Shown piece after piece: positions 1-64,000 of a stretch of 64,000 bases of DNA (position 1 is its first letter; every line of letters begins with the position of its first letter). A program made the position numbers and the translations under genes. The notes below the pieces were generated by a model. It had not been told where the DNA came from, did no database searches, and saw nothing but the letters and a program-made list of their open reading frames with translations. The stretch is from contig CAVVEU010000033.1 in assembly GCA_963747235.1 (NCBI GenBank), positions 192,001 through 256,000 of the forward strand, given 5' to 3'. The stretch is from an uncultured Candidatus Rokubacteria bacterium (GTDB taxonomy: Bacteria; Methylomirabilota; Methylomirabilia; Rokubacteriales; CSP1-6).

Positions 1-598
1 CCTCGCCCCGGAGGCCGACGCGGAGCGGGTCGCGGCGGCCCGCCGAGCCGCGGGCCCCGACTTCGTGCTCGCGGTAGACGCCAACCGTGGCTGGCCGGTG
101 GCGGACGCGGTCCGCTTCGCGCGCCTGGTCGAGCCGCTGGACATCCGCTGGTTCGAGGAGCCGTGCCACTGGCATGACGACGCCCGCATGATGGCAGAGG
201 TGCGGCGGGCGACGCGCATCCCGGTCACCGCGGGCCAGTCCGAGATCACGAGCCACGCGGTGCGGCGGCTCCTCGACGCGGGCGCGGTGGACCTGGTGAA
301 CTTCGACGCCTCCGAGGGCGGCGGTGTCACCGAGTGGCGCCGCGCCGCCGCGCTCTGCGAGGCCGCCGGCGTGAAGATGGCGCACCACGAGGAGCCCCAG
401 ATCGCGGGCCACCTGCTGGCCGCGGTGCCGCACGGCACCTACGTGGAATGCTTCGCCGACCCGGAGCGCGATCCCGCCTGGCAAACCCTCTGGGCCAACC
501 GCCCCGCCATCAAGGACGGAGTCTTCGAAGTCCCGGACGCACCAGGCTTCGGCCTCATCCTCGACGACGCCCTGATCCGCCGCTACCGCTCTACATAG
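1..598 (+). CDS. Mandelate racemase/muconate lactonizing enzyme family enolase (5' truncated)
   Basis: VDANRGW, WFEEP and AGQSE enolase-superfamily motifs; the ORF runs off the window start. Confidence 0.85.
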   Translation, partial: LAPEADAERVAAARRAAGPDFVLAVDANRGWPVADAVRFARLVEPLDIRWFEEPCHWHDDARMMAEVRRATRIPVTAGQSEITSHAVRRLLDAGAVDLVNFDASEGGGVTEWRRAAALCEAAGVKMAHHEEPQIAGHLLAAVPHGTYVECFADPERDPAWQTLWANRPAIKDGVFEVPDAPGFGLILDDALIRRYRST

Positions 599-1713
599 AA
601 ATCGCGGCGCGGGAGACGGCGGCGGGGTCGCCGCCGCGCTGGGCCCAGTCGCCCTGGGCGAAGGCCTCGGAGATGCGCTCGAGCGGGAAGACGTGGGAGA
701 TCACCTTGTCGAACGGGAAGCGCCTGAGATTGCGCTTCATGAACGAGAGCGACTCCTCGAGCGCCCACGGCGAGTAGTTGGACGTGGCCACCAGCCGCGC
801 GTTGGCGCGCACCAGCGCGGTGGCGTCGTAGGAGAAGACGTTGCCCGGTGAGATGCTGCCCACTTCCAGATAGCAGCCGCCGCCCCGCAGCATGCGCAGG
901 CCCTCCGGGATCACGTCCGCGTAGCCCACGAAGTCGGCCACCACGTGGGCCCCGAACCCGTCGGTCAGATCCATGACCGCGCTCACGCGCTTGTCCGCGG
1001 TGTTGATCTCGGTCGCGTTCACGGTGTGATCGGCGCCGAACGATCTGGCGAGCGCCAGCCGCTGGGCGAGCCGGTCGATGACGATGACCCGGTCGGCGCC
1101 CATGTCGCGCGCCACCGCCACCGCGTTGAGGCCGAGCCCGCCCGGCCCCCTGCACCACCACCGACTGGCCCGCGCGGAAGCCCGCCTTGCGCAGGCCATA
1201 GAGCACCTGGGAGAGCGCGCAGTTGATCGGGGTGGCCACGTCCTCCGGGATCTCGTCGGGCACCTTGAAGATGAAGTGGCCGGGCCGGAGGTAGTAGTAG
1301 TCGCCGTAGGCGTTGTTGAAGTAGGGCGCGCTGCCGGCCACGCGGTTCGGGCGGACTTTTCGAGGACAGCTGCCCATTTCGTCGTGGAGACACACCGGGC
1401 AGCGGCCGCACGGGAAGAAGTAGCAGTAGGTCACCCGGTCGCCCTCGCGGAGCGGCCGGCCCATCGAGTCGGTGGTGACGCCGGCGCCGAGCCGCTCCAC
1501 CTTGCCGCACATCTCGTGGCCGAAGGTGAGGTCCTTGGGCAGCGCGCCGTACGTCTCCTTCATCTCGCCGCGCCAGATGTGCAGGTCCGAGCCGCACACC
1601 CCCGCGCGCGTCAGCTTGATCAGGATCGCGCCGGGCTCGGGATCCGGCACCGGATACTCGCGCAGCTCGAACTCGCCGCCGTACGCCTTGAGAACCGCCA
1701 CCCGTCCCTTCAT
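591..1713 (-). CDS. Zn-dependent alcohol dehydrogenase family (frameshift near 1145)
   Basis: GVCGSDLH, GHE and CGRCPVC..C motifs; the C-terminal half continues in ORF 591..1199 (GGLGLNAVAVA). Confidence 0.85.
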
Positions 1714-1767
1714 TGGGGCTCCTCCCTGGAATGGATTCAGCGAGAGGGTCGCCGCTGGCGGGCCCCG

Positions 1768-1796
1768 TTGTCAACTCCCGGGCCCGCGAGTAGGAT
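1768..1796 (+). promoter_or_regulatory. Putative sigma70 promoter for the FAH/enolase operon
   Basis: TTGTCA-N17-TAGGAT, followed by an AGGAGG RBS and GTG at 1829. Confidence 0.5.
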
Positions 1797-1828
1797 GGGG
1801 CGGCTTTCGAGATCTCAAGGAGGAGACC

Positions 1829-2755
1829 GTGAAACTACTGCTCTTCGACGATTACCGGCTGGGCGTGCTCCGTGGCGATGGCGTGGTGGACGTCTCGGAC
1901 ACCGTGAAGGACATCCCGCATACCGGGCCCGGGGACCTGATGAGCGGGCTGGTCGCCCGCTTCGCGGACTACCGCAAGAAGATCGAGGACGCGGCCGGCC
2001 GCGGCAAGCCGGTCCCGGTGAGCGGCGTCCGGATCCGGCCGCCCCTGCCCAGGCCGACCAACATCGTCTGCATGGCGGTGAATTACATGGAGGACGGCAC
2101 CCGCACCGAGCCGGCGCCGATCAACGCCTTCATGAAGTCGCCCGGCGCGGTGATCGGCCCCAACGAGACCATGGTGCTGCCCGACGTGCCCGCCACGATC
2201 TTCGAGGGCGAGGCCGAGATGGCCCTGATCATCGGCAAGCGCGCCACCGCGGTGCCGGCCGCCCGCGCGATGGAGTACATCTTCGGCTACTGCAACTTCA
2301 TCGACGGCTCGGCCCGCGGCCTCCTGCCCCCCGGCAACACGTTCTACCAGATGAAGTCGCGCGACACCTTCGCGCCCATGGGCCCCTACCTGGTGACCGC
2401 GGACGAGATCACCGATCCGCACAAGCTGGCGATCCGCCTCTCGGTGAACGGCACCGTCAAGCAGGCGTTCAACACGAGCGACATGGCCCACAAGATCCCG
2501 CGCTGCATCGAGTGGGTGACGAGCATCCACACGCTCGAGCCGGGCGACGTGCTGGCCACCGGCACCAACCACCGCGGCCTCTCCGGCTTCCAGGACGGCG
2601 ACCGCATCGAGCTCGAGACCGAAGGCCTGGGCACGCTCAAGTTCAACATCCGTGACGACCTCAAGCGCACGTGGTCGCGCGAGACGCGGCTCGACCGGCA
2701 GGAGAAGGGGCAGGAGGGCACCACGCCCCAGCTCACCGGCAAGCACAAGAAATGA
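1829..2755 (+). CDS. Fumarylacetoacetate hydrolase family protein
   Basis: AVNY, FMKSP, FEGEAEMALIIGK, KSRDTFAPMGP and LEPGDVLATGT motifs; RBS upstream. Confidence 0.85.
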   Translation: MKLLLFDDYRLGVLRGDGVVDVSDTVKDIPHTGPGDLMSGLVARFADYRKKIEDAAGRGKPVPVSGVRIRPPLPRPTNIVCMAVNYMEDGTRTEPAPINAFMKSPGAVIGPNETMVLPDVPATIFEGEAEMALIIGKRATAVPAARAMEYIFGYCNFIDGSARGLLPPGNTFYQMKSRDTFAPMGPYLVTADEITDPHKLAIRLSVNGTVKQAFNTSDMAHKIPRCIEWVTSIHTLEPGDVLATGTNHRGLSGFQDGDRIELETEGLGTLKFNIRDDLKRTWSRETRLDRQEKGQEGTTPQLTGKHKK

Positions 2756-3840
2756 AGATCACCCACGTCACCACCCGCGCGCTCTCGACGCCCGCGGGCA
2801 ATCCCCTGGTGGTCGGCCTGCCCGAGCCCACCGACACGCGCGAGTTCGTGCTGCTCGAGCTCGGCACCGACCAGGGGCTGGTGGGCATCGGCCTCACCTT
2901 CTTCGGCGGCGCGCTGACCCCCGCGCTGCGGGCCGCGGTGGACGTCCTCGCCCGGCTCACCATCGGCATGGATCCGAGTCAGGTCGAGGCCATCGCGGCG
3001 AAGTGCCGGCGCATGGCGGGCGGCTCGGGGCCGGGCGGCATCTTCGCGCTCGCGCTCTCCGCGGTGGACATGGCCTGCTGGGACCTCATGGGCAAGGCGG
3101 CGGGCCGCTCGGTCTGCGCGTTGCTGGGCGGCCTGCGCGACCGCGCGCCCACGTACGCGAGCGGCGCGCTCATGCGCCAGCACCCGGTGGACTACCTGGC
3201 CAAGGCCGGCCCCCGCCTGCGCGACATGGGCTTCCGTCAGATGAAGATGCAGTGCGGGAGCGAGCCGACGATCGCCGCCTCCGTCGAGCGCGTGCGGGTC
3301 ATGCGCGAGTCCATCGGCCCCGACGTGGACCTCATGTGCGACATCAACCAGCTCTGGAGCGTCCATCACGCGATCGACGTCGGCCAGCGGATCGAGGACT
3401 ACCACCTCTACTGGCTGGAAGACCCGACCGTCCACGACGACTACCCGGGGCTGGCCCGCATCGCGGACGCGCTCACCACGCCGATCGCGGCGGGCGAATA
3501 TCACTACGGCATCGTGCCGTTCCGCCACCTGCTGGAGGCGCGCTCGATCGACATCGTGATGATCGATCTCCTGCGCGTGGGCGGCATCACCCAGTGGATG
3601 AAGGTGGCGGGCATGGCCGAGGCCTTCAACCTGCCGGTGGTGAGCCACCTGGTCCCGGAGATCCACGTGCACCTGATCGCGGCGATCCCCAACGGGCTCA
3701 CCGTCGAGTACATGCCGTGGACGCTCATGCTCTACGAGGAGACCCCGAAGATCGAGGCCGGCCAGCTCGTGGTGCCGGACAAGCCCGGCCTCGGCCTCGC
3801 CTTCGATCAGGCCGCGATCAAGCGCTACCAGATAGGTTAG
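2752..3840 (+). CDS. Mandelate racemase/muconate lactonizing enzyme family protein
   Basis: AVDMACWDL, KMQ, CDINQ, WLEDP and AAGE motifs; ATGA overlap with the FAH stop. Confidence 0.85.
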   Translation: MKITHVTTRALSTPAGNPLVVGLPEPTDTREFVLLELGTDQGLVGIGLTFFGGALTPALRAAVDVLARLTIGMDPSQVEAIAAKCRRMAGGSGPGGIFALALSAVDMACWDLMGKAAGRSVCALLGGLRDRAPTYASGALMRQHPVDYLAKAGPRLRDMGFRQMKMQCGSEPTIAASVERVRVMRESIGPDVDLMCDINQLWSVHHAIDVGQRIEDYHLYWLEDPTVHDDYPGLARIADALTTPIAAGEYHYGIVPFRHLLEARSIDIVMIDLLRVGGITQWMKVAGMAEAFNLPVVSHLVPEIHVHLIAAIPNGLTVEYMPWTLMLYEETPKIEAGQLVVPDKPGLGLAFDQAAIKRYQIG

Positions 3841-3911
3841 TCGGAGGGGGCCTCGACGGCCCCCTCCGAGACCTCCCCCGACAGCCGGGATTGCGCCGGC
3901 GGAGCCGGCGC
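3841..3911. repeat. Intergenic double-hairpin palindromic element between convergent genes
   Basis: Perfect 12-bp inverted repeat TCGGAGGGGGCC-TCGAC-GGCCCCCTCCGA (3841-3869) and GCGCCGGC-GGA-GCCGGCGC (3893-3911). Confidence 0.75.
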
Positions 3912-3941
3912 TCGAACGGAGGTCTCGCGCCCGCGCGGGGA

Positions 3942-4838
3942 TCAGACCTCGCCGGTCCAGGAGGGCTCGGCGATCTTTCGCCAGCGGGCGCGGATCTGCT
4001 CGATCTCCGCGGCGGGCAGCGGCCCCGCCTCGAGCAGGCGCGCGTTCGCCGGCCAGCGCTCCGGCCGCTTGGTCCCGACGATCGCGGTGTGCACGCCCGG
4101 CGCGGCCAGGGTGAAGCGCAGCGCGGTGGACACCACGTGCTCGGCGCGTCACGCAGGAACGGGTACTCGAGCGCGCGGAGCCGCTCCCAGTAGGGCTGGT
4201 AGTAGGGCTCGGCCGGCCGGCGCGCGTAGCGCCACGCCGCGTTGGCGATCGGTCGTTTGGCGATCACGCCCATCCGCCGCTTCACGGCCAGGGGCAGCGT
4301 CAGCTCGAGCGCCTCCTGGTCGGCGATGCTCACCGAGGTCTGCAGCGTGTCGAAGCGCCCGCACTCGACCGCGTAGCGCGCCGCCTCCCCGTCGCCGCTG
4401 TAGCCGATGTAGCGCGCGTAGCCGCGCTCCCGCGCGCGCTCGAGCGCGGTGATGGCCTCGCCCTTCCGGAGGTCGGCGAGCTCGCAGCTATGCAGCTGGA
4501 TCAGGTCGAGCCGATCGGTGCGCAGGCGCTTGAGGCTCCGCTCGATGCTCGAGAGGAGGGAGGCCTCGCGCCAGTCGCCGCGGCCGTACCCGCGCGGATG
4601 GCCGCACTTCGTGAGCAGGTAGATCTCGTTTCGGCGGGCCCCGAGGGCGGATCCGATCAACGCCTCGCTGTCCTCGTAGCACTCGGCGGTGTCGATCACG
4701 TTGAGGCCGGCGTCGAGGGCGGTGCCGAGCAGCCGCGCCACCGTGCGCGCCCCGGCCCGCTCGTAGCCGATCTCGGAGCCGCCGAACCCGAGCACGCTGG
4801 CCATCCATGTCGGTCCGGCCCAGCCGGCGTCGTTCCAT
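3942..4838 (-). CDS. Aldo/keto reductase (frameshifts near 4805 and 4140)
   Basis: MERRRLGRT start, IDTAECY, LTKCG, SLKRLRTDRLDLIQLHS and TAIVGT across frames. Confidence 0.85.
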
Positions 4839-4935
4839 GACGGATCGGATCAAACGGCCTGGGCCGGGGACTGGAACTGCATCGCGGGGGGGAGTATACC
4901 GTAGGCGAGAGACCAATCACCGAAAGGAGCGCGCC

Positions 4936-5265
4936 ATGAGCCACTATCACGACCCGGCCGATCTCAAGTTACTCGGCGAGTTCAAGAAGCTCGCCCCGGC
5001 GGAGTTCAAGGGCTTCGTCGAGCTGGATTCCATCGTCGGGCGCGACGACGGAAAGATCCCGCGCAAGTATCGCGAGCTGATCGCGATCGCGGTGGCGTGC
5101 ACGACGCAGTGCCCCTACTGCCTCGACGTGCACACCCGGAACGCGAAGAAGGCGGGCGCCACGCGGGAGGAGGTCATCGAGTCCGCGCTGCTGTCCGCCG
5201 CGCTGCGCGCCGGGGCCGCGACCACCCACGGCGCCCTCGCGCTCAAGCTGTTCGACCAGGCCTGA
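4936..5265 (+). CDS. Carboxymuconolactone decarboxylase/AhpD-like protein (CxxC)
   Basis: RELIAIAVACTTQCPYCLDVH motif; AAGGAG RBS. Confidence 0.85.
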   Translation: MSHYHDPADLKLLGEFKKLAPAEFKGFVELDSIVGRDDGKIPRKYRELIAIAVACTTQCPYCLDVHTRNAKKAGATREEVIESALLSAALRAGAATTHGALALKLFDQA

Positions 5266-5971
5266 GCGCGCGACCGGGCGGGCGCCGCTCGCGCGGCGGC
5301 TCAGGCCGTGGCGGACGGAGCGCGGCCGCCTCGTCGCGCTCCATCCGCGCCCGCATCCGCGCGCGCAGACCCTCCACGATGTGCGCGGGGGCGGTCGCGG
5401 GCGAGCCGGCCCGGAACGGCGGCTGCGGGTCGTACTCGATGCCGAGCTGGATGGCCTGGGCCACGTCGTCACCCGCGATGCGGGCGGCGAGCGTGAGCGC
5501 CATGTCGATGCCCGAGGACACGCCGGCCGCGGTGATGATCTTGCCCTGCTCCACCACGCGCTTCAGCGTGGGGCGCGCGCCGTACGCGGGCAGGCGGTCG
5601 AGCGACATCCAGTGCGTGGTGGCCTCGAGCCCCTTCAGGATGCCCGCGGCGGCCAGCAGCATCGAGCCGGTGCAGACCGACGTCGTCCACTGGCTCGTCG
5701 CGTGGGCCGCGCGGATCCAGTCCAGCAGCGGGTTCGGCGTCTCGAGCGCGCGGGTGCCGAAGCCGCCCGGCACCATGAGCACCTCCGGATGCGGCACCGC
5801 CGAGAGCGGCTCGTCGGCCATCAGGGTGAGCTGGCGATTGTCGGTGCGATAGGGGCCGGCCGTCACCGCGACGAAGCGCACGCGGGCGCCGGGCAGGCGC
5901 GAGAGCACCTCGTAGGGACCGATGGCGTCGAGCGCGGTGATGCCCTCGAAGAGCGGGATGGCGATGTCCAT
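5243..5971 (-). CDS. DJ-1/PfpI family protein (3' end uncertain, possibly near 5301)
   Basis: LDAIGPYEVL, VPGGFG, SVCTGS, ATTHW, TAAGVSSGIDMAL and EYDPQPPF motifs. Confidence 0.85.
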   Translation of the reverse strand: MDIAIPLFEGITALDAIGPYEVLSRLPGARVRFVAVTAGPYRTDNRQLTLMADEPLSAVPHPEVLMVPGGFGTRALETPNPLLDWIRAAHATSQWTTSVCTGSMLLAAAGILKGLEATTHWMSLDRLPAYGARPTLKRVVEQGKIITAAGVSSGIDMALTLAARIAGDDVAQAIQLGIEYDPQPPFRAGSPATAPAHIVEGLRARMRARMERDEAAALRPPRPEPPRERRPPGRALRPGRTA

Positions 5972-5982
5972 GGGGTGATCTC

Positions 5983-6651
5983 CTAGAGGCTGCGCGCCGC
6001 GCGCAAGATCTCGTCGTCGCTCGGGAACTTGGAGAGGTCCTCGAGGCGCTCGGCGCACTCGATGTGCTGCCACCGGATGATCCCTCCCGGTCGATGAGGA
6101 AGTGCCCGGTCATCTGGGTGCCGTGCGCGTGCGCGATCTGCTGGTCGATCTCGGTCGGCTCGAACCCGTCCTTCTTGTTCAGGGTCTCCATCGCCGCAAA
6201 GGGATTCTGCGGCTCGGGCAGCTCTCCGGTGGGATCTATCTTCATCGCGAGCAGCTGACCCATCGTGAGCTTCCCCTCGGCCCACGAGGCTTCCGATTCC
6301 TTCTCGACGACCATCCCGGCCGGCACCCCGAACGACCGATGCGTCGCCGCCTCGGGATCCGCGGTGAGCAGCACGCGTGCGGGGCGGTACTTGAAGTAGA
6401 GCCGCGCCCGCTCCAGCGGGGTGTTGACCACCGCCATCGTCTCCACGCCGAGCGCCTTGAGCTTGTCCTGCGTGGTGCCCAGCTGCACGAGCTGGCGACG
6501 GCAGAAGGGGCAGTGCAGGCCGCGGAACAGGGCGATCAGGACCGGACTGCGACCGCGATAGTCGTCGAGCGAGACCTGGCCCTCTCGATTGACCGCGGGG
6601 AGCGTGACGTCGGGGAGCGGCATCACCGGGGCGAAGGGGCATGGACGCCAT
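5983..6651 (-). CDS. AhpC/TSA (peroxiredoxin-like) redoxin (frameshifted)
   Basis: LFRGLHCPFCRRQL thioredoxin-fold motif and FLIDREG-IIRW across frames. Confidence 0.75.
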   Translation of the reverse strand: MASMPLRPGDAAPRRHAPRGQSRGPGLARRLSRSQSGPDRPVPRPALPLLPSPARAAGHHAGQAQGARRGDDGGGQHPAGAGAALLQVPPRTRAAHRGSRGGDASVVRGAGRDGRREGIGSLVGRGEAHDGSAARDEDRSHRRAARAAESLCGDGDPEQEGRVRADRDRPADRARARHPDDRALPHRPGGIIRWQHIECAERLEDLSKFPSDDEILRAARSL

Positions 6652-6686
6652 GAGCCGAGTGCCTTTCTATTCGGGTCGTGTTCGCG

Positions 6687-9600
6687 TCAATCCAGGAACG
6701 GCAACACCACGAGCGCGTCGGGCTCGAGCCCGGCCCGCTCGCAGACCGCCTGTGCCTTCTGCAGGAACTCTTCCGCCTGCCCCTCGTCACCCAGATCCAG
6801 GTGGACGGTAGCGAGGCCATCGTAGCAGGGAAACAGCAGCTGCGGCTCGTCGGCCTCCTCGGCGAGCGCGAGCGCTTCCCGGTAGTGGGCGATCGCGCGA
6901 GTCGGATCGCCGTGACACTGGTAGATCTGCCCGAGCACGATCAGCGGCACCGCGAGGTGATCGAGCTGCCCGAGGCGCCGATCGAGGTCGATGGCGGCGT
7001 GCGCCGCGCCCACGCCCTGCTCGTCGCAGCGGTTGGTGAGCGCGCAGTAGGCCACCGCGAGATTCGTGTAGAGGCGCGACTGGAACCCCAGGTCGCCGAT
7101 CTTCTTGGCCATCTCGAGGCCGGCCGCACAGGTCTCGATCGCCCGCGCCGGATCGAGCGTGCTGTAGAGCACGCTCAGGTTCGCGAGCCCGCGACAGGCG
7201 GCCTGCAGCAGCCCGGTCTCCCGGGCGAGGGCCACGCTGCGCTCGATGTGCTCGACCGCGTCCTCCAGCCGGCCCAGACGGGCAAACGCGACGCCGATCG
7301 TGTTGTGACTCTGCGCGGCGGCGGTCAGCGCTTCCACGCGCCCGTCCGCGTCGAGCGCAGGGTCGGCGGCGAGCCGCTCGGCGTGGAGCCGTGCCTGCTC
7401 CGCCCACTCGAGGGCCCGCTGGCTGTCGCCGCTGCGGAAGGCCTGTCGGCCCATCTCCTGGTAGAGATGCGCCTGCTCGATGTGCTCGCGATGATCGCCG
7501 AGCAGGGCGAGCCCGGCCTCGAAGCATTGGAGCGCCCGCGCCCGCGCACCGGCGTCCCAGTGGAGGCCCCCCATCTTGCGAAGAATCCGCGCCTGGGCCG
7601 CCGCGTCCCCCGCCGCGCGATATCCGGCCTCGACGATCTCGTACTCGCCGAGCGCGGACGCCCGCCGGCCGGTCGGGCCGAGCAGGTCGGCCATCCGCTC
7701 CCGGGCCACGAGCCGCTCCGTCTCGATCTGCGTGGCCGCGGTCGACGCGTCGCAGCGCTCGAGCGCGTCGAGCGCCCGCTGATAGTGCAGGATCGCGTCC
7801 GCGTTGGCATACATGCCGCGCGCCCAGTCACCCGCCGACATCAGGTACCGCGCGCCCCGACGCTTGTCGGCGCCGAGAGCCCAGTGGTGGCCGAGGACCA
7901 CCAGTCGCTCGAGACTCTCCGGGTTGCCCACGCCCTGGGCCTCGAGGGCCGTCCCCACGCGCGTGTGCAGCTCGGTGCGACGGACCACGAGAATGTTCTG
8001 GTACACGATCTCCTGGAGGAGGCCGTGGAGGAACTGGTGATCCGGCCCCGGCGTCACCAGATCGGCGCCGGCGAGCGCGGCGAGCGCGGCGTCCACCGCG
8101 GCGGGCTCCGCCGAGGCCGCCTTCAGCAGCGACACCTCGAAGTGGGCTCCGATCACCGCCGCTTCCTGGATGACCCGTCGCTCCACGACGTCGAGCCGGT
8201 CCAGGCGCGCGAGCAGCAGCCCGTGCAGGGTGGCGGGCACCTGCGCGGTCGCGGCCTCCGCGGTGCAGCGCCACGCCAGGCCGTCGCGGACCAGCACCCC
8301 CGCCACGAGCAGCGCGCGCACCACCTCCTCGAGATACAGCGGGTTGCCGCCGGCCCGCTCCAGGATCTGGGCCCGCAGGTGCTCCGGGAAGAGGTGCGTC
8401 GAGTCCCCGAACCACGCGGCCAGGAGGTCCTCGCTGCCGGACCGCGACAGCGGCGTGACCTCGATCGCGGTGTGCGGAGTCCGGCTCGTGCCGAGCGCAT
8501 CCGGCTCGAGCGTGGGCCGATACATCAGGAGGACCAGGAGCGGGCGATCGGCGAGCCGGTCCGCGACCGCGCCGATCAGCTCGATGGAGGCGGCGTCGGC
8601 CCAGTGCAGGTCCTCGACGACCAGCACCAGCGGACCAGCGGCCAGCCGCCGCTCCACGAGCACGTAGGTGGCCATGAAGATCTGGCGCTTGAGCTGCTCG
8701 GGCTCCAGATGGCGGATGCGCGCGTCGTCCTGCTCGAGCCCGAACACCCGGGCGAGCGCGGCCACCATCGCGGCCCGCTCCTCCACGTCGACCCCGAGCG
8801 TCTCCAGGCCGGCCGCGAGCTTGCTCCGCGTGACCTCGACGGAATCGCCGTGCTCGACCCCGTAGGCGTCGCGCAGGAGCGCGGCCACCGCCCCGTAGGT
8901 CTGCTCGCCCAGCGCCGAGCACGCGGCGCGCCGGATCGTGCTGCCCTCGAGCCGCCCGGCCGCCTCGAGGCGCGCGAAGAACTCCCGCTGCAGCCGCGAC
9001 TTCCCCGCCCCCGGCTCGCCGATGAGGCTCAGCACCTGGGCGCGGCCGGCCCGCATGTCGTCGAAGGCCGCGTCCATCCGGCGCAGCTCGCGCTCGCGGC
9101 CCACGAGGGGCGCGGCCAGCCCGAGGCCCTCGAGCCCGCGGGCCGAGCGCGGGGCCGCGAGCGGGCCCAGCAGGCGATGGACCCCGACCGGCTCGCTCTT
9201 GCCCTTGAGCGGAATCTCCTCGCGCGGGGCGAACGCGAAGGCGTGATGGGTGAGCTGATACGTCGCGTCGCCGATCAGGATCTCGCCCGAGGGCGCCGCG
9301 CTCTGCAGGCGAGAGGCGGTGTTGACGGTGTCGCCGGTCACCGCGTAGGCGGCGTCGGCGGTCGCGCCGATCCGGCCCGCCACCACCGGGCCGGTGTTGA
9401 CGCCGATGTGCAGCGCGAGCGGCCGCCCGAGCCGCCGCTCCCAGCGGAGATTGAGCGCGCCCACCCGCTCGCGCATCAGGAGCGCGGCGCGCAGGCCGCG
9501 CTCGGGATCGTCCTCGTGCGCGAGCGGGGCGCCGAACACCGCCATGACCGCGTCGCCCACGAACTTCTCGACGAACCCCTCGTAGCGCTCGATCGACGCG

Positions 9601-9844
9601 GACATCTCGCGGAAGAGGTCGGCCTGGATCGCGCGCACGTCCTCGGCGTCGAGCCCCTCGCTGAGCGCGGTGAACCCGACCAGGTCCGCGAAGAGCACGG
9701 TGACCGGGCGGCGGTCGCTGTCGGGCGCGGCGGTCGGCGAGGGCGGCGGCGCGGCGGCGCCTGCGCGGCGGCCAGCCTGCCTCCGCACTTCGGACAGAAC
9801 GCGAAGTCGGCGGGCGCTTCGAAGCCGCAGCCGCTACACGTCAT
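6687..9844 (-). CDS. Zn-ribbon / class III adenylate-guanylate cyclase / AAA ATPase / TPR protein (frameshift near 9770)
   Basis: MTCSGC..FCPKCG, VLFADLVGFT, KFVGDAVMAVFG, GDTVNTASRL, GEPGAGKS, EDLHWAD, GGNPLYLEE and C-terminal TPR-like repeats. Confidence 0.9.
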
Positions 9845-10327
9845 GTGGACGGGGCGACGTCGATCTCCTGGGGCATCGGGATGCCGCGGCGGGCCAGCTC
9901 GCCTTCCAGATCGAGCGCGCGCGTGCCCACCGGGCGGCCGCCGGGCACCGTCCAGAACACCTCGAACTCGAGGCCGTCGGGATCCTTGGCGTAGAGCGAC
10001 AGGCTCACGCCGTGATCCGAGGAGCCCACCAGCGAGCGCGCCTCGATGAGCCGCCGCCGCGCGCGCACCAGGTCGGGCAGCTCGCCGACTTCCCACGCCG
10101 AGTGGTACATGCGCACCGCGCCCTCGTCGGGGCCGGTGACACCGGGCTGCTCGAAGAGGCCCAGGTGGTGATCCTCCGTGCTGCCCGCGATGCGCAGGAA
10201 GGCCGCGTTCGGGTAGCGCGTCTTCACCTCGAAGCCCGAGGACGTCGCAGTAGAAGCGCACGCTGCGGTCCACGTCGGACACCCAGAGCACGAGGTGCTG
10301 CAGCCGCTTGAGCCCGATGCCGGTCAT
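9841..10327 (-). CDS. VOC (glyoxalase) family protein (frameshift near 10235)
   Basis: LQHLVLWVSDVDRSVRFY, HHLGLF and SLYAKDPDGLEFEVF motifs. Confidence 0.85.
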
Positions 10328-10660
10328 GACCCCGGGTACTCCACGCTCACCGTGATGGCGGCGCACGCGATGATGGTGTCGGCGTTCGGCACGCGCAGGC
10401 CGCCCTGCGACCGGGCGCACCGTCACCTCGCCGTGGGGCAGCTCCTTCTTCACGCGCTCCACGTCCACCTTGCCGGGATCGGGCACGCCCACCGTGACGT
10501 CCACCAGCATGCGGCCGCCCTTGGCGCGCACCTCGGTGAAGAGCGGCAGGCTCGAGTGCCGGATCGCGTCCGATACCGCGCGGCACGCCGCCTTCGTCCC
10601 CTCGTCTCCGTGCACGTCCACGCCCATCCCGAACTCGAGCACCATCGCCTGTGCGGCCAC
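10324..10660 (-). CDS. Lin0512 family protein (frameshift near 10405)
   Basis: LEFGMGVDVHG..TKAACRAVSDAIRHSSL, LPHGEV and GGLRVP..IIACAAITV match the family signature. Confidence 0.75.
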
Positions 10661-10681
10661 GTTGTTCTCCTCTCTTGTCTC

Positions 10682-11449
10682 TCAACCGATGAAGCTGCCG
10701 CCCATGACCCGGATCGTGTCGCCCGTGATGTACGCGGAGGCGTCGGACGCCAGGAACAGGCACGCCTCCGCGATCTCCTCCGGACGGCCCAGCCGGCCGA
10801 GCGGGATGCGCTTCAACTGCTCCGCCCCGCCCGGCGGCGCCTGGCGGAACTCAGGGTACCACTCGGCGTAGCGGCGCTCGGTGTCGATGGTGCCCGGCAC
10901 CACCATGTTGACGCGGATGCCCGACGGCCCCAGCTCCGCGGCCAGCGCCCGCACCAGGCCCAGCAGCCCGGTCTTGGCCGCGGTGACCGCGGCGGTGCCC
11001 GGCCGCCCGGTGAGGCTCGACTGCCCGCCGAGCGCGATGATGCTCCCCCGCCCGCGCTCCTTCATGCCCGGCACCACCGCGCGCGCCAGGTAGAAGGCGG
11101 AGTGGAGATTCACCGCGAACACGCGGTGCCAGTCCTCGAGCGAGGTCTCGGTGACCGACTTGTGGGGCCGGATCGCCGCGTTGCACACCAGCACGTCGAC
11201 GGCCCCGAACACCGCGAGACCGTTCTTGACCATGGCCTCGACCGCGTCGGGATCGCCGATGTCGCCCAGCACGGCCGCGGCGCGCACTCCGCGCTTGCGG
11301 CACTCCTCCGCCACCGCCTCCAGCTCGTCGCGGTTGGAGCGCGTGTTCAGGATGAGATCGGCGCCCTCGGCGGCGAAGGCGAGCGCGATCGCGCGCCCGA
11401 TATTGCGGCTGGCCCCGGTGACGAAGGCGGTCCGCCCCTCGAGCCTCAT
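10682..11449 (-). CDS. SDR family oxidoreductase
   Basis: TGASRNIG, CNAAIR, IRVNMVVPG and ITGDTIRVMGG motifs. Confidence 0.85.
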   Translation of the reverse strand: MRLEGRTAFVTGASRNIGRAIALAFAAEGADLILNTRSNRDELEAVAEECRKRGVRAAAVLGDIGDPDAVEAMVKNGLAVFGAVDVLVCNAAIRPHKSVTETSLEDWHRVFAVNLHSAFYLARAVVPGMKERGRGSIIALGGQSSLTGRPGTAAVTAAKTGLLGLVRALAAELGPSGIRVNMVVPGTIDTERRYAEWYPEFRQAPPGGAEQLKRIPLGRLGRPEEIAEACLFLASDASAYITGDTIRVMGGSFIG

Positions 11450-11453
11450 GGCG

Positions 11454-12470
11454 TCACGCCGGCACGGCCAGCGCGGTGACGTGCGGCATGACCTCGGCGA
11501 CGAACAGGTCGACGTTGGCCGCCGCCTCCGCCTCGGTCATCTCGCCGAACATCAGCCGGCAGGTCATGTAGGTGCAGCCGCTCGCCGCCACCTGCCGCTC
11601 GAACTCCGCGCGGACCTGCGCCGGGGTGCCCGCGATGGCAATGCCGCGGCGCCGGGCCTCGTCGAAGTCGGGCGCGAAGCGGAACGGGATCGCGCCGAAG
11701 TCGCGCCAGAGCTTGGTGAGGTTGGCGTACCAGACCGCGTAGCTGGCGCGGCCGAGCGCCATGGCCGCGTCCTCGGTGGGGGCCACCACCACGTGGCGGC
11801 CCATGCCGAGCTTCGGGGTCGCGGCGTCGCCGTGCTTGCGCTGCCACACCTCGCGATAGCGCGCGAAGAGCGGCGCCGACACCTCGGCCCCCAGGTTGGT
11901 GATCACGTTGACGCGGTTGGTGGCCGCCCACTCCGCGCCGGCCGCGTGGCCGAGCCCGTACCAGAGCGGCGGGTGCGGCTTCTGGAGCGGCTTCAGGATC
12001 ATCGGGACCTTTCTGAAGGTGTACTTCGGCCCGCGGTGATCGAGCACGTCGCTCGTCAGCCCCTGCAGGACGATCTCGAGCGTCTCCCGGTAGATGTCCT
12101 CGGTCTCGAGGTGGTGCAGATCGAAGAAGGCCATCTCGTACGGGACGATGCCGCGGCCCACCCCGAAGTCGAACCGGCCCCGCGAGAGGTGATCGAGCAT
12201 GCAGACCTCCTCGATCAGGCGAAGCGGGTTGTAGAGCGGCAGGCAGTAGACGCAGGGCCCGAGGCGGATGCGCCGGGTGCGCTGGGTGGCCGCGGCCAGG
12301 AAGATGCCCGGCATGGGCGCCAGGCCGAGCGGCGTGGCGTGGTGCTCGGCCAGGTGGTAGGAGTAGAACCCCGCCGCGTCGTACTTCTCGAGCAGGCGCA
12401 GCCGGTGCTCGTAGAAGTCGGCCACCGGCATGTCGCGCCGGTCGAGATGATCGAAGATGCCCAGGTCCAT
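11454..12470 (-). CDS. LLM class flavin-dependent oxidoreductase
   Basis: LAEHH, NPLRLIEE, LDHLSRGRFDFGVGRG and PLQKPHPP motifs. Confidence 0.9.
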   Translation of the reverse strand: MDLGIFDHLDRRDMPVADFYEHRLRLLEKYDAAGFYSYHLAEHHATPLGLAPMPGIFLAAATQRTRRIRLGPCVYCLPLYNPLRLIEEVCMLDHLSRGRFDFGVGRGIVPYEMAFFDLHHLETEDIYRETLEIVLQGLTSDVLDHRGPKYTFRKVPMILKPLQKPHPPLWYGLGHAAGAEWAATNRVNVITNLGAEVSAPLFARYREVWQRKHGDAATPKLGMGRHVVVAPTEDAAMALGRASYAVWYANLTKLWRDFGAIPFRFAPDFDEARRRGIAIAGTPAQVRAEFERQVAASGCTYMTCRLMFGEMTEAEAAANVDLFVAEVMPHVTALAVPA

Positions 12471-12592
12471 GTGCCCTCCCGGGGCCCGCAGGGGCCAGCT
12501 TCCGCCCGTCTGGTGGCGGGACCGGCAGGTAGGGTACCATGGGGCCGTTTCTCAGAAGGACCCCCGGGGTGGGGCGGAGAGGAGCCAGCGCG

Positions 12593-14310
12593 ATGGCTTA
12601 TGACCTGCTGATCAAGAACGGATGGGTGGTGGACGGATCCGGCCTGCCGCGGTACCGCGGAGACGTGGGCGTGAAGGCCGGGAAGATCGTCGCCATCGGT
12701 CGGCTCCGCGAAGGCGCCCGTGAGGTCATCGACGCGGAGGGCAGAGTCGTCGCGCCGGGGTTCGTGGACGGGCACACCCACATGGACGCCCAGATCTTCT
12801 GGGACCCGCTCGGGACGTCGTCCTGCTGGCACGGCATCACCAGCGTGGTCATGGGCAACTGCGGCTTCACCCTCGCGCCCTGCGCCAAGGAAGACCGGCA
12901 CCTGGTCATCCGCAACCTGGAGCGCGCGGAGGACATCGCGGGCGAGGCCATGGAAGCCGGCATCGACTGGCGCTGGACGACGTTCCCCGAGTTCCTCGAC
13001 ACGCTCGACTCGCTGCCCAAGGGCATCAACTACTCGGGCTACATCGGCCACTCCGCGCTGCGCACCTACGTGATGGGCGAGCGCGCGTTCGACGGGCCCG
13101 CGACCGAGGCCGACCTGGCCGCGATGGAGCGCGAGCTGCGCAACGCGCTGATGGCCGGCGCCATCGGCTTCACGACTTCCAGGTCACCCAGCCACGAGAC
13201 GCCCGATTGCCGACCCGGTGGCGAGCCGCATGGCCGCCTGGAGCGAGGTGCAGCGGCTCGTCGGCGCGATGGGCGAGCTGAACGCGGGCATCTTCGAGCT
13301 CGCGGGCGAGGGCGTGGACCGGAAGGTGGACCACCCGGACCTGCCCGACTACCACAAGCGGCTCAAGGCCCTGGCGGTCGAGACCGGCCGGCCGATCACC
13401 TTCGGCCTCTTCACCCGCAAGGACGCGCCCGACATGTGGCGCCACTACGTGAAGCTGATCGAGGAGACCAACGCCGCGGGCGGGCGCATGTTCGCCCAGG
13501 TGCACAGCCGGGCGCTCTCGCGTGGTGCTCTCGTTCAAGACCCAGCTCCCGTTCGACCGGCTGCCGGTGTGGAAGGAGCTGCGCGCGCTGCCGCTGGGCG
13601 AGCAGCAGACGCGCCTGCGCGACCCCGAGCTGCGCAGGAAGCTGGTCGCGGCCGCGCGCGAGCGCGACGACCGGAAGGCCATCGGCACCGAGGCCCGGCA
13701 GGCCGCCTACGACTGGCTCTTCGTGATGGACTCGGTGGATCCGCCGCACAAGTCGGTGGCCGAGATCGCGCGCGAGCGCGGCGTGGATCCGGTCGAGGCG
13801 ATGATCGACCTCGCGCTGGAGAAGGACATGGATCGCTTCTTCTTCCAGCCGATCGCCAACGAGAACCAGGAGCTGGCGCTGGAGCTGATCAAGCACCCGC
13901 AGGCGGTGGTCACCTTCTCCGACTCGGGCGCGCACGTCTCCCAGCTCATGGACTCGTCGCTCCAGACCTACCTGCTCAGCCACTGGGTGCGCACCAAGCA
14001 GGCGCTCACGCTCGAGCAGGCGGTGCGCATGCTGTCGTTCGTGCCCGCGAGCTACTGGGGCTTCACGGATCGCGGCCTGATCCGCGAGGGCATGGCCGCC
14101 GACTTCGTGGTCTTCGATCCCGACACCATCGCGGCCGAGCTGCCCGAGGTGGTGCGGGACCTGCCCGCGGGGGCCAAGCGGCTGATCCAGCGCACCCGCG
14201 GCATCGCGGCCACCGTGGTCAACGGCGAGATCCTGCTGCGCGACGGCAAGCACACCGGCGCGCATCCCGGACGGCTCCTGCGCGGCCCGCTCGCGCGGGC
14301 GACCGCGTAG
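12593..14310 (+). CDS. N-acyl-D-amino-acid deacylase family amidohydrolase (2 frameshifts)
   Basis: PGFVDGHTHMDAQ, GNCGFTLAP, SDSGAH and DLPAGAKRL across ORFs 12539, 13218 and 13522. Confidence 0.85.
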
Positions 14311-14323
14311 CCGGAGGCCGCAC

Positions 14324-15320
14324 ATGGCCAAGCTGCTCGAAGGCAGGGCCGCGCTCGTGACGGGCGCGGGCCGCGGCATCGGCCGCGGCATCGCGATCGC
14401 GCTGGCCAAGGCCGGCGCCAAGGTGGTGGTGAACGACCTCGGCGCGGGCCTGGACGGCGAAGGGGTGGCCACCGGGCCGGCGGCCCAGGTGGTGGACGAG
14501 ATCGTCAAGGCGGGCGGCACCGCGTCGGCCAACTACGGCTCGGTGGCCGACCACAAGGCGGCCAACGACATGGTGGACCAGGTCGTGAAGACCTACGGCC
14601 GCATCGACATCCTGGTCAACGTGGCCGGCATCCTGCGCGACCGCATGATCTTCAACATGGCCAAGGAGGAGTGGGACGCGGTCCTCGCGGTGCATCTGGA
14701 CGGCACCTACTTCTGCACCCGGGCCGCCGCCCCCCACATGCGCGAGCAGAAGTACGGGCGCATCATCAGCATGTCGTCGGTCTCGGCGCTCGGGCTCGCC
14801 CGGGCAGCCCAACTACGGCGCGGCCAAGGCCGGCATCATCGGGCTCTCCTGGTCCACCGCCAACGGCATGGCCAAATACAACGTCACGTCGAACGCGATC
14901 ATGCCGAGCGGGGCGACCCGGATGATCGATTCCACCCCTCGTGGCCGGCAGGTCTTCGAGCAGACCGGCAAGTGGCCGAGCGAGCAGGCGATCGGCACCG
15001 AGCGCGATCCGGACAACGTGGCGCCGCTCGTGGTCTACCTGGCCAGCGAGGGCGCGGCCCACGTCAACGGGCAGGTGTTCCACTCCTTCGGCTACGGCTA
15101 CACCCTGATGGCGCTGCCCGAGCCCATCCGCCGCATCGAGGCGGACCGCAGACTCGAGCCCGAGGAGCTGGGCAAGCTCTTCCCGGACACGCTCGGCAAG
15201 GGGCTGCACGAGCCGCCGGGCACCAACTTCGGCAAGAGCCTCAACGAGCGGCCGAAGGAGGAGTGGAAGGATCTCGGCAAGGGCGTGCGGTACTGGCAGG
15301 CTCCCTGGGAGGCGCGTTGA
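14324..15320 (+). CDS. SDR family oxidoreductase (frameshift near 14800)
   Basis: TGAGRGIG, VVNDLG, AGILRDRM and NYGAAKAG motifs. Confidence 0.85.
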
Positions 15321-15818
15321 CCAACGTCCTGCTGGTCTGTCACGCCAATACCTGCCGCAGCGTGATGGCCCACGTCCTCCTGGAGAAGATGCTGGTCGAG
15401 CGGCGCCGGGACGGCACGGTGCGCGTGCGCTCGGGCGGCGTCGCCAACCACGCCCGCGACGGGATGATCCCCTCGCTCGACGCGCGCATCGTGCTGCGCG
15501 AGGACGACATCCACCTGGCCGAGGACGCCTTCGCGTCGACGGACCTCCGACGGCACCGGGAGATCGTGGCGGAGGCGCACCTGATCGTGACCATGACCGC
15601 GCAGCAGAAGGCCATGATCGGCGCCTACGAGGAAGCCCAGGGCCGGCCCATCCTGACCCTGCACGAGCTGGCCGGCGAGGGCGGCGACGTGGACGACCCG
15701 TTCGGCCAGGGCGAGGATCGCTACCGCGCGACGAAGGACGAGATCAAGCGGTGCCTCGAGCTGGGCGTGGACCGGATGCTGACGCTGCTGCAGGACCGGA
15801 AGGAGATCAGCGCAATGA
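15317..15818 (+). CDS. Low-molecular-weight phosphatase / ArsC-like protein (as sequenced, reads in frame into the next gene)
   Basis: TTG start overlapping the SDR stop; VCHANTCRS (CxxNxCRS) P-loop and DVDDPFG motif. Confidence 0.75.
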
Positions 15819-16342
15819 GCGACGAGCAGGTCCTCTACGATCCCACCGCCGAGCCGCGCATCCTGGCATCGGGCCTGGCCCCGCGCCTGGAAAGCCTCGA
15901 GGGCAAGCGCGCGGGCATCCTCGACAACAGCAAGGCCAACGCGGGCACTCTGATGCTGGCGGTGGTCGCGCGCCTCAAGGAGAAGTACGGCGTCCGTGAC
16001 GTCGTCAAGCGCGAGAAGGGCATCGCGGGTGCGCCGTCGCCCGATATCCTGGCCGCGCTCACGACGTGCGACTTCGTCCTGGTCGGCAGCGCCGACTGAG
16101 GGTCGTGCACGTCGTGGAGTATCCACGGCGCCATCGTGCTGGAGCAGCGGGGGATCCCCACCGTGGTCATGGGGACGTATGAGTTCGAGCAGCTCGCCAG
16201 GCTCGAGGCCAAGAACCGCGGGCTCGCCGACCTGCCCCTGGCCCTGATCCCCCACCCGCTGGGCGGCATCCGCGAGGACGAGGTCCTGAAGAAGGCGGAG
16301 CTGGCGGTCGAGATCGTCCGCAAGGCCGTCACCCGCGCATGA
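15815..16342 (+). CDS. UGSC-family selenoprotein (in-frame UGA at 16097-16099)
   Basis: LDNSKANA...GSAD-TGA-GSCTSWSIH; the frame stays open to 16342 (GIPTV, IPHPLGG); hairpin just downstream of the UGA. Confidence 0.85.
16110..16130 (+). promoter_or_regulatory. Putative bacterial SECIS element
   Basis: CGTCGTGGA-GTA-TCCACGGCG 9-bp stem; loop begins 20 nt after the in-frame UGA. Confidence 0.65.
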
Positions 16343-17432
16343 GCACGCTCGGGCCCGGCGGCCAGGACGCTTCCGCCTCAGGGGCGGCTACTCCGCGATC
16401 AACCGGCACTACCAGGACCAGGGCTGGACGGACGGGCTGCCGATCGTGCCGCCCACCGAGGACGACCTGCGCGAGTTCCTGCGCTTCACCGACCGGGCCC
16501 CGCGCGACGCTGGTGGCGGTGCTGCCGCCGCGCCAGGGCGAGGCCACGTGGAGCGCATCGCGATCAACGCGATCATGGCGGGCTGCCGGCCGGAGTACCT
16601 GCCGGTCATCCTCACCGCGGTCGAGGCGCTGGCCGACCCCCTGTTCAACCTCGACTCGATCCAGGCCACCACGCACCCGGTGGCGCCGCTGATCATCGTC
16701 AACGGGCCGATCGCGAAGGAGATCGGCATCAACGCGGGCTACAACGCCTTCGGCCAGGGCTTCCGCGCCAACGTCACGATCGGACGCGCGATCCGGCTCC
16801 TGCTGATGAACGTGGGCGGCGGGCTGCCCGGCACCGGCGACCGCGCCACCCAGGGCAGCCCGGCCAAGATCGCCTACTGCGTGGCCGAGAACGAGGAGGC
16901 GAACCCGTGGGAGCCGCTGCACGTCGAGCACGGCTTCCCGGCCGACGCGAGCGTGGTCACCGCGATCGCGTGCGAGGGCCCGCACAATATCCAGGACCAC
17001 TTCAGCTACACGGGCCTCGGCATCCTGAAGGTGGTCGCGGGCGCCATGGGCCAGGCGGGCAGCAACAACATCCTGGCCGGCGGCCATCCCCTGCTCTCGC
17101 TGGGCCCCGAGCACGCCGCCACCATCGCGCGCGACGGCTACACCAAGCGGCAGGTGAAGGAGTTCCTCTTCGAGCACGCGCGCTTCCCGCTGGCCCGGCT
17201 GGGCGACGAGTACCGCGCGCACCTGATCCAGCGCGGGGCCAAGGACGCGCCCGACACCATGATCCCCGCGGTGCGCTCCGCCGACGACGTGACCGTGATC
17301 GTGACCGGCGGCGCGGGCAAGCACTCCTGCTGGCAGCCCACGTTCGGCGACCAGACCTGGCCAGCGCGGCGCGCCATCGCTCGGGCGGACGGCACCCCGC
17401 TGAAGTCGGTCGCCGAGCTGGTCCGCCGCTAG
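16339..17432 (+). CDS. Conserved UGSC-associated protein of unknown function (frameshifts at the 5' end)
   Basis: GWTDGLPIVPPT, IAINAIMAGCRPEYLPV, RANVTIGRAIRL, AENEE..PW and GGAGKHS motifs; ATGA overlap with the UGSC gene. Confidence 0.75.
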
Positions 17433-17449
17433 CCCGCTCCCGGTCGTCC

Positions 17450-18166
17450 ATGCGGGTGCTGGTGGCGGGCGCGAGCGGCATCATCGGACAGCGGCTCGTG
17501 AGGCTCCTCGCGGCCGCCGGCCATGTGGTGACGGGCACGACTCGCTCGCCCGAGCGGGCCGCGGCCATCCGCGCGGCCGGCGCGACCCCAATCATGGTGA
17601 ACGCCTTCGACGCGCAGCAGCTCGGCGATGCCCTCGACGCCGCCCGGCCTGTGGTCGTCGTCCACCAGCTCACCGACCTGCCGGATCGCCTCGATCCCAC
17701 CAGCGTCGCCGACACGCTCGCGCGCAACGCGCGGGTTCGTACGGAAGGCACCCGCAATCTCGTCGCCGCCGCGGTGCGCGCGGGGACCCGCCGCCTGGTC
17801 GCCCAGTCCATCGCCTGGGCCTACGCGCCCGGGCCGGAGCCGCATCGGGAAGACGACGCCCTCGACACGGACGCCGAGGGGATCCGTCGCGTGACGATCC
17901 AGGGCGTGGTCGAGCTCGAGCGCCTTGTGACGTCGGTTCCCCGGCTCGAAGGAGTCGTGCTGCGCTACGGGCAGCTCTACGGGCCCGGCACCTGGAACAC
18001 CGCCCCGGCCGGGAATGCCCCGGTGCACGTGAACGCCGCCGCCCGCGCCGCCGCGCTGGCCGTCGCCCGCGGCGAGCCGGGCGCCTACAACATCGTCGAG
18101 GACGGCGGCGCCGCGTCCAACGCGAAGGCGCGCGCACGGCTCGGCTGGGAGCCTGGGCTCAGGTAA
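17450..18166 (+). CDS. NAD-dependent epimerase/dehydratase family protein
   Basis: AGASGIIG, VHQLTDL, EGTRNL and LRYGQLYGPGT motifs. Confidence 0.85.
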   Translation: MRVLVAGASGIIGQRLVRLLAAAGHVVTGTTRSPERAAAIRAAGATPIMVNAFDAQQLGDALDAARPVVVVHQLTDLPDRLDPTSVADTLARNARVRTEGTRNLVAAAVRAGTRRLVAQSIAWAYAPGPEPHREDDALDTDAEGIRRVTIQGVVELERLVTSVPRLEGVVLRYGQLYGPGTWNTAPAGNAPVHVNAAARAAALAVARGEPGAYNIVEDGGAASNAKARARLGWEPGLR

Positions 18167-18248
18167 CTCCGGCGCCCGTCCAAAGGCAAGCGACTCGGTG
18201 CTACCATGGGTGGCCGTAGGCCCAACTAAAGGCCAAGGAGCGCAGAGC

Positions 18249-19173
18249 GTGAGCACACCCGATCGCAATTTCCGGCGTCCTCTCCCCCGTCGTCACCCCG
18301 TTCAAGGCCGACCTCTCCCCCGATCCGGAGCGCTTCGTGCGGCAGTGCCGCTGGCTCCTGTCGCAGGACGTGGGGCTCGCGGTGTTCGGGACGAACTCGG
18401 AGGCCAACTCGCTGTCCACCGAGGAGAAGATCGAGTTGCTCGACCGCGTGGTCGCGGGCGGCGTCGATCCGGGGCGGCTCATGCCGGGCACCGGCTGCTG
18501 CGCGCTCACCGATTCGGTGCGGCTCACCGCGCACGCCATGAAGCTGGGCGCGGGCGGCGTGCTGATGCTGCCGCCCTTCTACTACAAGGGCGTCTCCGAC
18601 GACGGCCTCTTCCGGAGCTTCGCGGAGGTGATCGAGCGGGTGGGCGACCGGCGGCTGCGCCTGTACGTCTACCACATCCCCCCGGTCTCCCAGGTGCCGA
18701 TCACGCTCGGCCTCATCGAGCGGCTGCTCAAGGCCTACCCGGGCATCGTGGCCGGCGTGAAGGACAGCTCGGGCGACTGGAACAACACCAAGGCGATGCT
18801 GGACGCCTTCGCGGCCGGCGGCTTCGACGTCTTCGCGGGCAGCGAGACCTTCCTGCTCGCCAACATGCGCGGCGGCGGCGCCGGCTGCATCAGCGCCACC
18901 GCCAACGTGAACCCCGGGCCCATCGCGAAGCTCCACCGCGAGTGGCAGAACCCGGACGCGGACGCCCAGCAGGCGCGCCTCGACGAGATCCGCGGCATCA
19001 TGCAGCGCTATCCGATGATCCCCGCGCTCAAGGCGGTCATCGCGCGCTACGGCGGCGACGGCTCCTGGGTCACGGTGCGCCCGCCTCTGGTGGCGCTCAC
19101 GCCCGAGCAGCGCGCGGCGCTCGCGGCCGAGCTCGGGCGCGCCGCCTTCATCATGCCGGGACTGGGGGAGTGA
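18249..19173 (+). CDS. Dihydrodipicolinate synthase (DapA-like) family aldolase (frameshift near 18270)
   Basis: PVVTPF, FGTNSE, LPPFYYK, YHIP and GVKDSSGD motifs. Confidence 0.85.
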
Positions 19174-19177
19174 CGCC

Positions 19178-20017
19178 ATGAACGAGCTGGCCGGTCGTCT
19201 CAATGCCCTCTGCGACGCGCTCCCGTTCCAGACGAGCTGGTATCTGAAGGATCTCGCGAGCGGGCAGCGCGCCGATCGCCTGGGCGACGTGCCGGTGCCC
19301 TCGGCGAGCACGCGCAAGATCTCGATCCTGATGGCCGCGCTCAAGGCCGTCCACGACGGCAAGCTCGCGCTGGACCAGAAGGTGACCATCGAGGCCAAGT
19401 ACCAGGACAACGACTCGGGCACCTTCCAGCACCTGACGCCCGGCTTCGCGATCACCTTCCGCGACGCGCTGGTGATGATGATCATCGTCAGCGACAACAC
19501 CTGCACCGGAACCGTGGTGGACCTGGTCGGCCTCGGCGAGATCCAGCGGCTCTGCGAGGCGGTCGGCATGACGCGGACCATCCACCGCTTCGGCATTCCC
19601 CCGCGCCTCGGCCCCGACCACGCGCTCGATCAGGTCACCAGCACCACGCCCAGCGACCAGGGGCTGCTGCTGGAGGCGATCCTGAAGGGCGCGGACGATC
19701 CGGCCGCGGCCGCGCGCATGGGCGTGACCCCCGCGCTCTGCCGGCTCGCGCTCGACATCCTCTCGTGGCAGAAGCTCAAGGCGCGCCTGCCCTCGCAGCT
19801 CCCGCTCGGCACGAAGATCGCGCACAAGACCGGCACCGGCTCGCGCGGCTTCATGGACGCGGGCATCGTCTACCAGGGCGACCGGCCGCTCTTCATCTTC
19901 ACCGCCTACACCGACCGCGTGCCCGCCGCGCTGCCCGACGGCACGCCCGGCTTCACCGCGGCCAACACCGTGATCGGCCGCATGGCGCGCGTCTGCTGGG
20001 ACGCGCTCGCCCGCTAG
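19178..20017 (+). CDS. Serine hydrolase, class A beta-lactamase-like fold
   Basis: STRK (SxxK), SDN and HKTG motifs; no signal peptide. Confidence 0.8.
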   Translation: MNELAGRLNALCDALPFQTSWYLKDLASGQRADRLGDVPVPSASTRKISILMAALKAVHDGKLALDQKVTIEAKYQDNDSGTFQHLTPGFAITFRDALVMMIIVSDNTCTGTVVDLVGLGEIQRLCEAVGMTRTIHRFGIPPRLGPDHALDQVTSTTPSDQGLLLEAILKGADDPAAAARMGVTPALCRLALDILSWQKLKARLPSQLPLGTKIAHKTGTGSRGFMDAGIVYQGDRPLFIFTAYTDRVPAALPDGTPGFTAANTVIGRMARVCWDALAR

Positions 20018-20032
20018 CCCGGCTCCCGCCGC

Positions 20033-20770
20033 GTGCCCGCCAAGAAGCCGAGCGAGCCGCCCGCGCCGAAGCGGGCGATGAGCATCCACGCGCATCCGGA
20101 CGACCAGGAGTTCACGGTCGGCGGCACGCTGGCCAAGTGGGCGCGCGCCGGCTGCGAGATCGTCACGGTCTGCATCACCAGCGGGGGCGCCGGCTCCAAC
20201 AAGTTCACTCCGCCCGAGATGACGCGCGAGGCGCTGGTGGCCATCCGGGAGGAGGAGCAGCGCGAAGCCGGCCGCATCCTGGGCGTGAAGGAGACGATCT
20301 ACCTGGGCTACGAGGACGGCATGCTGGAGCCGTCCATCCCCTTGCGCCGCGAGCTGACGCGCCTGATCCGCCGCTACCGCCCCGAGGCGGTGCTGACCGG
20401 CGATCCCACCGTGCGCTACTACGGCCCCACCTACATGAACCACCCGGACCATCGCGCCGCCGCCGACGTGGCGCTCGACGCGGTCTTCCCCTCGGCGGGC
20501 ACGCGCCTGATCTTCCCCGAGCTGCTCGCGGAAGGCCTCGAGCCGCACGAGGTGCGCCAGGTCTACATCCACGGCGCGGAGCGCGCGGATACCTACGTGG
20601 ACATCGCGGAGACGCTCGACGTGAAGCTGGCCGCGCTGCGCGCCCACAAGAGCCAGATGGGCGAGTGGGACCCGAGCGAGATGATCACCCAGTGGGCCGC
20701 CGAGCAGGGCCGCCGGCGGAAGCTGAAGGCGGCGGAGTCCTACCGCCGCATGATCCTGCAGGACGTCTGA
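20033..20770 (+). CDS. PIG-L family deacetylase
   Basis: AHPDD, HPDH and AHKSQ motifs. Confidence 0.85.
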   Translation: MPAKKPSEPPAPKRAMSIHAHPDDQEFTVGGTLAKWARAGCEIVTVCITSGGAGSNKFTPPEMTREALVAIREEEQREAGRILGVKETIYLGYEDGMLEPSIPLRRELTRLIRRYRPEAVLTGDPTVRYYGPTYMNHPDHRAAADVALDAVFPSAGTRLIFPELLAEGLEPHEVRQVYIHGAERADTYVDIAETLDVKLAALRAHKSQMGEWDPSEMITQWAAEQGRRRKLKAAESYRRMILQDV

Positions 20771-20779
20771 GCGCCCGAC

Positions 20780-21800
20780 CTACCCGACGTAGCCCTTCCG
20801 GTGGAAGTAGTTCGCGTTGTAGAACTCGAGCACCAGGTCGCCGTAGACCGCGGGCGGGTAGCGCGGCGGATCGTCGGGCCCGGTGCAGCTCGGCAGGCAC
20901 TCGATGCGGGTGGCGATGTTCGGGCTGTAGAAGAACGCGATCGAGTAGCGGTCGGCCCCGGACTCGTTCAGCACCGCGTGCGGCGTCGAGAGGAAGCGGT
21001 CGTTGGACCACCGCTTCATCATGTTGCCCAGGTTGACCAGGAAGGTGCCCGGGATCAGCGGCGGCGCCAGCCACTCCCCCGACGGCAGCCGCACCGCCAG
21101 CCCCGGCACCTCGGTGCGCGCCAGGATCGTGATGAACGAGTTGTCGGTGTGCGGGCCCTGGCCGAACTGCTCGTCGTCGGCGATGTCCTGCGGCGGGTAG
21201 TGGAGGAAGCGCAGGTTGATGTGCGCCTCGTCGGCGAAGAACGGGGCGAAGTGCTCCGCGGGCATGCCGAGGGCCCGGGCCAGCACCGGCAGCATGCGCT
21301 CGCCCACACCTTCCAGGGTCTTGAAGTACGTCACCATCGCGGCCCGCATGCGCGCGTGCCCCTCGGGCCACTGGTTGCGGCCGCGCAGCGGTGTCGCCGG
21401 CCACCACGTCCGGATGATCGGCGCCGCGATCGTGGCTGATGAAGAAGCTCTCGTTGTAGTTGGGACGGGTGGCCTTGTGGATCGTCGAGGCCCCCTGGAT
21501 GGACTGGTTCACCGGCAGGTAGCCGATGTTGTTCTCGTTGAGCTTGAGGCGCTGCTTCTCCGGATCCGGGAGCGCGTGCAGCTCGCGCGAGGCGGCGAAG
21601 GCCGCGTCCACCACCGCGTCCGGGACGCCGTGGCCGGCCAGGTAGAAGAAGCCGACGGACTCGCTGGCGCGCTTGACCTGGCGCGCGACGGCCTCGAGGC
21701 CGCCCGGGGCTCCGGAGAAGGCGGGCGAGAAGTCGATGACCGGGATGTCCCGCGTGGCTTCCTCGACGTTCTTCACCGCCAGGGACTTGAGGATGTTCAT
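20780..21800 (-). CDS. Isopenicillin N synthase-like 2OG-Fe(II) oxygenase (frameshift near 21400)
   Basis: IPVIDF, GFFYLAGHGV, HTD, NLGNMMKRWSN, TPH and RYS motifs. Confidence 0.9.
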
Positions 21801-21909
21801 GACCGGGTCTCCCTCCGACCCGGATCGTAGCGCACCCCCGCGCGATACGGCAAATGACGCCGGCGGGGCCGCGCGACCGCCCCGCCGGCGAGCGAACGAC
21901 CAGCCGATC

Positions 21910-22191
21910 TCAGCAGGCCGGAAGCGAGCGGAGATTGGCCTCGATCTTGTCGCCGACCTTCAGGTCCTTCAGCGTGTCCTTCGAGGCCTGGAACTCGTGC
22001 GTCTTGCCATCGGCCTCCGCCACCGCGACCTTGCCGCCCGCGGTGTCCACCCGGACCACCCGCCCCTCGACCTTCTGGGGCGCCGAGGCCTTCATCTGAT
22101 CGCACGAGGGCTTGCCCTGCCCGGCCGCGAACCCCGCCCAGAGCGGGATCGCGACCATGACACCTACCGCCAATGCCTTGTACGGCTTCAT
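21910..22191 (-). CDS. Small secreted OB-fold-like hypothetical protein
   Basis: Signal peptide; VEGRVVRVD..LKVGDKI; one Cys near each end of the mature part. Confidence 0.6.
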   Translation of the reverse strand: MKPYKALAVGVMVAIPLWAGFAAGQGKPSCDQMKASAPQKVEGRVVRVDTAGGKVAVAEADGKTHEFQASKDTLKDLKVGDKIEANLRSLPAC

Positions 22192-22203
22192 GAGCTCCTC
22201 CGC

Positions 22204-22431
22204 TTACTTGGACTTCGTGATGTCGTAGATGGCGCCGGCGGCGGCGCCCACGCCCGTCCCGATCAGCGCGCCCTTGCCGGCCCCGTACCCGGTTCCGGCA
22301 CCGACCGCGGCTCCCGCACCGGCGCCGACCGCGGCACCGCCCAGCGTTCCACACGCCGTCGTGGCGAGCGTGACCAGCGAGAGGCCGATCACGGCGGATG
22401 CGATTCTCGTCTTCACGGTTTTCGTCGTCAT
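22204..22431 (-). CDS. Glycine-zipper small lipoprotein
   Basis: TTAC lipobox followed by GAAVGAGAGAAVG / GALIGTGVGAAAGA repeats. Confidence 0.7.
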   Translation of the reverse strand: MTTKTVKTRIASAVIGLSLVTLATTACGTLGGAAVGAGAGAAVGAGTGYGAGKGALIGTGVGAAAGAIYDITKSK

Positions 22432-22603
22432 GGTTCACCTCCTGCGCGGTTCCACTTTCAACCCGCGTGCCAGCGGGCCGGGCACGACGCCGCGCGTAAA
22501 TCCCGCGCAATTGGAGGCACCGGACCTTCGCGACTCGCCCCGGCGGAGAAAAAGGTACACTCCCGGCGGCGTAAGAATTACCGGAGGACGGAGAAGAAGA
22601 CCC

Positions 22604-23386
22604 ATGGGACAGCTCGAAGGCAAGGTGGCGCTCATCACCGGCGCCAGCAAGGGCATCGGTCGCGTGATGAGCCGCCTGTTCGCCAGGGAAGGCGCCGCGG
22701 TGGTCTGCGCGGCCCGCAGCCGCGACCTGGTGGAGGAAACCGCCGCCCTGATCAAGGGCGACGGCGGGCGCGCGGTGGCGGTGACGGGCGACGCGGCCAC
22801 GGAAGCCGACGTGCAGAAGATGGTCGCGGCGGGCGTCAAGGCGTTCGGCAAGCTCGACGTCCTGGTGAACAACGCGGGCGACGGCGGGCCGACCAAGCGC
22901 GTGCAGGAGTACACGACCGACGACTGGTTCTACACGATCAACTCCTGCCTCACCAGCTCGTACATGTGCACGCGCTTCGCGGTGCCGGAGATGATCAAGG
23001 CCGGCGGCGGGGTGATCGTCAACGTGTCGTCCACCGCGGGCCGGCGCGGGCTGCCGTACCGCATCGGCTACTGCTCGGCCAAGGCCGGGCAGGTCGGCAT
23101 GACCTACGGCCTGGCCCTCGAGCTGTCCCCGCTCAACATCCGGGTCAACGCGATCGCTCCCGGCGCCGTCGAGGGCGACCGCATCGACCGCGTCATCGCC
23201 GGGCAGGCCGAGGTGCGCGGGGTGGCGGTCGAGGACATGCGCCGGAGCTTCGTCGAGCGCTCGCCCCTCAAGCGCATGACCACCGCGGAGGACATCGCCA
23301 CCCTCGCGGTCTACCTCTGCAGCGACGCGGCCAAGAACCTCTCCGGCCAGTGCATCGCGGTCACCGCGGGCGAGCCCGCGGTCTGA
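22604..23386 (+). CDS. SDR family oxidoreductase
   Basis: TGASKGIG, VNNAG and YCSAK motifs. Confidence 0.9.
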   Translation: MGQLEGKVALITGASKGIGRVMSRLFAREGAAVVCAARSRDLVEETAALIKGDGGRAVAVTGDAATEADVQKMVAAGVKAFGKLDVLVNNAGDGGPTKRVQEYTTDDWFYTINSCLTSSYMCTRFAVPEMIKAGGGVIVNVSSTAGRRGLPYRIGYCSAKAGQVGMTYGLALELSPLNIRVNAIAPGAVEGDRIDRVIAGQAEVRGVAVEDMRRSFVERSPLKRMTTAEDIATLAVYLCSDAAKNLSGQCIAVTAGEPAV

Positions 23387-23405
23387 GGCGACGGGCGCCG
23401 CGTCG

Positions 23406-23435
23406 TTGACACCCTCCCCGCCGCCCGCGTAGAGT
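23406..23435 (+). promoter_or_regulatory. Putative sigma70 promoter
   Basis: TTGACA-N18-TAGAGT upstream of an AGGAG RBS and ATG at 23478. Confidence 0.45.
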
Positions 23436-23477
23436 CTCAACGGTCTCGTGATCACCCCGTCGCGAGAGAGGAGCCTC

Positions 23478-23895
23478 ATGGACGTCGATCGCCCGCTGCC
23501 CACGCCGATCACCCCGGAAGCCAAGCCGTTCTGGGACGGCTGCAATGCCCAGAAGCTCATGCTCCCGCGCTGCGAGGACTGCGCGCACGTGTTCTTCTAC
23601 CCGCGCATCCTGTGCCCGCGCTGCCACTCGCGCCGCGTCGGCTGGATGCAGGCGAGCGGGCGCGGGAAGCTCCACTCGTTCGAGATCGCCTACCAGGCCT
23701 TCCAGAAGGCGTGGAAGATCAAGCCGCCCTACGTCCTCGCCATGATCGAGCTGGAAGAAGGACCCCGCATGATGTCGAACCTGATCAACGTGGAGGCGTC
23801 GCCCGAAGGCGATCAAGTGCGACATGCCGGTGGAGGTCGTCTTCACCAAGGTGAGCGACGACGTGACCCTGCCGCTGTTCCAGCCGAGGCGGTGA
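23478..23895 (+). CDS. Zn-ribbon/OB-fold (DUF35, ChsH2-like) thiolase partner (frameshift near 23805)
   Basis: PFWDG, CEDC..YPR..CPRC, LEEGPRMM, then DMPVEVVF..LPLF in the next frame. Confidence 0.85.
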
Positions 23896-23900
23896 GCGCC

Positions 23901-25067
23901 ATGGCCACCGTCAGCGAGCGCCAGCGGGAATTGCGCAACGTCGCCTGCATCGTGGGCGTGGACGAGAGCGACCAGATCGGCACCCTGCCGAACACGAGCC
24001 AGCTCTCGCTACACCTGGAAGCGATCTCGAACGCGGTCCGCGACGCGGGCCTCAAGGTCAAGGACGTGGACGGCATCTTCACCGCGGGGCAGCACTCGCC
24101 CGCGACGCTGGGCGAGGCCCTCGGCGTCAAGCCGCGCTACGTGGACGGCACCACCGTCGGCGGCTGCTCCTTCATCATCATGGTCGGGCACGCGGTGGCC
24201 GCCCTGCAGCACGGCCTCTGCGACGTGGCCGTCGTCTCTCATGGAGAATCCGGCCGCTCCGGCACCGGCGTCACCCGCAGCCGCGACACCGCGCTCAGCG
24301 GGCAGTTCGAGTTCCCCTACGGCTTCGGCGGGGCCACCAGCTACTTCGGCATGATCACCACGCGCCACATGCACGAGCACGGCACCACGCTCGAGCAGTG
24401 GGCCCAGGTCGCGGTATCCACCCGGAAGTGGGCCGCGCTCAATCCCAAGGCGCGCTTCCACGACCCGATCACGGTGGCCGACGTGTTGAGCTCGCGCCCG
24501 GTCTCCTACCCGTTCAACCTGCTCAACATCTGCCTCGTCACCGACGCGGGCGGCGCGGTGGTGCTCACGCGCGCCGATCGGGCGAAGGACTGCGCCAAGC
24601 CGCCGATCTACGTGCGCGGCTTCGGCGAGGCCACCGAGCACGTGATGGTCACGCAGATGGACAGCCTCTCGATCAGCGCGGCCACGCGCCTGGCCGGCGA
24701 GCGCGCCTTCTCGATGGCCGGCGTGTCCGCCAAGGACTTCAACCACATCATGCTCTACGACGCCTTCACCTCGGGGCCGCCGATCATGCTGGAGTCGCTC
24801 GGCCTGGCCAAGCCCGGCGAGGGCGTGCAGTTCTTCTCGGAGGGGCGCTCCACCCCGGGCGGCAGCCTGCCCATCAACACGAACGGGGGCGGGCTCTCCT
24901 ACACCCACTCCGGCATGTACGGCATCTTCCCGATCATCGAGGCCACCCGCCAGCTCCGCGGCGAGTGCGGCCCGCGCCAGGTGCCCGGCGCGAGCTGCTC
25001 GCTCGTCAACGGCATGGGCGGCATGCTCTCCGCCGCCGGCACCCTGGTCCTCGCCAACCGGACCTGA
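23901..25067 (+). CDS. SCP2-type thiolase family protein
   Basis: GGCS, ICLVTDAGGA, LYDAFT, NTNGGGLS..H and EATRQLRG motifs. Confidence 0.9.
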   Translation: MATVSERQRELRNVACIVGVDESDQIGTLPNTSQLSLHLEAISNAVRDAGLKVKDVDGIFTAGQHSPATLGEALGVKPRYVDGTTVGGCSFIIMVGHAVAALQHGLCDVAVVSHGESGRSGTGVTRSRDTALSGQFEFPYGFGGATSYFGMITTRHMHEHGTTLEQWAQVAVSTRKWAALNPKARFHDPITVADVLSSRPVSYPFNLLNICLVTDAGGAVVLTRADRAKDCAKPPIYVRGFGEATEHVMVTQMDSLSISAATRLAGERAFSMAGVSAKDFNHIMLYDAFTSGPPIMLESLGLAKPGEGVQFFSEGRSTPGGSLPINTNGGGLSYTHSGMYGIFPIIEATRQLRGECGPRQVPGASCSLVNGMGGMLSAAGTLVLANRT

Positions 25068-25080
25068 CGCGGCCGGCCGA

Positions 25081-25431
25081 CTACTCGATCGGGACGAAGA
25101 TGCAGTGGCGGAGCTTGCCGTCCAGCGCCTTGGACAGGTGACCCTTGCCCCAGGTGTCCTCGACCAGGATCACCTCGCCGGCGCCGATCTTGCGCGACTG
25201 GCCGTCGCTCGCGGTGATCTGCACGCCCGCGTCGAGATTGATGATGTACTGCCGCCGCGGCGCCGGGTGCCAGTCGAGATCGTAGTCCGGCGCGACTTCC
25301 CGGAATATGATCCCAGTCGCGGGGAGCCGCGCGGACAGCTTCCCGGCCTTGCCCGTCTCGATATACGGGATCTCCATGTCCTCGAAGTGCGACTCGCCCT
25401 GCTTGTCCACGAAGAGATGATGGATTTTCAT
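25081..25431 (-). CDS. Cupin-like hypothetical protein
   Basis: GESHF, WHPAPRRQY and EDTWGKGH signatures. Confidence 0.7.
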   Translation of the reverse strand: MKIHHLFVDKQGESHFEDMEIPYIETGKAGKLSARLPATGIIFREVAPDYDLDWHPAPRRQYIINLDAGVQITASDGQSRKIGAGEVILVEDTWGKGHLSKALDGKLRHCIFVPIE

Positions 25432-25448
25432 GGCCCCGAAGGTAGCAC

Positions 25449-26348
25449 ATGAAGCCGGCTCCGTTCCGCTACGCGCGCGCGGGGAGCCTGGCCGAGGCGA
25501 TCGCGCTCCTCGCGGCGGCGCCCGGCGAGACCAAGCTCCTGGCCGGCGGGCAGAGCCTGGTGCCGATGCTGAACATGCGGCTCGTGCGGCCCGCGGTGCT
25601 GGTGGACGTCAACGGCCTGCGCGAGCTGACCGGCATCACGCCGACCGCCGACGGCGGGCTCCGCATCGGCGCGCTCACGCGCCACGCCGAGCTGGCGGCC
25701 TCGCCCGTCGGTGCGCGAGCGCGCGCCGCTCCTGGCCGCGGCCGCGCGCCACGTGGGCCACGCGGCGATCCGGAACCAGGGCACGCTCGGCGGCAGCCTC
25801 GCGCACGCCGATCCCGCCGCGGAGCTGCCCGCGGCGCTGCTGGCCCTCGACGCGCGCGTTCACGTCACGGGCCCGCGCGGCGCGCGGGAGGTCGCGGCGG
25901 ACGCGTTCTTCCGCGGCCTGCTCACCACCGCGCTCGAGCCGGACGAGATCCTGACCGCGATCGAGGTGCCCGCGCAGCCGCCGGGCTGGGGGTTCGTCGG
26001 AGATCGCGCGGCGGCCGGGGGACTTCGCGCTGGCCGGGGTGGCGGCCGTCGTGCGTGCGGGCGCGCCCCCTCACCCGGCCCTCTCCCCCTCTCGGGCGAG
26101 AGGGAGAGGTGCGACTGGTGGGCTTCGGCGTGGGGGATCGGCCGGTCCGGCTCACGCGGCGCGGAGCGCGTGCTGGCCGGCGGGCCGCTCGACGCGGCGA
26201 CCGCGGCGCGGGCCGGCGCGGCGGCGGGCCCCGACTGCGATCCGCCGAGCGACGTGCACGGCTCCGCGGAGTATCGCCGGCACCTGGCCACGGTGCTCAC
26301 CGAGCGCGCCCTGCTCCAGGTGGCCGCGCGCCTCGCGGGACCACCGCG

Positions 26349-26352
<4 letters not shown>
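25449..26352 (+). CDS. Xanthine dehydrogenase/CoxM-family FAD-binding subunit (frameshifted)
   Basis: AGGQSL, IRNQGTLGGSLAHADP, GDFA and DVHGSAEYRRHL motifs. Confidence 0.85.
26066..26108. repeat. CCCCTCACCC..CCCTCTCCC..GGGAGAGGG palindromic repeat copy inside the CDS
   Basis: Clearly similar to the intergenic copies at 36349 and 46286. Confidence 0.7.
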
Positions 26353-26842
<490 letters not shown>

Positions 26843-26846
<4 letters not shown>

Positions 26847-29251
26847 GCCACGAGCCGGCGCCGGGCGCGGGCTGGGTCGGGCGGCCGCTGCCGCTCAAGG
26901 AGGACGCGCGCCTGGTGGCCGGCCGCGGCCGCTTCGTGGACGATCTGGGCCGCCCGCGCATGCTCCACGCGGCCATGCTGCGCAGCCCGCACGCCCACGC
27001 GCGCATCGTCGCCATCGACACGCGCGAGGCGCGAGGCGCTCCCCGGCGTCTTCGCGGTCCTGACCGGCGCGGAGGCGGCCGCGCGCTCCGGGCCCGATCC
27101 GCCCGCTCATCCCCACCACCGCGGCGGTGCCCGACTACTGCCTGGCGGTGGACCGCGCGCGCTACGTGGGCGAGCCGGTGGCGGCGGTGGCCGCGGTGGA
27201 TCGCGCCACCGCCGAGGACGCGCTCGAGCGCATCCGGGTGGAGTACGAGCCGCTGACGGCGGTGGTGGATCCGGAGGCCGCCATCGCAGCCCGGCGCGCC
27301 GCTCCTCTACCCGGAGCTCGGCACCAACGTGGTCTGGCACGACACGCTCACCTACGGCGCCGTGGACGAGGCGATGGCGCGCGCGGACGGCGTGCTGCGC
27401 GAGCGGTTCACGATCCAGCGCTACGCCTCCACGCCGCTCGAGACCTTCGGCTGCATCGCGGAGTACGACGCGGGCACCGACGTCTTCGAGTTCTGGACCA
27501 ACGACCAGCGGCCGGGCCTGACGATCTCGGTCCTGGCCGCCTCGCTCGGCGTGCCGCAGGCGCGGGTGCGCCTCTCGTGCCCGGACATCGGCGGCGGCTT
27601 CGGCAACAAGCGCCGCCCGGCCTATCTGCTGATCTGCGCGCTGCTCGCGCGGAAGAGCCGGCCGGCCCGTGAAGTGGATCGAGGACCGGATCGAGAACCT
27701 CACCGCGCTCATGCACGCCTGCAACGGGATCATGGACGTGGAGCTGGCCTACCGGGCCGACGGCACCGTGCTGGCCCTCGCGCGTGCGCGACATCGCGGA
27801 CGAGGGCAAGAACCTCATCACCCCGACCCAGCACAACCTGATCAAGCTCGGCAACATCGCCAACGGCTACCGGATCCCCGCGGTGCGCTACGAGGCGTGG
27901 TCGGTGCTCACCAACAAGTGCCCGAGCGGGGCCAACCGCGGCATCGGCAAGCCGTTCATGTGCTTCGCCATCGAGCGCGCGATGGCCCTGCTGGCCCGGC
28001 GCCTCGGCCTGGACCCGGCCGAGCTGCGGCTGCGCAACTACGTCACCGCCGACGCAGATGCCCTACACCACGCCGCCCGGCGCCCAGTACGACAGCGGCG
28101 ACTACCCGGCGACTCTGCGCCGCGCGCTCGAGCGGTTCGGCTACACGGCGCTGGCGCGCCGAGCAGGCCGCGCGCGCGCGCAGCGAGGGCCGGCTGCTCG
28201 GCATCGGCATCGCCACCTCGGTCGAGCCCGCGGGCACCAATCTCGCCTCCTACGAGATCATCACCGGCCGGCGCGCGGCGTCGGGCTCGGCGGAGGCGGC
28301 GATGGTGCGCATGGAGCCCGACGGCCAGGTGCGCGTGTCGCTCGGCGACCCGCCGAGCGGCCAGGGCTACGAGACGGTGCTCGCCCAGATCGTGGCCGAC
28401 GAGCTCGGCCTCACCCCGGACGCCGATCACGGTCGCCCGCGGCTTCGACTCGACCACGACCCCGTGGCTCTATCTCTCCGGCAACTACTCGAACAAGTTC
28501 TCGGTCACCGACGTGGGCGCGGTGGTGGGCGCGGCCGCGCGCGTGCGGGCGAAGCTGCTGCGCATCGCCGCGCACCGGCTGGAGGCCGCGGTCGCGGATC
28601 TCGAGCTGGCGCGGCGGCGCGGTGGCCGTGCGCGGCGCGCCGGACCGGCGGCTCAGCTTCGCGGAGCTGGCGCGCACCGCCTACGCCGACGTGCTCGGCC
28701 TGCCGCCCGGCGAGGAGCCGGGGCTCGAGGCCCGCCACGCGCACCAGAATCCGCTCGCCCAGCCCGATCGACGCCGACAGCGCCGCGTGCGCTCGCAGCT
28801 CGTCTTCTCCAACGCCGCGCACTGCTGCCTCGTCGAGGTGGACCCGCGCACCGGGCTCGTGACAGATCCTCGACTACCTGGTGGTGCACGACTGCGGGCG
28901 CGAGCTGAATCCGCTGATCGTCGAGGGCATGGTGCACGGCTCGACCGCGCACGGCATCGGCGCCGCGCTGCTCGAGGAGTTCCGCTACGACGCGCAGGGC
29001 CAGCTCCTCACCTCGACCTTCATGGACTACCTGAAGCCCACCTCGGTGGACGTGCCCGCTCATCGACGTGGACCGGCTCGAGCACCCCTCGCCGGTGACG
29101 CCGCTCGGCGCCAAGGGCGTGGGCGAGGGCGGCGCGATCCCCGGCCCCGCCGCGGTCGCGAACGCGGTGGACGACGCGCTCGCGCACCTGGGCGTGGTGG
29201 TCCGTTCGCTGCCGATCACGCCCGGAGCAGGTCTGGCGCTGGCTCAAGTGA
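26843..29251 (+). CDS. Xanthine dehydrogenase/CoxL-family molybdopterin subunit (many frameshifts)
   Basis: RSPHAHA, GGGFGNK, GQGYET, HDCG..NP, STFMDY and GAKGVGE across frames. Confidence 0.85.
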
Positions 29252-30537
29252 GCGAGCCCGCTCCCTCCGCGCCCGCGCTGCCGGTGCGCTGGCGCCTGCT
29301 GACGATCCTCACCGTGTCCTATGGCGCGGGCGCCTTCGGCATGCTCGGCATCTCGCCGCTGTCGCCGAGCCTGGTGGAGGGGCTCGGGCTCACGCGCTTC
29401 CAGGTCGCGTTCCTCATCCCGTCCATCTATCTCTCCGGGCTCCTCTTCTCGCTGCCCGGCGGCCGCCTCGCCGATCGGCTCGGCGTGCGTCCGTCGTTCC
29501 TGGGCGGCCTCGCGGTGGCCGCGATCGGGCTGCTCGCCGCCGCGCTCGCGCCCGGCTTCCTCGCCTTCCTCGTCTGTCTCTTCGTGGCGGGCAGCGGCTG
29601 GAGCGTGGTGAACCCGGCGCTGGGCAAGGCGATCATGGACGTCTTCCCGGTGAGCGAGCGCGGCATCGCGATGGGCGTCAAGCAGATGGGGCTCACGCTG
29701 GGCGGCCTGGTCGCCGCGCTGGCCCTGCCCGCGATCGCGGCCACGCTCGGCTGGCGCTACGCGGTCGGCGCGTGCTCGGTGATCGTGGCGGTGCCGGTGG
29801 CGCTCGGCTGGCGGCCGCTCGCCGCGTTCAACGCGGGGGCGCGCGGCGCGGCGGCCACCGCGCGGCTCGGGCGACACGGCATCGAGCTGGTGGTGGGCGC
29901 GGCGGCCCGCGCTGGTCATCTTCTTCGCCACCGGCTTCGTGCTCGGCATGGTCCAGGGCGCGGTGCTGAGCTACCTGCCGCTCTTCACGATCCAGGGGCT
30001 CGGCTTCGACAAGATCGGCGCCGGCCTCCTCGTGGCCTCGTCGCAGGCGGGCGGCGCGGTCTCCCGCCTCGTCCTGGGCGCGGCCAGCGATCGCTGGGCC
30101 GCCGGCCGGCGCTCGCTCTGGCTGGCGTTCACGGGCGCCGTCGGCGCGGCCATCTTCTCCGTCTACGCGGTCTGGCCCGCCACCTCGGCCGGCCTGGCGG
30201 GGATGCTCGCCTTCGCCACCGGCGTCGGCGCCTACGGCTGGGTCGGCATCTTCTTCGTGATCAGCGTGGAGGCCGGCGGCCGGGACCAGGCCGGGCTGCT
30301 GAGCGGCGTGGCCTTCGCCGCCATCGTGCTCGGGCCTCCTCGATCGGCCCGCCCATCTTCGGCCTGCTGCTCGAGGGCTTCGACTCCTACGCGGTCGCCT
30401 GGGCCGTCTTCGCCGTCCTCTCCGGCCTCGTCGCCATCATCTCCCTCCTCGCCGGCCCCGCCATCGACCGCGAATCCGGGGTCAGGTCTTGCATTCCGAC
30501 ATCGCGCCGCGTCGAAATGTCGGAATGTAAGACCTGA
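29248..30537 (+). CDS. MFS transporter (frameshifted; stop lies in an inverted repeat as sequenced)
   Basis: GRLADRLG motif A, ERGIAMG, GAASDR and multiple TM helices. Confidence 0.85.
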   Translation: MSEPAPSAPALPVRWRLLTILTVSYGAGAFGMLGISPLSPSLVEGLGLTRFQVAFLIPSIYLSGLLFSLPGGRLADRLGVRPSFLGGLAVAAIGLLAAALAPGFLAFLVCLFVAGSGWSVVNPALGKAIMDVFPVSERGIAMGVKQMGLTLGGLVAALALPAIAATLGWRYAVGACSVIVAVPVALGWRPLAAFNAGARGAAATARLGRHGIELVVGAAARAGHLLRHRLRARHGPGRGAELPAALHDPGARLRQDRRRPPRGLVAGGRRGLPPRPGRGQRSLGRRPALALAGVHGRRRRGHLLRLRGLARHLGRPGGDARLRHRRRRLRLGRHLLRDQRGGRRPGPGRAAERRGLRRHRARASSIGPPIFGLLLEGFDSYAVAWAVFAVLSGLVAIISLLAGPAIDRESGVRSCIPTSRRVEMSECKT

Positions 30538-30570
30538 CCCGTGACGATGTCGTATTTCAAGACCGGACCC
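30479..30570. repeat. 24-bp-arm inverted repeat (REP/MITE-like) plus a degenerate third arm
   Basis: GGGTCAGGTCTTGCATTCCGACAT (30479-30502) / ATGTCGGAATGTAAGACCTGACCC (30517-30540); degenerate copy at 30547-30570. Confidence 0.8.
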
Positions 30571-30615
30571 GTGGGCTATCATGCGGGGCACGTCACGCGC
30601 GAGGGAGCGCTCCCC

Positions 30616-31445
30616 ATGGGCTACGAGCAGATCCTGTACGAGGTGAAGGACCGCGTCGCCACCGTCACCCTGAACCGGCCGGACAAGCTGAACGCGTGGA
30701 CCGCGGTGATGGGGCGCGAGGTGCGGCAGGCCATGGACGAGGCCGCGCGCGACGAGGCGGTGCGCGTGATCGTGCTGACCGGCGCCGGGCCGCGGCTTCT
30801 GCGCGGGCGCCGACATGCAGATGCTCTCGGGCATCGTGGGCGCGGGCCGGCAGGAGCCCGGCGAAGCCGCGGCGGCGCGCGAGCGCCGCGGGCGACCCGG
30901 CCATCCGCCCCGACTTCCGCGGCCCCTACGCCTACTTCCCGATGGTGCCCAAGCCGATCATCGCCGCGCTGAACGGGGCCACCGCCGGGCTCGGCCTGGT
31001 GGTCTCGCTCTACTGCGATCTGCGCATCGCGGCCGACACCGCGGTCTTCACCACCGCGTTCTCGCGCCGCGGGCTCATCGCCGAGCACGGGGTGAGCTGG
31101 ATGCTGCCCCGCCTGGTGGGCCTGCAGCACGGCCTCGACCTGCTGCTCTCCGCGCGCAAGATCACCGCGGCGGAGGCGCTCGCGATGGGCCTGGTCGCCC
31201 AGGTGAAGCCGGCCGCCACGCTCCAGGAGGACGTGCGCGCCTACGCGCGCGAGCTGGCCGACCTGGTCTCCCCGCGCTCGCTCCGGGTCATGAAGCGCCA
31301 GATCTGGGAGGCGCAGTTCCAGAGCCTCGCGGAGGCCACCGCGGTGGGCGACGAGGAGATGCGGAAGAGCTTCACCACGGAGGACTTCAAGGAGGGCGTG
31401 GCCCACTTCGTGGAGAAGCGCGCGCCCCGCTTCACCGGGCGCTAG
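30616..31445 (+). CDS. Enoyl-CoA hydratase/isomerase family protein (frameshifted)
   Basis: [26 protein letters not shown] and EDFKEGV motifs. Confidence 0.9.
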
Positions 31446-31448
31446 CCG

Positions 31449-31991
31449 ATGGCCCGCCTCGAGATCCTGCCGCCGGAGGCGATCGCCGATCCCGAGCTCC
31501 GCCGCATGGCGGAGGCCTCCGGCGACGAGATGTACGGCGTCTACGGCCACTGCCCCGAGCTCTTCGCGGCCTTCCTGCGCTTCTACCGGCCCACGAAGTA
31601 CGGCGGCCGGCTGCCCTTCGCGCTGAAGGAGCTGGTGCGGCTCCGGATCGCCGCGCTCAACGAATGCGCGCGCTGAGCGACCGCGCGCGAGCCCTCGGAG
31701 AGGGCGCCGGGACTGTACCTGGAGCTGCTGCCGAAGCTCAGCGGGGAGACGGAGCCGACCGAGCGCGAGCGGGCCGCGCTGGATTTCGCTCAGAAGCTCG
31801 CGGCGAATCACACCACGATCGACGATGCGTTCATGACCGGGATGCGCAGCCACTTCACCGACGCCGAGCTGGTGGAGCTGGGGCTGATCACCGGCGCCTT
31901 CATCATGCTCGGGCGGCTTCACCGGACCTTCGGCGTGGCGCCGATGGGTCCCCGCAGCCACGCGGTCCTCGAACGGGGGTACGACGCATGA
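31449..31991 (+). CDS. AhpD/carboxymuconolactone decarboxylase-like selenoprotein (CxxU; UGA at 31674-31676)
   Basis: KELVRLRIAALNECAR-TGA; the frame continues ERERAALDFA..HFTDAELVELG to a stop at 31991 that overlaps the next ATG. Confidence 0.85.
31691..31705 (+). promoter_or_regulatory. Putative bacterial SECIS element
   Basis: GCCCTC-GGA-GAGGGC hairpin; loop begins 21 nt after the in-frame UGA. Confidence 0.6.
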
Positions 31992-33040
31992 CGTCCATCC
32001 GGAGATCTCTCCTCGCGGCTCTCGCCGTCCTGCTCGCGCTCGGCCCTGGGAACGGCCGGCCCCGCCGTCGCCTTCGACGGCGAGAAGGCGCTCCACGAGG
32101 CGGCCAAGAAGGAGAAGGAGTTCACCTGGTACACCGCGCACTACAACTCGGAGACCGCGGCCGCCCTCTGCCAGGGCTTCGAGAAGAAGTACCCCGGCGT
32201 GAAGTGCAACTACATCCGCACCACCGCCCAGGTCGCCTACCAGCGGCTGGCCCAGGACCAGAAGGCGGGCATCGCCCAGGCCTCGGTGATCAGCTCCACC
32301 GACCAGAGCCACTACACCAAGATGAAGCAGGACGGGTGGCTCCAGCCCTACAAGCCCAAGAACCTGCCCGAGCTGGTGGACGCCTTCCGCTCCTTCAACG
32401 ATCCGGACGACCTCTTCATCGCCACCGCGGCCGGCCTGGTGCTGATCACCTACAACACCAGCGTGGTCTCGGCCTCGGAGGCGCCCGAAGAAGTGGACCG
32501 ACCTCGCCGATCCCAAGTGGAAGAACAAGGTCTCGATCGGCCATCCCGGCTTCAGCGGCTACGTGGGCACCTGGGTGGTCCAGATGAAGAAGCTCTACGG
32601 CTGGGACTACTTCAAGAAGCTCGAGCTGAACAAGCCGCGCATCGGCCGCTCGATCAACGACACCGTGACCATGCTGAACGCGAAGGAGTCCATCGTGGCC
32701 GCGGGGCCGTCGGCCACCACGCTCGAGAGCAAGGCCAAGGGCAACCCGCTCGCGGTCGTCTACCCGGAGGACGGCGCGATCCTGATGGTCTCCGCCTCCG
32801 GCATCCTCAAGAACGCGCCGGCGCCCAACGCGGGCAAGCTCTTCATGGAGTACCTGCTGAGCCGCGAGGGCAACGAGGTGATGGTGCAGCAGCACCAGGA
32901 CCCGGTGAACAAGCACGTGAAGCCGATGGCGGGAGGCAAGTCGATCGCGGAGGTCAAGACCATCCGGCCGACTCCCGATCGAGATCGAGAAGGGCATCCC
33001 CGAGGTCAAGGAGCTCTTCCGCGAGACCTTTGGCATCTGA
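31988..33040 (+). CDS. ABC transporter substrate-binding protein (Fe3+/polyamine-like; frameshifted)
   Basis: Signal peptide; AAKKEKE, WYT, FEKKYPG, YNT, DPKWK, VYPEDG and APAPNAGKLF motifs. Confidence 0.8.
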
Positions 33041-34722
33041 CCGGTCCTTCGACAGGTCGCTCGTCGTCTGGCTGCTGCTGATCGCGCTGCTGCTGCTGCT
33101 CGTGGTCAACCCGCTCGCCCGTCTGCTGTGGGCGAGCTTCGAGCACCCGGAGACCGGCGCCTTCACGCTCGAGAACTACGCGGCGGCCTACGGGCGCTGG
33201 CGGTACATCGAGGCGCTCATCAATTCGCTCGTGGTCGGCCTCGCGGTGGCGGTGGTCTGTACCGTCTTCGGGGTGCCGATGGCGTGGGCGGTGTCGCGCA
33301 CCGACATGCCCGGCAAGGGCCTGGTGTGGGCCGCGGTGCTCGGCACGTTCATCATGCCGAACTACCTGGGCGCGGTGGCCTGGATCCTGATGGCCGGGCC
33401 CAACGCGGGCTGGCTCAACCGCATCTTCACCGGCCTCACCGGCGCGTCCGCCGGCCCCTTCAACGTCTACAGCATGTCCGGGCTGGTCCTGGTCATCGCC
33501 TGCTACTCGTTCCCGTACATGTTCGTGTTCACCCGCTCCGCGCTGGACCTGATCTCCTCCGAGATGGAGGACGCGGCCAGCACCCTCGGCGCGGGCGCGC
33601 TGCGCACGACGCTCCGGGTGACCCTGCCGCTGGCCCTGCCCGCCATCATGGGCGCGTTCATCGTGGTGTTCCTCGAGGCCATCGCGCTCTTCGGCGCCCC
33701 CGCGCTGATCGCGCTGCCCGCGCGCTTCCAGGTCATGACCACCACGCTGTGGCAGATGTTCGAGTTCCCGCCCCGCGTGCAGGTCGCCGCCGCCTACGCG
33801 ATGCCGCTGCTGCTGATCACCGTGTTCCTGTTCTGGCTGCAGTACCGGATCATCGCCCGCAAGGGCTTCGTGGCGCTGACCGGCAAGGGCGGCGAGCGGC
33901 GCATGGTGCGCCTCGGCCCCTGGCGCTGGCCCCTGCTCGCCTACTGCCTCTTCGTCACCTCGCTCTCGTTCTTCATGCCCATGCTGGTGGTGCTGCAGGC
34001 CGCCTTCGCGCGGGCCTGGGGCCGCGGGTTCTCGTGGGACAACGTCACGCTGCGCAACCTGCGCTTCGTGCTCTTCGACCAGACCGCCACCCGCGCGGCC
34101 ACCGTGAACACCTTCGTCTACGCGGGAGCCGCCTCGATCATCGCGCTCGGGCTGGCCCTGGCCATCGCCTACATCGTGGCCCGGCGCCTGGTGCCGTTCG
34201 GCCGCGTGCTGACCTACGTGGCGATGGCGCCCTTCGTGATTCCGGGCATCGTGCTCGCGATCGGCTTCTACGCGGCCTACACCACGAAGCCGCTGCTGCT
34301 CTACGGCACCGCGTGGATCCTGATCCTGGCCTTCGCCACCCGCTTCCTGCCGATCGCGTACTCCAACAGCGACGCGGCGCTCCGCAGCATCAACCCGGAG
34401 CTGGAGGACGCCGCGCGCATCCTGGGCGCGAGCCGGCTCCTGGCCCTGCGCCGCGTGGTGGCCCCGCTGCTGCGGCGCGGGCTCGCGGGGGCCTTCATCC
34501 TGGTCTTCATCCCGGCCACCCGCGAGCTCTCCTCCGCGATCTTCCTCTACACCACCGGCACCCAGGTGCTCTCGGTGCTGCTCTTCGACAAGAGCGACGA
34601 GGGCAACTTCGAGATCCTCTCCTCGATGGGCCTGATCCTGGTCGTGGTCACGGTGGCGCTCGTGCTGGTGGGCTTCCGCCTGGTCGGCCGCGACTTCCTG
34701 CTGCGGACGGACCGCCACGTGA
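33030..34722 (+). CDS. ABC transporter permease (FbpB-like, duplicated TM domain)
   Basis: Two EAA-type motifs (EMEDAASTLGA, ELEDAARILGA); many TM helices. Confidence 0.85.
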
Positions 34723-35794
34723 GCCGTCTCGTCCTCACCGACGTGAGCCGCCGCTTCGGCAGCGTGACCGCGGTGGACCGCTTCAGCCTGACGCTCCCCC
34801 CCGGCGAGTTCGTCTCGCTCCTCGGGCCGTCGGGCTGCGGGAAGACCACCACGCTGCGGATGATCGCGGGCTTCCTCGATCCGAGCGCGGGCACCATCGC
34901 GATGGACGGGCGCACCATCTCCTCGCCCGGCTCCACGCTGCCGCCCGAGAAGCGCAACATGTCCATGATCTTCCAGAGCTACGCGATCTGGCCCAACATG
35001 ACCGTCGCGGAGAACGTGGCGTTCGGGCTCGAGGTGCGGCGCCTGGGCCAAGGCCGAGATCTCGGCCAAGGTGGCCAAGATCCTCGACGTGGTGCAGATG
35101 GGCCACCTGGGCGCGCGCTATCCGCAAGAGCTCTCGGGCGGCCAGCAGCAGCGCGTCGCGCTGGCCCGCGCCATCGTGGTGCAGCCGGCGGTGCTGCTGC
35201 TCGACGAGCCGCTGAGCAACCTCGACGCCAACCTGCGCGAGGAGATGCGCTACGAGATCCGCCGCCTGCACGACGAGTTCCACATCACCACGGTGTACGT
35301 GACGCACGACCAGGCGGAGGCGATGGTGGCCTCGGACCGCATCGCGGTCATGAACCAGGGCCGGGTCGAGCAGGTGGACGCCCCGCGCGCCCTCTACGCG
35401 CGACCGCGCACGCGCTTCGTGGCCGGCTTCATCGGGCGCACCAACCTGCTGGACGGAGAGGTCCGCGGCGAGGAGGTCGTCTTCGACCGCTTCGCGATCG
35501 CGCGGCGCGCCTTCGCGGAGCCGGCCGCGCTCGCGGGCCGCGTGAGCTTCTCGCTGCGGCCGCAGTCCATCGTGCTGCACCGCCAGCCCCCGCCCGCGGA
35601 CCGCGCGAGCGTCGTCCCGGGCCAGGTCACGCAGCGCGCCTACCTGGGCGAGCACTGGGACTACACGGTGCGCCCGGCGGAGCAGCGCGCTCGCGCTGCG
35701 GGTGACCGCGCGCCCGCACGAGATCTTCGAGGTGGACGAGAAGGTCTGGCTCGAGCTGGATCCGCGCCAGATGGCGGCCCTCGAGCCCGAGTGA
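34719..35794 (+). CDS. ABC transporter ATP-binding protein (PotA/FbpC-like; frameshifted)
   Basis: [22 protein letters not shown] and VTHDQ motifs; TOBE-like tail. Confidence 0.9.
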
Positions 35795-36342
35795 GGCTGA
35801 TCCTCCTCAACAAGCCCTACGGCGTGCTGTGCCAGTTCACCGACACGGCGGGCCGGCCCACGCTCGCCCGCTACGTCTCGGTCTCCGGCGTCTACCCGGC
35901 CGGCCGCCTCGACCACGACAGCGAGGGGCTGGTGCTGCTCACCGACGACGGCGCGCTCCAGGCGCGCCTGGCCGAGCCGCGGCACGGCGTCGAGAAGACC
36001 TACTGGGCGCAGGTGGAGGGCGTGCCCGCGGAGGCCGCGATCGAGAAGCTTCGCGCCGGCGTGGTCCTGAAGGACGGGCGCACGCGGCCGGCGCGCGCGC
36101 GGCTCATCGACGCGCCGCCCCGGCTCTGGCCGCGCGATCCGCCGATCCGGTACCGCGCGGCGATTCCCACGTCGTGGATCGAGATCGGGATCCGCGAGGG
36201 CCGCAACCGGCAGGTGCGGCGCATGACCGCGGCGGTGGGGCATCCGACGCTGCGGCTGATCCGCGTGTCGATCGGGCCGTATGCGCTGGGCACGCTGCCG
36301 CCGGGGCAGTGGCGGGCGGAGGAGCCGGTGCGGCTGCGGTAA
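35791..36342 (+). CDS. rluE: rRNA pseudouridine synthase (RluE-like)
   Basis: [34 protein letters not shown] and PTLRLIR motifs. Confidence 0.8.
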
Positions 36343-36348
36343 GGACCG

Positions 36349-36429
36349 CCCCTCACCCTGCCCTCTCCCCTGAGGGGAGAGGGGGAGTTCGACCCCCTCT
36401 CCCTTCCAGGGAGAGGGTTGGGGTGAGGG
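36349..36429. repeat. Inverted pair of CCCCTCACCC-type palindromic repeats between convergent genes
   Basis: CCCCTCACCCTGCCCTCTCCCCTGAGGGGAGAGGG followed by an opposite-orientation copy ending GGGAGAGGGTTGGGGTGAGGG. Confidence 0.85.
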
Positions 36430-36434
36430 TGCGC

Positions 36435-37211
36435 CTAGAAGATGGCGTAGCCGCCGTCGATGACGAAGGTGTCGCCGGTGTGGTAGCTGCTCGCGTCGCT
36501 GGCCAGGTAGACCGCGATGCCGCCGAAGTCGCCGCCGGTGCCCCAGCGCCGCACGGGCACCCGCGGGAGCACGCGCGTCTGGAAGACCTCGCCGTGGACG
36601 GCCTTCTCGGTCATCGGCGTGTCGATCCAGCCGGGCACGATGGCGTTGACGCGGATCTTGTGGCGCGCGAGCCCGACCGAGAGCGCGCGCATGACCGAGA
36701 GCATCGCGCCCTTGCTGGCCGCGTAGTGGGCGCTGAGCGGCGAGCCCTCGAGCGCGGCGAGGCTCGCGGTGACCGCCAGCGAGCCGCCCGCCCCGCGCGC
36801 GGTCATGTGCCGGGCCGCCGCGCGCAGGGTGAAGAAGGCGCCGTCGAGATTCACCGCGAGCACCCGGTGCCACTCCTGGGTGGTCATCTCCGCGAAGCTC
36901 GTGGCGCCGCCGCGGCCGGACACGCCCGCGTTGACGAAGCAGGCGTCCACCCCGCCGAGGGTGGACACGGTCTCCTTGAAGGCGTGCTCCACGGCAGCCT
37001 CGTCGCTCACGTCGCAGCGGAGCGCCAGAGCCTTCGCCCCGATCGCGTGCAGGCGCGCGAGCGCGTGCACGTTCTTGTCCTCGTTGGTGCCCCAGATGCA
37101 GACCGCGGCGCCGGCGTGCGCCATCGCCTCCGCCATTCCGAGGCCGATGCCGCTGTTGCCGCCGGTGACGATCGCGGTCTTACCGGTGAGATCGAAGGCC
37201 TTGTACGCCAT
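36435..37211 (-). CDS. SDR family oxidoreductase
   Basis: TGGNSGIG, YAASK and TGDTFVIDGG motifs. Confidence 0.9.
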   Translation of the reverse strand: MAYKAFDLTGKTAIVTGGNSGIGLGMAEAMAHAGAAVCIWGTNEDKNVHALARLHAIGAKALALRCDVSDEAAVEHAFKETVSTLGGVDACFVNAGVSGRGGATSFAEMTTQEWHRVLAVNLDGAFFTLRAAARHMTARGAGGSLAVTASLAALEGSPLSAHYAASKGAMLSVMRALSVGLARHKIRVNAIVPGWIDTPMTEKAVHGEVFQTRVLPRVPVRRWGTGGDFGGIAVYLASDASSYHTGDTFVIDGGYAIF

Positions 37212-37226
37212 GAGACGGCTCTCCTC

Positions 37227-38774
37227 CTACGGCCGCATGCGATGGGTGGACGGACCCACTTCGCGCAGCGGCGCGGCCAGCTCCGCGAACTCGCAGAGCA
37301 GCGGGCGCGTGGCGCGCGGGTCGATGATCTCCTCGATCCAGAAGGCCTCCGCCGAGCGGAAGGGCGAGCGAAGCTTCTGCAGCCGCTCCTCGATCTCGAT
37401 CATCTTCGCGGCCGGATCGGCGGCGGCCTGGATGTCGGCGCGGTAGGCGGCCTCGATGCCGCCCTCGAGCGGCAGCGAGCCCCAGCGCCCCGACGGCCAC
37501 GCGTAGCGCGGGCCGTAGCGCGCCCCCGGCTTGTGGGCCGCGCCGGCCACCCCGAACACGTTCCGGATGATGACCGCGCACCACGGAATGGTCGACTGCC
37601 AGATCGCGGACATCGCGCGCACGCCCTGCTTGATGGTGCCGGTCTGCTCGGCCTCGAGCCCGATCAGGAAACCCGGGCAGTCCACCAGGTAGACCACCGG
37701 CAGGTGGAAGGTCTGCGCGAAGTCCACGAAGCGCTCCACCTTCTGGCAGGTGTCGGCGGTCCAGGCGCCGCCGTAGAAGTAGGGATCGCTGGCCAGCACC
37801 GCCACCGGCCAGCCGTCGAGCCGGGCGAGGCCGGTGATGATGGCGCGCCCGTAGAGCGGCTGGATCTCGAAGAACGACCCGCGGTCCACCACCGCCTCCA
37901 CGATCGCGCGCATCTTGTAGGGCTTGCGGATGTCGCGCGGCACCGCGTCCGAGAGCCACTCCTCACGGCGCTCCCGGTCGTCGGTCTGCGGGCCGCGCGG
38001 CGGCAGCTCGTAGATGGACGAGGGCAGATACGAGAGGAAGCGCCGCGCCACCGCGAAGGCCTCCTCTTCCGTGTCCACCGCCTGGTCCACCGCGCCCGCC
38101 TTGAGCTGGATCTGCCAGCCGCCGAGCTCGTTCTTGGTGAGCTTCTGGCCGAGCCGCGCGACGACGGGCGGGCCGGCCACGAAGAGCGCCGACTTGTCCT
38201 TCACCATCACCGAGAGGTGCGCGGCCGCGAGATGCGCCGCGCCGAGGCCGGCGACCGAGCCCAGGCCCAGCGCCACGCGCGGCACGGTGCCGATGCTGTT
38301 GACGACCCACTCCCAGCCGGCGACGCCGGGCACGTTGGCGCGCCCGGTGGTCTCGATGGTCTTCACCGAGCCGCCGCCGCCCGAGCCCTCGACGATGCGG
38401 ATCAGCGGCAGCCGCAGCTCGTTGGCCATCTGCTCGCACTGGTTGTGCTTGCCCTTGATCGTCGCGTCCGCCGAGCCGCCGCGCACCGTGAAGTCGTCCC
38501 CGCCCACCACCACCGGGCGGCCGTCGAGCCGCGCGCGGCCGAAGACGAAGTTCGACGGCGTCAGCTCCTTCAGATCGTTGTTGGCGTCGTAGGAGGCCTT
38601 CCCGGCGATCTTGCCGATCTCGTGGAAGCTCTGCGCGTCCACCAGGCGGTCGATGCGCTCGCGGATCGTGTAGCGCCCGCCGTCGTGCTGCCGCTTCACC
38701 CGCTCGGGGCCGCCGAGGCCCTCGGCGAACTCCTCGCGGCGCTTCAGGTCGTCCATCTCGGACTTCCAGTTCAT
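37227..38774 (-). CDS. Acyl-CoA carboxylase carboxyltransferase subunit
   Basis: DDFTVRGG, FVAGPPVV, LVDCPGFLIG and IIDPRATR motifs; ATG at 38774 with GGAGG RBS. Confidence 0.85.
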   Translation of the reverse strand: MNWKSEMDDLKRREEFAEGLGGPERVKRQHDGGRYTIRERIDRLVDAQSFHEIGKIAGKASYDANNDLKELTPSNFVFGRARLDGRPVVVGGDDFTVRGGSADATIKGKHNQCEQMANELRLPLIRIVEGSGGGGSVKTIETTGRANVPGVAGWEWVVNSIGTVPRVALGLGSVAGLGAAHLAAAHLSVMVKDKSALFVAGPPVVARLGQKLTKNELGGWQIQLKAGAVDQAVDTEEEAFAVARRFLSYLPSSIYELPPRGPQTDDRERREEWLSDAVPRDIRKPYKMRAIVEAVVDRGSFFEIQPLYGRAIITGLARLDGWPVAVLASDPYFYGGAWTADTCQKVERFVDFAQTFHLPVVYLVDCPGFLIGLEAEQTGTIKQGVRAMSAIWQSTIPWCAVIIRNVFGVAGAAHKPGARYGPRYAWPSGRWGSLPLEGGIEAAYRADIQAAADPAAKMIEIEERLQKLRSPFRSAEAFWIEEIIDPRATRPLLCEFAELAAPLREVGPSTHRMRP

Positions 38775-38818
38775 GGGGAGACCTCCGCGGGGATGGTAGC
38801 AGGGCGCGCGCGGGATGC

Positions 38819-39242
38819 CTAGGCGGGGCCGAACACGAGCGAGATGCGATTCCGGTCGTCCGCCCGCCGGTATTCCACGTGCCGGGCCATGGCGGAGACG
38901 AGGAGCACGCCGAGCCCACCCACCGGACGGTCCTGCACGTCCGCGTCCGGATCGGGGCTCACCACCGCCGCGAACGGGTCGTGCGGCGGGCCGGTGTCCT
39001 CGTAGACGAGCGTGATGCGGCCGGGCGCGACGCTCGCAGTCGAGCCGCACCGGCGCGTCGCTGTCCGCGCCGTGCCCGTGCACGACCGTGTTGGTGAAGA
39101 GCTCCTCCACCAGGAGCGTGACCCGCAGGCACATCGCCCGGTCGAGCCCGGCCGCCGCGCACACCTCGGCGAGGAAGGCCTCGACCTGCGGCAGGGCGTC
39201 GCGGCGGGCGGGGAAGATCCGGAGGTATCGAAGGCCGCTCAC
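38819..39242 (-). CDS. RsbW-like anti-sigma factor / HATPase_c Ser kinase (frameshift near 39030)
   Basis: VEELFTNTVVHG, YEDTGPPHDPF and RPVGGLGVLLV across two frames. Confidence 0.8.
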
Positions 39243-39248
39243 TGAGCT

Positions 39249-39276
39249 ATTGTAAGGGCCGCCGCGAGCGCGTCAA
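39249..39276 (-). promoter_or_regulatory. Putative sigma70 promoter giving a leaderless transcript
   Basis: TTGACG-N16-TACAAT, 6 nt before GTG at 39242; no SD sequence. Confidence 0.5.
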
Positions 39277-39327
39277 CGCTCTGAGAGAGCCCTGGACCAA
39301 CGCCGTCGTCGGGAGGAACACCGCGCC

Positions 39328-40350
39328 ATGCTTGATTCTCCTCGCTCATGCCTCTCGCGGCTCATCGCGCGGCTCGCGCTCGGCGCCTTGGTCTCGGTCG
39401 GCCTGGTCGCGGTACCGTGGCTGGCCGCCTCGCAGCCGGCCCAGAAGGTATTCCGGGTCGGTTACCTGTCGGCCACCGGTCGCACGCCCGACGGCGCGCC
39501 GCCCCGCCCCTTTCGCGAGACCTTGCGAGGGCTCGGCTATGTCGAGGGTCAGAACATCGTGTACGAGACGCGCTTTGCGGAGGCCAAGTTCGAACGGCTT
39601 CCGGAGATGGCGGCCGAGCTCGTGCGCCTCAAGGTCGACGTCCTCGTGACGCAGGGGGGATCGGCGACGGTGGCCGCGAAACAGGCAACCTCGACCATTC
39701 CGATCGTCATGTCGCTGGCCTCCGGGGACGCGGTGGCTACCGGGATGATCGCGAGCCTCGCGCGCCCGGGCCAGAACGTCACCGGGTTGACCGACGAATC
39801 CATCCAGCTCAGCGCCAAGCGCATGGAGATGCTCAAGGAAGCGGTCCCGAAGGCGGCACGGATCGCCGTCCTCTGGAACGCCAACGATCAGGGGATGACG
39901 CTGCGCTACCGCGAGATCGAGAAGGCGGCGCGGCTCCTCCAGGTGGAGGTGCAGGCGCTCGGCGTGCGCGAGCCGGATGATTTCGACGGGGCGTTCTCCA
40001 CGATGGCGCGACAACGGCCGGACGCCATGTTCCTGGTGGCGGATGCGCTCACGAACCTGAACCGCAAACGCTTCATCGACTTTGCCTCGGCGCAGCGCAT
40101 TCCCGCCATGTACGAAACCTACCTCCTCGTCCGGGATGGCGGGCTGATGTCGTACGGGCCCAACTTCGAGGACAGCTTCCGTCAGGCCGCACTCTACGTC
40201 GATCGCATCCTCAAGGGCGCGAAACCCGCGGACCTCCCGGCGCAGCAGCCGACGACCTACATCCTCGCGGTCAACCTCAAGACGGCGGCGACGCTGGGCT
40301 TGACCTTGCCGCCCTCGCTGCTCCTTCGCGCCGACGAAGTGATCCAGTAG
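39328..40350 (+). CDS. ABC transporter substrate-binding protein (ABC_sub_bind family)
   Basis: LGYVEGQN, ASLARPG, GGLMSYG, ILKGAKPADLP and LLRADEVIQ motifs. Confidence 0.9.
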   Translation: MLDSPRSCLSRLIARLALGALVSVGLVAVPWLAASQPAQKVFRVGYLSATGRTPDGAPPRPFRETLRGLGYVEGQNIVYETRFAEAKFERLPEMAAELVRLKVDVLVTQGGSATVAAKQATSTIPIVMSLASGDAVATGMIASLARPGQNVTGLTDESIQLSAKRMEMLKEAVPKAARIAVLWNANDQGMTLRYREIEKAARLLQVEVQALGVREPDDFDGAFSTMARQRPDAMFLVADALTNLNRKRFIDFASAQRIPAMYETYLLVRDGGLMSYGPNFEDSFRQAALYVDRILKGAKPADLPAQQPTTYILAVNLKTAATLGLTLPPSLLLRADEVIQ

Positions 40351-40417
40351 GCCGAGCCGTCACCCGCGCGGCTTGCTGGAGAGGTCAGACAAGGCCGGGC
40401 GGGCGGAGGCCCGTCAC

Positions 40418-40916
40418 CTATCCCGCGTGAGCCCGCCTCAGCTCCGCGATGTCGATCTTCTTCATGCGCAGCATCGCGGTCATGACTCGCTGGGACTTCG
40501 CCGGATCGGGGTCCATGAGCAGCTCGACCAGCACGCGGGGCACGATCTGCCAGGAGACGCCGTACCGGTCCTTGAGCCAGCCGCACTGCTGGGCGTTCGG
40601 GTCCCCGCCCTCGGACAGCGTCGTCCAGTAGTGGTCCACCTCGGCCTGGGTCTCGCAATTGACCTGGAGCGAGATGGCCTCGTTGAACTTGAAGAACGGG
40701 CCGCCGTTGAGCGCGGTGAACGTCTGCCCATCCAGCTCGAAGGCGACGGTCATCACCGATCCCGCCGGCCTCCCGTGGATCTCCTTCCCGGCTTCTCCGT
40801 ACCGGGACACGGTCACGACCTTCGAGTTCTTGAAGATCGCGGTATAGAACGCGCACGGCCTCCTCGGCCTGATCGTCGAACCACAGGCAGGGGGTGATCT
40901 TCTGAACGACCGGCAT
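40418..40916 (-). CDS. VOC / 3-demethylubiquinone methyltransferase-like (PhnB-like) protein (frameshift near 40855)
   Basis: QKITPCLWFDDQAEEA, ALNGGP and CGWLKDRYGVSWQ motifs. Confidence 0.85.
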
Positions 40917-40998
40917 GGTATTCCTCCTCTGGGGTCATTTCGGCTGACACGCGCCGTCCTCACCAGCTAGTCGCTCGAGGACCCCCGGGATCGACACC

Positions 40999-41285
40999 TC
41001 ATGCTCGGCGCTGGACGTTCCGAAAGCGGGCCGCCCCCTTCGCGCGGGCCTTCGCCGCCTCCGCCTCGCGGTCGCGGGGACGGCGCGTTCGTGACGAGCG
41101 CATCGAGCAGGACCCGGGCCGCCTGCGCCACCTCATCGACCGCTCGGGTGAACGCCGGCTCGTTGGCCCTGGATGGCCTCGAGAACCCACTCAGCTTCCG
41201 GACGAACTGCAGAGCACGACGCCCGGATCTCCTCCTCCGTGGCCGGCGGCTTGAAGTTGTACAGCGTCTTGATGCTTCGGCACAT
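40999..41285 (-). CDS. DUF2277 family protein (2 frameshifts)
   Basis: MCRSIKTLYNFKPPATEEEI..ALQFVRKLSG..PS.AN..RDREAEAAKAR; AAGGAGG RBS. Confidence 0.8.
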
Positions 41286-41304
41286 GCGAACACCTCCTTA
41301 TCTG

Positions 41305-41670
41305 TCAGGTGCTGTATCGAGCATCGACGTATGCCCACGCACGTACTCCCGATCGAAGGACCACCGCCACGCGCTTGACCGCCGCGACCTCGTACCGGTC
41401 GGCATTCTGAATCTCATCTGGCGTGACCGCAAACACCGTCCCCGCGATGACGTCCGAGGCCCGTCCGGTGAACCTGGCCATGGTGTGCTGCGCCGTTCCG
41501 CTGATCGCAATCACCGCCGGGTCCTCGATCTCCAGCGAGGCCAGCTCGAATCCTACCAAAGCATCGCCGGTACCCGCCAATGGCCGACCGAACGTCGCCA
41601 TCTGTACCGACTCGAGCTGGAGCGTGCCGTACGAGAAGAGGAGCTCAGGGTACGCCTCGTTCACCGCCAT
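41305..41670 (-). CDS. Gamma-glutamylcyclotransferase-like protein
   Basis: LFSYGTLQ, ADRYE and AWAYV motifs. Confidence 0.75.
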   Translation of the reverse strand: MAVNEAYPELLFSYGTLQLESVQMATFGRPLAGTGDALVGFELASLEIEDPAVIAISGTAQHTMARFTGRASDVIAGTVFAVTPDEIQNADRYEVAAVKRVAVVLRSGVRAWAYVDARYST

Positions 41671-41810
41671 GGGATCTCCGTTGCCGTCGAGGTTACTTCA
41701 AGCGTGCGAGACCACCCTCTGCCGCAAGGATAATGCACCCGCGACCCTGTTCGCCATTTGCGTTGGTGGCGGGCTGCTTCGTTTGAAGATGGCGGTGGCC
41801 TCGCGCCGCC

Positions 41811-41844
41811 GCCTAGCCGTCCCAGCTCAGCCGTCGGCTGGAGC
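41811..41844 (-). mobile_element. Degenerate attC remnant
   Basis: Minus strand GCTCCAGC..GCTGAGCTGGGAC-GGCTAGGC resembles R'' plus L'-spacer-R', and GCTCCA complements the cassette start GTTTGGAGC. Confidence 0.45.
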
Positions 41845-42207
41845 ACGCGAGACGACCACGTCCATCGCTCGACGAAGACTACGAGAGCCTCTTGGCACTC
41901 TCTCGAGCTCGGAGAAGACCGCCTCCCATTGCGGTGGATCGAGCCATTCATAGAGATGGCCGTCATCATCAACATCAATGGTGGGCGCTAGCGACCGGAT
42001 GCGCGCCTGCCACGCGGCAAACGCCCGCCTCGACGCGACTGCCTCCAGATGGCTCCGCCACATCAGCCACAGGCCGAGTGCCATGGCTAGACCGAATAGC
42101 CAAAGGAACAGAGGACTCCATGGCCGAGGCCGCACAACGACAAACACGAGAAGGAGTAGCGCCCAGAGAAGATAGTGCGCGAATTGAGAACGCAGGAACC
42201 TAGTCAT
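41827..42207 (-). CDS. Cassette-borne hypothetical membrane protein
   Basis: Two N-terminal TM helices; ATG about 10 nt after the attC R' site. Confidence 0.6.
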   Translation of the reverse strand: MTRFLRSQFAHYLLWALLLLVFVVVRPRPWSPLFLWLFGLAMALGLWLMWRSHLEAVASRRAFAAWQARIRSLAPTIDVDDDGHLYEWLDPPQWEAVFSELERVPRGSRSLRRAMDVVVSRAPADG

Positions 42208-42216
42208 CGCTCTGGC

Positions 42217-42312
42217 TCCAAACGTTCGCGCTAACCGGCCGCCGAGGAGCGAAGCGACGAGGGATCCCGCAAGCGCAGCTTGCGGACGGTCCGGTTGAGC
42301 GCGGGGTTAGGG
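42217..42312 (-). mobile_element. attC site (full length)
   Basis: Minus strand CCCTAAC-cccgcGCTCAACCGGAC...GGCCGGTTAGCGCgaac-GTTTGGA; imperfect palindrome with internal CGCAAGC/GCTTGCG hairpin. Confidence 0.85.
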
Positions 42313-42369
42313 GCCATCCTGGCCGGCGGGCGATACGGGCAGGCGGATACGCGGACGCGTGGCCTTGGG

Positions 42370-43188
42370 CTACGGTTGGGCGACCGCAATTTGACCTTCA
42401 ATCGGGAATGCCAATCCGTCATCGTTCAAATAACTCTGCATTGCTTCGGTCACTTGACGGATCAATGCCTCACGCACGGCGTCGTCGACTTGGGCGACGT
42501 GGGTGGCCAGGGGCGAGCCCGCCACTTGATACCGGACGAACGCCGCGGGCGATGCAAAGCGGACCATTCGCACGTCTGCGCCCACGCGAACTGTTCGGAA
42601 CCCTGCCTGCGTCAGCAAATCGCGAAGGCCGTCGGTGCGGTCACCAAACACAAACGGTGCGCGCATTACCGCAGCAGCTGCGGGGCTCACATTCAGTTCT
42701 AAGGCCGTCGCCAGGGCGGCAAAGCCAGGACTGTGGGCGAGCGCTCGCCAAACCAAGGTCACCAGGCGCCCAGTGGGCTTGAGGACCCGATGCATCTCGC
42801 GCGCAGCCTGTTGCCGGTCTGGGAAGTATTGGAACCCAAGCTGACAGAACACTGCATCAAAACTGCTCGTGTCAAACGGCAGCGCCCCGGCATCCCCTTC
42901 TCGCCAATCCACTGTCGCACCTCCGGGCGGCGCCGAGCCGCGGGCGCGGGCGAGCATGCCCGGGTTGAGATCAAGGCCTACGACATGTCCCGTCGGTCCG
43001 ACCTGTGGTGCGACCAAGCGCGTAACGGCGCCCGTGCCGCATGCAACGTCGAGCGCATGCTCACCCGCACGAAGTGCCGCTTGGGCCACGAGTACAGGTG
43101 CCCATGGCCCAAAGATGGCGGGCACGAGCTGAGTCTCGTAGACCTCTGGAGCATTGCCGCCGAGTTGCCACCCCTCCGCTTGACTCAT
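42370..43188 (-). CDS. Cassette-borne class I SAM-dependent methyltransferase (UbiE-like)
   Basis: LDVACGTG, GLDLNPGML, LPF..FD and LKPTG motifs; AAGGAG RBS. Confidence 0.85.
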   Translation of the reverse strand: MSQAEGWQLGGNAPEVYETQLVPAIFGPWAPVLVAQAALRAGEHALDVACGTGAVTRLVAPQVGPTGHVVGLDLNPGMLARARGSAPPGGATVDWREGDAGALPFDTSSFDAVFCQLGFQYFPDRQQAAREMHRVLKPTGRLVTLVWRALAHSPGFAALATALELNVSPAAAAVMRAPFVFGDRTDGLRDLLTQAGFRTVRVGADVRMVRFASPAAFVRYQVAGSPLATHVAQVDDAVREALIRQVTEAMQSYLNDDGLAFPIEGQIAVAQP

Positions 43189-43206
43189 CTGTGTCTCCTT
43201 TGTGGC

Positions 43207-43225
43207 CCCTACCGGCGGCTTATCC
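43207..43225 (-). mobile_element. Collapsed (19-bp) degenerate attC
   Basis: Minus strand GGATAAG-CCGCC-GGTAGGG; the GNAT cassette begins TTATCCCTCAT and ends ATGAGGGATAA (complementary). Confidence 0.6.
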
Positions 43226-43226
43226 C

Positions 43227-43646
43227 TCATAGGGCTTTCTTCATCAGCGCGAGATAGAAGCCCTTGGCGTAGCCCTCAAGCCGGACTACCTCCTCGTAGC
43301 CATGCTTTTGGTAGAACCGCGGCGCCTGCCACTCGAAGGTCTCGAGAGCCGCGTTTCGCGCCCCCATCTCTCTCGCGAGACACTCGGCCTCAGTCAATAA
43401 TCGGGAGCCGATGCCCCTCCCGCGCGCAGCCTCGTCAACCCAAAGAACTTCGACACGGAGCCAATAGAGCGCCACAATCGCTCGAATTCCACCTACGACG
43501 GACCCATCGGCCTCTCGGGCGTTGAGCCGAATGTACTCCGTCGCCGGGTACTCGCCGACATACGTATGGTTGAACTCGCGAAGCCGGCGACCAATCTCAC
43601 CGGACTGAACCTCTTCTTCGGTGGCAAGCGAAATGGTGACAGTCAT
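43227..43646 (-). CDS. Cassette-borne GNAT acetyltransferase
   Basis: LWVDEAARGRGIGSRLL and FEWQAPRFYQKHGY motifs. Confidence 0.85.
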   Translation of the reverse strand: MTVTISLATEEEVQSGEIGRRLREFNHTYVGEYPATEYIRLNAREADGSVVGGIRAIVALYWLRVEVLWVDEAARGRGIGSRLLTEAECLAREMGARNAALETFEWQAPRFYQKHGYEEVVRLEGYAKGFYLALMKKAL

Positions 43647-43649
43647 GAG

Positions 43650-43667
43650 GGATAACGTGCGTTAGGT
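43650..43667 (-). mobile_element. Collapsed (18-bp) attC
   Basis: Minus strand ACCTAAC-GCAC-GTTATCC; the R'' contains the upstream gene's TAA stop. Confidence 0.7.
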
Positions 43668-43976
43668 GGAATACGCAGGGCCACCTACGCCAGGAACCAC
43701 CATCGTTTTAAGGATTACCGATTCCCGGTCGGTTGCCAACGACAACAGCTCGAGGTCAGCGCGATAGGCAGCGAACTGTTCCTGACCAGGGAAGCTGACA
43801 AGATGTATCTCAAACGGGATATCCGGCGAATTCTCTTGCCCCGTGCGAATCACCTTTTCGATTGAGCCGCCATACTTCCTCATGATTCGGGCCGCCTTTC
43901 GCTCATAGGCTTCGAATTCAGCAACGGCGCCTGGGCGGACCCACAGACTTACGACCCGATAGATTGGACTCTGCAC
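43662..43976 (-). CDS. Cassette-borne DUF1330-like dimeric alpha/beta barrel protein
   Basis: YERKAARIMRKYGG..EIHLVSFP..FAAYRAD; GGAGG RBS before GTG. Confidence 0.65.
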   Translation of the reverse strand: MQSPIYRVVSLWVRPGAVAEFEAYERKAARIMRKYGGSIEKVIRTGQENSPDIPFEIHLVSFPGQEQFAAYRADLELLSLATDRESVILKTMVVPGVGGPAYST

Positions 43977-43992
43977 TCAAACCTCCAAGCCC

Positions 43993-44011
43993 ACCCAACG
44001 ATTTGTTAGAC
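43993..44011 (-). mobile_element. Collapsed (19-bp) attC
   Basis: Minus strand GTCTAAC-AAATC-GTTGGGT; GCGTCTAAC complements the cassette start GTTAGACGC. Confidence 0.7.
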
Positions 44012-44078
44012 GCCCTCAAACGGCAACTAGCCACCGCGAGTACACACCCTCTATCAGGTCAGTACCTGTCACATGTGC

Positions 44079-44531
44079 TCAGCGGGAAGTCTGCTGCCCG
44101 AGCTCTTGGGCAAGCCCGATGAGAATTCCTTCGGGGCCGCGGATGTAGCAGAGCCGATACATGTCTTCGTACTGGACCACTTTGCCGACGAGCTCCGCGC
44201 CGCGTTTGCCGAGCCGGGCGAGCGTATCGTCGACGTCCTCCACGGTGAACATGACGCGCAGGTAACCGAGAGCGTTCACCGGGGCGCTGCGGTGATCGGC
44301 GACCACAGGCGGCGCGAGAAATCGGGACATCTCGAGCCGGCTGTGACCGTCCGGTGTACGCATCATGGCAATCTCGACGCGCATGTCGCGCAATCCAGTG
44401 ACGCCATCTGCCCAGGCTCCTTCGATTGGAGCGCGCCCCTCGAGCTCGAGGCCAAGTTCGGTGAAGAACTCAATGGCGGCGTCGATGTCTTCTACCACGA
44501 TGCCGACGTTGTCCATACGCTTCACCGTCAT
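44079..44531 (-). CDS. Cassette-borne VOC family protein
   Basis: RMDNVGIVVED, MMRTPDGHSRLE and YIRGPEGI motifs. Confidence 0.9.
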   Translation of the reverse strand: MTVKRMDNVGIVVEDIDAAIEFFTELGLELEGRAPIEGAWADGVTGLRDMRVEIAMMRTPDGHSRLEMSRFLAPPVVADHRSAPVNALGYLRVMFTVEDVDDTLARLGKRGAELVGKVVQYEDMYRLCYIRGPEGILIGLAQELGQQTSR

Positions 44532-44545
44532 GATGTCTCCTTGGC

Positions 44546-44615
44546 GTCTAACGATCCCGCTCAGCGGCCGGGGTGAGCAACGCGAACCCCGGTCCGCTGC
44601 AGTGGGAAGTTAGAC
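44546..44615 (-). mobile_element. attC site (70 bp)
   Basis: Minus strand GTCTAAC-ttccca-CTGCAGCGGACCGGGG...CCCCGGCCGCTGAG-cgggatc-GTTAGAC. Confidence 0.9.
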
Positions 44616-44618
44616 GCC

Positions 44619-44876
44619 TCACTGCGACAAGCCGCGGGCCAACATGTAAATACCGGCCGCACCCACCAGGACCGACACCACGCCAATCGCTCGGGTGACA
44701 AGCACGTAAGCCCGACTCCCTAAGTACCGCGCTCCCGAACGGGTCACGGCAATTCCCTCGGCTCTGGGGGCCAGGCGCCGCTGATTCGACTCGGCCGTCG
44801 ACAGGCAGTAAATGCCTACAACCACAAACACCACGCTCACGAACCAGGGAAATACAGAACTGAGAACGTGTCCCAC
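44619..44876 (-). CDS. Cassette-borne small membrane protein (first cassette)
   Basis: Two TM helices; stop 3 nt before the attC R''. Confidence 0.55.
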   Translation of the reverse strand: MGHVLSSVFPWFVSVVFVVVGIYCLSTAESNQRRLAPRAEGIAVTRSGARYLGSRAYVLVTRAIGVVSVLVGAAGIYMLARGLSQ

Positions 44877-44916
44877 TCTGCCCTACCCCCTCAATCCCGG
44901 GCCCCCACCAGTGCGT

Positions 44917-44988
44917 CTCTAACTAGAAGTATCTAGGTCTGGATAATTCGGCCGGGCGCGGGCTTGATGCGGATAATCCGGCCGGGCG
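44917..44988 (-). mobile_element. attI-like site with upstream direct repeats
   Basis: Minus-strand core GTTAGAG with no attC palindrome upstream; 18-bp direct repeats GGATAATYCGGCCGGGCG at 44941 and 44971. Confidence 0.65.
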
Positions 44989-45207
44989 GACCGGGGCGGT
45001 TTGGCTGGAGCGGCTTTGGGGGATGCGGGGTTGCGCATGGTCCCGTGGTGCGGGTCTAGTTTTACACAGACCTGGACATTTCTGGATGGGAGCTCGGGGG
45101 ACGGGGTGCGGGAGTTCCGGCCGACGGGTTCGACGCTTTGCGCTATGATGAGGCGCTCTCGGCCCGGATGCGCTCGGGCCTCGATCCCCGCAGTCGAAGG
45201 AGACGGT

Positions 45208-45657
45208 ATGAAGCGCATGGTTCTCTCGCTGGTCGTGGTGGTGGCGGCTCTCGGGGTGGCGCCGGCGGGCGCTCAGGAGGCCGGGCATATCAAGGTGGCC
45301 AAGGGCGCGGTGCAGATCGAGCGGGCCGGGCAGAAGGTGCCGGCCACGCTGGGCGCGGTGGTGCAGGCCGGTGACGTGGTGGTGACGGGGGCCGATGGGT
45401 CGGTGGGCATCACCTTCCTGGACAACAGCCTGCTGTCCGCGGGGCCCAACAGCGTGCTCGCGATCGATCGCTTCGCCTTCGACTCGACCACGCACCAGGG
45501 CTCCTTCGAGAGCTCGCTCAAGAAGGGCACGCTCGCCGTCGTCTCCGGCAAGCTCGCCAAGCAGTCGCCGGACGCCATGAAGGTGAAGACGCCCGCCGCG
45601 GTGCTGGGCGTGCGCGGCACCGAGTTCCTCGTCCGCACCGGCGACCCGAAGAACTGA
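45208..45657 (+). CDS. Secreted FecR-domain protein
   Basis: Signal peptide; GDVVVTGADGSVGITFLDNS and VKTPAAVLGVRGTEF motifs. Confidence 0.85.
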   Translation: MKRMVLSLVVVVAALGVAPAGAQEAGHIKVAKGAVQIERAGQKVPATLGAVVQAGDVVVTGADGSVGITFLDNSLLSAGPNSVLAIDRFAFDSTTHQGSFESSLKKGTLAVVSGKLAKQSPDAMKVKTPAAVLGVRGTEFLVRTGDPKN

Positions 45658-45671
45658 CGCGCGGCGCGGCG

Positions 45672-46272
45672 ATGGCCAGCCGGGCCGCCCTCGCGGCGCT
45701 CGCACTGCTCCTCCTGGTGGGCTGCGCCAAGCCCATGCGCGACGATCTCTACGTGCTGATGCCGGACAAGGACGGCAAGACCGGCGTGCTCAGCGTGGAG
45801 AGCGGCGGCCAGCAGGCCGTCCTCGATCAGCCCTATGCCTCCGCGCGCGTGACGGAGCCGGGCCGCGTGGCGGCGGGCCCGATCACGGAGCAGGAGGCCC
45901 GCCGGGCCTTCTCGGGCGCGCTGGACGCGCAGCCGCCGCGGCCGACGTCCTTCATCCTCTACTTCCTCGAGGGCCGGGACGAGCTGACCCCGGACTCCCG
46001 CCAGCTCCTCGGCCGCATCGTGGACGAGATCGCCCGGCGGCCCGCGCCGGAGATCATCGTCATCGGCCACACCGACCGGGTCGGCGCGGTGCCCTACAAC
46101 GACACGCTCTCGCTCCGGCGCGCCGAGCGGGTGCGGGACGAGCTGGTGAAGGTCGGCATCGCGGCCGACCGCATCCGGGTGGAAGGGCGCGGGGAGCGCG
46201 AGCCGCTCGTGCCGACGCCGGACGAGGTGGCCGGAGCCGCGGAATCGGCGGGTGGAGATCAACGTCCGGTAG
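45672..46272 (+). CDS. OmpA-family lipoprotein (frameshift near the 3' end)
   Basis: LVGC lipobox; IGHTDRVG..N..LS.RRA, GRGE and NRRVEI motifs. Confidence 0.85.
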
Positions 46273-46285
46273 AGCCCCTCAGGGG

Positions 46286-46323
46286 CCCCTCACCCTGCCC
46301 TCTCCCCTGAGGGGAGAGGGAGA
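46286..46323. repeat. CCCCTCACCC-type palindromic repeat between convergent genes
   Basis: First 35 nt identical to the copy at 36349. Confidence 0.85.
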
Positions 46324-46324
46324 G

Positions 46325-48476
46325 TCAGGTGCCGGTGTAGCGGATGATCAGGACCGCCATGTCGTCTGACGGCTCGGTGCCACCGGTGAAGGCGGCCACG
46401 TCGCGGCGGATCGCTTCACCCACCTCGGCCGCGCTCGCCGCCCCGCCCACGCGACCCAGCAGCGCGTGGAGCCGCTCCCGGCCGTAGAGCTGCCCGTCGG
46501 GGCCGGCCGCCTCGGTGATGCCGTCGGTGAACAGGCACAGCGTGTCGCCGGGCTCGAGCCGGCGCGTCGCCGGCACGTAGGGAAACCCGTCCACCGCAGC
46601 AGAGCGGCGGGCCCCCGCCCTCGGCCAGGCGGCAGCAGCGCGCGGCCGCCGCGCGGGAGCAGCAGCGGCGGCTCGTGGCCCGCGCTGCAGTACTCGAGCT
46701 CGCCGGTGCGGGCGTCGAGGATGCCGGCCAGCACCGTGACGAAGAGGTCCTCCGCGTTGTCGCGCGAGATCTCCGCGTTGGCCTCGCGCATCATCACCGC
46801 CACCTGGCCGTGCCGGCGCAGCGCGGTGCTCTTGTAGAGCGCCTTGCTGATCGCCATGAAGAGGCTGCCGGGCAGGCCCTTGCCCGAGACGTCGCCGATC
46901 ATGAAGAAGAGATGGTCGGCATCCAGCAGAAAGAAGTCGTACAGGTCGCCGCCGACCTCGCGCGCGGGCTCCAGCATCGCGTACAGATCGAAGCGGCGTC
47001 TCGCCCGGAAAGGCGGCCGCCGCGCGCGGCAGGGTGCCCATCTGGATCCGGCGCGCGGCCTCCAGCTCGCCGGCCAGCCGCGCCGCCGCCTCCCGCTGCT
47101 GCTCCACCTGCCGGCGCAGCGCGCGACGCTGCGTCTGGGTCTCGGTGAGGGTGACCACGAGCATCATGGAGAACAGCAGGGCGAGGGCCACGGAGGGGAC
47201 GGCGACGTCCAGGAGGACGCCCATCCTCAGATAGAGGAGCAGCCCGAACCCCGCCATCGCCGCGACCAGGACGGCGAGCAGTCCCACCGACGCGCGGGCC
47301 GGCAGCCGCGGCACCAGCCCGATGAGGAGCAGTCCGCCGACCAGCAGCCAGCCGATCTCGATCCACCGGACGAACCGCGGACGCGAGAGCAGCGATCCCT
47401 CCACGATGTTCTCGAGCAGCTGGGCGTGGATCTCGACGCCCGCCATGTGATCGCCCACCGGCGTCGCCAGATGATCCGACAAGCCGAGCGCGGTCACGCC
47501 GATGAGCACCAGGCGACCCTGGAAGAGGCTCGCATCCGCCTGGCCCGCGAGCACGTCGGCCGCCGACACGAAGCGATCGGGATCGTGCCGGGTGTAGTGG
47601 ACCCAGGCGCTGCCGTCCGGGTCGCTGGGAGCCACGAAGGCGCCCACCCCCACCGACTGGATGCCGCGCGGCGGAGACGCGCACCGAGATCGGGGGCCCG
47701 CCTTCCCGCCACGCGGAGCATCTCGAGGCCGAGCGACGGAACCAGCCGCGCCGGCCGACCATGGCCAGCAGGGGGACGCGGCGGACCACCCCACGCTCCA
47801 GGTCCACGCTGGTCAGGCCGTGGCCGAGCGCGGCACGGTCGATCTCATCCACGCTGTGCAGCGCGGCCTCGAAGCGACGGAGGAAGGGCGCGGGATCGCC
47901 GCCGATCGAGCGCACCGGCGCGTGACGGACCTCGGTCGTCGCCTCCGGCGCGCGGCTCTCGAGGCCGGCGATGCCGAGCACCACCGGTTGCCCGCGCATC
48001 GCCTCGGCCAGCACCGTGTCGTTCCCGCGCAACCGCGAGAGCCGCTGCGCCATGTCGGCGTCCAATGCCGGCCACCATCTCGGGCAGCCGGGCCGGCGAG
48101 AGACGGTCGGGCTCCGCCATGAGGATGGCCAGGCCGATGGCGGCCGGCCGCGCGGCCGCGACCGTCCCCACGATTCGCGCCAGCCAGGTGCGCGGCCACG
48201 GCCACTGCCCGTGCTGCCGCAGGCTCTCCTCGTCGATGGCGACGATGACCACCGGGGCCGTGCGCGGGACGCGCGGGTGGAGGCTCTGGTAGGTGTCGAA
48301 CGTGCTAGCGCGCAGCAGGCGGAGCCCCGGCAGCTCCGGCAGCAGCAGCCCGAGCAGGAGCGCGGCCAGCAGCAGCGCGCCGGCCGGCCGGCCGCGCCCG
48401 CCCAGGAGCGCGCGGGCCCACCGCCGCTCCGCCCAGTGCGAGGCGGCCGCGGGCCGCTGGTCGGACGACGTCGATG
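46325..48476 (-). CDS. CHASE2 sensor / SpoIIE (PP2C) phosphatase (several frameshifts; start approximate)
   Basis: IVAIDEESL..GQWPWPR, VVRRVPL, GVEIHAQ, three TM helices, AREVGGDLYD, GDVSGKG, FTDGITEA and SDD motifs. Confidence 0.85.
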
Positions 48477-48491
48477 CTCAGGCCGGTCTCC

Positions 48492-49448
48492 TCAGAGCGC
48501 GAGCTCCAGGCCGTCGTAGGCGGCCCAGACCTCCACGCGGTGATCGGTCCGCGTGATCTCCTCGAGCCGGCGCGTCTCGGCCAGCAGCCGGGCGATGCGC
48601 TCGTCGTCGAAGATCGGCTCGTGGTGATAGAGGCAGAGGCGGCGGGCCCGCGCGAGCTGGCACATCTCCACGCCCACCACGTTGCTCGAGTGCCCCCAGT
48701 CCTCCTTGACCGAGATGGCGTCGGCGAGCGAGTACTGGGCGTCGAAGATCACGAGGTCGGCGTCGCGGAAGAACTCCACGAACGCGGCCACCTCGTCCGG
48801 GTCGTCCTGCTTGTGCTCGGAGTCGGTGGAGTAGACGACCACCTTGCCGCGCTGCTCGATGCGGTAGCCGTAGGAATCGCCGCCGTGGTGCTGGCGCTTC
48901 GCCCGGACGCGGAGGCCCGCGATGTCGTAGTTCCGCTCGGGCTCGAGCCGCACGAACTCGATGCGCGCTTCCATCCTCGAGAAGTCCACCGGGAAGGACG
49001 GGGCGCGGTTCTGCCGGCGGAACGCTTCCTCCAGCGTGTCGTGGCAGCCGTAGATCGTCACGTGGTTGCCGGGCAGGTACGCGGGCATGAAGAACGGGAA
49101 GCCCATGATGTGGTCCCAGTGCAGGTGCGACATGAAGACGTGGAACCGGTGCCCGGAGGGCCCGCGCGTGGCGAGCAGCGAGTTGCCGAAGGCCCGCGCG
49201 CCGCTGCCCAGGTCGCAGAGCACGTAGTCGGCGCCGTCGGTCTCGAGCTGCACGCAGGAGGAGTTGCCCCCGAAGGTGTGGGAGACCGAGAAGTCGAGCT
49301 CGTTCTCGACGAAGGCGCGCGCCTTGCCCGGGGTGTCGAGCCCGCGGCCCGCCGCGGCCACCAGCGCGGTGACGAGCTTGCGCTGCACCTCGGCGGAGGT
49401 CATGGCCACCGGGATCGAGCCGCGGGTGCCCCAGAAGCGGACGCGCAC
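48492..49448 (-). CDS. MBL-fold metallo-hydrolase (phosphodiesterase-like)
   Basis: FWGTRGSIP, GGNSSC, HLHWDH, DAQY, WGHS and HHEP motifs. Confidence 0.85.
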   Translation of the reverse strand: MRVRFWGTRGSIPVAMTSAEVQRKLVTALVAAAGRGLDTPGKARAFVENELDFSVSHTFGGNSSCVQLETDGADYVLCDLGSGARAFGNSLLATRGPSGHRFHVFMSHLHWDHIMGFPFFMPAYLPGNHVTIYGCHDTLEEAFRRQNRAPSFPVDFSRMEARIEFVRLEPERNYDIAGLRVRAKRQHHGGDSYGYRIEQRGKVVVYSTDSEHKQDDPDEVAAFVEFFRDADLVIFDAQYSLADAISVKEDWGHSSNVVGVEMCQLARARRLCLYHHEPIFDDERIARLLAETRRLEEITRTDHRVEVWAAYDGLELAL

Positions 49449-49456
49449 GCCCGGCC

Positions 49457-49832
49457 TCAGGCCGACTCGAAGGCGGCCAGCGCGGCGGGCGAGAGCTTGG
49501 CCAGGGCCTCCCGCAGCGTGGGGAAGACCTCGAGGACCAGGTTGAAGCGGCTGATCTCGAAGATCTCGCGCACCACCGGCTGCAGGTCCGCCACCGCGAG
49601 CGCGCCGCCCTGGGCCTTCACCTGCTTGCTCGCGAGCATGAGCACGCGCAGCCCGACGCTGCTGATGTACTCCACCCCGGCCAGGTCGATCACCGCGCGA
49701 TCGCGCCCGGATGCGACGGCGGCCAGATGCGGCGCCAGCGCGGCCTTGAAGGCGTCCGCGCGTCGCGTGATCGATCCGCCCGGTAGGAAAGAGCGCCACG
49801 GTGTCGGCGAAGCGCTTTGTGGCCAGCTCCAT
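49457..49832 (-). CDS. STAS-domain anti-sigma factor antagonist (frameshift near 49765)
   Basis: GRID..IDLAGVEYISSVGLRVL..VREIFEISRF motifs. Confidence 0.85.
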
Positions 49833-49880
49833 GGGGGACCGATTCTAACACCGGGGCCGGCTGTGGCACACTGGGACGTC

Positions 49881-51114
49881 TTGGACAAATCAGACCTCCT
49901 CAGCCAGTTGCGTATCGACCGCGGGGCGGACCGTCCGCCGCGCCGGCGCACCCGTCTGTACATCATCCTCGCGGCGGCCGGTGCTCCTCCTGGGCGGCGG
50001 GCTCTGGTTCGGCGTGCTCCGCGCGCGGCCCCTGGTGGTGCAGACCGCGGTGGCGCGCGCGGCCGGCCAGGGCGGCGGGGCCGGCTCGGTGCTCGACGCG
50101 AGCGGCTACGTCACCGCCCGGCGCCAGGCCACCGTCTCCGCCAAGATCACCGGCAAGGTGACCGAGGTGCTGATCGAGGAAGGCCAGCGCGTGCGCGAGG
50201 GCGCGGTGCTCGCCCGGCTCGACGACACCGAGGCGCAGGCGCAGCTCGGGCTCACGCGGGCCCAGCTCGTCGCCGCGCGCTCCCAGCTCGCCGAGGTCCA
50301 GGCCCAGCTCGTCCAGGCCGAGCAGGACCACGCGCGCCAGAAGGAGCTCCACGACCGCAAGCTCATCGCGCCGCAGGCGCTCGACGCCGCGCTGGCCCAG
50401 CGCGACATGCTGCGGGCGCGCCTGGGCGCCACCGAGGAGCAGGTCAAGGTCGCGCAGCAGTCGCAGTCGGTCGCCCAGGTGCAGCTCGACAACACGGTGA
50501 TCCGCGCCCCGTTCAGCGGCGTGGTCATCGCCAAGTCGGCGCAGCCCGGCGAGATGATCTCGCCGATCTCGGCGGGCGGCGGCTTCACGCGCACCGGCAT
50601 CGGCACCATCGTGGACATGGACTCGCTGGAGATCCAGGTGGACGTCAACGAGTCCTACATCAACCGCGTGACCCCCGGCCAGCCGGTGGAGGCGACGCTC
50701 AACGCCTATCCGGACTGGAAGATCCCCGGCGAGGTGATCGCGATCATCCCGACCGCGGACCGGAGCAAGGCCACCGTCAAGGTCCGCATCGCGATCAAGA
50801 CGAAGGACGCGCGCATCGTGCCCGACATGGGCGCGCGCGTGGGCTTTCTCGACAGCAAGCCCGCGGCCGGGGCGCCGGCCCCCGCCCCCAGCGTGCTGGT
50901 GCCGGCGGACGCGGTGCGCACCGAGGGCGACGCGTCGGTGGTCTTCGTCTACACCGCGAGCGGCAAGGTCGAGCGGCGGAGCGTGACGCTGGGACCCGAC
51001 GTCTCCGGCCAGCGTCGCGTGCTGAGCGGCCTGCGCGACGGCGAGCGCGTGGTGCTCGCCCCGCCGCCCACGCTGGCCGACGGCCAGGCGGTGAAGCCGG
51101 CCGAGAGCAAGTGA
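49881..51114 (+). CDS. Efflux periplasmic adaptor (MFP/HlyD) subunit (frameshift near 49980)
   Basis: ASGYVTARRQATVS, IRAPFSG and VDVNESYI motifs. Confidence 0.85.
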
Positions 51115-51809
51115 GCGCGGTGCCCACCCTGGTCGAGATCCGCGGCGTCACCAAGGTCTACAAGCGCGGCCGCGAGCGCATCGAGGTGCTGCACGGCATC
51201 GATCTCGACATCCCGAGCGGGGACTTCGTGGCCCTCATGGGGCCGTCGGGCTCGGGCAAGACCACGCTGCTGAACCTGATCGGCGGGCTCGACACCCCGA
51301 CCGACGGCAGCATCACGGTGGGGGACCGGCGCATCGATCGGCTCTCGGGCGGGGAGCTGGCCGCCTGGCGGGCCGGCCACGTGGGCTTCGTCTTCCAGTT
51401 CTACAACCTGCTGCCCGCGCTCTCGGCCCAGCGGAACGTGGAGCTGCCGCTGCTCCTGACCGATCTCTCCGCGTCCGAGCGCCGCCGGCGCGCCCACATC
51501 GCGCTGACGCTGGTCGGCCTCGAGGATCGCGCCCGGCACAAGCCGCGCGAGCTCTCGGGCGGCCAGGAGCAGCGCGTGGCCATCGCGCGCGCCATCGTCT
51601 CCGATCCCACCCTGCTGGTCTGCGACGAGCCCACCGGCGATCTCGACCGCGCCACCGCCGACGAGGTGCTGCGCCTCATCCAGATGCTCAACCGCGAGCA
51701 CGGCAAGACGGTGGTGATGGTCACCCACGATCCCAAGGCCGCGGAGTACGCGCGGCGGCGCGTGCACCTCGACAAGGGGACGATGACCGCGGAGCCCGTC
51801 TCCGCGTGA
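51111..51809 (+). CDS. ABC transporter ATP-binding protein (LolD/MacB-like)
   Basis: GPSGSGKTT, LSGGQEQR, DEPTGDLD and VTHD motifs. Confidence 0.9.
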   Translation: MSAVPTLVEIRGVTKVYKRGRERIEVLHGIDLDIPSGDFVALMGPSGSGKTTLLNLIGGLDTPTDGSITVGDRRIDRLSGGELAAWRAGHVGFVFQFYNLLPALSAQRNVELPLLLTDLSASERRRRAHIALTLVGLEDRARHKPRELSGGQEQRVAIARAIVSDPTLLVCDEPTGDLDRATADEVLRLIQMLNREHGKTVVMVTHDPKAAEYARRRVHLDKGTMTAEPVSA

Positions 51810-52969
51810 GATACCTCCCCCTGCTCTGGGCCGGTCTCTTCCGCAAGAAGACGCGCACGGTCCTCACGCTGCTCTCCATCGTGGTGGCCTTCGCCCTCTT
51901 CGGCCTCCTGCAGGCGGTGCAGGTCGCCTTCGAGTCGGGCGCCGACGCGGCCGACGCCAAGCGCCTGCTCACCACCGCGCGCTACTCCATCATCGAGCCG
52001 CTGCCCATGTCCTACCTGCGCCGGATCGAGCAGGTGCCGGGCGTGGTGGGCGTGGCCTCCGCGGACTGGTTCGGGGCCAAGTACCAGAACGAGTCCAATG
52101 CCTTCCCGGTCTTCGCGGTGGACCCGGCGCGCTACCTGGACATGTACCCGGAGTTCACCATCGAGCGCGCGCATCGCGAGGCCTTCGCGCGGACGCGCAC
52201 CGGCGCGATCGCGGGCAAGCGACTGGCCGATCGCTTCGGCTGGAAGGTCGGGCAGAAGCTGCCGATCAGCTCGGAGATCCACGCCAAGACCGACGGCAGC
52301 CTGAACTGGGAGTTCGACCTGGTCGGCATCCTCGACGCCGACGATCCGGCGGTGCGCGGCAACACCGACATGGTCCTGATCAACGTGGCCTACTTCGACG
52401 AGGCCCGCCAGATCGGCCGCGGCAAGACCGGCTGGTACATCGTGCGCGTGGCCGACTCCACCCAGGCCCGCGCCATCTCGGCGACGATCGACACCCTCTT
52501 CACGAACTCGCCCGACGAGACCAAGACCCAGCCCGAGAAGGAGTTCGCGCTGGGCTTCGCCAAGCAGATCGGCGACATCGGCGCGCTGGTCACCCGCATC
52601 CTGATCGCGGTGTTCTTCACCATCCTGATCCTGACCGGCAACACGATGGCCCAGTCCATCCGCGAGCGCATCCCGGAGCTGGCGATTCTCAAAACGCTCG
52701 GCTTCTCCGACGGCAAGGTCACCGCGCTGGTGCTCGCGGAGGCGGTCCTGCTGCTGATCCTGGGCGGCGCCATCGGCATGGGCGCGGCGGTGGCCGCCAT
52801 GCCCGCGCTCAACGGCTCCACCGGCGGCCGCTTCCCCCCGCTCTTCGTCGGCCCCGAGACCTGGCTCCTGGCCGCCGCCATCGCGGCCCTCGTCGCGCTC
52901 TGCATCGGCCTCCCCCCCGCCCTGCGCGCCAACCGCCTGAAGATCGTCGACGCCTTGTCCGGGCACTAG
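51806..52969 (+). CDS. ABC transporter permease (MacB/FtsX-like)
   Basis: RTVLTLLS and SIRERIPELAILKTLGF motifs. Confidence 0.9.
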   Translation: MRYLPLLWAGLFRKKTRTVLTLLSIVVAFALFGLLQAVQVAFESGADAADAKRLLTTARYSIIEPLPMSYLRRIEQVPGVVGVASADWFGAKYQNESNAFPVFAVDPARYLDMYPEFTIERAHREAFARTRTGAIAGKRLADRFGWKVGQKLPISSEIHAKTDGSLNWEFDLVGILDADDPAVRGNTDMVLINVAYFDEARQIGRGKTGWYIVRVADSTQARAISATIDTLFTNSPDETKTQPEKEFALGFAKQIGDIGALVTRILIAVFFTILILTGNTMAQSIRERIPELAILKTLGFSDGKVTALVLAEAVLLLILGGAIGMGAAVAAMPALNGSTGGRFPPLFVGPETWLLAAAIAALVALCIGLPPALRANRLKIVDALSGH

Positions 52970-53017
52970 AGGCACTCGGTGCGGTTCATGACGCGCGCAG
53001 GTACGGCATTGATCTTA

Positions 53018-53080
53018 TTGGGGGGGAGCGGCGGCGCTCCTCCCCCAAGCCCCCCCACCGCATCATTCACTTGCGCGGGG
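53018..53080. repeat. Intergenic G/C-run hairpin element inside the ABC operon
   Basis: TTGGGGGGGAGCG-GCGG-CGCTCCTCCCCCAA, then a C-run and TTGCGC, as in the element at 3841. Confidence 0.5.
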
Positions 53081-53127
53081 CCGGTTCCGGTCTGCGGGCG
53101 GACATCCGTCGACCACAGGTCTGCTCG

Positions 53128-54322
53128 ATGCGCACGCTGACTCAGATCGTCGGCCATCACCCTCATGAACCTGCGCAACCTGCCCTCGCGGGTCGGCACG
53201 TCGCTCGTGGTGGTCGTGGGCATCGCGGGCGTGGTCGGGGTGCTGGTGTCGGTGCTCGCGATGTCGGAGGGGTTTCGCCACACGCTGGCCAGCACCGGGC
53301 GCGGGGATCGCGTGATCATGCTGCGCGCCGGCTCCGACGCGGAGCTCTCGAGCGGCGTGGATCGCGACCAGGCCACGCTGCTGGCGGCGCTGCCCGGCGT
53401 GGCCCGCGACGCCGCCGGGCGCTCGCTCGCCTCCGCGGAGCTGGTGGTGATGGTGGACCTGCCACGCAAGGGCGAGAGCCATCCCAACAACGTGCCGTTT
53501 CGCGGCGTGCAGCGCGCCGCGTTCGACATCCGGGACGAGGCGCGGCTCGTCGAGGGGCGCCGCTTCGAGCCGGGCGTCCGCGAGGTCGTGGTGGGCCGCA
53601 AGGCGGCCGGCCAGTTCGCGGGCCTCTCGGTCGGCTCGCGCATCGGCTTCCGCGACAGCGACTGGACGGTGGTCGGCATCTTCGAGAGCGGCGGCGACGT
53701 GCACGAGTCGGAGATCTGGGCCGACGCCGAGGTGGCCATGTCCGCCTTCCGGCGCACCGGCTACCAGTCGGTGACGGCCCGGCTCGCCGATGGCTCGGAC
53801 GGAGGCCTCGCCGCCTTCCGCGACTCGGTCAGCCGCGATCGCCGGTTCTCGATCAGCGTGCTGCGCGAGCCCGAGTACTACGCCAAGCAGGCCAATGTGC
53901 TGGCGGGGCTCATCAACGTGCTGGGCTACACGGTGGCCACCTTCATGGCGGTGGGCGCCACCTTCGGCGCGCTCAACTGCATGTACTCGGCGATCGCGAG
54001 CCGCCAGGTGGAGATCGCGACCCTGCGCGCCATCGGCTTCGGCGGGACGCCGGTGGTGATCTCGGTGATGATCGAGGCCCTCGTGCTGTCGCTGCTGGGC
54101 GGGGCGGTGGGCGGCGGCCTGGCCTACGTCTACTGCGACGGCGCCTCGCTCTCCACGCTCAACTTCAACACGTTCTCGCAGGTGGCCTTCGACTTCCGCG
54201 TGACGCCGGGCCTGCTCCTCCGCGGGCTCACCTGGGCGCTGGTCATCGGCCTGGCCGGCGGGCTCCTGCCCGCGGTGCGCGCGGCCCGTATCCCGGTCAC
54301 CGAGGCGCTGCGGACCGGTTGA
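53128..54322 (+). CDS. ABC transporter permease (MacB/FtsX-like; frameshift near 53155)
   Basis: VVGIAGVVGV and RQVEIATLRAIGF motifs. Confidence 0.9.
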
Positions 54323-54388
54323 CTCGCTTGCCGCCCCCGGGCTAGCCTCGGGCGGTCAGGCAAGCCGACCAGCCCAGGAGGCCTCCCC

Positions 54389-56076
54389 GTGCACGATCTC
54401 GTCATCGACAACGCGCGTCTCATCGACGGTCTCGGCACGCCCGCGCGTGACGGCAGCCTCGCGGTCACGGACGGCCGCATCGCCGCGATCGGCGGCGACC
54501 TCGGCCCCGCGCGCGAGCGGGTGGACGCGGGCGGCCTCGTGCTCGCCCCCGGCATCGTGGACCTGCACACCCACTACGACGCCCAGCTCACCTGGGATCC
54601 CTTCGCGACGCCCTCGACCTCGCTCGGGGTGACCACGGTGGTGATCGGCAACTGCGGCTTCACGATCGCCCCGTGCCGCCCGGCCAACCGCGATCTCGTC
54701 GTGCGCAACCTCACCCACGTCGAGGGCATGTCGCTCGAGGCCATGCGCGCGGGCATCCAGTGGGACTTCGAGAGCTATCCCGAGTACCTGGCCTCGCTCG
54801 AGCGCCGCGGGCTCGTGCCCAACGTGGCCTCGTTCGTCGGCCACTCCTCGGTGCGCACCTACGTGCTCGGCGAGGAGGCCAGCCGGCGGAAGGCCACCGA
54901 CGCGGAGATCGCGGAGATGCGGCGGATCGTGGTGGAGGCGCTGCGGGCCGGCGCGATCGGCTTCGCCACCTCCACGCTCGAGCAGCACAACGGCGAGCAC
55001 GGCATCCCGATGCCCTCGCGGCTGGCCGACGAGCGCGAGATGGCCGCGCTCACCGGCGCGCTCGGCGAGGTCGGCCGCGGCGTGTTCATGCTGACCAAGG
55101 GCATGACCTCGACAGTTCCCTGGCTCGAGGGCATCGCGGCGGCCACCCGCCGGCCGGTGATGATCGCGGCCATGTTCGTGGACCCGGGCGATCCGACCCG
55201 CGTCTTCCGCGAGCTGGGCGAGATCGAGGCCGCGCGCAGCCGGGGGCGCGAGCTGTGGGCGCAGGTGGGGTGCTTCCCGCTCGGCATGGAGTTCACCCTC
55301 CGCCACCCCTACCCGCTCGAGGCCTTCATCGCCTGGCGGCCCGCCATCGAGGCCGCCGAGGAGGCGCGCTACCGCGCGGTGCTGGCGGACCCGTCGTTCC
55401 GCGCCGCGCTCAAGAAGGAGATCGGCCAGCCCGGCGTGCCGAACCGCTTCAGCGACAAGAACTGGGATCACCTGACGATCGCGGAGGTGCAGCGCCCCGA
55501 GCACCGGGATCTGGAGGGCCAGACCATCGGCGCGCTGGCCCGCGAGCGCGGCCAGCATCCGTGGGACACCTTCCTCGACTTCGGCCTCGACGGCGAGCTC
55601 GACGCCATGTTCGACTGCCGTCTCTTCAACATCGACGAGACCGAGGTGAAGCGGCTGCTGCGCCACCCCCACGCCGCGGTGGCCCTGTCCGACGCGGGCG
55701 CCCATCTCTCGTTCCTCTGCGACGCGGGCTTCGGCCTGCACCTCTACGGGCACTGGGCGCGCGAGCGCGGCGATCTCACCCTCGAGCAGGCGGTGCGGGC
55801 GGTGACCAGCGCGGTGGCCGACGCCTACCGCATCCAGGACCGCGGCCGGCTCCAGGCCCGGCGCCTGGGCCGACCTCATGCTGTTCGACCCGAAGACGGT
55901 CGGCCGGGGCGGCAAGCGCCGCGTGAACGACCTGCCCACCGGGGCCAGCCGGCTGGACACGCCGGCCGTCGGCCTCCACGGGGTGTGGGTGAACGGGGTC
56001 CGGACCGCGAACGAGCGCGGCGTGATCCCCGGAGTGCGGCCGGCCGGGCCGGCTCCTGCGGGATTTCCCCGGCTAG
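54389..56076 (+). CDS. N-acyl-D-amino-acid deacylase family amidohydrolase (3' frameshifts)
   Basis: PGIVDLHTHYDAQ, GNCGFTIAP, SDAGAH and DLPTGASRL motifs. Confidence 0.85.
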
Positions 56077-56113
56077 GAGCCTCCGCGGCCCCCGGCGGAA
56101 CCCGCCGGAAATT

Positions 56114-56148
56114 AGGGTTGACAACCCTTCTTCATTAGGTTTACCTAA
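56114..56148 (+). promoter_or_regulatory. Promoter/operator of the iron uptake operon (DtxR/SirR-like box)
   Basis: TTGACA at 56118 inside palindrome AGGGTTG-A-CAACCCT; second palindrome TTAGGT-TT-ACCTAA at 56135-56148. Confidence 0.6.
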
Positions 56149-56285
56149 GTCCCGCCCCGGTCGTGGACCGGGGCCGGCCGGTTCCCGAGCGCGAGGACCC
56201 CGCCGAAACGATTCGCTAGCCAGCCTCCGGTTTCGCGACCCAAGCTAGCCAGCCCGGTCAGCCCACTTCTCCCGGGAGGCATCGC

Positions 56286-58458
56286 ATGGGTCGCCGTCGA
56301 GCATTCGTCAGGAACATCAAGCGCGCCAGTCGGCGCGGGGTCCCGTTCATGGGTCTGGCGCTCGCCGCCACCTCGGCGTGGGCACAGACGCCGCCCGCCG
56401 ATACCAAAGGACGGCAAGGACGACGTCTCGCTGCCCGGCGTGGACGTCCGAGGCCAGCGCAACCAGTTCAAGATCGAGGAGCCGAGCCTCTACAAGCTGC
56501 CCGACTCGATCAAGGACACCCCGCAGTCCATCACCGTGCTGCCCGAGCAGATGCTCGAGGAGCGCGCGCTCTTCACGCTCCGCGACGCGCTGCGCACCGT
56601 GCCCGGCATCAGCCTGGCCGCGGGCGAGGGCGGCGGCCGGCAGGGCGACAACCTCACGCTGCGCGGCTTCCCCGCCGGCAACGACATCTACATCGACGGG
56701 GTGCGCGACCTCGGCCAGTACGGGCGCGACACGTTCAACCTGGAGTCGGTCGAGGTGCTCAAGGGCCCGTCCGCGGTCCTGTTCGGCCGCGGCTCCACCG
56801 GCGGCATCATCAACCAGGTCAGCAAGTCGCCGAAGCTCACCCCGTTCTACGAGCTCAGCGGCACGGTGGGGAACGGCCCGCAGGGGCGGGTCGCGGTGGA
56901 CGTCAACCAGCCGATCGGGGGCTCGGGCGCCCTGCGCCTCAACCTGATGGGCTTCAAGGGCGAGACGCCGGGCCGGGACTTCATCGAGCAGCAGCGCCTC
57001 GGCGCGGCGCCGTCCGTCGGCATCGGCCTCAACGGCCCCACCCGCTTCATCGTGAGCTACTTCTACCTGAACGACGACAACATGCCGGACTACGGCTTCC
57101 CGTATCTCAACGGCAAGCCGGCGCCGGTGGGCCGGGCGGTGCGGACGGAGAACTTCTACGGCATCCCCGACCGGGACTACGAGCACGACGACGTCCACAT
57201 CGGCACCCTGCGCTTCGAGCACGACTTCAACGAGAACGTGCGCCTGCGGAACACGCTGCGCCTGGCCATGATCGACCGGGGCTCGCTGGTGTCCATCCCG
57301 GCCATCGTGGGCACCCCGGCCCCGGGCACCCCGCTCGCCGCGATCCAGGTGTCGCGCACCGGCACCCAGCGGAGCCAGCAGGACACGAGCGTCATCAACA
57401 CCACCGACGTGGTGGTGAAGTTCAACACGTGGAAGTTCAAGCACACCCTGGTCGCGGGCGTCGAGGCCTCCCAGGAGACGTCCGACATCCAGCGCTACAC
57501 CTTCACCGGCGTCCCGAACGCCAGCCTCATCAACCCGGACAACGATCCGAACCTGGCGGGCATGGGGCGGGTCAAGAACTTCAACGGCTCCTCGTCGGCG
57601 ACCGCGGTCGGCGTCTACGCGGTGGACGAGATGGCCATCACCGACCAGTGGAAGATCATGGGCGGCCTGCGCTACGACCTCTTCGACGCCCACTTCCGCA
57701 ACCGCTTCGCGGCCCAGAAGTTCTCGCGGACCGACGAGGCGCTGAGCCCGCGCGCCGCGCTGATCTTCCTGCCCACCAAGGAGCAGACCTACTACTTCTC
57801 CTACGGCACCGCGTTCAACCCCTCCGCGGAGGCCCTCGTGCTCGCGCTCAACAACGCGGGCACCGAGCCCGAGAAGAACGAGACCTTCGAGCTGGGCGCC
57901 AAGTTCGACCTCTTCAACGGCGCCCTCGGACTGCGCGGCGCGGTGTTCCAGATCAACAAGACCAATGCCCGCACCACCGATCCGGTGCTGGGCATCCAGG
58001 TCACCGACGGCCGGCAGCGGGTGCGCGGCTTCGAGATCGAGGCGGTGGGCCAGATCATGCGCGGCTGGAACATCTTCCTCGGCTACGCCTACCTCGACTC
58101 CCGCGTCACCGAGTCGTTCGACCTCCAGGTCGGCATCCCGGTCGAGGGCAAGCGCATCGCCAACGTGCCCGAGCACTCGGCGAGCCTGTGGACCACCTAC
58201 GACATCACGAGCCAGTGGCAGGTGGGCGGCGGCGCCTTCTTCGTGGACAAGCGCTTCGCCAACAACAACAACGTCAACGAGGTGCCCTCCTACGTGCGCG
58301 GCGACGTCTCGATCGCCTACCGCCCGATCAAGCCCCTCGAGCTGCGCTTCAACATCCTGAACATCGCCGATACGACCTACTACGACGCGGTGCACCCCGG
58401 CCACGTGATCCCCGGCGCGGCCCGCACCTTCCTCATGACCGGCACCTGGAGGTTCTAG
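56286..58458 (+). CDS. TonB-dependent siderophore receptor (Fiu/PiuA-like; frameshift near 56405)
   Basis: [35 protein letters not shown] and C-terminal WRF. Confidence 0.9.
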
Positions 58459-58468
58459 ACCCCGCGCC

Positions 58469-59149
58469 ATGCTCCTCCACGTCCCCAAGGTCTTGACCGA
58501 GACGCAGGTGGCGCGCTGCCGCGCGCTGCTGGACGACGCCAAGTGGGTGGACGGCCGGATGACGGCCGGCCACCTCTCCGCGAAGGCCAAGCACAACCTG
58601 CAGGTCGCCGAGGGGACGCCGGAGGCGCGGGAGATGGGCGAGGTCATCGTGACCGCGCTCGAGCGCAACCCGCTGTTCATGTCCGCCGCGCTGCCCCTGC
58701 GCGTCTTCCCGCCGCTCTTCAACCGCTACGAGCCCGGCATGGCCTTCGGGGCCCACGTGGACAACGCGATCCGGCAGGTCGCGGGCAGTCCGCTCCGGGT
58801 GCGCACCGATCTCTCGGCCACGCTCTTCCTGACCCCGCCCGAGGCGTACGACGGGGGCGAGCTGGTGGTGGACGACACCTACGGCGCGCACTCGGTCAAG
58901 CTCCCCGCCGGCGACATGATCCTCTACCCGGCCACGAGCCTGCACCGGGTCATCCCGGTGACGCGGGGCGCGCGTCTGGCCTCGATCTTCTGGGTCCAGA
59001 GCATGGTGCGCGACGACGGGGAGCGCTCGCTGCTCTTCGATCTCGACATGGCCATCAGCCAGGTGAGCGAGGCGACCCCGGACAACCCCGGCGTGGTCGC
59101 GCTCACGAGCTGCTATCACAACCTGCTGCGCCGCTGGGCGGACGCCTGA
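58469..59149 (+). CDS. piuC: PKHD-type Fe(II)/2OG hydroxylase
   Basis: [36 protein letters not shown] and YHNLLRRW motifs. Confidence 0.9.
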
Positions 59150-59162
59150 GGAGCCGGTCACG

Positions 59163-59897
59163 ATGATGCGCGCGGGACTCGCGGGCTGGCCGCTCTGGAT
59201 CTCCGTCGGCGTGCACGTGGTCGGACTCGCCACCGCGTCGTCCGTCGTCGCGCTCGCGCGCCACGAGCCCGAGCGCGTGCTCGTGCCGGTCGAGCTGGTG
59301 CGGGTGGAGCCGCCGCCGCCCGAGCCGCCGAAGCCCCCGCGCGTGATCCCGCGGACGAGCCCGGTGGTCCGATCCGCCCCGATCACCCAGACCCTGATGC
59401 AGCCGGATCCGGTGCCCCAGCCGGTCCGGCCCGAGCCCGTCCCGACCGCGCCCGATCGCCGCTACATGGCCTCGGCCAACGTGCCCGGCCCCGCGCTGGC
59501 GATCCCCGGCGACGCCGGCGCGGGCGGACTCCTGCTCCCCGCGCCCGAGATCCCGGGCGCCGCGCCGGGAGCCCGCGTCGGCACCGGCGTGGCGCGCGGC
59601 ACCGCCGAGGGCGTCACGTCGTTCGCGCGCCCGCTCGGCGGCTATCAGACCACCCCCCACTACCCGGAGAGCGCGCGACGCGAAGGCGCCGAGGGCGTCG
59701 TGACGCTCCGATTCGAAGTGCTCACGAGCGGCAAGGTCGGCACGGTGCAGGTCCAGCGCTCCGCCGGGCGACCGGATCTGGACCGGGCCGCCACGGAGGC
59801 TATCAGGACATGGCTGTTCGAGCCCGCTCGTCGAGGAAAGGAGGCCGTCGCCGTATGGGTCATCTTGCCGGTTCGCTTCGAGCTGAACGCCCGTTGA
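59163..59897 (+). CDS. tonB: TonB family energy transducer
   Basis: N-terminal TM with SxxxH, Pro-rich linker, YPESARREG.EG.V and W.FEPA. Confidence 0.8.
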   Translation: MMRAGLAGWPLWISVGVHVVGLATASSVVALARHEPERVLVPVELVRVEPPPPEPPKPPRVIPRTSPVVRSAPITQTLMQPDPVPQPVRPEPVPTAPDRRYMASANVPGPALAIPGDAGAGGLLLPAPEIPGAAPGARVGTGVARGTAEGVTSFARPLGGYQTTPHYPESARREGAEGVVTLRFEVLTSGKVGTVQVQRSAGRPDLDRAATEAIRTWLFEPARRGKEAVAVWVILPVRFELNAR

Positions 59898-60731
59898 GCC
59901 GCCGTCCCCGCGGTCATCACTGGACGGCCGTCGGGCTCGCCTTCTGCGCCATCGCCACCGCGGGCACCGCGGGGGCCCAGGGCATCTGGGACGATCCCGC
60001 CTTCGCGCTCTACCGCCAGGCCGTCGAGGCCATGGACCGGAAGGACTACGCGAAGGCGAGCGAGCTCTCCGGGCAGGCCATCGCCCAGCAGCCCACGCAC
60101 GTGCTCGCCCACTACCTGCGCGGGCAGGCCGCGATGTTCCAGTCGCGGTGGGAGGACGCGGCGGCCGCGTTCGGGAAGGCGGTGGAGCTCTACCCGGGCT
60201 CGTTCGCGGCCCAGCGGGACCTGGGCGGCGCGCTACGAGCAGCTCAATCGCGTGGACGACGCCGCGCGCGCCTACGAGGCGGCCCTCGCCCTGCGCGACC
60301 AGGACGATCTGCGGCTCCGCCTGGCCTTCATGCTGCTGAAGGCGAACCAGCAGCCGCGCGCGCTCACGCATCTCCAGACGCTGGCCGATCGCGACACCAA
60401 GACGCCGGAGGTCTGGAGCACGCTCGGGCGCCTGGCCTACGAGAAGAACGATCTCCCCGGCGCCGAGAAGGCCTTCACCCGCGCCGCCACGCTCCGCGAC
60501 GAGGGCCGCGCGTGGTTCAACGTGGGCGTGGTGCGCACGCGGCTGAACGATCTCCCGGGGGCGCTCCAGGCCTACGAGAAGGCCGCGCAGCACAGCGAGA
60601 CGCGCGAGCCCGCGCAGAAGGAAGTGGCGAAGGTGCGTGAGGCCATGAAGGGCCCGAGCACCGGCACCGCGCCCGACCGGGCGATGCCGGGCAGCGCCCC
60701 GGGCCAGCCGGTCCCGACCCGCCGCTACTAG
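59894..60731 (+). CDS. Secreted tetratricopeptide repeat protein (frameshift near 60230)
   Basis: Signal peptide; repeated TPR-like helices (AHYLRGQA, WSTLGRL, AWFNVGV). Confidence 0.75.
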
Positions 60732-60738
60732 CGCGATC

Positions 60739-61941
60739 ATGTCGCTGCGCACGCTGCTCTTCTGGCTGCACCTGCTGGTCGGGGTGACCGCGGGCGCGGT
60801 GATCCTGTTCATGTCGGTCACCGGCGTGATCCTGGCCTTCGAGCCGCAGATCACCGACTGGCTCGAGCGGGATCGCCGGATCATCACGCCGCCGCCCGAC
60901 GCGCGCCCGCTCTCCGCGGAGGCCATCCTCGCCAAGGCGCGCGAGGCCCGGCCGGACGTGCGCCCCACCGCGCTCACGCTGCGCGCCGACCCGAGCGCGT
61001 CGGCGGTGGTGAGCTTCGGCCGCGAGGGCGGCGCGCTCTTCGTGGACCAGTACCGCGGCGTGGTGCTGGGCGGCCTCTCGCCGGTGCACGACGCGCTCCA
61101 CGAGGTGGTCGAGTGGCATCGCTGGCTCGGCTCGCGCGACAACCTCCGGCCGGTCACGGGCGCGGCCAACCTGGGCTTCCTCGGGCTCGTCGTGCTCGGC
61201 GTCTACCTCTGGTGGCCGCGCCGGTGGACGCGCGAGACGGTGCGGGCCGTCACGCTGTTCCGGGGGGGCCTCGGCGGCCGCGCGCGCGACTTCAACTGGC
61301 ACAACGTGATCGGCATCTGGTGCGCGCCCGTGCTCCTGGTCCTGACGCTCACCGGCGCGATCATGTCCTACCAGTGGGCCAACAACCTCCTCTACACCCT
61401 GACCGGCAACGAGCCCCCTCCGCCGCCGCCGGCCCCCGCCGCGGGCGCGCAGGCCGCCCGCGAGGGCCAGCGACGCCAGCGCCCGCCCGCGGCCGAGACC
61501 GGGCGCGCGGCCGCGGGGCTCGACGCGCTCTGGGCCCGCGCCGAGCGCCAGGTCCCGGGCTGGATCGCCATCAATGCCCGGCTGCCGCAGCGGCCCGATG
61601 CGCCGGTGACCTTCTTCATCCAGGAGCCGGTCGGCTGGCATCCTTCTCCGCGCTCGCAGCTCGTGCTCGACCCGGTCACCGCGGACGTGGTCAAGTGGGA
61701 GCCCTTCGCGGGGCAGAACATGGGTCGCCGGCTGCGGGCCTGGGTGCGCCCCCTCCATACCGGCGAGGCGGGCGGGCTCGTCGGCCAGACGATCGCCTTC
61801 CTGGCGTCCGCCGGCGGCGCGATGCTGGTCTGGACCGGGATCGCGCTGGCCTGGCGGCGCTTCAGGAGCTGGCGCCGCCGCGCCGGGTCGAGCGAGGCTA
61901 TCCTGGCTCCCGAGGCCCGCCAAGAAGTGTCAGCAGACTGA
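60739..61941 (+). CDS. PepSY-associated TM helix protein (PiuB-like)
   Basis: WLHLLVG, SVTG, WHRWL, GVYLWWPR, WHNVIG and LHTG heme-ligand His pattern. Confidence 0.9.
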   Translation: MSLRTLLFWLHLLVGVTAGAVILFMSVTGVILAFEPQITDWLERDRRIITPPPDARPLSAEAILAKAREARPDVRPTALTLRADPSASAVVSFGREGGALFVDQYRGVVLGGLSPVHDALHEVVEWHRWLGSRDNLRPVTGAANLGFLGLVVLGVYLWWPRRWTRETVRAVTLFRGGLGGRARDFNWHNVIGIWCAPVLLVLTLTGAIMSYQWANNLLYTLTGNEPPPPPPAPAAGAQAAREGQRRQRPPAAETGRAAAGLDALWARAERQVPGWIAINARLPQRPDAPVTFFIQEPVGWHPSPRSQLVLDPVTADVVKWEPFAGQNMGRRLRAWVRPLHTGEAGGLVGQTIAFLASAGGAMLVWTGIALAWRRFRSWRRRAGSSEAILAPEARQEVSAD

Positions 61942-62082
61942 CACACCCCGCCAGAGTCGTCGGCGCAGTGCGCCGTTCCTTCCTGACTTTTCAGTAACTT
62001 GGCCTGAAATCCTACTGGCAATCCGCTTGCACACTCCTCCCCTCGTCCGGGCTCGCCCGGAGAGACCGAGAGGAGGCAGGCA

Positions 62083-62586
62083 ATGGGTGGAGTTACCGTC
62101 GCGAAACGGCTGGAGCGGCTGGTCCGGTTCGTTCCCGGAGTCGCGGGCTATCAGGACCGGGAAAATGCCCGGGCCACCGACAAGCAGGTCCGGATGCGGC
62201 TCGTCGGCGAGATCCAGCGGCTCATCCAGAGCCTCGAGGAGGACAAGGAGCGCATCGCCGGCTCCGGCGATCTCTCCTCCCTGCCGCGCCTCGACCGGCT
62301 CGCGGGACGCCTCGAGCGCCTCGGCCGCACCGTGGAGTTCGCGGGCCGTGGCTACGCGGGCCTCTTCGATCTCCACACGGTGGACGGCGACACGCTGGAA
62401 CAGCTCTACGCCTTCGACCTCGGGCTCTTCGACGCGCTGAGCGCGGTACGGGCCAAGGCGGAAGCGGTGCGCGCCGCGCTCCCCGATCCGGAGGCGCTCC
62501 GGAGCGCGGCCGAGCACATGCGGGAAGCGCTGGACGACTTCGGGGAGCTCTTCGACCAGCGCCGGCGCATCGTCGACGCGGACTAG
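62083..62586 (+). CDS. Conserved helical hypothetical protein
   Basis: Clean ORF with GGAGG RBS; PG..GY..RE..R..DK..R and GYAGLFD..LY.FD patterns. Confidence 0.7.
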   Translation: MGGVTVAKRLERLVRFVPGVAGYQDRENARATDKQVRMRLVGEIQRLIQSLEEDKERIAGSGDLSSLPRLDRLAGRLERLGRTVEFAGRGYAGLFDLHTVDGDTLEQLYAFDLGLFDALSAVRAKAEAVRAALPDPEALRSAAEHMREALDDFGELFDQRRRIVDAD

Positions 62587-62600
62587 GACGGACCAACGCC

Positions 62601-63657
62601 ATGTCACCGATCATGATGGAAGTCATCGAGTGGTTCGACAAGACCGGCACCGCCATCGTGCAGCGCTACCCGGAGGACGGCTCGGGCGACATCAAGATGG
62701 GCGCGCAGCTCATCGTGCGCGAGAACCAGGCCGCGGTGTTCTTCCGCGACGGCCAGGCGCTCGACGCGTTCGGGCCCGGCCGCCACACGCTCTCCACCCA
62801 GAACCTGCCGATCCTGACCCGGCTCCTCTCGCTGCCGTGGGGCTTCCAGAGCCCGTTCCGCGCCGAGGTGTACTTCGTCAACCTGAAGGTCTTCACCAAC
62901 ATGCGCTGGGGCACGCGCGATCCGGTGGCCTTCAAGGACAGCCAGCTCGGCCTGATCCGCCTGCGCGCCTTCGGCAGCTTCACCATGCGGGTCACCCAGC
63001 CGCTCCTCTTCGTCAACAGCCTGGTGGGCACGCAGGGCAGCTACACCACGGATCAGATCGAGGACTATCTCCGGGAAGTCATCGTGGCCCGGCTGAACGA
63101 CTTCCTCGGCGAGACCGTGCAGAGCCTGCTCGAGCTGCCGCGGCAGTACGACGAGATGGCGGTGGCGCTCAAGACCCGCCTGGTCGACGAGTTCCGCAAG
63201 TACGGCACCGAGATGGTGGACTTCTACATCAACCGCATCACGCCGCCCGAGGACGTCGAGCGGATGATCGACGAGCGCTCGAGCATGGGCGCGGTCGGCG
63301 ATCTCGATCGCTTCCTCAAGTTCAAGGCGGCCAAGGCCATGGGCGACGCGGCCCAGGGCCACGGGGGCGGGCTGGACGGCGGCGCCGCCGCCGGGGTGGG
63401 CGTGGGCGTCGGCGCGGGGCTCGGCATGATGATGCCGGGCATGCTCGCGAAGAGCCTCGGGCGCCGATCCCGCGGGCGCCGCGGTGGCGACCGTGAGCTG
63501 CCCGGGCTGCCAGTCGGCGGTCGCGGCGGACAGCCGCTTCTGCCCGCGCTGCGGCCGCCAGATCGCGACCGCCACGCGGTGCGCGCGCTGCCAGGCCGAG
63601 CTGCCGGCCGGCGCGCGGTTCTGCTCGGCCTGCGGCCAGGCGGTGCCCGGCGCCTAG
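62601..63657 (+). CDS. SPFH/band-7 (YdjI-like) protein with C-terminal double zinc ribbon (frameshift near 63470)
   Basis: QLIVRENQAAVF, GPGRHTL, AEVYFVN and WGT motifs, then CPGC..FCPRCG..CARC..FCSACG. Confidence 0.85.
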
Positions 63658-63699
63658 CGCCGGCGCTCCGCCCCGCACGCCTTCTTCGACGACGTCTCC

Positions 63700-64000
63700 A
63701 TGAGCCAGGTCGTCGTCTCGACCGAGTGCCCCACCTGCAGCGGCCCCCTCGATTTCTCCGAGGGGGCCAATGCCATCCGCTGTCCGAGCTGCGGCTCGAA
63801 TCTGCTCGTCACCGGCCGCAAGCAGGTGCTGAGCTACTGGGTCGCCCCGAAGGTCGAAGGCCGAGGTCGCGGGCGCCGTCGCCCGCACCGGCCGCCTCGA
63901 GGCGCGCGTGGCGGGCGCCCGGCTCTTCTTCGTGCCCTTCTACCGCCTGACCGGCCACGACTTCCAGTGGCTGGACGTGCCGCCCAAGCCCGAGCCGGAG
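63700..64000 (+). CDS. Zn-ribbon protein (3' truncated)
   Basis: ECPTCSGPL..IRCPSCGS, then LFFVPFY after a frameshift. Confidence 0.6.
   Translation, partial: MSQVVVSTECPTCSGPLDFSEGANAIRCPSCGSNLLVTGRKQVLSYWVAPKVEGRGRGRRRPHRPPRGARGGRPALLRALLPPDRPRLPVAGRAAQARAG

Follow-up and report, generated by a model that had tools for sequence, protein, structure and literature searches.

Do three sequences of less than 20 nt, lying in a row between genes of an integron cassette array, represent the remains of attC recombination sites, and if so, how did they arise and what became of the genes on either side? Integron arrays are usually regarded as sets of independently mobile genes. Three such stubs with known parents show how separate cassettes turn into a fixed multigene unit, and at which nucleotides the sites break. 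An earlier note on this locus had described the three sequences as attCs without L boxes and stem, in which R'' and R' are 4–5 nt apart.

The cassette array and its short sites

The source assembly comprised 5.57 Mb in 42 contigs (71% G+C, 88% complete). The window, i.e. the whole stretch of 64,000 nt that was analysed, corresponds to G000:C33:192001-256000. Between about 45090 and 40400 of the window, the G+C content dipped to 62–66%. A minus-strand cassette array of short genes, of the kind typical for integron cassettes, spanned about 45090 to 41800 (Table 1). Its leader was 85% identical over ~170 nt to C18:18153-17983, a sequence on another contig of the same genome, immediately 3' of an intact integron integrase gene. 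This gene (C18:18188-19132; TIGR02249, 457.8 bits, no internal stops) was the lone integron integrase gene of the genome; no integrase was detected with TIGR02249 on the window contig, and C18 was the only contig of the genome with a match above the cut-off. The leader motif also occurred ahead of the first cassette of an array in the sister genome (G013:C21), and integrase gene, attI and cassettes had the same orientation in the lineage. The array in the window consisted of an attI-like leader and cassettes without an integrase gene of their own, and is not a complete integron.

The gene adjoining the leader encoded a FecR domain. Beyond the 126-aa gene at the other end, a GGACT-family gene, a DUF2277 gene and a PhnB-like (3-dmu-9_3-mt family) gene followed. 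These three formed a conserved block, and there was no support for their being cassettes. On contig C14 of the sister genome, the FecR gene was located directly beside the GGACT-DUF2277-PhnB block and the array was absent. Since the array had no counterpart between these genes, the array proper ends after the 126-aa gene.

Table 1. Features of the cassette array, in window coordinates.
Feature	Position	Strand	Details
attI-like leader	44918..45090	(-)	Terminates ...CTTCTA|GTTAGAG; without adjoining integrase gene
Cassette 1, 85-aa predicted membrane protein	44619..44876	(-)	ORF; no Pfam family
Intact attC, upstream boundary of fused unit	44546..44615	(-)	GTCTAAC...GTTAGAC; R1 73.3 bits, E 1.3e-17
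VOC/glyoxalase-family gene, 150 aa	44079..44531	(-)	PF00903, 6.2e-10; 67-nt tail ending in R''
Mini-site 1	43993..44011	(-)	GTCTAAC (44011-44005)-AAATC-GTTGGGT (43999-43993); fit to RYYYAAC/GTTRRRY 14/14
104-aa gene	43662..43976	(-)	Weak DUF1330: PF07045, E 0.0081, 17 bits, below the cut-off of 23
Mini-site 2	43650..43667	(-)	ACCTAAC (43667-43661)-GCAC-GTTATCC (43656-43650); fit 12/14
GNAT acetyltransferase gene, 139 aa	43227..43646	(-)	PF13508, 1.9e-14
Mini-site 3	43207..43225	(-)	GGATAAG (43225-43219)-CCGCC-GGTAGGG (43213-43207); fit 9/14, GGT for conserved GTT
SAM-dependent methyltransferase gene, 272 aa	42370..43188	(-)	PF08241, 1.9e-26
Intact attC, downstream boundary of fused unit	42217..42312	(-)	CCCTAAC...GTTTGGA; R1 47.5 bits, E 1.8e-10
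Last cassette, 126-aa predicted membrane protein	41827..42207	(-)	ORF; 89% identical copy in the array on G013:C21

The three strings that the earlier note had reported were all present on the minus strand at their positions (direct read-out; Table 1). The attCs were searched with a covariance model of our own (R1, not the model of IntegronFinder), for which 14 attCs from relatives and no window sequences were used. R1 identified six strong attCs within 3.8 kb in the integrase-proximal part of the array on C18 (C18:13765-17552), and exactly two in the window array. No R1 match was obtained at the mini-sites (43207-44011) at E values up to 1, nor between 41827 and 41670 after the 126-aa gene. 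The expectation that attC models would miss the mini-sites was borne out with R1. Two of the six cassettes of the array were followed by a full attC and three by a mini-site, and the last one had no detected site. The flanking attCs were predicted to fold stably (44543-44618, −30.7 kcal/mol, z −7.3; 42226-42315, −25.4 kcal/mol, z −3.0). For neither strand of the mini-sites was a stable hairpin predicted (0 to −3.4 kcal/mol, z about 0). The mini-sites measured 18–19 nt and the parental attCs 60–75 nt; a range of 57–141 nt is given for attCs in PMC12901181. With neither the L boxes, loop and length of an attC, nor a stable hairpin, nor detection by the covariance model, the mini-sites do not qualify as functional attCs.

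Site 1 was the single occurrence of the exact motif RYYYAAC-N4-6-GTTRRRY in the 5.57-Mb genome, compared to about 3.6 copies per genome estimated from composition, and a genome-wide enrichment was rejected. Within the 3.2-kb array, 0.004 copies were expected, and at least one copy was present in 9 of 2000 first-order Markov simulations. Two mismatches, as in site 2, put a match at background level: the genome contained 1439 of this kind, and 1.46 were expected within the array. Site 3, with five mismatches, was not a motif match. By motif alone, only site 1 exceeded chance, while sites 2 and 3 were at background. At the GGACT/DUF2277 junction, a candidate for one more mini-site (AGATAAG-GAGGT-GTTCGCA, ~41303-41285) was dismissed, with the same block in G013:C14 reading AGGTGAG-GAGGG-GCGCGCA. 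Because of this chance look-alike, the motif alone is unsafe as a guide at this locus.

Copies of the cassettes elsewhere and the fused unit

Copies of the cassettes were searched first in 41 relatives, then in 183 genomes of the order and in contigs of four metagenome runs. One genome flagged as unpublished (G048) was counted solely in the tallies of the order-wide searches. Each gene of the block occurred singly elsewhere, and at the mini-sites homology to the window stopped inside or just after R''. The same cassettes with a full attC, which the earlier note had proposed to look for, were found for the VOC, 104-aa and GNAT genes. The VOC cassette was 93–97% identical in G013, G008 and G036 and on C18 of the same genome. 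Its tail, 112 nt ending ...GTCTAAC-AAATC-G, was 90–96% identical in 10 other genomes and continued into a full attC of about 70 nt in eight of them; the remaining two had a partial collapse (L033) and another mini-site, GTCTAA|T-GAGC-GTTAGGC (L041). In contigs of two metagenome runs (X1 and X4; soil or cave), the same tail continued into L''. The 104-aa cassette was a separate cassette in six other genomes (96–97% identity), the homology of which to the window ended at 43661. It ended ...ACCTAAC, and in five of the six genomes a full 61-nt attC came next; in L027 the next gene started three bases past ACCTAAC. A contig of run X2 also contained this cassette with a full attC, its homology to the window likewise ending at 43661. 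For GNAT, full-length relatives with up to 95% identity were found in metagenome contigs. Among 14 metagenome loci with a 3' flank (protein identity at least 81%), eight had a model-detected full attC starting GGATAAC-AACGC, from which the window diverged after GGATAA.

The downstream partners had boundaries of their own. The 104-aa cassette opened with GTTAGGT or GTTGGGT in five loci, immediately preceded by a model-detected attC in L026, L027, L028 and L029 and by the attI-like motif in L030; its start differed in L031. For GNAT, a model-detected attC lay immediately before the cassette in 14 loci, and the start read G|TTATCC-CTC-ATG or differed only slightly from it. Relatives of the methyltransferase, 78–87% identical, were present in records from several phyla. 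In two of the five close loci, the upstream boundary of this gene was GTTAGGG (L106) or GTTTGAG (L107), where the window has GGTAGGG, and the cassette's own attC opens with CCCTAAC, the complement of GTTAGGG. The VOC, 104-aa, GNAT and methyltransferase proteins were all full length against their relatives. Since homology breaks at the sites, full attCs exist elsewhere and the downstream cassettes have their own boundaries, all three sites are very probably attC remnants at true cassette junctions, each composed of the upstream R'' (6–7 nt), a spacer of 4–5 nt and the downstream R'. The anatomy described in the earlier note was thus confirmed by the cassette comparison.

The fused unit extended from 44551 (TT of the R' of the first attC) to 42223 (G of the R' of the second), a length of 2329 nt. 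It contained the VOC, the weakly DUF1330-like 104-aa, the GNAT and the SAM-methyltransferase genes, with 102, 15 and 38 nt between them. The features of a fused cassette were observed: upstream genes that have a complete attC elsewhere, downstream boundaries, intact reading frames and a closing attC. Judged by this anatomy, the remnants would be unable to form the single-stranded hairpin that integron integrases recombine, and the four genes would constitute one operon-like fused cassette with short, hairpin-free spacers between two intact attCs. Excision would be possible only for the whole block, by the integrase encoded in trans on contig C18. The block as a unit was not found in the 183 genomes of the order or the four metagenome runs. 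Of the proposal that hairpin excision locked four genes together, the fusion between two attCs stands. One internal deletion per site does not, because the spacers found at sites 2 and 3 differ from both spacers of their parental attC.

Origin of the junctions

Site 1 retained R'' GTCTAAC and the parental left spacer AAATC. After the initial G of L'', which was also kept, the sequence switched to TTGGGT of the 104-aa cassette that follows, with its own R' G|TTGGGT. Site 2 consisted of R'' ACCTAAC, which contains the TAA stop of the 104-aa gene, followed by GCAC and the R' of GNAT, GTTATCC; its breakpoint was AA|C or one base further. In site 3, GGATAA of the GNAT R'' was followed by G-CCGCC and GGTAGGG, the methyltransferase R' GTTAGGG with a T to G change. 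Here, as in the independent mini-site of L041, ..TAA was kept and the C of AAC was replaced. The left and right spacers of the parental attCs were AAGTC/AAAC (104-aa), AACGC/GAGC (GNAT) and AAATC/AACC (VOC tail), and the spacers GCAC (site 2), CCGCC (site 3) and GAGC (L041) corresponded to neither spacer of their own parent. All three end in C before G, as do 18/18 aligned right ends of attCs. Non-parental spacers that resemble right ends indicate that R'' and right end stem from two different attCs at sites 2, 3 and L041. Among the five R''-retaining junctions with a known parent, the breakpoint was AA|C or AAC| in four (site 2, site 3, L041 and L027) and at the first G of L'' in the fifth (site 1).

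We favour illegitimate integrase-type crossovers between attC half-sites over slippage as the origin of the sites, a reading of the junction sequences that we hold with evenly balanced confidence. The left half of an attC (R''-spacer-L'') and its right half (L'-spacer-R') are direct repeats of one box pattern. At site 1, the crossover would have occurred at the first G of L'', which was joined to the TT of an R'. At sites 2 and 3, it would have occurred at AA|C of R'', to which another attC contributed its right-hand spacer and R', and the intervening DNA would have been lost. The array, having presumably lost its own integrase, would now be eroding. Integron integrases are described to cut at G|TT (PMC12901181); that they also cut at AA|C is what we infer here. 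For class 1 integrons, a crossover of an attC R'' with an attI L box was proposed by Partridge and co-workers, as cited in PMC12901181. The crossover origin is weakened because it is based on only four or five junctions and because copies of the GNAT cassette elsewhere lost their attC at scattered, not solely canonical, positions. No attC was found that could have donated the spacers present in sites 2 and 3. More specifically, and only tentatively, a hitherto undescribed integrase side reaction of R'' with L' or of L'' with R' (cutting at AA|C and G|TT) might have deleted the hairpin interior together with intervening cassettes. Such a reaction would leave a double-stranded R''-spacer-R' simple site, and its repetition would turn an array into a fixed operon step by step. 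Its products may stay weakly recombinogenic, like the Delta-attI1-11 sites.

Slippage across the attC stem, or nuclease cutting and rejoining, without an integrase and repeated in an array for which attCs have become dispensable, is the main alternative, which we hold to be somewhat less probable. Slippage at attC stem-loops is one proposed route to fused cassettes (PMC8876359, section 2.4.4). Partial collapses with microhomology were observed in relatives (AGC in L033, GCT after VOC in G036 and GCTGC before GNAT in G008), and slippage thus clearly operates on attCs of this kind. The losses at many positions in GNAT copies agree with such a process, and site 1, with a 2-nt CG microhomology, could fit. 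However, deletion inside one hairpin cannot yield the non-parental spacers of sites 2, 3 and L041, and an internal deletion within a single attC was rejected for sites 2 and 3 on this ground. Slippage between distinct attCs, hundreds of bases apart and without homology, is unlikely, and the position of the breakpoints also argues against it. Two further origins were discarded. Nested insertion of a cassette into the left half-site predicted parental left spacers everywhere and residual attC sequence further downstream, neither of which was seen; and the end of the lineage's attI (..CTTCTA|GTT) did not match the mini-site spacers AAATC, GCAC and CCGCC.

Under either origin, the mini-sites could still be active as double-stranded, attI-like simple sites, in which case the genes would not be truly locked. 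We regard this as unlikely. Sites 1 and 2 do show the box-spacer-box layout of a simple site, but in site 3 the GTT triplet, which is essential, is replaced by GGT. In none of the other genomes searched were different cassettes joined at these mini-sites. Activity has a precedent in 11-bp attI remnants 3' of a gene, which support excision (4–28%) and insertion by IntI1 as described in PMC12901181, whereas the truncated attC of blaGES-1 is reported in PMC4670013 to be no substrate of IntI1, with the fused pair excised together.

An assembly artefact, in which the genome has full attCs and the hairpins were dropped by the assembler or polisher, is very improbable. The junctions rest on one incomplete, metagenome-type assembly, and two nearby genes were broken by three 1-nt insertions when compared with G013:C14; sequencing errors could account for these insertions. 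The metagenome runs contained at best a share of 0.27 of the sampled words and were available as contigs only, none of which crossed a junction, which is not evidence of absence. Nevertheless, both flanking attCs were assembled intact in the same array, skipping of hairpins does not give the non-parental spacers of sites 2 and 3, and a similar mini-site (L041) was present in an independent assembly. The flanks share at most 7 nt, probably too little for a chimeric join. That an ordinary four-gene operon happened to match the motif in its short spacers, with which the background frequency of sites 2 and 3 and the fortuitous look-alike would agree, has a negligible probability, as the upstream genes are separate cassettes elsewhere with full attCs opening with the same R'', and homology breaks at the sites.

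In a survey without prior selection, 48 other array loci (120,624 nt, 112 model attCs) were examined with the strict motif at spacings of 3–5 nt. The array strand had three matches, one real (L041), one ambiguous (L067) and one inside a gene (L071), and the control strand had two; there was no general excess of the motif in these loci. At the survey rate, about 0.07 strict matches would be expected in an array of 3.2 kb, and the two present here are therefore unexpected. Since mini-sites were rare in the 48 loci, a run of three in one array is unusual. AttC erosion of several other kinds was common in the lineage, and support for the systematic mechanism suggested in the earlier note is mixed. 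The three mini-sites may possibly reflect selection for hairpin-free co-expression after the loss of the integrase. If the integrase makes the breaks, a built-in route would lead from mobile cassettes to operons, and short sites missed by standard attC detection would cause environmental cassette counts to be underestimated.

Relation to known systems

In a literature search of titles and abstracts that covered few subscription journals, neither serial R''-spacer-R' sites in a chromosomal array nor crossovers between half-sites of two attCs were found. A cluster of attC sites lacking an integrase is reportedly termed CALIN in work with IntegronFinder. The array described here resembles a CALIN in being a cassette array without a neighbouring integrase, but it keeps an attI leader and has only two model-detected attCs for six cassettes.

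One close likeness is to the fused cassettes of class 1 integrons, which bear out the earlier statement that single truncated attCs are known from clinical cassettes. These cassettes arise by partial or total loss of an attC, for which slippage or illegitimate integrase events are the causes proposed in PMC4670013 and PMC8876359; examples are blaGES-1/aacA4, blaOXA-10/aadA1 and aadA1 in Tn1331. According to PMC12901181, Partridge et al. 2009 grouped them as class (i) of their 'unusual cassettes'. As at our locus, the upstream attC is partly lost, R'' may be the sole recognisable piece and both coding regions are kept. The fused pair is described as bounded by the next attC and as moving or being transcribed as one unit (PMC4670013, PMC8876359, PMC12901181). 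In contrast to class 1 fused cassettes, three sites in a row fuse four genes here, none of them a resistance gene, in the chromosome of an environmental high-G+C bacterium and within an array that lacks an integrase. The geometry (R''-spacer-R') is uniform, and the parental attC was recovered for each site.

A second likeness is to the Delta-attI1-11 cassettes of mobile integrons, in which the attC 3' of the gene has given way to a short site of the form box-spacer-G|TT, and which are proposed to originate from a crossover between R'' of the attC and an L box in a partner site (PMC12901181). Unlike in those cassettes, the spacers here do not resemble the attI end of the lineage but the right ends of other attCs. 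The crossover partner would therefore have been an attC, not an attI.

Position of the cassette array and its flanking genes

In the sister genome G013, the GGACT-DUF2277-PhnB block, which lies past the last cassette of the array in the window, directly adjoined the FecR-domain gene, forming an 'empty site'. This site shared a short motif, CTGTGTAA..GACCCGCA, with two other places: the proximal end of the window insert and the region downstream of intI on contig C18 of the source genome. Because of the empty site and this common motif, the entire attI-plus-cassette segment looks to have been inserted at, or moved to, its window position.

Relative to the G013 block (85% identical), both reading frames of the minus-strand DUF2277 and PhnB-like genes were broken by three 1-nt insertions. 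The broken genes are either true pseudogenes or the product of sequencing errors. Outside the array, the window contained two strong inverted repeats; in one, a 31-nt perfect-spacing palindrome was accompanied by a related third arm, and the other was a CCCTCTCCCC/GGGGAGAGGG hairpin.

Coordinates and loci of the compared features
Feature	Location	Remark
Regions compared with empty site	window 45200-45060 and 41720-41664	empty site: L203 (G013:C14)
DUF2277 and PhnB-like genes	window 41287-40418	reference: G013:C14
Single-base insertions	window about 41215, 41080, 40853	
Inverted repeats outside array	window 30479-30570 and 36356-36422	
GNAT boundary to ATG	window 43647-43656	
Second VOC cassette copy	G000:C18:10920-11395	source genome
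Six strong attCs	C18:13765-17552	source genome
Integrase remnant	G013:C21:632414-632506	
Half-collapsed attCs or palindrome	L033 (G081), L022 (G036:C1), L018 (G008:C13), L023 (G017:C118)	relatives

Integrases and the C18 integron

On C18, the integrase-bearing integron contained the VOC cassette a second time (94% identical) and had six strong attCs near intI. Farther from intI, one attC was cut after its left half, beside ORFs that may be insertion-sequence genes. In G013, the integron integrase was reduced to its last 31 residues, located beside the attI-like leader of that genome's array, and in the related genome G106 (contig C3) the integrase match was broken into pieces. Integrase loss seems recurrent within this lineage.

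Cassette boundaries and spread

Half-collapsed attCs were found in relatives, with L'' and L' merged, an inner 16-19 nt and microhomology of 3-5 nt. Among the same set of loci, one 16-nt palindrome, GTGTCTA-AC-TAGACAC, preceded a methyltransferase homologue.

The boundary-to-ATG distance of the GNAT cassette was only 10 nt (TTATCCCTC), without a Shine-Dalgarno sequence, and the same leader was present in most metagenome copies compared (loci L053-L099). Since the upstream gene's stop codon lies 15 nt away in the window, translation of GNAT is possibly coupled to that gene there.

Relatives of the methyltransferase (cited loci L105, L106 and L107) came from records with Solimonas, Stenotrophobium or Aeromicrobium in the title, at 81-87% identity, and from one with Verrucomicrobiia in the title, at 78%. 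The methyltransferase has spread across phyla.
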